Shown here in pieces: positions 1 through 64,000 of a stretch of 64,000 bases of DNA. The DNA lies in the NCBI RefSeq assembly GCF_003334765.1, contig NZ_QOWT01000007.1. One strand, given 5' to 3'. The notes under the pieces were generated by a model. The model had not been told where the DNA came from and did not search any database. It was given only the letters and a program-made list of their open reading frames with translations. Source of the DNA: Escherichia coli. GTDB taxonomy: Bacteria > Pseudomonadota > Gammaproteobacteria > Enterobacterales > Enterobacteriaceae. The position numbers were made by a program, and so were the translations under genes. Every line of letters begins with the position of its first letter. Positions within the stretch are counted from its first letter, which is position 1.

Positions 1-170
1 AGCTACCGTTTCCAGTAGTTATCCCCCTCCATCAGGCAGTTTCCCAGACATTACTCACCCGTCCGCCACTCGTCAGCGAAACAGCAAGCTGTTTCCTGTT
101 ACCGTTCGACTTGCATGTGTTAGGCCTGCCGCCAGCGTTCAATCTGAGCCATGATCAAACTCTTCAATTT
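1..170 (-). rRNA. rrsC: 16S ribosomal RNA, 5' portion only (gene runs off the window start)
   Basis: Reverse complement of 144-170 is AAATTGAAGAGTTTGATCATGGCTCAG (universal 16S 5' end); reverse complement of 1-60 matches the enterobacterial 16S V1-V2 region. Operon identity (rrnC) is inferred from the yieP/hsrA/rbs neighbours. Confidence 0.92.
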
Positions 171-294
171 AAAAGTTTGATGCTCAAAGAATTAAACTTC
201 GTAATGAATTACGTGTTCACTCTTGAGACTTGGTATTCATTTTTCGTCTTGCGACGTTAAGAATCCGTATCTTCGAGTGCCCACACAGATTGTC

Positions 295-314
295 TGATAA
301 ATTGTTAAAGAGCA
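295..314 (-). promoter_or_regulatory. rrn leader boxA antitermination element
   Basis: Minus strand reads TGCTCTTTAACAATTTATCA, matching the rrn boxA consensus, between the promoters and the mature 16S 5' end. Confidence 0.8.
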
Positions 315-344
315 GTGCCGCTTTGCTTTTTCTCAGCGGCGCGG

Positions 345-385
345 GGTGTGCATAATACGCTTTCCCGCTACAGAGTCAAGCATTT
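345..385 (-). promoter_or_regulatory. rRNA operon promoter P2
   Basis: Minus strand reads CTTGACTCTGTAGCGGGAAAGCGTATTATGCACACC: -35 TTGACT (374-379) and -10 TATTAT (352-357). Confidence 0.8.
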
Positions 386-464
386 ATTTTTGCTTTCTCT
401 GCCGGAGTTCTCAGGAGAACCCCGCTGACCCGGCGGCGTGTTTGCCGTTGTTCCGTGTCAGTGG

Positions 465-520
465 TGGCGCATTATAGGGAGTTATTCCGGCCTGACAAGA
501 GGAAATTTAAAATAATTTTC
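465..520 (-). promoter_or_regulatory. rRNA operon promoter P1 with UP element
   Basis: Minus strand reads AGAAAATTATTTTAAATTTCCTCTTGTCAGGCCGGAATAACTCCCTATAATGCGCCACCACTGAC: AT-rich UP element, -35 TTGTCA (493-498), 16-bp spacer, -10 TATAAT (471-476), GC-rich discriminator. Confidence 0.85.
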
Positions 521-650
521 TGACCGCGCATTTTTTCAGCAAAAGCCCCGTTAATGTGCCATAAAACAAGCAATTTGCCGTTTTTGCAACCGTAATCACA
601 CTTCCTGGTGGCATACTAAGGAGGAATAAAAAGAAAAAGGAAGATAAGTA

Positions 651-1343
651 ATGCCTTTAAGCGCACAACAGTTAGCTGCACAGAAAAACCTTTCGTATGT
701 TCTGGCTGAGAAGCTGGCGCAACGGATCTTAAAAGGTGAATATGAACCCGGCACCATTTTGCCCGGTGAGATTGAGCTGGGCGAGCAATTTGGAGTGAGT
801 CGTACAGCGGTACGCGAAGCGGTCAAAACGTTAACGGCAAAAGGGATGGTTTTACCGCGACCGCGAATTGGTACTCGGGTCATGCCACAATCGAACTGGA
901 ATTTTCTTGATCAGGAATTGCTTACCTGGTGGATGACAGAAGAGAACTTTCATCAGGTCATCGATCACTTTCTGGTTATGCGTATCTGTCTGGAGCCGCA
1001 AGCCTGCCTACTGGCAGCAACGGTTGGCACCGCGGAACAGAAAGCGCATCTCAATACGTTAATGGCCGAAATGGCGGCATTAAAAGAGAACTTTCGCCGT
1101 GAACGCTGGATCGAAGTCGATATGGCCTGGCATGAGCATATCTATGAAATGAGCGCCAATCCGTTTTTGACCTCATTCGCCTCGCTATTCCATTCGGTTT
1201 ATCACACTTACTTCACGTCAATTACCAGCGACACAGTGATAAAGCTGGATCTGCATCAGGCGATTGTCGATGCGATTATCCAAAGCGATGGCGACGCGGC
1301 ATTTAAAGCTTGTCAGGCGCTGCTACGCTCACCTGATAAGTGA
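651..1343 (+). CDS. yieP: GntR-family transcriptional regulator
   Basis: ORF track 651..1343, 230 aa; N-terminal winged-HTH region (GVSRTAVREAVKTL); position between rrnC and hsrA as in K-12. Confidence 0.85.
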   Translation: MPLSAQQLAAQKNLSYVLAEKLAQRILKGEYEPGTILPGEIELGEQFGVSRTAVREAVKTLTAKGMVLPRPRIGTRVMPQSNWNFLDQELLTWWMTEENFHQVIDHFLVMRICLEPQACLLAATVGTAEQKAHLNTLMAEMAALKENFRRERWIEVDMAWHEHIYEMSANPFLTSFASLFHSVYHTYFTSITSDTVIKLDLHQAIVDAIIQSDGDAAFKACQALLRSPDK

Positions 1344-1365
1344 TAACCCGATAACAGGACATTGA

Positions 1366-2793
1366 ATGAGCGATAAAAAGAAGCGCAGTATGGCGGGTTT
1401 GCCGTGGATCGCGGCGATGGCCTTCTTCATGCAGGCACTTGATGCCACTATTCTTAATACCGCCTTACCCGCAATCGCTCATAGCCTTAATCGTTCTCCT
1501 CTCGCGATGCAATCAGCCATCATCAGTTATACGCTGACGGTGGCGATGCTTATTCCGGTAAGCGGATGGCTAGCCGATCGCTTCGGTACGCGTCGCATTT
1601 TTACCCTTGCCGTGAGTCTGTTCACATTGGGTTCTCTGGCCTGCGCACTTTCTAATTCGCTACCACAGCTGGTTGTCTTCCGGGTTATTCAGGGGATAGG
1701 CGGCGCAATGATGATGCCTGTTGCTCGGCTGGCCTTACTGCGCGCTTATCCTCGTAATGAACTTCTTCCAGTATTGAATTTTGTCGCCATGCCGGGTCTG
1801 GTGGGGCCAATTTTAGGCCCCGTTCTTGGCGGCGTGCTGGTCACCTGGGCAACCTGGCACTGGATATTTTTAATCAATATCCCCATAGGTATTGCGGGCC
1901 TTCTTTACGCGCGCAAACATATGCCCAATTTCACCACCGCACGACGCAGATTCGATATCACTGGCTTTTTGCTGTTTGGCCTCAGCCTTGTTCTCTTCTC
2001 AAGCGGAATAGAGCTATTCGGGGAAAAGATTGTCGCCAGCTGGATTGCCTTGACGGTAATTGTCACCAGCATCGGGTTACTGCTTCTCTATATTCTCCAT
2101 GCACGACGCACGCCAAACCCATTAATTTCATTAGATTTATTTAAAACCCGCACTTTCTCGATCGGTATCGTAGGCAATATTGCAACCCGTCTGGGGACCG
2201 GCTGTGTACCGTTCCTTATGCCATTGATGTTACAGGTAGGATTTGGTTATCAGGCGTTTATTGCTGGCTGTATGATGGCACCGACAGCGTTAGGTTCCAT
2301 TATTGCAAAATCGATGGTTACCCAAGTCTTACGTCGTCTGGGCTATCGCCATACGTTAGTGGGGATCACGGTGATTATTGGGCTAATGATCGCTCAGTTC
2401 TCTTTGCAATCACCAGCAATGGCTATATGGATGCTGATCTTGCCGTTGTTTATATTAGGGATGGCTATGTCGACGCAGTTTACCGCGATGAATACCATCA
2501 CACTTGCCGATCTGACCGATGACAATGCCAGCAGCGGTAACAGTGTTCTGGCGGTCACGCAGCAACTGTCGATTAGTTTAGGCGTTGCTGTAAGTGCGGC
2601 CGTCCTTCGCGTTTATGAAGGAATGGAAGGCACAACGACTGTCGAACAATTCCACTATACGTTTATCACAATGGGCATTATTACTGTTGCTTCAGCAGCA
2701 ATGTTCATGCTTCTGAAAACAACCGATGGTAATAATTTGATCAAAAGACAGCGTAAATCTAAGCCGAACCGCGTTCCATCAGAATCGGAGTAA
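1366..2793 (+). CDS. hsrA: MFS-family efflux transporter
   Basis: ORF track 1366..2793, 475 aa; hydrophobic multi-TMS protein with MFS-type motifs; K-12 synteny (yieO/hsrA). Confidence 0.85.
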
Positions 2794-3751
2794 GTTGTAA
2801 TCGTTGTTGCTGAAGGGTCGGCTGGGTTATCCGATGGATGAGTACATCAATCGCCAGCTCCCCCAGTTCATCTTTCGGTTGGTGGATAGTGGTTAATGGT
2901 GGCGTCATAAAGCTTGCCAGTTCGATATCGTCATAGCCAATCACCGCGATATCCTGCGGAACCTGTAACTCTGCCTGATATAACGCCTGGTAAACGCCAA
3001 CAGCCATAGCGTCATTTCCGGTAAAGACGGCCTGAGGACGCAGCGGATGTGATAGCAGTTGGCGCATAGCGTCAAACCCGCCGTTAAATTCAAAATCACC
3101 AGTGACTTCATAGCCATCAGGAATGTTGAGACCCGCACGTTTCATCGCCGCCCGATAACCTTCCAACCGCAGGCGCGCCGGAGTTTTATCCAGCGGGCCG
3201 GTAATACAGGCGATACGGGTATGACCTTTATCGATCAGATATTGCGTTGCTAAGTCTCCGCCCAGCAACGAGTTATCCTGAATAAGATCGCTGTCGCCAT
3301 CGAACGGAGCCCAGTCCATCATCACAGTAAGCACTGTCGGATAACGTTGCATGATTTCACGCGAAGGTTGATGCGTTTCGGTGCACAGTAACAGCAAGCC
3401 ATCAACGCGTTTTTGCATCAGCGTTTCCAGATTGCGATTCATCCGCTGTTCATCGCCTTCGGTATTGCAAAGGACGAGACTATAACCGCGTTCGAAGCAG
3501 CTGCGTTCAACGCCACGCACCAGTTCTGAATAGAAAGGATTGGTACTGGCAGTGATCAACATGCCAATGGTATGTGTTTGATTGAGTTTGAGGCTACGCG
3601 CCAGAGCTGATGGCGCGTAATTGAGTTCTTTAATCGCCGCTTCAACTTTGGCGGTAATCGCTTCACTGACGAAGCGATCTTTATTGATAACGTGAGAAAC
3701 TGTTGAGGTAGAAACGCCCGCCAGGCGGGCAACATCTTTCATTGTAGCCAA
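2759..3751 (-). CDS. rbsR: Ribose operon repressor, LacI family
   Basis: ORF track 330 aa; N-terminus [24 protein letters not shown] (LacI-type HTH); directly downstream of rbsK. Confidence 0.95.
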
Positions 3752-3754
3752 GCG

Positions 3755-4684
3755 TCACCTCTGCCTGTCTAAAAATGCGTCGATCTCTTCACGCCACGGT
3801 ACGGAAGGTTGTGCGCCTTTACGTGTTACGGCAATCGCAGCGGCAGCATGGGCAAAACGAATCGCCTCTGGCAATGGTTTTTCTTCCAGCAATGCCGTGA
3901 TTAACGCACCGTTAAAGGTATCTCCGGCAGCAATGGTATCGACAGCCTGCACCCGGAATCCAGGAACGCGCTGACCTTCACCATTCACGCTAGCCCATAC
4001 ACCACGACTTCCTAAAGTAATCAGTACAGTACGGATACCTTTTTCATGCAGTACCTGCGCCGCCTTCGCTGCATCTTCATCATTTTCAACACGAATACCG
4101 GTGAGCTTTTCTGCTTCCGTTTCGTTTGGCGTAATAATGTCCACCAGCGCCAGCAGTTCGTCAGGAAGTTCGCGAGCCGGAGCCGGGTTAAGCGCAACGA
4201 TAGTCTTATTTTGATGGGCGATTTTCGCCGCTGCCATCACACTTTCGAGTGGTGATTCCAGCTGCATTAATAATGCTGACGCGTTGGCAATACGCTCACG
4301 TTGCGCTTCCACCAGCGCCGGGGAAAGGGCAGCATTAGCGCCGGCATGAATACCGATGACATTCTCACCTTCGCCATTAACAAAAATCAGCGCCACACCT
4401 GTTGATTCGCCTTTGATCACGCTGACCGGAGTAATATCAATGTTATCAGTGGCGAGCTGCTGGCGAACGCTCTCACCAATGCTGTCATCACCCGTACAGG
4501 CAATAAACGCGATATTCGCACCGCTACGCCCAGCAGCCACAGCCTGATTCGCGCCTTTGCCGCCAAATGCAACCTGATAGTGGTTACCGGTTACGGTTTC
4601 GCCTGGAGTAGGAAAAGATTGAAGATTAAGAATGTGGTCAGCATTAATGCTGCCAAGAACAACGAGACTGCCTGCGTTTTGCAT
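3755..4684 (-). CDS. rbsK: Ribokinase
   Basis: ORF track 3755..4711; I place the start at the internal Met (MQNAGSLVVLGSINADHIL), giving 309 aa; PfkB-family motifs. Confidence 0.93.
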   Translation of the reverse strand: MQNAGSLVVLGSINADHILNLQSFPTPGETVTGNHYQVAFGGKGANQAVAAGRSGANIAFIACTGDDSIGESVRQQLATDNIDITPVSVIKGESTGVALIFVNGEGENVIGIHAGANAALSPALVEAQRERIANASALLMQLESPLESVMAAAKIAHQNKTIVALNPAPARELPDELLALVDIITPNETEAEKLTGIRVENDEDAAKAAQVLHEKGIRTVLITLGSRGVWASVNGEGQRVPGFRVQAVDTIAAGDTFNGALITALLEEKPLPEAIRFAHAAAAIAVTRKGAQPSVPWREEIDAFLDRQR

Positions 4685-4809
4685 ATTCGGGATGTCCATA
4701 AAATGCGCCACCGTGTTAGGGTGGCGCGTGCCCTGCTTTTCTTTATATTACACGTTCATCTGTCGATGACGTATTTATGTCACCATCAGGTCATACAACC
4801 TGATTAAAA

Positions 4810-5700
4810 CTACTGCTTAACAACCAGTTTCAGATCAACCGGATACTTAGCCTGAACTTTCTCGCCTTTCAGCACTTTATCTGCGGTTTCGACGCCTTTC
4901 GCGCCAATCTGATCGGGTAGCTGAGCGATAGTCGCTGCTAGTTTGCCATCATTCACCGCTTTTTCGCCATCCGGTGTACCGTCAAATCCGACGACCATCA
5001 CATCCGATTTACCGGCAGTTTGCAGTGCGCGCAGCGCGCCCAGCGCCATTTCATCATTCTGCGCGAATACAGCCTGAACATCCGGATGAGCGGTCAACAG
5101 GTTCTGCATTACGTTCAAACCTTTAGTGCGATCAAAATCTGCTGGCTGGCTGGCAAGAACATTAAACTTGTGAGCAGCAACGGCCTGCTGGAAGCCTTCG
5201 CCACGTTCACGGGCTGCGGATGTACCAGCAATGCCTTGCAGCTCGATAACTTTGGCACCTTCACCCGCTTTCTTCGCGATGTAATCACCAGCGATTTTGC
5301 CGCCCAGTACGTTATCAGAAGCAATGTGGCTCACCACTTCACCTTTCGTTGCCTGGCGGTCAAGAGTGATAACCGGGATGTTCGCCTGGTTAGCCATCTT
5401 CACAGCATTACCCACTGCGTCGGAGTCGGTCGGGTTAATCAGCAGAATTTTTGTGCCGCGAACGGTTAAGTCCTGCACGTTCGCCAGCTCTTTCGCCGGG
5501 TTGTTCTGGGAGTCCAGCACCACCAGGTTATAGCCAAGTTTATCCGCCTCTTTCTGCGCGCCATCTTTCAGCGATACAAAGAACGGGTTGTTAAGCGTGG
5601 AGACCACCAGCGCGATGGTGTCTTTTGCCATCGCATTCGCACTGACGGTGGCGCTTAGCGCAACAGCGGAAACCAGGGTAGCCAGTTTTTTCATGTTCAT
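4810..5700 (-). CDS. rbsB: Periplasmic ribose-binding protein
   Basis: ORF track 4810..5706; start trimmed by two codons to [23 protein letters not shown] (signal peptide), 296 aa. Confidence 0.93.
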
Positions 5701-5724
5701 ATTCAAGATGTCCTGTAGTCGTTA

Positions 5725-6690
5725 TTACTGCTTTTTGTTGTCTACCAGCACCGCCAGCAAAATCACCACCGCTTTGACGATCATCTGGTAATAGGAGGAA
5801 ACACCTAACAAATTCAATCCATTATTAAGGAAGCCAAGAATTAATGCGCCGATCAACGTCCCAACAATGCGACCTTTTCCGCCCGCCAGACTCGTACCGC
5901 CCAGAACCACCGCAGCAATAGCATCCAGCTCATAGCCAGTCCCCGCCGTGGGTTGTGCGGAGGAGAGACGCGCCACTTCAATGATCCCGGCCAGCGATGC
6001 CAGCAGACCACAAAGAGAATAGACGATGATTTTGATTTTATTGACGTTGATACCAGAAAGACGCGTTGCCGCTTCGTTGCCGCCCAGCGCGTAGATGTAA
6101 CGCCCCAGACGCGTGTGATGCAGCATGTACCAGGCCGCGAGGAAGACAATCCCCATGATCCAGACTGGCGTCGGTACGCCCAGCGGACGACCAATACCAA
6201 ACCAGCCAAACAGATCGGCGTTCTCAGTAAAGCCGGTATTCACTGGGCTACCGTTGGTATAAACCATGGTCACGCCGCGCAGTAAAAGCATCATAACCAG
6301 CGTAGCGATAAACGCCTGGACGCGACCTTTCGCTACAATCACCCCGGTTACCGCACCAATTGCGGCACCTAACGCGAGAGCAGCAGCGACAGCCACCAGC
6401 GCATTGACTTCAATGCCGACGATAGATGCAGCAACTGCGCCGGTCAGCGCCAACAGAGAACCTACCGATAAGTCGATGCCCGACGTCAGGATCACCAGCG
6501 TCATCCCGACCGCCATAATGGCGTTCACTGAGGTTTGCTGGAGAATATTGAATAAGTTATTGATGGTGAAAAAGTTCGGGCTTAACGTCGAGACAATCGC
6601 GATCAGCACCAGCAGAGCGATAAGCGATTTCTGCTCCATCAGCCACGCTTTCGTGAAATAACGGCGACCAGAGACAGTCTGGGTTGTCAT
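5725..6690 (-). CDS. rbsC: Ribose ABC transporter permease
   Basis: ORF track 321 aa; polytopic membrane protein in the rbs operon. Confidence 0.95.
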   Translation of the reverse strand: MTTQTVSGRRYFTKAWLMEQKSLIALLVLIAIVSTLSPNFFTINNLFNILQQTSVNAIMAVGMTLVILTSGIDLSVGSLLALTGAVAASIVGIEVNALVAVAAALALGAAIGAVTGVIVAKGRVQAFIATLVMMLLLRGVTMVYTNGSPVNTGFTENADLFGWFGIGRPLGVPTPVWIMGIVFLAAWYMLHHTRLGRYIYALGGNEAATRLSGINVNKIKIIVYSLCGLLASLAGIIEVARLSSAQPTAGTGYELDAIAAVVLGGTSLAGGKGRIVGTLIGALILGFLNNGLNLLGVSSYYQMIVKAVVILLAVLVDNKKQ

Positions 6691-6694
6691 TTTT

Positions 6695-8200
6695 TTACTC
6701 CTGATTCACGCGATTAAGCTTGCCCACAGCGGCAGCCATTAACACTTCCTGGGTGGCCTGCTCACGAGTAAATTCCCCGCTGAGATGCCCTTCATGCATG
6801 ACGATGATGCGATCGCTCATGCCTAATACTTCTGGCATCTCCGATGACACCAGAATGATGCTCAAGCCATCGGCTTTGAACTGGTTAATCAGTTGATAGA
6901 TCTCTTTTTTCGCGCCGACATCTACGCCACGGGTAGGTTCATCAAGGATCAACACTTTGGGGCGTGTCATCAGACCGCGGGCAATCGCCACTTTTTGCTG
7001 ATTGCCACCGGAAAGCAGACCAATTGCCTGTTCCATCGACGGAGTTTTCACATTAAACAGACGAATGAAATCACTCACAGCCTGCTGTTCATCGGCATGC
7101 TTCAAACTGCCGCCAGCGCGGCTGAAGTAGCGCAGCGCTGTCAGCGACATGTTCTCTTTTACTGACATGCCCAACACTAAACCGTCACGTTTACGGTCTT
7201 CGGAGATATACACAATGCCGTTTGCCAGGCCATCCTGCGGTGAACGGGTAACGACTTCATGCCCATCCAGGGTGACGTAACCGCTGGTGCGCGGTAGTGC
7301 GCCGTAGAGCACTTTCATCAGTTCGGTACGACCTGCGCCCATCAAACCAGAGACGCCAAGAATTTCGCCTTTGCGTAAAGTAAAAGAGACATCGTTAACG
7401 CCAGGTCCGCAGAGATTATCGACTTTCAGGCGGATATCTCCCGGCGCTTTGTCCAGGTGCGGATATTGATCTTCCAGCTTGCGACCCACCATCATCTCAA
7501 TCAGCGAATCTTCGGTCAGTGATGCCACTTCGCGCTCAGCAATAAATTGCCCATCACGAAAAACGGTAACGTCATCGCAAATCTCGAAGATTTCTTTCAT
7601 GCGGTGGGAGATATAGACAATACCGCGGCCTTGCGATTTCAGCTCGCGGATGACGCGGAACAGGGATTCGGTTTCGGTATCGGTCAGCGCATCGGTCGGT
7701 TCATCCATAATGATGACTTTCGACTCAAAGCTCAGCACTTTGGCGATTTCAACCATTTGCTGGTCACCGATGGAAAGATCGCCCACCAGCTTGTCGCTTT
7801 TAAAGCGCAGGTTAAGTTTAGCCAGCAATTTATCCGCTTCGGCATACATGGTTTTCCAGTCAATTTTGCCAAAGCGATTAACAAACTCACGACCGAGGAA
7901 AATGTTTTCGGCAATGGTCAACTGCGGGATCAGGTTCAGTTCCTGATGGATAATCCCAATCCCGGCTTCCTGGGAAGATTTTGGCCCGGTAAATGTCGTT
8001 TCTTTCCCCAGCCATAAAAGCGTACCGGCATCGCGAGTATAGATGCCAGTAAGCACTTTCATCATGGTGGATTTACCCGCGCCGTTTTCGCCCACCAGCG
8101 CCATCACGCGGCCCGGATAGACATTTAACGCTGCGCCCGAGAGGGCTTTTACGCCCGGGAAGGCTTTATCGATGCCTTTAAGCTGAAGTAATGCTTCCAT
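6695..8200 (-). CDS. rbsA: Ribose ABC transporter ATP-binding protein (duplicated ABC domains)
   Basis: ORF track 501 aa; Walker [10 protein letters not shown] and a second ABC domain. Confidence 0.95.
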
Positions 8201-8207
8201 GACGGCC

Positions 8208-8627
8208 TCAGAACGTCACGCCAGCACAGAGAATGATATTCGCATACGGAGAACATTCTCCGCTGCGAATTACCGCCTGACTTTCTGCGGTTTGTTGTTT
8301 GAATTGTTCATGCGTGGTGTAACGAATTTCAATGGTATTTCCCTGGTGTTTTTGCAGCTGCTCAAGGTGAGTGAGCAACGTTTCGTGGAGTTGCGGATTA
8401 TGGTGTTTGATCTCTTCCGCGATAATGGCCGCCTCGACCTGCATTTCATTTGTGACGACGCCCAGCACCTGCATAAAAGAAGGTACACCCTGGGTTAATG
8501 CCATATCGATACGCGTTGTACTTTTGGGGATGGGTAAACCAGCATCACACACCACCAGCGTATCGGTATGTCCCAGACGGGAGATCACCGATGAAATATC
8601 AGAATTAAGAACGGTGCCTTTTTTCAT
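8208..8627 (-). CDS. rbsD: D-ribose pyranase
   Basis: ORF track 8208..8663; start placed at [23 protein letters not shown] (139 aa) with GGAG 7 nt upstream; the longer track ORF would read through the operator. Confidence 0.9.
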
Positions 8628-8638
8628 TTTTTTCTCCA

Positions 8639-8658
8639 TCAGCGAAACGTTTCGCTGA
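8639..8658. promoter_or_regulatory. RbsR operator (perfect 20-bp palindrome)
   Basis: TCAGCGAAACGTTTCGCTGA is its own reverse complement; LacI/PurR-type CG-centred operator immediately upstream of the rbsD Shine-Dalgarno. Confidence 0.8.
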
Positions 8659-8793
8659 CCCACAGTTTAATCCTGACTGAGTTGGGAAAACCATCGTGAC
8701 GTTACGGAAATGTGATCAACCTCGAAACGTTTTACATGGTGATTAACCATGAAAACAAAAACGCCCCCTTATGAAGAAAGGAGGCGTCTGGCG

Positions 8794-10662
8794 TTAGATT
8801 TCGACCTGAGTACCCAGTTCGATAACCCTGTTTGGCGGGATTTCAAATTGATCTGGTGCACGCAGCGCATTACGTTGCAGCAGCAAGTACAGCTTGCCGC
8901 GCAGACGCAAATACCACGGGCGTTTGCCGAGGATCAACGACTCATGCGACATAAAGAAGGAGGTTTCCATCATCCGGCAACTTAATCCTTCCAGACCGCA
9001 GCGGTGGAAAACTTCTTCTACGTTTGGCGTTTCTCGCCAACCATAACTTGCCACCACGCGCCAGAAAGTGGGCGACAGTTGTTCAATCTGTACCCGACGG
9101 ACGTTATGGACATATGGAGCGTCTTCGGTGCGCAGAGTTAACAGAATCACCCGCTCATGCAATACCTTGTTATGTTTAAGGTTATGCATCAGCGCAAAGG
9201 GAATGACGTTGATTGCACGCGACATATACACCGCGGTCCCGGGCACGCGAACAGGCGGTGATTTCTCCAGCGAAGCAATCATCGCTTCCAGAGAGTTACC
9301 ATGTTCATGCATCCGCCGCAGCAAGCGGAAACGCTCGCTCTTCCAGGTGGTCATCACGATAAACATCACAGTACCGAGGCTCAATGGCAACCAGCCGCCG
9401 GAGAGCAGTTTATCGAGGTTAGCGGTGAACAATGGAATATCGACACAAAGGAAAGCAATCAGGATCAGCGCAACAAAATACTTATTCCAGTGCCAGTTCT
9501 GACGTGCCACGGTAGTCGAGAGAATAGACGTCAGCACCATGGTTCCGGTCACCGCAATCCCGTACGCCGCCGCCAGGTTGCTGGAGTGCTCAAAGCTGAC
9601 AATCACAATCACGACCGCGACATAGAGCATCCAGTTCACAAACGGAATATAGATTTGCCCTGACTCCATTTCGGAGGTGTGAATAATGCGCATCGGCGAC
9701 AAATATCCCAGACGTACCGCCTGACGCGTCAATGAGAAGACGCCAGAGATAACCGCCTGCGAGGCAATTACCGTCGCCAGTGCGGCGATGATCAGCAGCG
9801 GGATCAGCGCCCAGTCCGGTGCCAACAGGAAGAACGGGTTCTTAATCGCTTCCGGGTTCTTTAACAACAGCGCTCCCTGACCGAAGTAATTAAGGGTCAA
9901 GGAAGGTAATACGACGGTGAACCACGCCAGGCGAATAGGGAACTTACCAAAGTGCCCCATATCAGCATACAGCGCCTCGACCCCCGTAATCGACAACACC
10001 ACTGCCCCTAATGCAATAAAAGAAACCGTTTTGTATTCAAGGAAGAAATGCACCGCCCACATTGGATTCAGCGCATGCAGCACTTCCGGGTTAGCAATAA
10101 TGCTACGTAACCCCAGTCCTGCCAGAATCAAAAACCAGGTCAGCATGATCGGCGCAAACAGCTTACCGACCATAGCCGTGCCATGTTTTTGAATCATAAA
10201 TAATAAAGTGAGAACGATAATTGAGAGGGGAACTATCCAGGTATCCAGCTGCGGGGCGACGATTTCCAGACCTTCAATGGCTGACATCACCGAAATAGCG
10301 GGTGTTATGACGACTTCACCATAGAAAAAGCTGCCGCCGATTAGCCCCATAATCACCAGCATTGATGTGGTTCGCGCCGACGTATTACGCCCGGCAAGCG
10401 ACATCAACGTCAGGATCCCCCCCTCACCGGCGTTATCTGCCCGCATCACGAAGGTGAGATATTTAATGGAAACCACAAAGATTAGCAGCCAGAAGATCAG
10501 CGATAAAAAGCCAAACACGGCATCGCGTTCAACGCCAAAACCAAACTGGCCGGACAAACATTCACGAAGTGTATATAACGGGCTGGTACCAATATCGCCG
10601 TAGACAACTCCAATCGCCGCGAGGGTAATCGCGGGCAATGATTGCTTATTATCAGTGCTCAT
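8794..10662 (-). CDS. kup: Low-affinity K+ uptake transporter (KUP family)
   Basis: ORF track 622 aa; N-terminus [30 protein letters not shown]. Confidence 0.95.
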
Positions 10663-10884
10663 AGACTAGTCTTTCGTTGAAATATGAAATGTGTGCTTAG
10701 TCCCTTGGCCCACAAAAAAGCGCACAGTATGCACGATTAACGGCAAAATCGTACTCCTAAATGCGGCCACATTAACCTGGCTCAAAGAAAAATACCCCCC
10801 CTTTGAGACTATTTTAGCCACCAGCAAGAAACGTCTATACTCGCAATTTACGCAGAACTTTTGACGAAAGGACGCCACTTCATT

Positions 10885-26777: not shown

Positions 26778-28148
26778 ATGTTGAATAATGCTATGAGCGT
26801 AGTGATCCTTGCCGCAGGCAAAGGCACGCGCATGTATTCCGATCTTCCGAAAGTGCTGCATACCCTTGCCGGGAAAGCGATGGTTCAGCATGTCATTGAT
26901 GCTGCGAATGAATTAGGCGCAGCGCACGTTCACCTGGTGTACGGTCACGGCGGCGATCTGCTAAAACAGGCGCTGAAAGACGACAACCTTAACTGGGTGC
27001 TTCAGGCAGAGCAGCTGGGTACGGGTCATGCAATGCAGCAGGCCGCACCTTTCTTTGCCGATGATGAAGACATTTTAATGCTCTACGGCGACGTGCCGCT
27101 GATCTCTGTCGAAACACTCCAGCGTCTGCGTGATGCTAAACCGCAGGGTGGCATTGGTCTGCTGACGGTGAAACTGGATGATCCGACCGGTTATGGACGT
27201 ATCACCCGTGAAAACGGCAAAGTTACCGGCATTGTTGAGCACAAAGATGCCACCGACGAGCAGCGTCAGATTCAGGAGATCAACACCGGCATTCTGATTG
27301 CCAACGGCGCAGATATGAAACGCTGGCTGGCGAAGCTGACCAACAATAATGCTCAGGGCGAATACTACATCACCGACATTATTGCGCTGGCGTATCAGGA
27401 AGGGCGTGAAATCGTCGCCGTTCATCCGCAACGTTTAAGCGAAGTAGAAGGCGTGAATAACCGCCTGCAACTCTCCCGTCTGGAGCGTGTTTATCAGTCC
27501 GAACAGGCTGAAAAACTGCTGTTAGCAGGCGTTATGCTGCGCGATCCAGCGCGTTTTGATCTGCGTGGTACGCTAACTCACGGGCGCGATGTTGAAATTG
27601 ATACTAACGTTATCATCGAGGGCAACGTGACTCTCGGTCATCGCGTGAAAATTGGCACCGGTTGCGTGATTAAAAACAGCGTGATTGGCGATGATTGCGA
27701 AATCAGTCCGTATACCGTTGTGGAAGATGCGAATCTGGCAGCGGCCTGTACCATTGGCCCGTTTGCCCGTTTGCGTCCTGGTGCTGAGTTGCTGGAAGGT
27801 GCTCACGTCGGTAACTTCGTTGAGATGAAAAAAGCGCGTCTGGGTAAAGGCTCGAAAGCTGGTCATCTGACTTACCTGGGCGATGCGGAAATTGGCGATA
27901 ACGTTAACATCGGCGCGGGAACCATTACCTGCAACTACGATGGTGCGAATAAATTTAAGACCATTATCGGCGACGATGTGTTTGTTGGTTCCGACACTCA
28001 GCTGGTGGCCCCGGTAACAGTAGGCAAAGGCGCGACCATTGCTGCGGGTACAACTGTGACGCGTAATGTCGGCGAAAATGCATTAGCTATCAGCCGTGTG
28101 CCGCAGACTCAGAAAGAAGGCTGGCGTCGTCCGGTAAAGAAAAAGTGA
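26778..28148 (+). CDS. glmU: Bifunctional GlcNAc-1-P uridyltransferase / GlcN-1-P acetyltransferase
   Basis: ORF track 456 aa; [28 protein letters not shown]; C-terminal hexapeptide-repeat region. Confidence 0.95.
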
Positions 28149-28309
28149 TTCTGGCCGGCTAACCCGGTCACATGGGATGAGGAGATAACATAATCTCCCT
28201 CCCACAAGCAGTAACTATAAAAATAACCCCACTCTCTACAAGGCTCGGGGCGCCCGAAAAAACGGGCATACAGGTTGACCGACAACGATATAAATCGGAA
28301 TCAAAAACT

Positions 28310-30139
28310 ATGTGTGGAATTGTTGGCGCGATCGCGCAACGTGATGTAGCAGAAATCCTTCTTGAAGGTTTACGTCGTCTGGAATACCGCGGATATGACT
28401 CTGCCGGTCTGGCCGTTGTTGATGCAGAAGGTCATATGACCCGCCTGCGTCGCCTCGGTAAAGTCCAGATGCTGGCACAGGCAGCGGAAGAACATCCTCT
28501 GCATGGCGGCACTGGTATTGCTCACACTCGCTGGGCGACCCACGGTGAACCTTCAGAAGTGAATGCGCATCCGCATGTTTCTGAACACATTGTGGTGGTG
28601 CATAACGGCATCATCGAAAACCATGAACCGCTGCGTGAAGAGCTAAAAGCGCGTGGCTATACCTTCGTTTCTGAAACCGACACCGAAGTGATTGCCCATC
28701 TGGTGAACTGGGAGCTGAAACAAGGCGGGACTCTGCGTGAGGCCGTTCTGCGTGCTATCCCGCAGCTGCGTGGTGCGTACGGTACAGTGATCATGGACTC
28801 CCGTCACCCGGATACCCTGCTGGCGGCACGTTCTGGTAGTCCGCTGGTGATTGGCCTGGGGATGGGCGAAAACTTTATCGCTTCTGACCAGCTGGCGCTG
28901 TTGCCGGTGACCCGTCGCTTTATCTTCCTTGAAGAGGGCGATATTGCGGAAATCACTCGCCGTTCGGTAAACATCTTCGATAAAACTGGCGCGGAAGTAA
29001 AACGTCAGGATATCGAATCCAATCTGCAATATGACGCGGGCGATAAAGGCATTTACCGTCACTACATGCAGAAAGAGATCTACGAACAGCCGAACGCGAT
29101 CAAAAACACCCTTACCGGACGCATCAGCCACGGTCAGGTTGATTTAAGCGAGCTGGGACCGAACGCCGACGAACTGCTGTCGAAGGTTGAGCATATTCAG
29201 ATCCTCGCCTGTGGTACTTCTTATAACTCCGGTATGGTTTCCCGCTACTGGTTTGAATCGCTAGCAGGTATTCCGTGCGACGTCGAAATCGCCTCTGAAT
29301 TCCGCTATCGCAAATCTGCCGTGCGTCGTAACAGCCTGATGATCACCTTGTCACAGTCTGGCGAAACCGCGGATACCCTGGCTGGCCTGCGTCTGTCGAA
29401 AGAGCTGGGTTACCTTGGTTCACTGGCAATCTGTAACGTTCCGGGTTCTTCTCTGGTGCGCGAATCCGATCTGGCGCTAATGACCAACGCGGGTACAGAA
29501 ATCGGCGTGGCATCCACTAAAGCATTCACCACTCAGTTAACTGTGCTGTTGATGCTGGTGGCGAAGCTGTCTCGCCTGAAAGGTCTGGATGCCTCCATTG
29601 AACATGACATCGTGCATGGTCTGCAGGCGCTGCCGAGCCGTATTGAGCAGATGCTGTCTCAGGACAAACGCATTGAAGCGCTGGCAGAAGATTTCTCTGA
29701 CAAACATCACGCGCTGTTCCTGGGCCGTGGCGATCAGTACCCAATCGCGCTGGAAGGCGCATTGAAGTTGAAAGAGATCTCTTACATTCACGCTGAAGCC
29801 TACGCTGCTGGCGAACTGAAACACGGTCCGCTGGCGCTAATTGATGCCGATATGCCGGTTATTGTTGTTGCACCGAACAACGAATTGCTGGAAAAACTGA
29901 AATCCAACATTGAAGAAGTTCGCGCGCGTGGCGGTCAGTTGTATGTCTTCGCCGATCAGGATGCGGGTTTTGTAAGTAGCGATAACATGCACATCATCGA
30001 GATGCCGCATGTGGAAGAGGTGATTGCACCGATCTTCTACACCGTTCCGCTGCAGCTGCTGGCTTACCATGTCGCGCTGATCAAAGGCACCGACGTTGAC
30101 CAGCCGCGTAACCTGGCAAAATCGGTTACGGTTGAGTAA
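28310..30139 (+). CDS. glmS: Glutamine--fructose-6-phosphate aminotransferase
   Basis: ORF track 609 aa; N-terminal MCGIVGAI (Ntn Cys2) and two SIS domains. Confidence 0.97.
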
Positions 30140-30165
30140 TAAATGGATGCCCTGCGTAAGCGGGG
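30104..30165. other. attTn7 (unoccupied): TnsD recognition region in the glmS 3' end plus insertion point about 23-25 bp past the stop
   Basis: Established positional relationship of attTn7 to the glmS C-terminal codons; the glmS-pstS spacer (30140-30452) contains only a terminator and the pstS promoter, with no Tn7 ends or tns genes. Confidence 0.6.
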
Positions 30166-30175
30166 CATTTTTCTT
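30146..30175 (+). terminator. glmS Rho-independent terminator
   Basis: Hairpin ATGCCC-loop-GGGCAT followed by TTTTTCTT directly after the glmS stop (30137-30139). Confidence 0.8.
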
Positions 30176-30346
30176 CCTGTTATGTTTTTAATCAAACATC
30201 CTGCCAACTCCATGTGACAAACCGTCATCTTCGGCTACTTTTTCTCTGTCACAGAATGAAAATTTTTCTGTCATCTCTTCGTTATTAATGTTTGTAATTG
30301 ACTGAATATCAACGCTTATTTAAATCAGACTGAAGACTTTATCTCT

Positions 30347-30386
30347 CTGTCATAAAACTGTCATATTCCTTACATATAACTGTCAC
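30347..30386 (+). promoter_or_regulatory. Tandem Pho boxes (PhoB binding sites) of the pstS promoter
   Basis: CTGTCATAAAACTGTCAT and TTACATATAACTGTCAC: direct repeats of the CTGTCAT-type 7-mer with 4-bp spacers, about 65-105 bp upstream of the pstS ATG. Confidence 0.85.
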
Positions 30387-30434
30387 CTGTTTGTCCTATT
30401 TTGCTTCTCGTAGCCAACAAACAATGCTTTATGA

Positions 30435-31493
<1,059 letters not shown>

Positions 31494-31576
31494 TAAAACT
31501 CCAGGCCGGGTACGGTGTTTTACGCCGCATCCGGCATTACAAAATGACTTTGTAAACGCGTTTAACTGAAGAGTAA

Positions 31577-33429
<1,853 letters not shown>

Positions 33430-33448
33430 TATTGCTGACACGGTTTTC

Positions 33449-33486
33449 CCCTCACCCTAACCCTCTCCCCAGAGGGGCGAGGGGAC
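33449..33486. repeat. GC-rich imperfect palindromic extragenic repeat (family not assigned)
   Basis: CCCTCACCCTAACCCTCTCCCCAGAGGGGCGAGGGGAC: C-tracts mirrored by G-tracts around AGAGG; intergenic between pstA and pstB. Confidence 0.5.
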
Positions 33487-33527
33487 CGACCGAGCGCCTT
33501 TTTGACTCTGTACACGGTTAACACTTT

Positions 33528-33561
33528 GCCGGATGCGGCGTGAACGCCTGATCCGGCCTAC
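33528..33561. repeat. REP element (repetitive extragenic palindrome)
   Basis: GCCGGATGCGGCGTGAACGCCTGATCCGGCCTAC matches the E. coli REP consensus (GCCGGATGCGGCGT...GCCT.ATCCGGCCTAC). Confidence 0.85.
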
Positions 33562-33572
33562 GGTAAGCCTGA

Positions 33573-34385
<813 letters not shown>

Positions 34386-34399
34386 TTCAGGAGTGCGTT

Positions 34400-35125
34400 A
34401 TGGACAGTCTCAATCTTAATAAACATATTTCCGGCCAGTTCAACGCCGAACTGGAAAGTATCCGCACGCAGGTGATGACCATGGGCGGCATGGTGGAGCA
34501 GCAGCTTTCTGATGCAATCACCGCGATGCATAACCAGGACAGCGATCTGGCGAAGCGCGTCATCGAAGGCGACAAGAACGTCAACATGATGGAAGTGGCG
34601 ATCGATGAAGCCTGCGTGCGCATTATCGCCAAACGTCAGCCGACGGCGAGCGACCTGCGACTGGTTATGGTGATCAGTAAAACCATTGCCGAGCTGGAGC
34701 GTATTGGCGACGTGGCGGACAAAATCTGCCGTACTGCGCTGGAGAAATTCTCCCAGCAGCATCAGCCGTTGCTGGTAAGTCTGGAGTCGCTGGGCCGTCA
34801 TACCATCCAGATGCTGCACGACGTGCTGGACGCGTTCGCGCGGATGGACATTGACGAAGCGGTACGTATTTATCGTGAAGATAAAAAAGTCGATCAGGAA
34901 TACGAAGGTATTGTTCGTCAACTGATGACCTACATGATGGAAGATTCGCGTACCATTCCGAGCGTACTTACTGCGCTGTTCTGCGCGCGTTCTATCGAAC
35001 GTATTGGCGACCGCTGCCAGAATATTTGTGAGTTTATCTTCTACTACGTGAAGGGGCAGGATTTCCGTCACGTCGGTGGCGATGAGCTGGATAAACTGCT
35101 GGCGGGGAAAGATAGCGACAAATAA
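34400..35125 (+). CDS. phoU: Phosphate signalling regulator PhoU
   Basis: ORF track 34382..35125; start placed at [22 protein letters not shown] (241 aa). Confidence 0.93.
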
Positions 35126-35133
35126 TTCACCAG

Positions 35134-35170
35134 ACAAATCCCAATAACTTAATTATTGGGATTTGTTATA
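35134..35170 (+). terminator. pst-phoU operon terminator
   Basis: 14-bp perfect stem ACAAATCCCAATAA / TTATTGGGATTTGT with 4-nt loop, followed by a T/A-rich run. Confidence 0.8.
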
Positions 35171-35211
35171 TATAACTTTATAAATTCCTAAAATTACACA
35201 AAGTTAATAAC

Positions 35212-35227
35212 TGCGAGCATGGTCATA
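35212..35227. promoter_or_regulatory. Candidate CRP site in the cryptic bgl promoter region
   Basis: TGCGAGCATGGTCATA resembles TGTGA-N6-TCACA; set in a very AT-rich tract (35140-35320) typical of the H-NS-silenced bgl control region. Confidence 0.5.
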
Positions 35228-35320
35228 TTTTTATCAATAGCGCATTGCTATTTTCTCTGCACGCAATTAAATTAATTTCCGAACCTGGATGTTCGTTATA
35301 AAAACCATTAATAAATGACT

Positions 35321-44004
<8,684 letters not shown>

Positions 44005-44472
44005 TTAACTTAAAGAGTCTGTTTCAGGACATGAAATATCCAATCCGGGTAGACGGGTAATGATTCTGCTCATCACCACACCTGCCAGCAATGCAGGAAT
44101 GATGCGGACAACGAGACTGTCACCAGAAAGAATGTTTTCAAACAACTCCGAGGAAGCCATGCCCTTAATATGTACAATAACTGCACAATAGATCTCGGTG
44201 ATAACGACGCCACCTATGCCACCAGCCAGACAACGATAACGTTTCTGTGACCCGATCTTTTCCGGCAGACAGGCAACCATTACACCGGTTAACAACGCAG
44301 GAATAGCTCCCGTAGTTATCGACAATAAGAGAAAAATTGGATGTATTATCACCCAAAGAACCAGCGGTTCTTTTGCGAAGAATATGTAGAGGACAAGAAA
44401 CAGAACACCAATTAACGGTCCTAAAACTGCAAAATAAAGTCCGTGATGTATTACCCGACGTGAAACAGACAT
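44005..44472 (-). CDS. cbrB: Inner-membrane protein CbrB (YieI)
   Basis: ORF track 155 aa; four predicted TM helices. Confidence 0.85.
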   Translation of the reverse strand: MSVSRRVIHHGLYFAVLGPLIGVLFLVLYIFFAKEPLVLWVIIHPIFLLLSITTGAIPALLTGVMVACLPEKIGSQKRYRCLAGGIGGVVITEIYCAVIVHIKGMASSELFENILSGDSLVVRIIPALLAGVVMSRIITRLPGLDISCPETDSLS

Positions 44473-44538
44473 ATCAAACTCCCTTTACTTACCTTTGAGC
44501 GCCAATTTAAGCGGGGTAAGTGAAGGGAGTGTGAAGAA

Positions 44539-45204
44539 CTATGCCGTAATATCCCAACCACGCGCTTTCCACAGTTCAGGTAACTGCGAAAGATGGGTAA
44601 AGGTGGTGACTTTCGGGTGAACGATCGGCTTATTGTGCGGGTCGGCGCAGAAGTAGAACACTTCCATACCTGCGTCGATACCAGATTGTGCACCGGCAAC
44701 TGAGTCATCAACCAGAATGCAGTTTTCTACATTTACATTCATCGCTTTTGCCGCATGGAACATTAACGCCGGGTCTGGCTTCCAGCGCTGAATATCGTAG
44801 CCGCTGAACAGTTTATCCGGGAAGTAGTGCAACATATTCAGCTTGCCCATAGAATGCTGCATTTTGTTATTTGGGCCGTTAGATACCACACACATTGGCG
44901 CAGTGATCGCTGACAGGAGCGCTCCAGCCCCTTCGATGGCTTCCAGTTCTGAATCGAACAGCCGAGCGACTTCTGCACGGTAAACGTGTTCAGCTTCTGT
45001 TTTCGCTAACGTAACACCATGTTCAAGGGAAACAATATCGATAATTTCGTACAGTTTTACACCTTTGAAACGTTTGAATACCTCTTCAGGATCGAGCGTA
45101 ATACCAAATTCCTGAAACATCGTTACATATGCGCGAGAGCAAATGACTTCACTGTCGACCAGCGTACCGTCGCAGTCGAAAAATACCGCTTCTATCCGGG
45201 ACAT
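44539..45204 (-). CDS. yieH: HAD-superfamily sugar phosphatase
   Basis: ORF track 221 aa; HAD motif I FFDCDGTLVDSE. Confidence 0.9.
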   Translation of the reverse strand: MSRIEAVFFDCDGTLVDSEVICSRAYVTMFQEFGITLDPEEVFKRFKGVKLYEIIDIVSLEHGVTLAKTEAEHVYRAEVARLFDSELEAIEGAGALLSAITAPMCVVSNGPNNKMQHSMGKLNMLHYFPDKLFSGYDIQRWKPDPALMFHAAKAMNVNVENCILVDDSVAGAQSGIDAGMEVFYFCADPHNKPIVHPKVTTFTHLSQLPELWKARGWDITA

Positions 45205-45368
45205 GCCTTTCCTTTTTAATCAGTTTAACGTTTTCGTAGAGCCGATTTGCGCAACGCAATCGTTGCCGTATAAGTAAATCCAATAAAAAAGTCTCTCACA
45301 AACGCGCCTATTGTCGCATTTTGGTATACGATAGCGACGGATTTTCCCTCCTTGTTCGGAAATAGATA

Positions 45369-46706
45369 ATGAGTCATCAACATACCACCCAGACTTCTGG
45401 TCAGGGGATGCTGGAACGCGTGTTTAAACTGCGCGAACATGGCACGACGGCACGGACCGAAGTGATCGCCGGTTTTACCACCTTCCTGACGATGGTTTAC
45501 ATCGTTTTTGTTAACCCGCAAATTCTTGGCGTTGCTGGCATGGATACCAGCGCCGTCTTCGTCACTACCTGTCTGATCGCTGCATTCGGCAGTATTATGA
45601 TGGGACTGTTTGCTAACCTGCCAGTTGCACTGGCACCCGCTATGGGCCTGAATGCGTTCTTCGCTTTTGTCGTTGTACAGGCGATGGGCTTGCCGTGGCA
45701 GGTCGGGATGGGCGCAATCTTCTGGGGCGCGATAGGTCTGCTGTTACTGACGATTTTCCGCGTTCGCTACTGGATGATAGCCAACATTCCGGTGAGTCTG
45801 CGTGTGGGTATTACCAGCGGTATCGGTCTGTTCATTGGCATGATGGGGCTGAAAAACGCAGGTGTGATTGTCGCTAACCCGGAAACGCTGGTGAGCATCG
45901 GTAATCTGACTTCTCACAGCGTACTTCTGGGTATCCTCGGCTTCTTCATCATTGCTATTCTGGCCTCGCGCAACATTCACGCAGCGGTGCTGGTTTCTAT
46001 CGTGGTGACGACGCTGCTGGGCTGGATGCTGGGTGATGTGCACTACAATGGCATCGTTTCTGCGCCGCCGAGCGTAATGACAGTTGTGGGTCATGTAGAT
46101 TTAGCCGGGTCGTTTAACCTCGGGCTGGCAGGGGTGATTTTCTCTTTCATGTTGGTCAACTTGTTTGACTCCTCCGGTACGCTGATTGGCGTGACCGATA
46201 AAGCAGGTCTGGCGGATGAGAAGGGGAAATTCCCGCGCATGAAGCAGGCGCTGTATGTCGACAGTATCTCTTCCGTGACCGGTTCGTTTATCGGTACTTC
46301 TTCCGTTACGGCTTATATTGAGTCCTCTTCCGGCGTATCGGTTGGCGGTCGTACCGGTCTGACGGCAGTGGTTGTTGGTCTGCTGTTCCTGCTGGTTATC
46401 TTTCTGTCGCCGCTGGCGGGGATGGTGCCAGGCTACGCTGCAGCTGGTGCGCTGATTTACGTTGGCGTGCTGATGACTTCCAGTCTGGCACGCGTGAACT
46501 GGCAGGATCTTACTGAATCTGTTCCGGCGTTTATTACCGCCGTGATGATGCCGTTCAGCTTCTCGATTACCGAAGGTATCGCGCTGGGCTTTATCTCCTA
46601 CTGCGTGATGAAAATCGGTACCGGACGTCTGCGTGATCTAAGCCCGTGCGTAATCATCGTTGCGCTGCTGTTTATCCTGAAGATTGTCTTTATCGACGCT
46701 CACTAA
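45369..46706 (+). CDS. adeP: Adenine permease (NCS2/AzgA family)
   Basis: ORF track 445 aa; MSHQHTTQTSGQGMLERVFKLREHGTTARTE. Confidence 0.9.
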   Translation: MSHQHTTQTSGQGMLERVFKLREHGTTARTEVIAGFTTFLTMVYIVFVNPQILGVAGMDTSAVFVTTCLIAAFGSIMMGLFANLPVALAPAMGLNAFFAFVVVQAMGLPWQVGMGAIFWGAIGLLLLTIFRVRYWMIANIPVSLRVGITSGIGLFIGMMGLKNAGVIVANPETLVSIGNLTSHSVLLGILGFFIIAILASRNIHAAVLVSIVVTTLLGWMLGDVHYNGIVSAPPSVMTVVGHVDLAGSFNLGLAGVIFSFMLVNLFDSSGTLIGVTDKAGLADEKGKFPRMKQALYVDSISSVTGSFIGTSSVTAYIESSSGVSVGGRTGLTAVVVGLLFLLVIFLSPLAGMVPGYAAAGALIYVGVLMTSSLARVNWQDLTESVPAFITAVMMPFSFSITEGIALGFISYCVMKIGTGRLRDLSPCVIIVALLFILKIVFIDAH

Positions 46707-46759
46707 AATCGATAGCGCGTTAAAAACCCGCCATGCATGATTGCTGGCGGGTTTTTTAT

Positions 46760-47326
46760 TTAGATCTTAACTCGCTGAATAAACTCACCAAATGCGGTCA
46801 ATTGCCCGGTCAGGTGGTCCAGCGTACCCTGATCAATCACTTCTCCGGTTTGCGGATCAACTTTGTTCTGAATCACGCCGCCCATAAATTCCGGCTTGTT
46901 CATCACCATTGCATCGAGGAAAACCAGAATCTGGCGCAGGTGATACTGACAGCGCGCGCCGCCAATCACGCCCATTGAGCTGGTCTGAATCAATACCGGT
47001 TTACCGGCCAGCGGTTGATCCGGCAGGCGGGAAAGCCAGTCGATGGCATTTTTCAGCCCACCCGGTACCGAGTAGTTATATTCCGGCGTGACGATCACCA
47101 CACCGTCAGCCTGACGGATCTGTTCCGCCAGAGCTTCAACCGTTGCTGGAAAACCTTCTTCCTGCTGTACGTCAGCGTCATACAAGGGAATGTCGGCAAT
47201 GGATGGTAACGCATTGACTTCCATGCTCGCCGGAGCAATTTTCGGCAGGGTACGTGCAACCATGCCATTAAATGAGCCTTTGCGCAGGCTCCCCAGTAAC
47301 GTAACCACCTGCAATTTTTCAGACAT
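46760..47326 (-). CDS. chrR: NAD(P)H-dependent FMN reductase / chromate reductase
   Basis: ORF track 188 aa; MSEKLQVVTLLGSLRKGSFN (flavodoxin-like NADPH-FMN reductase fold). Confidence 0.9.
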   Translation of the reverse strand: MSEKLQVVTLLGSLRKGSFNGMVARTLPKIAPASMEVNALPSIADIPLYDADVQQEEGFPATVEALAEQIRQADGVVIVTPEYNYSVPGGLKNAIDWLSRLPDQPLAGKPVLIQTSSMGVIGGARCQYHLRQILVFLDAMVMNKPEFMGGVIQNKVDPQTGEVIDQGTLDHLTGQLTAFGEFIQRVKI

Positions 47327-47347
47327 GATGACTCCTGTGGTTGTCTA

Positions 47348-48109
47348 TCAATTTGGCGAAAAAGCCTTCACGGTAGAGAGTTGGGCAAAACGCATCATCC
47401 GGCTGGTAGGATTGTTGGCGCGGCTGTGAATATCCGGCAGGCTTTTCCAGCCGTGTTTGCCATCTAACTCCCAGACACTGAGCTTTTCAATCGTGGGCGT
47501 GACCGCCACGGACCACACCAGCACGTCTTCCGCGTCGCATAACGCTTCTACATGATTTACATGAGCACATTTCAGGCGTCCGGCAATGGGCAGCAGCTGC
47601 AGATCGCGCGGATCGTCATTCAAAACATCACCGGTTAGTTTTAGCACGCTTCGGCGCAGCGTGATGAGCTGCGCCCGCGCTTCGTTAGGATCGTTTTGTT
47701 TACTGATCCATAGCGATTCATTGCTGGAAAAGGTGTGGTTATCGGGCGCGTGTGGGCTATGAAACCCGCGCGTCGCACGCTGTAGTTCCATATCGAGGCC
47801 ACATTCACCTTCGGTTGTTAACGCCACGCCAACCATATTCCCGGCATAGGAAATGGAAAACGAAGGCAAATTTTTATCACTGAAAACCGGTTTACCTTTC
47901 GGCAGGGTGACGATTTCCGGCAATTCGCCAATGCCATACAGCATGAACATCAGTTCTGCGAGTAAACCTCTGGACGCCAGAAAACGGCTTTGACGATGAG
48001 GGGGAATGTTTCGGGCTTCTTGATGACACTGGGAGGGGAGACGAACAGAAATCAGATGTCCTTCCGTTAAAATCCCTCGGGCAAAGTGAGTCGCCATTTT
48101 TCGCTCCAT
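47348..48109 (-). CDS. yieE: Putative phosphopantetheinyl-transferase-like protein
   Basis: ORF track 253 aa; a second in-frame ATG at 48097 (MATHFARG) has a GGAG 9 nt upstream and may be the true start; 22-nt gap to chrR suggests co-transcription. Confidence 0.8.
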   Translation of the reverse strand: MERKMATHFARGILTEGHLISVRLPSQCHQEARNIPPHRQSRFLASRGLLAELMFMLYGIGELPEIVTLPKGKPVFSDKNLPSFSISYAGNMVGVALTTEGECGLDMELQRATRGFHSPHAPDNHTFSSNESLWISKQNDPNEARAQLITLRRSVLKLTGDVLNDDPRDLQLLPIAGRLKCAHVNHVEALCDAEDVLVWSVAVTPTIEKLSVWELDGKHGWKSLPDIHSRANNPTSRMMRFAQLSTVKAFSPN

Positions 48110-48253
48110 GCTTAATGGTCCATTATGAATACAAGAGTAATCATTTACTGGAATGATGGACAGACTAAAGCGGCTAAAAGTTCGATTCAGACAAGCTTAT
48201 TACAACTTTTTTACATTTTATTGTGAAATTGGGTCGCGTTTCATACGATTCGG

Positions 48254-49213
48254 TTATGCCATCGACGCGTAAAGGTTTTTAATGGTTTCCCGTAACCAGA
48301 CGATCTTCGGATTATGGCTGTTCCGTTTATGCCACAGCAGGGTAAAAGGAACTTCCAGCTTTTTTTGCTGGCTTTCGTCAAACGGGAGAGGAAGAGCAAC
48401 CAACGGCAGTTGATGGAGTTGATTGTAGTACTGACAGTAGCGCGGCGCGGTCGCCAGTAGCAGATTGTCGGGTTGCGCTGCCATAAACAGTGACTGCTCG
48501 AATTCCGGCAGGCTCATAGCAATCGTGCGTTCGCGTCCCAGCTCCTGTAACACATTGTCCAGCGCCCAGGTATCGCTCTGTTCCCAGCAAATGCTGATAT
48601 GCGGATAACGTAAGAAGGTGTCCAGATTCCACGTTTGATGCAGTGCCGGATGATCTTTGCGTAACCAGACGCAGGGCACATCACTAAACAGCACTTCATA
48701 ATCAATGGCTAACGGTAGCGAGCTTAACAGCTCCCGCGAGCGAGGATGGCTTTCGCGACCGGAAAAACCGATATCCACTTCACCACGAGTAATGGCATCT
48801 AAGGAATCGTAATCCCAGTTACGTAATTTGATGGTCGCCTGCGGGTAACGTTGGTAGATCTGTTTCGACAGCGCATTAAGCATGATCATCATCAGCGGTG
48901 ATTCCGCCGCCAGCTCAAACTTCAGGCCGCGCGGTGTCTGGTGGTGCGGTTTATCCAGCAGCAGGTTGCTCATTTGCATCCACTCCGCCAGATTTTGCTC
49001 CATGCTGACCATCAGCGGTGTGGGCGACAGACCCAGCGGTGAGTTCACAAAGAGCGGGTCGTCAAACCACGCTCTTAACTTTGCCAGCGACTTACTCACC
49101 GCCGAAGGTGTCACGTTTATCCGCTTCGCCGCTTTGGTTACGCTGCGCTCCTGCATCAGCAGTTGCAGACAAAGCAGCAGATTGAGATCAAGCGTGGTGA
49201 TGGATTTCTTCAT
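48254..49213 (-). CDS. yidZ: LysR-family transcriptional regulator
   Basis: ORF track 48254..49222; start placed at [29 protein letters not shown] (319 aa); HTH then LysR substrate-binding domain. Confidence 0.88.

Positions 49214-64000: not shown

Follow-up and report, generated by a model that had tools for sequence, protein, structure and literature searches.

The palindrome ahead of rbsD in Escherichia coli as the RbsR operator rbsO, and a conserved second RbsR-type box farther upstream

The window, by which we mean the whole 64,000-nucleotide (64-kb) stretch of Escherichia coli DNA that was analysed, contains a kup-rbsDACBKR region of the E. coli K-12 type, reversed so that all of its genes lie on the minus strand (Table 1). 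In the MG1655 record the genes follow one another on one strand in the order kup, rbsD, rbsA, rbsC, rbsB, rbsK, rbsR. Positions 8560-8830 of the window are 100% identical to MG1655 and to many other strains, and a match to this segment was found in 5412 of 5426 complete E. coli genomes. The product of rbsR matches the NCBIfam RbsR equivalog model NF007743 from end to end at 692 bits (cut-off 531), and with rbsR the gene of a cognate LacI-family repressor is present at the same locus as the palindrome described below.

The kup terminator lies directly upstream of the rbs regulatory region and shields the rbs promoter from kup read-through. An Rfam scan of 8400-9000 found no known RNA family in this segment and returned one sub-threshold match (ctRNA_p42d, E 0.69), which is the kup terminator hairpin. 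On the other side of the regulatory region, the rbsD mRNA is a target of DsrA, and a sponge role has been proposed for it by which RpoS is translated less in the presence of ribose (bioRxiv 10.1101/2023.08.28.555190); the DsrA site lies about three quarters of the way along rbsD (8208-8627, minus strand) and is unrelated to the operator.

Table 1. Genes and regulatory features of the kup-rbsDACBKR region, in window coordinates and in the direction of rbs transcription.
Feature	Position	Strand	Remarks and basis
kup	ends at 8794	minus	upstream neighbour of rbsD
kup intrinsic terminator	8759..8789	minus	strong; 12-pair stem and T-run; promoter/terminator scan
kup-rbsD intergenic region	8628-8793		166 bp
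Distal RbsR-type box, sense GTAAAACGTTTCGA	8722..8735	minus	centre 8728.5, 80 bp upstream of rbsO centre
CRP-like site TTCGA-GGTTGA-TCACA	8711..8726	minus	centre 8718.5; sequence match
-35-region block TGGTTTT	8687..8693	minus	poor match to TTGACA; conserved; putative role
Predicted -10 hexamer TAAACT of the rbsD promoter	8664..8669	minus	conservation
GTG opening the spurious 151-aa ORF	8661..8663	minus	between predicted -10 and predicted transcription start
rbsO, primary RbsR operator	8639..8658	minus	CG-centred perfect 20-bp palindrome, centre 8648.5
Shine-Dalgarno GGAG of rbsD	8634..8637	minus	6 nt before ATG, 1 nt after palindrome
rbsD, D-ribose pyranase, 139 aa	8208..8627	minus	RefSeq annotation; NCBIfam NF008761; solved homologues
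rbsR, LacI/GalR-family repressor, last operon gene	2759..3751	minus	RefSeq annotation; NCBIfam NF007743

The earlier note on this DNA, made from the letters alone, had pointed to an exact 20-bp inverted repeat at 8639-8658, TCAGCGAAACGTTTCGCTGA, and the repeat is as it described: the two arms (8639-8648 and 8649-8658) are 100% complementary and meet without a spacer, giving an even symmetry around a central CG step (C8649 and G8648 on the sense strand). Read on the rbsD sense strand, the layout is ...TAAACT GTGGG TCAGCGAAACGTTTCGCTGA T GGAG AAAAAA ATG. The distance of about 12 nt that the note gave from the palindrome to the start of rbsD comes to 11 nt when counted (8638-8628, with the ATG at 8627-8625), and the palindrome does abut the ribosome-binding site, GGAG beginning one base past it. 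It is the sole perfect palindrome of at least 16 bp in the 64-kb window, where none of the others exceeds 14 bp, a length reached by three.

This palindrome is almost certainly rbsO, the operator of the ribose operon rbsDACBKR that is bound by RbsR when ribose is absent, and as such a real, functional and already known element. The most direct evidence for its identity, which bears out the assignment to RbsR in the earlier note, is that RbsR has been crystallised on the 30-mer GTGGGTCAGCGAAACGTTTCGCTGATGGAG, identical to 8660..8631 on the minus strand of the window (bioRxiv 10.1101/2025.04.02.646877). The same work describes crystal structures, at 2.1 A, of RbsR with ribose and with the operator DNA rbsO, uses an rbsO 30-mer that is self-complementary, and names ribose as the inducer of RbsR and rbsO as a site to which RbsR binds (bioRxiv 10.1101/2025.04.02.646877). 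PDB entries 9ny7 and 9ny8, entitled 'Ribose operon repressor', match the window RbsR over residues 2-330 (E 1.6e-219). A wild-type rbsDACBK operator, credited to Shimada et al., has been cloned into a reporter plasmid (Groseclose 2020), and the text of that paper implies an assay of the cloned operator with wild-type RbsR. In an EMSA, the purified RbsR of Serratia shifts a probe from upstream of rbsD, and its binding is abolished by 1% ribose. RbsR-DNA binding and ribose induction are shown in the literature, binding also by the PDB entries, and the EMSA or footprinting that had been suggested as a check has in essence already been done there.

A different repressor of the same family could also be considered, since PurR is the nearest solved relative of RbsR (PDB match, E 1e-93) and the palindrome might be an operator of this paralogous purine repressor or one common to PurR and RbsR. 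The PurR consensus half-site is GCAAAC, however, and the half-site found here is CGAAAC. PurR derived from RbsR by duplication and the motifs of the two are similar, but the RbsR motif is modified relative to that of PurR (Ravcheev 2014), and the published structure and reporter work use RbsR. We consider a PurR operator, or a shared one, very unlikely.

The assignment to RbsR is joined by a clear pattern of conservation. An RbsD search of species-representative genomes gave 255 matches, of which we used the best 80, all from Enterobacteriaceae and with protein identities of 86-99%; these best 80 of 255 matches and the MG1655 locus make up the 81 loci to which the counts below refer. The inner 16-mer AGCGAAACGTTTCGCT (8641-8656), central ACGT included, is present in 80 of the 81 loci (best 80 of 255 plus MG1655) and the 14-mer operator core in all 81, whereas the intergenic columns beside the operator are merely 0-60% identical to E. 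coli in the same set. With flanks as variable as these, the operator is conserved upstream of orthologous operons beyond neutral expectation (best 80 of 255 plus MG1655). Directly after it, TGGAG or TGGGG follows in 81 of 81 loci from this set.

Conservation does not extend over the whole of the perfect repeat. The outer two bases on each side of the operator are unconserved, most genera having TCAGCG...CGCTAG, and the symmetric part outside Escherichia measures 16-18 bp (both among the best 80 of 255 matches). The perfect 20-mer is confined to Escherichia, where all six loci carry it (81 loci, best 80 of 255 plus MG1655). The functional operator unit is the inner 16 bp, and the outer 2 bp per side are Escherichia-specific. 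Within E. coli, at least 5369 of 5426 complete genomes carry the palindrome unchanged; the exact K-12 46-mer around the operator was found in 1620 E. coli genomes, and a variant with one difference, which falls outside the palindrome, in 3749.

These results bear on whether the palindrome could be a chance occurrence without function. Perfect palindromes of 20 bp or more are expected 0.06 times per 64 kb by an analytic estimate and 0.09 times by 300 first-order Markov simulations, which amounts to about four per E. coli genome and gives chance some room. The perfection of the palindrome by itself is no more than mildly improbable and suggestive; its significance rests on position and conservation. 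It is located at the promoter of the operon to which the repressor gene belongs, its 16-bp core is kept in 80 of 81 loci against variable flanks (best 80 of 255 plus MG1655), and the RbsR crystal structure was obtained on exactly these bases. Conservation and the published structure already refute an origin by chance, to which we assign a negligible probability.

An inverted repeat so close to a ribosome-binding site may also be transcribed, and the palindrome could act mainly as RNA, as an 8-bp hairpin at the extreme 5' end of the rbs mRNA, where it would make the message more stable or adjust how readily the ribosome-binding site is reached. The predicted 5' end does fold in this way, its 8-bp stem closing a 4-nt loop (centroid -10.7 kcal/mol) and leaving 2 nt to the Shine-Dalgarno sequence, and such a hairpin could coexist with operator function as a side effect. 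Several observations nevertheless make a mainly RNA-based role unlikely. The fold of the 61-nt leader is unexceptional (z = -1.33, with 19 of 200 shuffles folding at least as well). The loop, ACGU, is as invariant as the stem in the 81 loci (best 80 of 255 plus MG1655), which is a better fit to protein-DNA recognition, and in the same set the outer positions change without compensation (TC..GA in Escherichia, TC..AG elsewhere). The same sequence appears again 80 bp upstream, outside the predicted transcript, and direct binding of RbsR to the DNA is documented (bioRxiv 10.1101/2025.04.02.646877). The 5' mRNA hairpin is at most a side effect of an element that we read as the DNA operator rbsO. 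An attenuator or terminator at the palindrome was rejected because the promoter/terminator scan called no terminator-like site there.

The palindrome also touches on where rbsD begins. As the earlier note had observed, an open reading frame at 8208..8663 extends rbsD by 12 codons through the palindrome, to 151 aa from a GTG start. The note had taken this read-through as support for the shorter, 139-aa call; the 139-aa start is right, but the argument is invalid, given that operators can lie in coding sequence. A second in-frame start candidate, which the note had missed, is the ATG at 8639-8637 (minus strand), four codons upstream (MEKK-MKKG...), which consists of the last base of the palindrome and the TG of the Shine-Dalgarno region. 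Both the GTG and ATG 8639 are in frame in K-12, with no stop before ATG 8627, and rbsD might on that basis truly start at the GTG (151 aa) or at ATG 8639 (143 aa), making the palindrome coding sequence.

Variation among genomes argues against both longer forms. Of 5379 E. coli genomes, 3749 (about 70%) have GCG in place of the upstream GTG and about 30%, K-12 included, have GTG; among the 81 loci (best 80 of 255 plus MG1655) the codon is a start codon solely in the K-12 locus. An in-frame TAG stands within the operator, five codons ahead of the ATG, in 39 of these 81 loci, and the operator and the ATG are separated by anything between 10 and 18 nt, some of these gaps not being multiples of three (best 80 of 255 plus MG1655). 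Even within the genus the gap is not fixed: E. coli UTAK-18 has a 1-nt deletion between the Shine-Dalgarno sequence and the rbsD ATG (five A instead of six, at the equivalent of window 8628-8633), and an Escherichia sp. locus (L003) likewise has 10 nt from palindrome to ATG. ATG 8639-8637 is present in Escherichia and in 1 of the 75 other loci (best 80 of 255 plus MG1655); most other loci carry TAG or TAA just before its position, overlapping its first base (best 80 of 255 matches).

The signals for translation and the protein comparisons agree with the shorter form. GGAG stands 6 nt ahead of ATG 8627, and neither upstream start candidate, ATG 8639 included, has a Shine-Dalgarno sequence of its own. 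RbsD matches positions 1-139 of 139 of the NCBIfam D-ribose pyranase model NF008761, and the solved homologues 3e7n, 1ogc and 3p12 (from Salmonella, B. subtilis and S. aureus) align from the Met at ATG 8627. The GTG, moreover, lies upstream of the predicted transcription start and would therefore be absent from the rbs transcript. We regard either longer start as extremely improbable, and the 139-aa start at ATG 8627 as secure.

The promoter itself was placed from conservation. At the -10 position, TA(A/C)ACT is about 90% conserved in the 80 species (best 80 of 255 matches); it has 7 unconserved nt after it and stands 7-8 nt ahead of the operator. Counted from this predicted -10, transcription would start at about 8657-8656, in the left arm of the palindrome; the operator centre would then fall at about +8.5 to +9.5 and the operator would extend from roughly -2 to +18. 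The operator probably overlaps the mapped rbsD transcription start. Its position relative to +1 rests on the predicted -10, because a literature search that included supplement text of Ettwiller 2016 and Kim 2012 found no measured rbsD transcription start.

A generic sigma-70 scan called no promoter in 8500-8900, having missed the rbsD promoter because of its weak -35. In the -35 region, ATGGTTTT is about 90% conserved in the 80 species (best 80 of 255 matches). A poor -35 is usual for CRP-dependent promoters, and the negative scan fits an activator-dependent promoter of this kind. The CRP-like site upstream matches TGTGA-N6-TCACA at 8 of 10 core positions, and its centre lies about -61.5 to -62.5 from the predicted start, a class I position. 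Its GATCACA is invariant in a nine-species alignment, and TGATCACA at the site is about 90% conserved in the 80 species (best 80 of 255 matches), the right half being conserved.

Classical negative control is the mechanism that the evidence supports best. When ribose is absent, a dimer of the LacI/GalR-family repressor RbsR occupies the CG-centred palindrome rbsO and, since rbsO lies just downstream of the conserved -10 TAAACT, would block initiation sterically, by preventing either open-complex formation by RNA polymerase or promoter escape, much as LacI does at lacO1. Binding of D-ribose to the RbsR core lowers its affinity for the operator and derepresses the operon. Activation is probably supplied by cAMP-CRP at the class I position (about -61.5). 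The steric mechanism of repression, the transcription start and the CRP site are all points that we infer.

The operator has a putative counterpart upstream. The core CGAAACGTTT recurs at 8723-8732, and all 81 loci (best 80 of 255 plus MG1655) have an RbsR-type box whose centre is 78-80 bp upstream of that of the operator. In this set of loci the box reads GCGAAACGTTTCGA in 71 of the 75 loci outside Escherichia and TCGAAACGTTTCGA in the remaining four, and the six Escherichia loci all have GTAAAACGTTTCGA, in which two bases of the left half are substituted (GTAAAAC...). The distal box is thus near-perfect in the other genera and weakened in Escherichia (best 80 of 255 plus MG1655). The box and the CRP-like site overlap, the right half of the former with the left half of the latter. 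The 22-bp CRP footprint does not reach the left half of the box, which is conserved as well, so that CRP cannot by itself account for the conservation.

No paper was found by a full-text literature search for the sequence of the distal box in either orientation, and comparative-genomics resources (RegPrecise, Laikova 2001) may list it. One rbs operator is annotated in E. coli (Meinhardt 2012), and in the same study operator spacing made no difference to the LLhR chimera, in which the LacI DNA-binding domain is joined to the regulatory domain of RbsR. RbsR at the distal box would be expected to compete with CRP. It is possible, although we think it on balance doubtful, that the ancestral Enterobacteriaceae rbs promoter had two RbsR operators, of which the distal one would have repressed by excluding CRP, beside the block of initiation at rbsO. 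The perfect 20-mer of Escherichia might then be a compensation for the weakened distal box.

Matches to the 14-mer core with at most three mismatches number 12 in the whole window, against 5.3 expected. Two further matches lie near or within rbs genes. One, an RbsR-like box with three mismatches (sense ACGAAACGTTGCTC), is in the rbsD coding sequence at 8373-8386, 269 bp downstream of the operator centre; this 14-mer is exact in 58 of 81 loci (best 80 of 255 plus MG1655), synonymous positions included, a count that is confounded by coding constraint and by relatedness. The other, GCAAAACGAATCGC at 3852-3865, is a three-mismatch match to the RbsR core that falls in the 3' end of rbsK, some 100 bp ahead of rbsR, and may well be due to chance.

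The pair of rbsO and RbsR is characterised, structurally solved and in use as a synthetic-biology part, and little is added to it here beyond the point that a real operator was recognisable from the sequence by itself. Comparison of the loci makes three matters more precise: the 16-bp functional core, the secure 139-aa start of rbsD, and the second box. This second RbsR-type box over the CRP-like site is present in most Enterobacteriaceae, judging by our set (best 80 of 255 plus MG1655), and is apparently undescribed. If functional, it would offer an uncomplicated natural example of competition between a LacI-family repressor and CRP.

Compared with known systems, the element in the window is identical to the E. 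coli rbsO bound by RbsR, with no difference, window 8660..8631 being the crystal 30-mer. A parallel in layout is lacO1 with LacI, which shares with rbsO a family dimer that sits on a palindromic operator and is released by the sugar inducer; the predicted place of rbsO just downstream of the transcription start and the putative class I activation of its sugar promoter by CRP would be further points in common. Repression of lac also involves the auxiliary operators O2 and O3 and looping by the LacI tetramer. Such auxiliary operators set lac apart from rbs, for which one operator is annotated in E. coli (Meinhardt 2012). The DNAs bound at rbsO and lacO1 are both bent by ~45 degrees, with hinge helices in the minor groove, but lacO1 is asymmetric with a central extra base, whereas rbsO is perfect and even and has no such base (bioRxiv 10.1101/2025.04.02.646877).

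The operators of PurR, the closest paralogue of RbsR, resemble rbsO in being 16-bp CG-centred palindromes with a AAACGTTT core. They differ at the specificity positions, where the consensus of the pur boxes has GCAAAC and rbsO has CGAAAC. The two repressors also respond to their ligands in opposite ways: the ligand of PurR acts as a corepressor in DNA binding, while RbsR binds DNA in its ligand-free form (Ravcheev 2014).

Follow-up and report, generated by a model that had tools for sequence, protein, structure and literature searches.

Which structure in the spacer between glmU and glmS of Escherichia coli masks the ribosome binding site (RBS) of glmS, and what would open it? Two hairpins stand out in the sequence ahead of the glmS start, and an earlier note had supposed that one of them sequesters the RBS. 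Glucosamine-6-phosphate (GlcN6P), the product of GlmS, is the first committed precursor of peptidoglycan and LPS, and the glmS leader is the place where enterobacteria set GlmS levels. The system that controls the glmS 5′ UTR has reportedly been described by Kalamorz (2007), Joanny (2007), Urban and Vogel (2008), Reichenbach (2008), Salim (2012) and Göpel (2014). RNase E-dependent cleavage of the glmUS co-transcript directly after the glmU UGA leaves a monocistronic glmS mRNA that has the 161-nt spacer as its 5′ UTR. Translation of this mRNA is poor and the message is unstable unless full-length GlmZ, with the help of Hfq, pairs upstream of the RBS. The GlmY/GlmZ circuit confers intrinsic resistance to antibiotics that inhibit GlmS (PMC4908143).

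The window (the whole stretch of 64,000 nucleotides that was analysed) carries on its plus strand, to which all positions refer unless stated otherwise, an ORF of 456 aa (26778–28148) and an ORF of 609 aa (28310–30139), which RefSeq names glmU and glmS, and the segment 28100–28360 is 100% identical to E. coli chromosomes. The stop codon UGA that ends the glmU ORF lies at 28146–28148 and the ATG of glmS, given by both the ORF and the RefSeq annotation, at 28310–28312; position 28149 directly follows the UGA and position 28309 directly precedes the ATG. The two ORFs and their annotation thus make the interval 28149–28309 exactly the spacer between the glmU stop and the glmS start of an enterobacterial glmUS operon, and we hold with high confidence that it is the intercistronic leader of E. 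coli glmUS, the known site of control by RNase E, GlmZ and Hfq. The biology of this locus is already known, as it is the textbook glmS leader, and the value of the present analysis lies in a base-level map of the processing site, the GlmZ site, the masking stem and the Hfq motifs.

The region 28140–28330 (191 nt) folds more stably than 200 of 200 dinucleotide shuffles (z −3.13), in agreement with the description of a structured glmU–glmS intergenic region in the earlier note. Four local hairpins are present in the ensemble of the leader, which we refer to as hairpin 0, hairpin 1, the core stem-loop and hairpin 2, along with a fifth that is weak and imperfect, in which 28268–28289 pairs with the Shine–Dalgarno (SD)/AUG region at 28294–28315. 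For comparison, a pattern scan of species genomes yielded 24 Enterobacteriaceae leaders, and a metagenome scan anchored on GACAACG and the glmS start raised the set to 62 leaders (54 unique) from Escherichia, Citrobacter, Salmonella, Phytobacter, Superficieibacter, Intestinirhabdus and metagenomes.

At the 5′ edge of the leader, the RNase E processing at the glmU stop that the earlier note had cited as established is supported by the literature at the level of single bases, as the major RNase E-dependent 5′ end was mapped by Joanny et al. between AAAAAGUGA and UUCU (PMC1885654). The bases 28140–28152 read AAAAAGTGATTCT, a verbatim match to this context that places the cut between 28148 and 28149, and by identity with the mapped context the site in this DNA is a candidate RNase E site. 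A minor 5′ end, mapped in the same work between CACAU and GGG (PMC1885654), is likewise present verbatim, between 28173 and 28174 just 3′ of hairpin 0, and the two processing positions flank this hairpin. The 5′ end of the processed glmS mRNA, −161 in Salim et al. (PMC3439879), corresponds to 28149. Two adjacent stem-loops may help recognition by RNase E according to the review of Göpel (PMC4152352), and these are hairpins 0 and 1. Hairpin 0 (UGGCCGG-CUAAC-CCGGUCA, 28152–28170; dG −10.3 kcal/mol, z −2.65, pair probabilities 0.76–1.0) starts right after the glmU stop codon and was absent from the list in the earlier note; in E. albertii and Escherichia sp. MOD1 its place is taken by other stems (GAUCGG/CCGAUC and GGCUGG/CCGGUC). 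Hairpin 1 (28173–28204), identified by folding and covariation, consists of an apical stem that pairs GGAGAU (28181–28186) with AUCUCC (28193–28198), a loop AACAUA and a bulged lower stem, with a dG of −15.4 kcal/mol (z −3.0; 3 of 200 shuffles equally stable). Compensatory variants of its apical stem occur in other genera (GGGGAU/AUCCCC, GGCGAUA/UAUCGCC, GAGGAU/AUCCUC and GGAGAG/CUCUCC), its lower stem covaries (GGG/CCC versus GAG/CUC) and its loop is kept across relatives as AAnAUA, while the most distant leaders have another GC-rich hairpin in its place. Taken together, hairpins 0 and 1 give a z of −3.94, with none of 200 shuffles folding as well, and the cleavage site would be single-stranded and framed by the two.

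Hairpin 2 (28252–28267), seen by sequence, folding and comparison, is composed of GCCCG (28252–28256), a loop of six A (28257–28262) and CGGGC (28263–28267); it is conserved and lies immediately 5′ of the GlmZ site. As a local segment its energy is within chance (z −1.05; 31 of 200 shuffles), and in the ensemble of the whole leader its pair probabilities are 0.92–1.0. The stem is retained in relatives with compensatory changes (GCCUG/CAGGC, CCGGC/GCCGG and ACCC/GGGU), and since the loop changes freely in sequence and length, A6 is not a conserved motif. ERIC/IRU-like repeats of ∼65–130 nt (e.g. ...GTGAATCCCCTGGAGC.../...GGGAGCTTACTAAAGTAAGTGACC...) are inserted in some glmS leaders, namely in several Citrobacter, Salmonella arizonae, Superficieibacter and Intestinirhabdus genomes, with the conserved modules left intact; they lie between hairpin 2 and the GlmZ site in leaders L011, L028, L039, L052, L062, L071, L074, L075 and L131, and upstream of the core in L090 and L100. 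As such insertions are tolerated, hairpin 2 and the GlmZ site need not lie at a fixed distance from each other.

The start region itself bears out the weak SD described in the earlier note, in that the only complementarity to the anti-SD near the glmS start is a core GGA at 28297–28299, 10 nt before the AUG (−3.5 kcal/mol). On the processed mRNA, folded from 28149 onward, the entire pairing probability of the SD and the AUG falls on 28268–28289 and is 0.0 on hairpins 0, 1 and 2 and on the middle region. Because the SD and AUG pair solely with this segment, the mask is predicted to be a third, weak stem-loop at 28268–28315 that the earlier note did not list. In the MFE structure (pair probabilities 0.6–0.89) this imperfect stem-loop joins 28268–28276 to 28306–28315, which includes the AUG, 28281–28282 to 28301–28302, and 28286–28289 to 28294–28297, which includes the first bases of the SD. 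A local fold gives an alternative register (UUGACCGA/UCGG..UCAA), and in either register the 5′ half of the stem is 28268–28289. When 28270–28288 is forced to be single-stranded, the probability that the SD hexamer (28295–28300) is unpaired rises from 0.48 to 0.93, and in a longer construct it reaches 0.70 on the same forcing. By itself the masking stem is thermodynamically weak (dG −7.9 kcal/mol, z −1.08).

The 5′ half of this stem is also where GlmZ is predicted to bind. In published work, GlmZ pairing was predicted at −41 to −19 of the glmS UTR and validated by compensatory mutations, the site being 15 nt long and GlmZ binding the left half of the SD-masking stem-loop (PMC4152352). GlmZ was not found within the 64-kb window (glmZ and glmY are annotated elsewhere on the E. 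coli K-12 chromosome), and as glmZ lies outside the window, the MG1655 sequence was used to scan windowed duplexes with an accessibility correction by opening energies. The top-ranked duplex in the leader joins 28269–28289 to GlmZ nt 149–170 through 15 bp in two helices, ACAGGUU (28270–28276) with nt 163–169 and GACAACGA (28281–28288) with nt 150–157, around an internal loop GACC (28277–28280). It coincides with the published −41 to −19 site, in agreement with the GlmZ activation in the glmS 5′ UTR that the earlier note had cited, and the leader is thereby complementary to single-stranded GlmZ sequence at about the published position. The hybridization energy is −19.2 kcal/mol and the total −11.3 or −8.8 kcal/mol depending on the construct, and the score of the non-pairing homologue GlmY is only −4.2 kcal/mol; the energy of the GlmZ duplex is not unusual, as 13 of 83 dinucleotide-shuffled UTRs score equally well or better, and energy alone would thus not single out the site. 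For the E. coli sequence, an SD-occluding stem-loop with the GlmZ site as its 5′ half is obtained in silico, and GlmZ nt 150–169 would occupy the 28268–28289 half of the mask and so free the SD.

The reading of the earlier note, in which the hairpin at 28173–28204 or that at 28252–28267 sequesters the glmS RBS and GlmZ opens it, is to be weighed against this stem-loop. It is correct that both hairpins exist at the positions given there, as sequence and folding agree, and that they are stable in the ensemble and conserved; moreover, hairpin 2 abuts the GlmZ site. However, both are self-contained, neither has an arm complementary to the SD or the AUG, the pairing probability of the SD on each is 0.0 in the ensemble, and the GlmZ site lies 3′ of both. 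In several leaders of Citrobacter, Salmonella arizonae and Superficieibacter, ERIC-like insertions of ∼130 nt lie between hairpin 2 and the GlmZ site, and one leader (L231) lacks hairpin 2 entirely. The published model in turn assigns the masking to a separate stem-loop (PMC4152352), as is predicted here, which leaves sequestration by a named hairpin very improbable; a role of either eye-catching hairpin as the RBS mask is contradicted in silico.

Two further readings each have some evidence in their favour. In the first, hairpin 2 or the spacer would terminate or attenuate transcription, or an internal promoter would lie in the spacer, and glmS would be uncoupled from glmU at the level of transcription and not of RNA processing. 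There is one sigma-70-like match at 28167–28194 (GTCACA-16-CATAAT, 9 of 12), a possible glmS-specific promoter was raised by Joanny et al. for residual monocistronic mRNA in rne mutants (PMC1885654), and the C-rich, G-poor tract at 28189–28238 has a composition typical of Rho loading sites. Yet the number of promoter matches does not exceed chance (1 found versus 0.6 expected), no terminator-like site is present in 27800–28600, hairpin 2 is followed by AUACAGG and not by a U-tract, and the Rho idea concerns composition alone. Inactivation of RNase E leads to accumulation of the full-length 3.5-kb glmUS transcript (PMC1885654), and we consider transcriptional uncoupling unlikely. The leader might instead be a cis-acting metabolite sensor, a riboswitch or ribozyme that answers GlcN6P directly in the manner of the Gram-positive glmS ribozyme (RF00234), with which it shares the 5′ UTR position, the gene and the logic of feedback by GlcN6P, and its strong structure (z −3.13) with an invariant 24-nt stem-loop would suit such a role. 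The ribozyme, however, acts in cis and cleaves itself in dependence on a metabolite, whereas activation of the E. coli leader comes from an sRNA that acts in trans, and GlcN6P sensing is attributed in the literature to RapZ and GlmY and not to the mRNA. The RF00234 covariance model gave no hit in the leader at the gathering threshold or at E up to 10, nor did any other Rfam family apart from two chance hits at the permissive threshold, to mir-9412 and a Pyrobaculum sRNA, so that the spacer is not a glmS ribozyme or known riboswitch, and direct sensing by the leader has a negligible probability. The preferred reading is that of an sRNA-activated leader in which the stem-loop at 28268–28315 is predicted to mask the SD.

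Across relatives, the parts of the GlmZ site and the mask behave differently. The motifs CAGGU and GACAACG, which form the two GlmZ helices, are invariant in the 62 leaders, and the stretch that separates them differs among leaders in both its sequence and its length (UGACC, CAGC, UAGC, CGGC, CGAAA, CGCAU and CAGAA), these variable columns being the internal loop of the duplex. A hairpin of ∼12 nt (e.g. CAUGGCGUAAUGCCAU and ACAGGCAUAAUGCCU), the stem of which covaries, separates the GlmZ site from the SD in every other genus examined, and is missing from E. coli, E. albertii and Escherichia sp. MOD1 (28288–28294 in the window); as it is missing only in Escherichia among these genera, the E. 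coli leader is interpreted as a derived, shortened form. The masking stem was not recovered by RNAalifold when the segment from the GlmZ site to the AUG was aligned across leaders, and although its pairing is conserved (84.5% of cells paired), its covariation is not beyond chance, with 347 of 500 shuffles reaching its score. In the ensembles of the 54 unique leaders the mean probability of SD pairing with the GlmZ site is 0.12 and conserved masking of the SD is not seen; by the nearest-neighbour model this pairing is ∼0 in leaders of the Salmonella- and Klebsiella-like kind (GGUCAGCGA ... AUCAGGAA), and only Escherichia and UUGACCGA-type Citrobacter leaders show strong predicted masking. Since almost no SD pairing is predicted in the Salmonella- and Klebsiella-like leaders, the masking as modelled may be specific to Escherichia, or other effects such as stabilization of the mRNA or remodelling by Hfq may contribute.

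Upstream of the mask, the glmS UTR is described as having two (ARN)3 motifs (PMC4152352), both of which footprint with Hfq in published work. A regular-expression search of the 161 nt returned exactly two matches, AGCAGUAAC at 28207–28215 and AAAAAUAAC at 28219–28227, each a candidate site for the distal face of Hfq, and by their sequence these would be the published Hfq sites, the former presumably ARN-1 and the latter ARN-2. The motif at 28219–28227 is predicted to be single-stranded (probability of being unpaired 0.88–1.0), is invariant in the 24 genome loci and varies in more distant leaders. The first motif is unpaired with a probability of only 0.1–0.3 and may thus be harder for Hfq to reach than the second. 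Its bases AGCAGU (28207–28212) pair, in either MFE fold obtained for the processed mRNA, with AUUGUU in codons 4–5 of glmS (∼28318–28323), a pairing that closes the whole leader into a multibranch loop and of which both sides are conserved for other reasons.

A near-invariant element of the leader is the core stem-loop CCCC-ACUCUCUACAAGGCUC-GGGG at 28227–28250 (24 nt with a loop of 16 nt; stem pair probabilities 0.97–0.98). Of the 62 enterobacterial leaders, 61 carry it without any change and only L205 deviates, by a deletion of 2 nt; among closer relatives the conserved block extends to 34 nt (28217–28250). The core is better conserved than the (ARN)3 motifs, than either hairpin 1 or hairpin 2 and than the spacer within the GlmZ site, and is intact even in distant leaders in which hairpin 1 is lacking and hairpin 2 has another stem. 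When E. coli was searched for further copies, only the one in the glmS leader was returned, which is unannotated, and the sequence was not found in the searchable literature. Together with hairpin 2, the core would act as a structural or recognition module of an Hfq/GlmZ-responsive leader. We put forward only tentatively, as a rather unlikely option, that the core is a sequence-specific recognition element for a further partner, which may be a protein, a second contact with GlmZ or GlmY, or a feature for loading of Rho or the ribosome. If this were true, activation of glmS would involve more than unmasking of the SD, which would fit the absence of predicted SD masking in Salmonella- and Klebsiella-type leaders. 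The loop bases CAAGGCU (28239–28245) are complementary to GCCUUA of GlmZ (nt 28–38) and of GlmY (nt 143–149), in the latter at the processed 3′ end, and the corresponding duplexes of 5–8 bp (accessibility-corrected −4.7 kcal/mol with GlmZ and −5.6 kcal/mol with GlmY) may be due to chance. The C-rich, G-poor segment 28189–28238, with 13–14 C versus 2 G per 40 nt, reaches from the 3′ arm of hairpin 1 across the ARN motifs into the 5′ half of the core; its composition is similar to that of a Rho loading (rut) site, so that glmS could conceivably be subject to translation-dependent polarity.

Set beside known systems, this leader is the same locus as the E. coli/Salmonella glmS 5′ UTR with its factors GlmZ, GlmY, RapZ, Hfq and RNase E, and nothing in it differs in kind. 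The gene pair, the processing sequence, the 15-bp GlmZ site at −41 to −19, the two (ARN)3 motifs, the two stem-loops by the cleavage site and an SD-masking stem-loop with a GlmZ-bound left half are all common to the published UTR. To this are added the weakness of SD masking and its lack of conservation in silico outside Escherichia-type leaders, the absence from Escherichia of the 12-nt spacer hairpin of other genera, and the near-invariant 24-nt core. The anti-antisense activators (DsrA, RprA and ArcZ on rpoS, RyhB on shiA and Qrr on vca0939) work by the same principle, in that an Hfq-dependent sRNA takes the 5′ arm of the mask and frees the SD, and they likewise require upstream (ARN)x Hfq sites. 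Unlike the other targets, glmS is an internal cistron released by RNase E processing, and unlike the other sRNAs, GlmZ is controlled by the adaptor protein RapZ and the decoy sRNA GlmY.

Rfam comparisons also returned matches elsewhere in the window. Full-length matches on the minus strand were obtained to the enterobacterial sRNA STnc410 at 26537–26694 (188 bits, E 1.6e-42), in the atpC–glmU intergenic region and oriented antisense to the atp and glmUS operons, and to AsdA, an antisense RNA of the dnaA mRNA, at 58759–58839 (102 bits). Positions 1–170 on the minus strand hold the 5′ end of a 16S rRNA gene that is cut by the window edge (Rfam SSU_rRNA_bacteria, model positions 1–164).

Follow-up and report, generated by a model that had tools for sequence, protein, structure and literature searches.

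The glmS 3′ end of an Escherichia coli K-12 relative as an unoccupied attTn7 site, and the cargo of the glmS–pstS spacer in other strains

The window, as we call the whole 64-kb stretch of DNA that was analysed, is the reverse complement of positions 3,877,978–3,941,977 of E. coli MG1655 (NC_000913.3), to which it is collinear with nine SNPs and no indels, and the K-12 position of any base is 3,941,978 minus its window position. The SNPs are found at 3330, 4667, 5126, 13001, 19289, 19821, 32069, 39153 and 53111, and none of the nine falls into the glmS–pstS region (30000–30500). Judged from these differences, the source of the window is a very close relative of K-12 that is distinct from the reference strain itself. 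The gene glmS (28310–30139, plus strand) encodes a glutamine--fructose-6-phosphate transaminase of 609 aa, which matches the equivalog model TIGR01135 over its full length with 898 bits (cutoff 418) and has the same sequence as K-12 b3729. It is preceded by glmU and followed by pstS (30453–31493, plus strand), the gene for the phosphate-binding protein (equivalog NF008171, 747 bits). The spacer between glmS and pstS (30140–30452) has 313 bp as in MG1655.

Several other features of the window were recorded along the way. The origin of replication oriC is located at 16003–16234 (K-12 3,925,744–3,925,975, converted by the offset), and dnaA, dnaN, recF and gyrB are present at the far end of the window. 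The minus strand of 58759–58839 matches the Rfam family AsdA (102 bits), whose RNA is antisense to the dnaA mRNA. A 16S rRNA gene on the minus strand (rrsC in K-12) is cut by the window edge, and its 5′ end is located at positions 1–170. In the spacer between atpC and glmU the Rfam family STnc410, an enterobacterial sRNA, was matched over its full length (26537–26694, minus strand, 188 bits). The corresponding spacer of strain MFDS1019527 carries an additional gene of the Bax inhibitor-1/YccA family (5165–5863 of that locus), and the atpC–glmU interval is therefore variable as well.

Directly behind glmS a terminator scan identified an intrinsic terminator (30145–30175, plus strand) consisting of an 11-pair hairpin at 30145–30170 followed by a run of T, and the hairpin folds with −18.6 kcal/mol (z = −4.0). 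At the other side of the spacer a pattern search revealed a tandem pair of pho boxes belonging to the pstS promoter (30347–30364 and 30369–30386, plus strand) with no and two mismatches, respectively, where 0.21 matches would be expected by chance. Both boxes are also visible as a 22-bp direct repeat, and additional CTGTCA pho-box-like repeats are present at 30243–30274. The spacer gave no match to any Rfam family, and the RefSeq record of MG1655 (NC_000913.3) annotates no feature in these 313 bp. Some small ORFs of 21–31 aa were considered, without evidence for any of them being a gene. The description of the spacer in an earlier note on this DNA, namely a terminator hairpin plus the pstS promoter, is thus accurate, as nothing else is detectable.

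The same note had proposed that 30104–30175 is the attachment site of Tn7, whose recognition sequence is contained in the glmS 3′ end. In the published numbering of attTn7, position 0 is the third of the five bases of the target duplication and positive numbers run toward glmS (PMC2918618). We set position 0 to 30162, because natural insertions put the duplication at 30160–30164, and with this register 30104–30175 corresponds exactly to attTn7 +58 to −13, so that the proposed segment fits the published numbering to the nucleotide. The minimal TnsD-binding site, for which a footprint from +23 to +58 has been published (PMC2918618), then covers 36 bp on the plus strand (30104–30139) and consists of the last 11 codons of glmS plus the stop codon, CCGCGTAACCTGGCAAAATCGGTTACGGTTGAGTAA. 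All four bases for which mutations have been published (+31 C, +42 T, +43 T and +51 T) are matched on the complement strand, and in our own reading registers shifted by one base in either direction fail to do so. The 20 bp from the stop codon to the insertion point (30140–30159, plus strand) lie under the published TnsC–TnsD footprint and their sequence is not required (PMC2918618). They are followed by the predicted 5-bp target-site duplication GCGGG (30160–30164, plus strand; attTn7 −2 to +2, centre 30162), which is located 21–25 bp beyond the glmS stop codon and within the 3′ arm of the terminator hairpin. Read against the same publication (PMC2918618), the differences between strains in the TnsD site are confined to wobble positions that do not belong to the critical set, namely +35 in O157 and +35, +49 and +56 in MFDS1019527.

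A comparison with the E. coli attTn7 as known from the reference did not reveal any difference: the organism and the nucleotides are the same, the TnsD site extends from +23 to +58, and the location of the insertion point within the glmS terminator, the GCGGG duplication and the placement of the right end beside glmS all agree, as this is the site-defining reference sequence with nine SNPs in 64 kb and none of them in the site. No sequence evidence against the attTn7 reading was found. Taken together, 30104–30175 is almost certainly the canonical and unoccupied E. coli attTn7 in its K-12 form. Among species-representative genomes the exact 36-mer was found at three loci, one of them in Escherichia sp. 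E1V33. It is also present on short contigs labelled as Alkalicoccobacillus porphyridii (270 bp) and as a Collinsella metagenome-assembled genome (1,038 bp), which are probably E. coli contaminations of these assemblies because the labels clash with an E. coli-identical sequence on very short contigs.

That the site is empty was supported by several searches. No Tn7 terminal sequence was found in the whole 64-kb window with up to three mismatches, and a tblastn search with TnsA–E of Tn7 and of two Tn7-like elements did not yield any tns remnants in the window, its sole matches being AAA+ noise in ravA and near dnaA with E values between 0.003 and 0.6. The pentamer GCGGG occurs only once in the glmS–pstS spacer and is not duplicated. 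Tn7 ends and a 5-bp duplication, which had been named in advance as the signs that would speak against an empty site, were both looked for in 30140–30452 and neither was detected. With no Tn7 ends, no tns remnants and a spacer length equal to that of the empty reference allele, attTn7 is unoccupied in the window, as had been claimed.

What an occupied site looks like could be seen in strain MLI105, where a Tn7 of 16,180 bp is flanked by GCGGG on both sides with the junctions ...GCGTAAGCGGG|TGTGGGCGGACAATAAAG...element...CCGCCCACA|GCGGGGCATTTTT. The element contains tnsABCDE, dfrA1-sat2-aadA1 and intI2 plus IS1 and IS2, and in-silico excision of the element together with one copy of GCGGG restores the window sequence without a single mismatch in 495 positions. 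An intact Tn7 (tnsABCDE-dfrA1-sat2-aadA1-intI2) within the same spacer type as in the window is present in GmF046, a strain in which, at another place of the same locus (32331–33608), yieK adjoins cbrB with no cbrC annotated between them, in difference to K-12 (window about 42585–44472). In 1EC213 Tn7 is located between glmS and an lpfO113 island and thus within an unrelated spacer sequence, with the duplication GGGCT on both flanks, again at +21 to +25 from the glmS stop codon. Furthermore, PK5074 and AW1.7 carry Tn7-like elements at the same nucleotide as Tn7, with the junction GCGGG in PK5074 and GGGCT, read at the left junction, in AW1.7. Their TnsD proteins share 48% (PK5074) and 43% (AW1.7) identity with TnsD of Tn7, their tnsBC are 67–70% identical to those of Tn7 at the nucleotide level, and both elements possess tnsE and no annotated cas gene. 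The cargo of the PK5074 element (20546–27041 of its locus) includes an integron integrase unlike IntI2, dfrA1 and two genes for trypsin-like serine proteases, and that of the AW1.7 element (20507–25215 of its locus) comprises a site-specific DNA methyltransferase together with a DEAD/DEAH helicase, and the two may constitute a restriction-modification pair. The tnsA region of AW1.7 is broken by an IS1.

In all five strains (1EC213, PK5074, AW1.7, MLI105 and GmF046) the gene order is glmS-tnsABCDE with the tnsA end toward glmS, and these occupied alleles share the target nucleotide, the orientation and a 5-bp duplication, the window differing from them by the missing element. Three Tn7-family lineages have therefore inserted at an equal distance from the stop codon in two unrelated spacer sequences, and the published irrelevance of the sequence at the insertion point is borne out by this. 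Insertion of Tn7 abolishes the glmS hairpin, as the fold after insertion is no better than that of shuffled sequence (z = −0.5), and this agrees with the title of Gay et al. 1986 as cited in PMC2918618, according to which Tn7 is found in the glmS terminator.

These data fit the targeting model that has been established for Tn7. TnsD encoded by the element would bind the last 36 bp of the glmS reading frame (30104–30139) and would recruit TnsC across the following approximately 20 bp, upon which the TnsAB transposase would join the element ends at staggered positions 21–25 bp past the stop codon (30160–30164, GCGGG). The predicted outcome is a 5-bp duplication and a single orientation with the right end of Tn7 (tnsA side) beside glmS. 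TnsD binding, TnsC recruitment and the chemistry are taken from the literature, and both TnsD binding and TnsABC+D-directed transposition have been published for exactly this sequence (PMC2918618); the register, the emptiness, the orientation and the loss of the hairpin were computed here. The site would act as a safe harbour, in which selection on the GlmS C-terminus keeps the recognition sequence constant and the insertion falls outside of the gene.

In order to compare the spacer across the species, as the earlier note had suggested, we surveyed 5,426 complete E. coli genomes. Of these, 5,425 matched a probe of 1,021 bp with the site at its centre, which was uninterrupted in 3,007, and 3,066 contained a probe of 64 bp spanning the insertion point, either in one piece (3,001 genomes) or split (65 genomes). 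The right end of Tn7 fused to glmS was detected in 102 of the 5,426 genomes. All 102 junctions of glmS with Tn7 that were found involve the right end, and a junction query for glmS fused to the left end had no contiguous match among complete E. coli genomes. Several of the 102 are K-12 or laboratory strains that lack an annotated tnsA, as exemplified by the K-12 derivative NZ_CP010444.1, in which the left end (28090–28255) and the glmS–right-end junction (29926–30226) are about 2 kb apart. Such short Tn7-ended inserts without annotated tnsA would be engineered mini-Tn7 insertions. They also bear on the idea that the site is perfect in its sequence and yet unusable in the strain of the window, for example through the lack of a host factor or through target immunity. 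Nothing in the sequence speaks for this idea. L29 and ACP have been published as host factors used by TnsD (PMC11406308). With no Tn7 end in 64 kb there is nothing nearby to confer target immunity, and since K-12 derivatives in the database do carry inserts at this site (NZ_CP010444.1) we regard an unusable site as extremely improbable.

DNA similar to tnsBC was present in 111 genomes according to the nucleotide search, 14 of the places being on plasmids. Sorted by identity, 99 of the records show at least 99%, two show 90–95% and 12 show 60–80%, and a second nucleotide search seeded with tnsBC of AW1.7 did not result in any further Tn7-like lineage. CRISPR-associated transposons (CASTs) did not turn up in these searches, which covered tnsBC at the nucleotide level and recovered only Tn7 and the two Tn7-like lineages from E. 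coli genomes. The CASTs that target glmS belong to type I-B1 and occur naturally only in cyanobacteria; they share with Tn7 the targeting of the conserved glmS 3′ end by TnsD, and other CAST types use other attachment sites (PMC11406308). The remark that CASTs are among the users of this site therefore fits the cyanobacterial type I-B1 only and is of marginal relevance to E. coli.

By far the most frequent cargo in the spacer turned out to be of another kind. In about 45% of the genomes the 1,021-bp probe breaks at query position 501/502, one or two bases past the glmS stop codon, and an operon for long polar fimbriae (lpf) is found between glmS and pstS in approximately 2,267 of the 5,426 genomes (about 42%). 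Among these, 1,918 carry the lpfO113 type and its variants (5.4 kb; for instance 12502–17921 of its own locus) and 349 carry the lpf2/OI-154 island of O157:H7 (6.9 kb; 12503–19445 of its own locus). An lpf operon between glmS and pstS has been described before for E24377A, SMS-3-5, Sakai and SE11 (PMC2608844), and the lpf2 island of O157 is known as OI-154 (PMC5357955). The window contains no lpfA–D, as its 313-bp spacer holds no ORF of note. Overall, about 55% of the 5,426 genomes have the short empty spacer, about 42% an lpf operon and about 2% Tn7 or a Tn7-like element at the very position predicted. About 45 genomes fall into none of these classes, since the K-12-type sequence and an intact left junction of the lpf type are both absent from them and the Tn7 counts do not cover them either; at least some of them are probably diverged lpf variants like that of MFDS1019527, an lpfO113-like variant with a fourth post-stop sequence. 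The expectation that cargo appears at this place in related strains has therefore been confirmed by Tn7 in 102 of 5,426 genomes, by two Tn7-like lineages at the same nucleotide and by lpf operons in about 2,267, and where the site itself is occupied the Tn7 right end or tns genes are indeed found beside glmS. As cargo in the glmS–pstS spacer, lpf operons outnumber Tn7-family elements about 20-fold. Occupancy of attTn7 itself is low, and the larger part of the variation at this locus, made up by the lpf islands, has nothing to do with the attTn7 mechanism.

The lpf2/OI-154 and lpfO113 operons occupy the same intergenic interval as attTn7 but they replace a part of it. Homology of the window to O157 and to strain H10 ends at 30140/30141 and restarts at 30343–30348 with the first pho box, so that a K-12-type segment of 203 bp (30141–30343, 36.5% G+C) is missing from lpf-carrying strains and is replaced by the island. 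On the left the islands are bounded by the glmS stop codon and not by the insertion point of Tn7, on the right by the first pho box, and the pho boxes (30347–30386) form the right-hand edge of the conserved sequence that is common to all spacer types. Nothing similar to the 203-bp segment was found within the lpf islands, each of which supplies its own terminator hairpin straight after the glmS stop codon. These boundaries may mark the end of selective constraint, given by the glmS reading frame on one side and the pstS promoter on the other, and the alternative segments between them would have been exchanged through the conserved flanks.

It is accordingly rather probable that the spacer is a cassette slot between glmS and the pstS promoter, with the 203-bp K-12 type, islands of the lpfO113 type or the lpf2/OI-154 island of O157 as contents that are swapped by homologous recombination in the flanks. 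This is suggested by the occurrence of lpf islands in about 2,267 genomes versus 102 with Tn7, by the replacement of 30141–~30343 without any resemblance to that segment, by boundaries that match the end of glmS on one side and the first pho box on the other, and by the presence of an O157-type lpf2 island with 98.3% identity in the non-coli strain Escherichia sp. E1V33. It is also in line with the lpf operons already described at this position (PMC2608844; OI-154, PMC5357955). The homologous exchange itself is deduced from the boundary positions only, and a cassette slot leaves the exact and orientation-specific Tn7-family junctions at +21 to +25 unexplained. It adds to the attTn7 reading and does not exclude it.

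Could transposition through attTn7 have brought in the lpf operons as well? The different post-stop segments (K-12, lpfO113, O157 lpf2 and the diverged lpfO113-like one) might be relics of repeated cargo delivery at attTn7 followed by decay, and if this were true the lpf operons would have come as transposon cargo of Tn7-family elements whose ends and tns genes were lost afterwards. We consider this very unlikely, as the left boundaries are located at the stop codon rather than at +21 to +25. Similarity to tns genes was not significant either, as the best match in a tblastn search of the lpf islands with 14 Tns proteins had an E value of 0.03 and covered about 30 residues, and their left junction did not show any duplication or end of the Tn7 type. 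A loose scan for end motifs resulted in a single weak match, located close to the right edge of the O157 island. The lpf islands as decayed Tn7 cargo were thus rejected. A second possibility of this kind concerns the window itself, in which the 203 bp of the K-12-type spacer could be a scar, that is the A+T-rich remainder after the loss of a Tn7-like element or of an lpf island. Its G+C content of 36.5% compared to 52–54% in the flanking genes would fit, as would its confinement to one class of genomes, but low G+C is usual in intergenic DNA of E. coli and the segment looks like an ordinary intergenic region in having additional pho-box-like repeats and a terminator that appears functional. 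Moreover, it shows no similarity to lpf island sequence and no Tn7-type ends, tns remnants or duplicated GCGGG, and there is hardly any chance that it is such a scar.

The site in the window is hence the reference attTn7 that is already known, ordinary and without new biology. An attachment site of Tn7 at glmS of E. coli was reportedly described by Lichtenstein and Brenner in 1982 and by McKown et al. in 1988. Knowledge of attTn7 goes back to the 1980s; it was defined by experiment and today serves routinely as a neutral site for the insertion of genes by mini-Tn7. New in this work are the population figures for the site, which were obtained from 5,426 complete genomes. For practical purposes a PCR across glmS–pstS separates the different states, and a long product usually indicates an lpf operon rather than Tn7. 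For the biology of Tn7 in E. coli it follows from the occupied alleles that insertion is independent of the spacer type downstream of glmS, and the strain from which the window originates would be expected to accept Tn7 at the usual high frequency.

Follow-up and report, generated by a model that had tools for sequence, protein, structure and literature searches.

The DNA between glmS and pstS raises two questions: what drives expression of the pst operon, which encodes the high-affinity phosphate transporter, and how much of the spacer between the attTn7 site and pstS takes part in that control. Here we addressed both in a 64-kb stretch of Escherichia coli DNA (hereafter the window, to which all positions refer unless stated). 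The initial annotation of this stretch placed two tandem 18-bp PhoB sites at 30347-30386, in the place of a -35 element, and read them as the mark of a phosphate-starvation promoter under PhoBR control. It also took the DNA that separates attTn7 from pstS to be regulatory rather than spare. The locus is already known: it is the pstS promoter itself, one of the most thoroughly studied activator-dependent promoters of bacteria, and not a relative of it. We consider it close to certain that it drives the pstSCAB-phoU operon as a sigma-70 promoter dependent on PhoB, with a sequence identical to that of K-12. Its features and those of its surroundings are collected in Table 1.

Table 1. Features of the glmS-pstS region and the pst operon, in window coordinates.
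Feature	Position	Strand	Sequence, basis or remark
glmS, upstream neighbour	28310-30139	+	stop codon 30137-30139; open reading frame and RefSeq annotation of identical DNA
glmS intrinsic terminator (hairpin, then T run)	30145-30170	+	11-bp stem with 6 G-C pairs; inverted repeat I1
Upstream conserved block	30214-30290	+	cross-genus alignment; contains the inverted repeat, U1 and U2
Imperfect inverted repeat	30214-30228		GTGACAAACCGTCAT in K-12; ATGACAATCTGTCAT in most genera
U1, weak Pho-box-like 18-mer	30246-30263	+	CTGTCACAGAATGAAAAT; starts 101 bp upstream of box 1
U2, weak Pho-box-like 18-mer	30268-30285	+	CTGTCATCTCTTCGTTAT; starts 79 bp upstream of box 1
Pho box 1, promoter-distal	30347-30364	+	CTGTCATAAAACTGTCAT; two half-sites; perfect consensus
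Inter-box spacer	30365-30368	+	ATTC, 4 bp; holds the four half-sites in the 11-bp period
Pho box 2, promoter-proximal, at the -35 position	30369-30386	+	CTTACATATAACTGTCAC; first half-site non-consensus
Fifth, weak half-site-like heptamer	30391-30397	+	TTGTCCT; same 11-bp register, abuts the -10
-10 hexamer	30397-30402	+	TATTTT; 10 bp 3' of box 2; invariant in the 42-species alignment
Shine-Dalgarno sequence of pstS	30443-30447	+	AGGAG; block 30442-30455 at least 95% identical in 42 species
pstS, periplasmic phosphate-binding protein	30453-31493	+	NCBIfam NF008171, 746.6 bits (cut-off 339); RefSeq annotation
pstC	31580-32539	+	open reading frame; above NCBIfam equivalog cut-off
pstA	32539-33429	+	open reading frame; above NCBIfam equivalog cut-off
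pstB	33612-34385	+	open reading frame; above NCBIfam equivalog cut-off
phoU	34400-35125	+	open reading frame; above NCBIfam equivalog cut-off

The segment 30347-30386 reads CTGTCATAAAACTGTCAT-ATTC-CTTACATATAACTGTCAC in the letters of the window, and both boxes lie exactly where they had been annotated. The letters first given for box 1 agree with the DNA; those given for box 2, TTACATATAACTGTCAC, are 17 nt long and drop the first C, at 30369. The boxes resolve into four half-site heptamers, CTGTCAT at 30347, CTGTCAT at 30358, CTTACAT at 30369 and CTGTCAC at 30380, all on the + strand and spaced with an exact period of 11 bp. A consensus Pho box consists of two direct 7-bp repeats resembling CTGTCAT with 4 bp of A/T-rich DNA between them; box 1 fits this pattern at all 18 positions and box 2 at 16. 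The 22-bp tandem was also picked up independently by a repeat finder (family D2). The array starts 106 bp before the pstS ATG, on the same strand as the pst genes. The fifth heptamer continues the register toward the -10; the stretch that spans it (30381-30398) has a score of 10.3 with the PhoB weight matrix described below, and the GTCC within it is at least 95% conserved across 42 species. At the phoB promoter, a low-affinity PhoB site over the -10 causes auto-repression (PMC6194859).

The proposal that the boxes take the place of a -35 element also holds up. A consensus scan of the region found no sigma-70 promoter on the + strand, and the hexamers available as -35 at a spacing of 16-18 bp (CATATA, ATATAA and TATAAC) match TTGACA at two of six positions at most. 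The boxes, which end 10 bp before the invariant TATTTT, therefore stand in for the missing -35. At the level of sequence, the locus has every feature that defines a Pho-regulon promoter. From the promoter geometry, transcription would start at approximately 30409-30411; our literature search returned no mapped pstS transcription start. On the other side of the boxes, the attTn7 insertion point presumably lies in or near the glmS terminator, about 23-25 bp past the glmS stop.

We assessed the array against chance in three ways. A degenerate Pho-box consensus, CTGTCATAWAWCTGTCAY, scanned over the 64 kb with up to three mismatches, matched only the two adjacent boxes; shuffled sequences gave a mean of 0.21 matches and reached two in 1 of 100 cases. 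A tandem score over four half-sites reached 25 of 28 at pstS, the highest of the approximately 128,000 positions on both strands, with 18 at the next unrelated locus; shuffling the 400 bp upstream 2000 times gave no score above 20. The third way was the weight-matrix scan that the initial annotation had proposed as a check. The matrix was trained on 57 PhoB ChIP-seq motif instances (Fitzgerald et al. 2023), all of which lie outside the window. Box 1 scored 23.3 bits, the best in the 64 kb, above the maximum of 17.3 bits in 30 whole-window shuffles and above every one of the 57 ChIP sites (at most 21.5 bits), which makes it the best single box when compared with other Pho-regulon sites. Box 2 scored 15.9 bits, third in the window and above the median training site at 14.9 bits. 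By itself this score falls within the range of shuffled sequence, and box 2 is credible because it is phased with box 1 and conserved rather than by its score alone.

To follow the array across the Enterobacterales, pstS loci were taken from 80 species (L009-L088), picked by PstS protein similarity and thus independently of the promoter. A four-half-site array lies 5' of pstS in 80 of 80 species, from Escherichia to Serratia, Yersinia and Biostraticola, with scores of 22-25 of 28. It usually sits 104-129 bp before the pstS ATG. The best array is at -207 in three Phytobacter/Kosakonia genomes (L067, L068 and L069) and at -250 in Yersinia pekkanenii (L062), which therefore have a longer leader or DNA inserted between promoter and gene. 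In an alignment of the glmS-pstS spacer from 42 species, mean pairwise identity is 0.90 for box 1, 0.90 for box 2, and 0.91 for 30387-30402, which covers the -10 and the gap between it and the boxes. For comparison, unconstrained spacer reaches 0.46 and the 4-fold degenerate sites of pstS 0.60. The third half-site (30369-30375) departs from the consensus in all 80 species, as CTTACAT, CGTACAT, CATACAT and other forms in which ACAT is invariant. Conservation of the non-consensus form suggests that the weak match at this half-site is maintained and not accidental. Broad conservation of the pstS site has also been described in 29 gammaproteobacteria (Fitzgerald et al., PMC10294691).

The glmS-pstS spacer (window 30100-30470) is 100% identical to that of E. 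coli K-12 MG1655, and this identity allows binding and expression evidence to be carried over from MG1655, whose coordinate equals 3941978 minus the window coordinate. The strongest PhoB ChIP-seq peak in the genome (score 38) is at MG1655 3911600, which is window 30378, and the motif instance reported there, TGTCATAAAACTGTCATA, occupies window 30348-30365 (PMC10294691). Compared with other Pho-regulon sites, pstS has the highest ChIP enrichment and retains residual binding in high phosphate, where it is the sole PhoB site still detectably bound (PMC10294691). Deletion of phoB takes pstS RNA from 239,097 in wild type to 310, lowers it about 900-fold by qRT-PCR, and reduces sigma-70 occupancy at pstS more than 19-fold, which the authors read as a sign that PhoB activates by recruiting RNA polymerase (PMC10294691). 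In a separate study, ChIP-exo peaks for PhoB were reported at 3911549-3911584 and 3911629-3911670, and the pstS log2 fold change upon phoB deletion was -7.76 (PMC7657598). These peaks correspond to window 30394-30429 (Peak_6) and 30308-30349 and bracket both boxes. PhoBR control of the pst operon is thus borne out by published PhoB occupancy and phoB-dependent RNA on identical sequence: the ChIP-seq, ChIP-exo and RNA data record both the induction and the binding at this site that the annotation predicted. We found no evidence against reading the locus as a PhoB promoter.

In sequence, boxes, -10 spacing and downstream operon, the locus does not differ from the K-12 pstS promoter. The latter (formerly phoS) was reportedly characterised, with its two tandem Pho boxes, by Makino et al. 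1988 and Kimura et al. 1989; in the second of these studies each box is said to be functional alone, while a promoter deprived of the distal box is much less active. The promoters of phoA, phoB, phoE, ugpB, phnC and phoH share with pstS the 18-bp box, the TGTCA-type repeats and their 11-bp period, the replacement of the -35, and activation by PhoB~P, whereas pstS has two complete tandem boxes. Crystal structures of the PhoB effector domain on DNA and of a PhoB-sigma4-DNA complex, reportedly by Blanco et al. 2002 and 2011 and which we take to be PDB 1GXP and 3T72, offer a physical model of how protomers line up head-to-tail on 11-bp units and of how sigma-70 region 4 is contacted at the -35. 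They use one Pho box, and the cooperation of two dimers at pstS is outside their scope.

Based on this model, a sequence of events at the locus can be proposed. When phosphate becomes limiting, PhoR would phosphorylate PhoB, and PhoB~P dimers would then bind head-to-tail on the four 11-bp units of 30347-30386, presumably as four protomers. Each protomer would be expected to make major-groove contacts with TGTCA and minor-groove contacts with the A/T-rich spacer, in keeping with the published geometry of PhoB on 11-bp repeats and its reading of the grooves (PMC4447250; PMC4415409). The array would lie on one face of the helix and end 10 bp before TATTTT, which would leave the proximal protomer at the place of the -35. 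Since the promoter lacks a usable -35, this protomer would recruit RNA polymerase through sigma-70 region 4. The two boxes would act as one continuous four-unit array. Box 1 is both a perfect consensus and the highest-scoring PhoB site, in line with pstS being the target that PhoB binds most strongly and the sole target still detectably bound in high phosphate.

The window contains a few other PhoB-like sequences. A published PhoB ChIP-seq site associated with rbsK is present at the expected MG1655 offset, 25 kb from the pstS boxes (TGTCACCATCAGGTCATA, 4778-4795, + strand, 15.0 bits). A second match, TGACATAAATACGTCATC (4765-4782, minus strand, 15.3 bits), overlaps it. The rbsK RNA is 1,452 in wild type and 1,701 in the phoB deletion, a difference that is not significant (PMC10294691). 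The second-highest matrix score in the window, 16.3 bits, belongs to TGTAAAAAAGTTGTAATA at 48198-48215 on the minus strand. This candidate was set aside: its score is within the shuffle range, no ChIP-seq peak is listed near MG1655 position 3893772 or thereabouts, and the match is probably a false positive. For practical purposes, the pstS boxes serve as a positive control for motif scans, with the strongest PhoB site of the genome recovered in the right place, and they confirm the ordinary E. coli K-12 character of the window.

The second question concerns the DNA upstream of the boxes, for which the boxes themselves say little: box 1 and box 2 are regulatory, and their 40 bp are uninformative on the approximately 200 bp that precede them. 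Within E. coli, these two parts of the spacer have very different distributions. Box 1 and the DNA that follows it up to the ATG (106 bp) occur at 95% identity or more in 5423 of 5426 complete genomes, and the 172 bp directly 5' of box 1 (30175-30346) in only 3066. About 43% of complete genomes have other DNA in place of the stretch that runs from the glmS stop to box 1. In every genome inspected this DNA is an lpf operon, for long polar fimbriae, which brings its own glmS terminator (the exchange loci listed are L001, L002, L006, L008, L089 and L090). The location of lpf between glmS and pstS is already described (PMC2608844). In strains with the island, homology to K-12 breaks off at 30140/30141, 1-2 bp beyond the glmS stop, and picks up again exactly at box 1 (30343-30348). 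The junctions among the 5426 genomes are of the K-12 type in 3066, the lpfO113 type in 1479 (27%), the O157 type in 355, and other types in about 520; thus, at least three different sequences abut box 1 in natural E. coli. Past the junction, seven aligned sequences vary only in box 1 and in the 4-bp spacer, which occurs as ATTC, AAAC or AAAT within the species, and everything from box 2 to the ATG is invariant.

These natural replacements bear directly on the claim that the region is regulatory. E. coli O157:H7 carries an lpf island and a variant box 1, GTGTCATCAAACTGTCAC. Its pstS is still induced 47-fold in low phosphate, with a 15.7-fold dependence on phoB (PMC3978041). Since a strain with the island retains phoB-dependent induction of pstS, PhoB control does not require the DNA that separates attTn7 from box 1.

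One part of the upstream DNA is nevertheless conserved, and the strongest alternative to a promoter limited to the boxes builds on it. According to this alternative, the whole spacer from glmS and attTn7 to pstS is regulatory, and the block at 30214-30290 is an auxiliary PhoB-binding element that tunes pstS in the manner of phoE. We regard this as possible but rather unlikely. The phoE promoter is said to carry an inverted upstream Pho box approximately 100 bp above its core box (reportedly Tommassen et al. 1987), and the block resembles that element in position, as does the inverted box of the lpfO113 junction described below. In favor of the alternative, the block is conserved across many genera: mean pairwise identity is 0.83 for U1, whereas the flanking spacer reaches 0.46 and the 4-fold sites of pstS 0.60. 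It still stands next to pstS in 10 species in which glmS is not adjacent. U1 and U2 are separated by 22 bp, as are boxes 1 and 2. Matrix matches of at least 7.5 bits recur at fixed offsets, -100 in 45 of 80 species and -78 in 36 of 80, on the + strand only and in the orientation of the core boxes, and in several other genera the upstream units reach 10-13.6 bits.

The evidence from K-12 and its relatives points the other way. The K-12 block has matrix scores of 8.8, 7.7 and 8.7 bits (8.8 for U1 and 8.7 for U2; the weakest ChIP site has 7.1), at a level where 51 positions in the window score 8 bits or more, and U1 and U2 contain one good TGTCA half-site each. No ChIP-exo PhoB peak was reported over the block, MG1655 3911688-3911764 (PMC7657598). 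The likeness to the phoE element lies in position, and the pstS units of K-12 are weak. The segment is also missing from the roughly 43% of E. coli genomes with a replaced spacer, O157:H7 among them, and the other approximately 120 bp of spacer (30171-30213 and 30291-30346) are conserved no more than neutral sites. The claim that the region is regulatory and not spare therefore survives in part: it holds for the boxes and may extend to the block conserved across genera, and it does not hold for the segment as a whole, which many E. coli lack. For the block alone, an auxiliary and non-essential role in PhoB binding is a tentative suggestion from sequence conservation, and one that we doubt more than we favor. 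An IHF-bent loop linking the block to the core boxes was considered and rejected, as inspection by eye found no full WATCAANNNNTTR match in 30290-30320. Our literature search on extra or upstream Pho boxes at pstS returned nothing relevant, although the block may already have been described.

A far less probable reading is that the TGTCA array serves some other role, either as the target of another OmpR-family regulator or by supplying the ATGACA -35 of a divergent minus-strand promoter. The complement of box 1 does form a sigma-70-like match on that strand, ATGACA-17-TAAAGT (30364-30336). However, 1.0 such match is expected by chance in the region, and a promoter there would reach nothing beyond the antisense of glmS. 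We rejected this candidate as a chance-level match with no downstream gene. An RNA element fares no better: compared with Rfam under permissive E-values, 30000-30600 gave chance-level hits only (mir-4869, a tombusvirus element and RsmY), far below gathering scores; the small open reading frames in the spacer (21-54 aa) also have no support. The PhoB matrix fits the site better than it fits any of its training sites, and both the sigma-70 and the RNA signals at pstS depend on phoB. Finally, there is next to no chance that the repeats are accidental or a relic direct repeat with no present function: apart from the general abundance of short A/T-rich repeats in intergenic DNA nothing speaks for this, and it is contradicted by the shuffle and weight-matrix statistics, by the presence of the array in 80 of 80 species while its flanks vary, and by the homology of island strains that restarts exactly at box 1, and it is refuted by the published occupancy and phoB dependence on identical sequence.

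With the PhoB-dependent promoter as the preferred reading of the boxes, the exchange upstream of them can be considered in its own right. At the lpfO113-type junction of E. coli ZYB62 (L090, about 6787-6804), a strong inverted Pho box, TGTCATCTTTTTGTCATG, scores 18.8 bits on the minus strand. It sits 72 bp upstream of box 1, between lpfD-O113 and pstS. The 172-bp junction that contains it matches 1479 E. coli genomes, with the box itself read only in ZYB62. This candidate box could bind PhoB and might affect pstS or drive antisense transcription into lpfD. That the lpfO113 island brings its own strong Pho box where it replaces the conserved block is a further point in favor of an upstream element.

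One speculative view, which we think improbable, is that the stretch from glmS to box 1 is neither spare nor regulatory throughout, but a regulatory cassette that can be exchanged. In many Enterobacteriaceae it would hold an auxiliary module of weak phased units, and E. coli lineages would have swapped it as a whole for lpf islands that abut box 1, the lpfO113 version carrying a Pho box of its own. If the upstream sites do bind PhoB, PstS expression would have a different set-point or different kinetics from one lineage to another; since Pst signals to PhoR, the difference would extend to the entire Pho regulon, and lpf and pst expression might be coupled as well.

Follow-up and report, generated by a model that had tools for sequence, protein, structure and literature searches.

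Transcription of yieEF and the altered active site of YieE, a phosphopantetheinyl transferase-fold protein of Escherichia coli that may have been repurposed

The yieE-chrR locus and its transcription unit

The DNA analyzed here (the window, 64,000 nucleotides of contig NZ_QOWT01000007.1) carries a locus of E. coli K-12 and is 100% identical to MG1655. Two genes on its minus strand, yieE and chrR (yieF), were found where an earlier note on this DNA had placed their open reading frames (Table 1), and RefSeq names their products "4'-phosphopantetheinyl transferase family protein" and "class I chromate reductase", respectively. The neighboring genes are bglH, yieL, yieK, cbrCB, yieH, adeP, yidZ, mdtL, tnaCAB, and mnmE; no gene for a carrier protein, a nonribosomal peptide synthetase (NRPS) or a polyketide synthase (PKS) adjoins the pair within 6 kb on either side, in agreement with the same note. 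Of 5426 complete E. coli genomes, 5416 carry the 1.8-kb stretch at ≥80% coverage, and yieE is a core gene of this species. Both genes are conserved across the Enterobacteriaceae and under purifying selection, and chance open reading frames are excluded. Neither YieE nor ChrR matched any PADLOC defence model, and an Rfam scan of positions 46500 to 48500 at E ≤ 1 returned three sub-threshold chance matches around the terminator and nothing else. The assignment of chrR as a flavin reductase was borne out by a match of its product to the Pfam family FMN_red (PF03358, E = 1.7e-43), and the protein aligns over its full length (residues 1 to 188) with PDB entry 3SVL, "protein yieF" (E = 6e-122).

Table 1. 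Positions of genes, regulatory elements, and active-site codons at the yieE-chrR locus, in window coordinates.
Feature	Position	Strand	Description
yieE sigma70 promoter core	48126..48139	-	features of PMC7876045 mapped onto the window sequence
yieE 5' leader segment	48098..48109	-	12 bases, non-coding; holds Shine-Dalgarno GGAG
yieE CDS	47348..48097	-	249 aa + TGA stop; divergent Sfp/AcpT-type PPTase-fold protein
Tyr84 codon	47846..47848	-	equivalent to Sfp His90 (hhalign pairing Y84/H90)
D102-M103-E104 codons of GLDME	47786..47794	-	Sfp D107/E109, first and second Mg-ligand positions, retained
Arg149 codon CGA	47651..47653	-	equivalent to Sfp Glu151, third Mg ligand (hhalign pairing R149/E151)
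yieE-chrR spacer	47327..47347	-	21 nt; chrR Shine-Dalgarno AGGAG at 47332-47336
chrR (yieF) CDS	46760..47326	-	188 aa; NAD(P)H-dependent FMN quinone/chromate reductase
intrinsic terminator 3' of chrR	46717..46756	-	hairpin 46722-46756, then U-run; A-run before

The start codon of yieE had been described as ambiguous. Both candidate ATG codons exist as noted, the upstream one opening a reading frame of 253 aa (47348..48109), and conservation settles the question in favor of the ATG at 48097. This codon and the N-terminus MATHFARG are kept in 81 of 81 loci, the motif GGAG is found at -10 to -7 in 71 of them, and in the window GGAG lies at 48104-48107 with a spacing of 6 nt to the ATG. The ATG at 48109 has no Shine-Dalgarno sequence, and its own G belongs to the GGAG that serves the downstream codon. 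Only 19 of the 81 loci have ATG as the triplet at -12; the other 62 differ there, mainly with ACG (38), followed by AAG (8), CGG (7), AGG (6), and CAC (3). The upstream start was thus ruled out; the RefSeq CDS begins at 48097 as well.

Expression of yieE is driven by a sigma70 promoter that has been validated in vivo and in vitro (PMC7876045). In that study, the -10R mutants alter tactct, the natural-start primer is A+1pU, and the spacer measures 7 bp. Mapped onto the window, these features correspond to a -10 hexamer TACTCT at 48139-48134, a 7-bp spacer, and a transcription start at the A at 48126, from which a leader of 29 nt runs to the ATG. A -10-like element, CATAAT, at 48127-48122 gives a sigma70-dependent pause at +17. 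Our pattern scan for promoters and terminators returned a single promoter-like site (48244-48215), which does not match the experimentally defined promoter. The same scan missed the terminator downstream of chrR, probably because its stem is broken by a bulge; the hairpin folds as RNA with -22.6 kcal/mol (z = -5.3), and none of 200 shuffled sequences folded equally well. Given the flanking A-run, this terminator can also serve the convergent gene adeP.

The spacer between the two genes, reported previously as 22 nt, measures 21 nt (47327-47347, tagacaaccacAGGAGtcatc). No terminator was found in it by the pattern scan, and it is too short to hold one. Among the 76 loci of the genome scan that keep chrR, 74 have a spacer of 10 to 41 nt with a chrR Shine-Dalgarno sequence (GGAG), the exceptions being L022 (125 nt) and L035 (a 16-nt overlap). 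The suggestion of an operon agrees with this short conserved spacer and with the literature, which already uses the name yieEF, calling YieE a "predicted phosphopantetheinyl transferase", and in which two microarray studies show parallel changes of yieE and chrR (1.5 and 1.6 under acid, 1.0 and 0.8 with benzalkonium chloride). Lying on the same strand, with a promoter upstream, a terminator downstream and none in between, yieE and chrR behave as the predicted operon yieEF. Transcription would start from the sigma70 promoter at 48126 and end at the hairpin 46722-46756, with YieE translated from the ATG at 48097 and chrR from its own Shine-Dalgarno sequence, 21 nt past the yieE stop codon.

Homology and predicted fold of YieE

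Direct searches with YieE returned little. In a Pfam scan, the protein gave no match even at E ≤ 10, neither alone nor as the first sequence of its alignment; the Pfam family ACPS (PF01648) likewise did not match YieE, although it does match 46 of the 63 sequences in the alignment, namely those more distant from YieE. Among the 120 close homologues listed, precomputed Pfam domains were absent except for gene-fusion calls, in which the domains come from the neighboring gene. The earlier note had named the lack of any phosphopantetheinyl transferase (PPTase) domain match as a ground for refutation, and formally this is the outcome of the Pfam search. A phmmer search against PDB sequences yielded nothing relevant (one chance match, E = 0.76), and a profile built from the YieE clade only found no solved PPTase, its matches being spurious ones to designed TIM barrel repeats and weak ones to asparaginase. 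Since the clade-only profile misses every solved PPTase, intermediate sequences are needed.

The sole NCBIfam match was the AcpT model NF007676 (E = 6.9e-11). It covers residues 36 to 141, in the N-terminal half only, with 42.1 bits against a curated equivalog cutoff of 174 bits, so that YieE does not score as AcpT; an AcpT sequence reached 395.5 bits. In BLASTP, YieE and AcpT share 34% identity over residues 20 to 107 only.

With intermediate sequences included, the relationship became clear. The resulting profile matches Sfp at 2e-21, and hhalign of the YieE clade against Sfp and 42 canonical relatives gave a probability of 100% (E = 5e-47). Sfp-type PPTases are monomers of about 220 to 250 aa built from two pseudo-symmetric alpha/beta lobes. 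An AlphaFold2 model of YieE (pLDDT 89.5, pTM 0.87) had Sfp (4mrt_A) as its best Foldseek match (E = 1.7e-10, TM 0.63/0.69), and the top matches were Sfp, AASDHPPT, PptAb, PptT, and PcpS. By common descent and, according to the model, by fold, YieE belongs with the Sfp-type (group II) PPTases. Taken together, hhalign, the profile with intermediates, and the AlphaFold model place the origin of YieE among AcpT-like, Sfp-type PPTases. The description of YieE as "PPTase-like" therefore holds for homology and fold (hhalign, the Sfp profile match, and Foldseek), but it does not extend to the active site, where YieE has other residues in place of the catalytic Glu, of the His that binds CoA, and of the motif Trp.

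Active-site residues and history of the YieE clade

The FNISHS motif of Sfp reads FSISYAG in YieE, so that both His90 and Ser91 are replaced (S91 by A85). In the Sfp-CoA structure, His90 contacts the 3'-phosphate of CoA. At the equivalent position 84, all 81 species loci have Tyr, while 36 of 39 relatives in the bin of 20 to 29% identity have His. The first and second Mg-ligand positions are retained, D102 and E104 each being kept in 78 of 81 loci; three intact orthologs lack the Asp and/or the Glu of GxDxE. Also retained are the catalytic-helix Lys and the GKP motif, with K153 (Sfp K155), P70, and a Lys or Arg at position 69 each found in all 81 loci.

The third Mg ligand, the Glu of the WxxKE(S/A)xxK motif (Sfp E151), is missing from YieE, whose motif reads LITLRRSVLK instead of the canonical LWTLRE(S/A)xLK. 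The hhalign pairings I145/W147 and R141/F143 show two further replacements in this region. Position 149 is occupied by Gln in 69 of the 81 species loci, by Arg in 9, and by His in 3, and never by Glu; across the clade Q, R, H, K, A, N, or S is tolerated, whereas the surrounding R148, S150, and K153 are invariant in the species loci. No full-length homologue above 38% identity has Glu at this position, while at 32% identity or less every full-length relative retains it except P0160, a member of the YieE clade with Arg there. In two Sfp-type PPTases this Glu is essential, since activity is lost in SchPPT E151A and in Hppt E155A (PMC4103896).

In neighbor-joining trees, the clade linked to chrR and adeP came out as monophyletic in all of 100 bootstraps, nested among canonical PPTases. 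One of its members, P0150, which also sits before chrR, still has the Glu and still matches Pfam ACPS. The clade holds a graded series of signatures, from the active-looking YDEWEK through YDEWQK to YDEIRK. In the lineage linked to chrR and adeP, the active site was probably dismantled stepwise: His90 would have changed to Tyr first, the third Mg ligand Glu151 then to Gln, Arg, or His (in Escherichia, Arg149), and Trp147 last to Ile, Leu, or Val.

The open reading frame of yieE is intact in 80 of 80 species loci, at 241 to 264 aa. It is the fastest evolving of five neighboring genes, and its dN/dS of 0.02 to 0.17, similar to that of mdtL and yidZ, indicates purifying selection and hence a gene that is not decaying. 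The clade has many invariant residues of its own, many of them in the C-terminal lobe.

Probable role of YieE and comparison with known systems

We consider it probable that yieEF is an operon whose first product has ceased to be a carrier-protein PPTase and is retained for another role. Since the essential Glu is replaced and position 149 varies beside the invariant R148, S150, and K153, YieE is probably no carrier-protein PPTase; purifying selection together with its own invariant residues suggests that it is kept for something different. Judged from these residues, YieE is most likely a PPTase-fold protein that was repurposed or is catalytically dead. The analysis establishes gene structure, start site, homology, fold, residue replacements, selection, and synteny; the loss of PPTase activity and any new role are inferred from them. 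Its role is possibly non-catalytic or chemically altered, perhaps with a CoA-like nucleotide still bound, and the conservation of R148, S150, K153, and GKP is what persistent CoA binding, perhaps along with catalysis by an alternative route, would lead one to expect. The presumed inactivity follows from residue logic and from alanine mutants of other enzymes. Since Gln can still ligate Mg weakly and D102 and E104 are kept, it is conceivable that the Gln-bearing orthologs, that of Serratia among them, have a metal site with two ligands and a residue of transferase activity.

Whether this role has anything to do with ChrR is a separate matter, and the chances are about even that the adjacency reflects inherited synteny and shared transcription, with YieE unrelated to quinone or chromate reduction. 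Synteny across the family extends to the entire block mdtL-yidZ-yieE-chrR-adeP, and the adjacency of yieE and chrR is therefore by itself little informative. Consistent with independent roles, four Enterobacteriaceae loci and the P0128 lineage have lost chrR and kept yieE, and in the Serratia, P0150, and P0160 lineages a gap of about 160 to 200 nt leaves room for a separate promoter. The two proteins also evolve at sharply different rates (31 to 38% identity for YieE where ChrR has 72 to 81%), and in one study sigmaE overexpression raised yieE and not yieF, an observation that also tells against co-transcription of the pair. Against this, 76 of 80 loci have the pair, which persists from Escherichia as far as Serratia and further, with very short spacers in the Enterobacteriaceae, and two data sets show co-regulation of the genes.

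It is unlikely, although not implausible, that YieE is a working PPTase of narrow specificity whose carrier substrate is lost or is encoded at another place in the genome, in parallel to the orphaned AcpT. The superfamily homology and the fold are secure, YieE retains GKP, both acidic residues of GxDxE, and the catalytic-helix Lys, a canonical relative sits in an aryl-polyene cluster, and the purifying selection on yieE fits an active enzyme equally well. Moreover, the nearest curated family is AcpT, itself an orphan and yet active in vitro (PMC8253772). The residues argue otherwise: in E. coli the third Mg ligand is an Arg, which is unable to ligate Mg, Glu is absent from this position in all 81 loci, an Ala in place of the equivalent Glu abolishes activity in the two enzymes mentioned above, the equivalents of His90, Trp147, and Phe143 are gone too, and the three intact orthologs with altered GxDxE have lost even more. 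In K-12, acpS is essential and entD mutants make no enterobactin, so YieE replaces neither at native levels. In addition, a Streptomyces carrier domain produced in E. coli remained fully apo in a cited study. The earlier statement that the substrate of YieE is unknown is more likely answered by YieE being a PPTase no more than by its being an orphan PPTase.

That yieE is a decaying relic, kept only for the promoter and 5' region of the chrR transcript, is highly improbable: the lost catalytic residues, the fast evolution among its neighbors, and the missing Pfam match would fit, but the reading frame is intact in every species locus, many clade-specific residues are invariant, the gene is kept where chrR is lost and is core in E. 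coli, and dN/dS lies far under neutrality, which effectively refutes a pseudogene.

Returning to a PPTase-fold protein retained for another role, we tentatively propose, at somewhat less than even confidence, that YieE is a pseudoenzyme derived from an orphaned AcpT-like PPTase by stepwise loss of Glu, His, and Trp, with a new selected role. Early in the history of the Enterobacterales, an AcpT-like PPTase would have been left orphaned beside chrR and adeP. The new role could be, for example, that of a sensor or partner binding CoA or 3',5'-ADP in a stress response involving the ChrR quinone reductase, or alternatively that of an enzyme with Glu-independent chemistry. We know of no described pseudo-PPTase, and a literature search for one found none; it also found no paper that treats YieE as a PPTase and no published YieE assay.

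YieE is an uncharacterized "y" gene product of the best-studied bacterium, labelled a phosphopantetheinyl transferase in every genome annotation. Should YieE really dispense with the catalytic Glu, this label would mislead in thousands of Enterobacteriaceae genomes. It would then also be easier to say which E. coli PPTases can activate foreign carrier proteins and what metabolic models should list as the "fourth PPTase". Graded series of this kind are rare, and the clade offers a tractable transition from enzyme to pseudoenzyme in a protein still under selection. What results is a testable idea about an uncharacterized gene; a new system is not implied.

The identity of chrR and the operon were already known and form the textbook part of the finding: the chrR of the window encodes the same protein as the class I chromate reductase ChrR/YieF (3SVL; PF03358), with no difference. 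ChrR is reported to be a tetramer. For YieE, the nearest curated family is that of E. coli AcpT (YhhU), which has the same two-lobed fold class and shares 34% identity in the N-terminal lobe, where GKP, F(N/S)xS, and GxDxE are common to both. In K-12, AcpT is likewise located apart from any carrier-protein gene, being orphaned from the aryl-polyene carrier proteins, and it activates ApeE/F homologs in vitro (PMC8253772). However, AcpT has the full H-D-E-W-E-K set, whereas YieE has Y, I, and R for H, W, and E and shows no detectable pairwise similarity beyond residue 107.

Sfp of B. subtilis (1QR0, 4MRT), the prototype of group II, is the best structural match, and the equivalents of its D107, E109, and K155 are conserved. 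In contrast to YieE, Sfp is a promiscuous active enzyme; the two share 16% identity and differ at E151/R149, H90/Y84, S91/A85, W147/I145, and F143/R141. The PPTases of aryl-polyene clusters (e.g., P0172) are among the closest canonical relatives (27 to 31% identity) and belong to the same AcpT-like radiation. Unlike YieE, they lie inside a biosynthetic cluster (KS, KR, ApeP-like, DUF3261, MMPL), match Pfam ACPS, and keep all catalytic residues.

The yieE-chrR unit and its promoter

The pairing of yieE with chrR (yieF) is real and, in the form given in the earlier note, is already in the databases. The window is E. coli K-12. Around the two genes, a 1.8-kb stretch matches MG1655 at 100% identity, and 5416 of the 5426 complete E. 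coli genomes have it at ≥80% coverage. RefSeq gives the minus-strand order mnmE, tnaCAB, mdtL, yidZ, yieE, yieF, with adeP convergent on the plus strand. The short minus-strand spacer described earlier was found, its length being 21 and not 22 nt (an off-by-one), and the annotation up to 6 kb on either side of the pair likewise holds no carrier-protein, NRPS or PKS gene. The chrR half of the finding is ordinary: its assignment as a flavin reductase is borne out by a match to Pfam FMN_red (E = 1.7e-43) and by one over all 188 residues to the solved structure 3SVL, 'protein yieF' (E = 6e-122).

Features of the yieE-chrR unit (window positions)
Feature	Position	Strand	Remarks
yieE -10 hexamer TACTCT	48139-48134	-	mapped from PMC7876045
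yieE transcription start (A)	48126	-	mapped from PMC7876045
yieE ORF	47348 to 48109 or 48097	-	two candidate starts
yieE-chrR spacer	47327-47347	-	21 nt; AGGAG 5 bases ahead of chrR ATG
chrR/yieF ORF	46760-47326	-	188 aa
hairpin 3' of chrR	46722-46756		A and U runs flank; -22.6 kcal/mol, z = -5.3

The yieE promoter has served as the model for a sigma70-dependent, Gre-sensitive promoter-proximal pause in a nascent-RNA study and was validated in vivo and in vitro, with -10 mutants altering tactct, a 7-bp spacer and an A+1pU primer (PMC7876045). It was placed by mapping the primer table and text of that study onto the window. In the leader (48110-48127, minus strand) a -10-like CATAAT overlaps the transcription start; this element causes the sigma70-dependent pause at +17, which is relieved by GreA/GreB (PMC7876045). 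The pause position is directly beside the non-conserved upstream ATG of yieE, and a trivial out-of-frame AUG, with a stop three codons on, occurs in the leader at 48123.

No terminator-like site was found between yieE and chrR by a pattern scan. Between the convergent chrR and adeP, a strong hairpin (46717-46756) is flanked by an A-run and, at its other end, a U-run, and is therefore a probable terminator for both genes; it escaped the simple terminator scan, the probable cause being a bulge that interrupts the stem. Earlier papers name the unit 'yieEF' and call yieE a 'predicted phosphopantetheinyl transferase' (PMC2648988; PMC2731931). Both genes are up after acid shock (PMC2270276) and raised together in benzalkonium-tolerant cells (PMC3344204), and in one study yieE alone of the two responded to sigmaE (PMC2731931). 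Given the validated promoter, the lack of an internal terminator, the listings and the shared responses, yieE is expressed and the suggested operon is well supported; co-transcription in Enterobacteriaceae is likely.

Upstream, E. coli W3110 (L091) carries an IS2 of ~1.3 kb in the yidZ-yieE intergenic region (48225-48232). It lies ~100 nt ahead of the transcription start of yieE, within a promoter-like site at 48244-48215, the only one reported by the pattern scan. Since this insertion is absent from the window, the latter is MG1655-like. The yidZ start is TTG 49222 (322 aa) in a mechanical ORF list and ATG 49213 (319 aa) in RefSeq; under both starts yidZ overlaps the mdtL 3' end (stop 49188; region 49188-49222), which suggests an mdtL-yidZ unit with translational coupling.

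Start codon, constraint and possible partnership

Of 219 relatives found on scanning 100,044 reference genomes, 80 species-level loci were kept; these appear to be all Enterobacteriaceae, one record's organism name being evidently mislabelled. Together with E. coli (81 loci), the ATG at -12 (window 48109) is present in 19, the others having ACG (38), AAG (8), CGG (7), AGG (6) or CAC (3). The downstream ATG and the N-terminus MATHFARG are found in 81/81 loci, and GGAG at -10 to -7 in 71/81. Counted from the transcription start, 48097 has a 29-nt leader and a well-spaced Shine-Dalgarno sequence, as against 17 nt and no such sequence for 48109. RefSeq also uses 48097. The ambiguity raised earlier is resolved to this start, already credited with the better Shine-Dalgarno sequence, and to a protein of 249 aa.

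The ORF is intact in all 80 loci (241-264 aa), and its pairwise Nei-Gojobori dN/dS of 0.02-0.17 is similar to those of mdtL and yidZ and higher than those of chrR and adeP. The many invariant clade-specific residues include H4-G8, the motifs GRL (173-175) and DAED (188-191), W195, W209 and G216-W217. These features and the persistence of yieE without chrR effectively rule out a pseudogene.

chrR is next after yieE on the same strand in 76/80 loci, with a gap of 10-41 nt in 74 of the 76. Longer YieE ORFs, caused by a moved stop codon, occur in L022 (259 aa, gap of 125 nt) and in L035 (264 aa, with a 16-nt overlap with the chrR start). The pairing reaches Serratia and beyond, with gaps of ~160-200 nt. 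In Serratia (L085/L086, 6532-7584) and the lineage of the homolog P0150 (L089, 3122-4204) an extra gene of 350-360 aa, on the yieE strand, lacking a Pfam match and not present in E. coli, lies between chrR and adeP. One record, P0094 (Salmonella enterica subsp. salamae, 397 aa), reads YieE (from residue 50) and ChrR through the translated spacer, which could reflect genuine loss of the stop codon or an error in sequencing or annotation.

This pairing need not reflect a functional partnership. Against one, the whole gene block is syntenic, chrR loss can occur independently, and the two proteins differ greatly in rate (31-38% identity for YieE, 72-81% for ChrR). chrR is gone and yieE remains in four Enterobacteriaceae species (L033, L040, L042, L075) and in the P0128/P0283 lineage (L082, L083, L093); the convergent adeP directly follows yieE in all of them, so yieE is retained without its operon partner.

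PPTase fold and active site of YieE

Direct tests of YieE as a PPTase are weak. The proposed HMM search gave no Pfam match even at E ≤ 10, and the sole NCBIfam match, AcpT (E = 6.9e-11), reached 42 bits (cutoff 174) and covered the N-terminal half only; the BLASTP alignment with AcpT ends at residue 107. The AcpT sequence used was validated by its score of 395 bits against its own NCBIfam model. Among the 120 close homologs listed no precomputed Pfam domain was found except in gene-fusion calls, where it belongs to the neighbouring gene, and phmmer against PDB sequences found nothing. Homology is nevertheless secure on profile, hhalign and fold match. A profile with distant relatives, collected down to 20% identity by scanning all 1.84 billion representatives, matches Sfp at 2e-21, and an hhalign comparison of just the YieE clade with Sfp and 42 canonical relatives gives a probability of 100% (E = 5e-47). 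The AlphaFold model (pLDDT 89.5, pTM 0.87) has Sfp 4mrt_A as best PDB match (Foldseek E = 1.7e-10), followed by AASDHPPT, PptAb, PptT and PcpS.

In the 43 canonical sequences P76, F86, G105, D107, E109, E127, F143, W147, E151 and K155 (Sfp numbering) are invariant, and H90 and S91 nearly so. In the hhalign register YieE keeps D107, E109 and K155 (D102, E104, K153) and has lost H90 (Y84), S91 (A85), F143 (R141), W147 (I145) and E151 (R149). Glu151 of Sfp serves as third Mg ligand; replacing this Glu by Ala inactivates SchPPT (in vitro and in vivo) and Hppt, whereas the second ligand is dispensable (PMC4103896). Arg is unable to ligate Mg at this position. Among the 81 species loci, position 149 is Q (69), R (9) or H (3) and never Glu, the adjacent R148, S150 and K153 as well as Y84 are invariant, and D102 and E104 each occur in 78. 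In a set of 190 full-length homologs, Glu is absent from this site in all those with more than 38% identity to YieE (Q, R, H, K, A, N or S instead), and all at ≤32% have it except P0160, a YieE-clade member with Arg. Three intact orthologs (L064, L069, L076) lack the Asp and/or Glu of GxDxE (GLNMT, GL--A, GLALA), which fits a relaxation of constraint at the metal site as a whole and not at the third ligand alone.

History and standing of YieE

YieE orthologs are monophyletic in 100/100 NJ bootstraps. Their clade lies within the canonical PPTases, and E. coli AcpT belongs to a clade next to it. P0150 (31% identity to YieE) keeps the Glu, has the Tyr and matches Pfam ACPS; P0160 (33%) has R at the E151 site and Serratia P0139 (38%) Q, all three with chrR downstream. 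P0128/P0283 (42%) has Q, with adeP directly downstream and no chrR. The NCBIfam AcpT score drops along the same series (395 for AcpT, then 113, 104, 68, 54, 42). The canonical relative P0172 is located at the end of an aryl-polyene cluster, and the cognate substrates of AcpT are of the same kind (PMC8253772). In the most economical history, an AcpT-like PPTase would have come to adjoin chrR and adeP and then have lost His90 first, Glu151 next and Trp147 last.

The claim of an orphan PPTase with an unknown substrate is only partly supported. YieE is a PPTase-fold homolog in which the defining catalytic residues are absent. The main rival reading, a still-active PPTase of narrow specificity, has that fold in its favor and those losses against it, and we consider it unlikely. 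Best supported, and in our view probable, is that YieE, descended from an AcpT-like PPTase, has been repurposed or has become catalytically dead. In the literature searched, which includes few of the subscription journals, we found no publication on its loss of PPTase residues, and prior notice is possible. This reading provides a concrete and cheaply testable hypothesis on an E. coli gene of unknown function, with YieE as possibly the first pseudo-PPTase rather than a new system.
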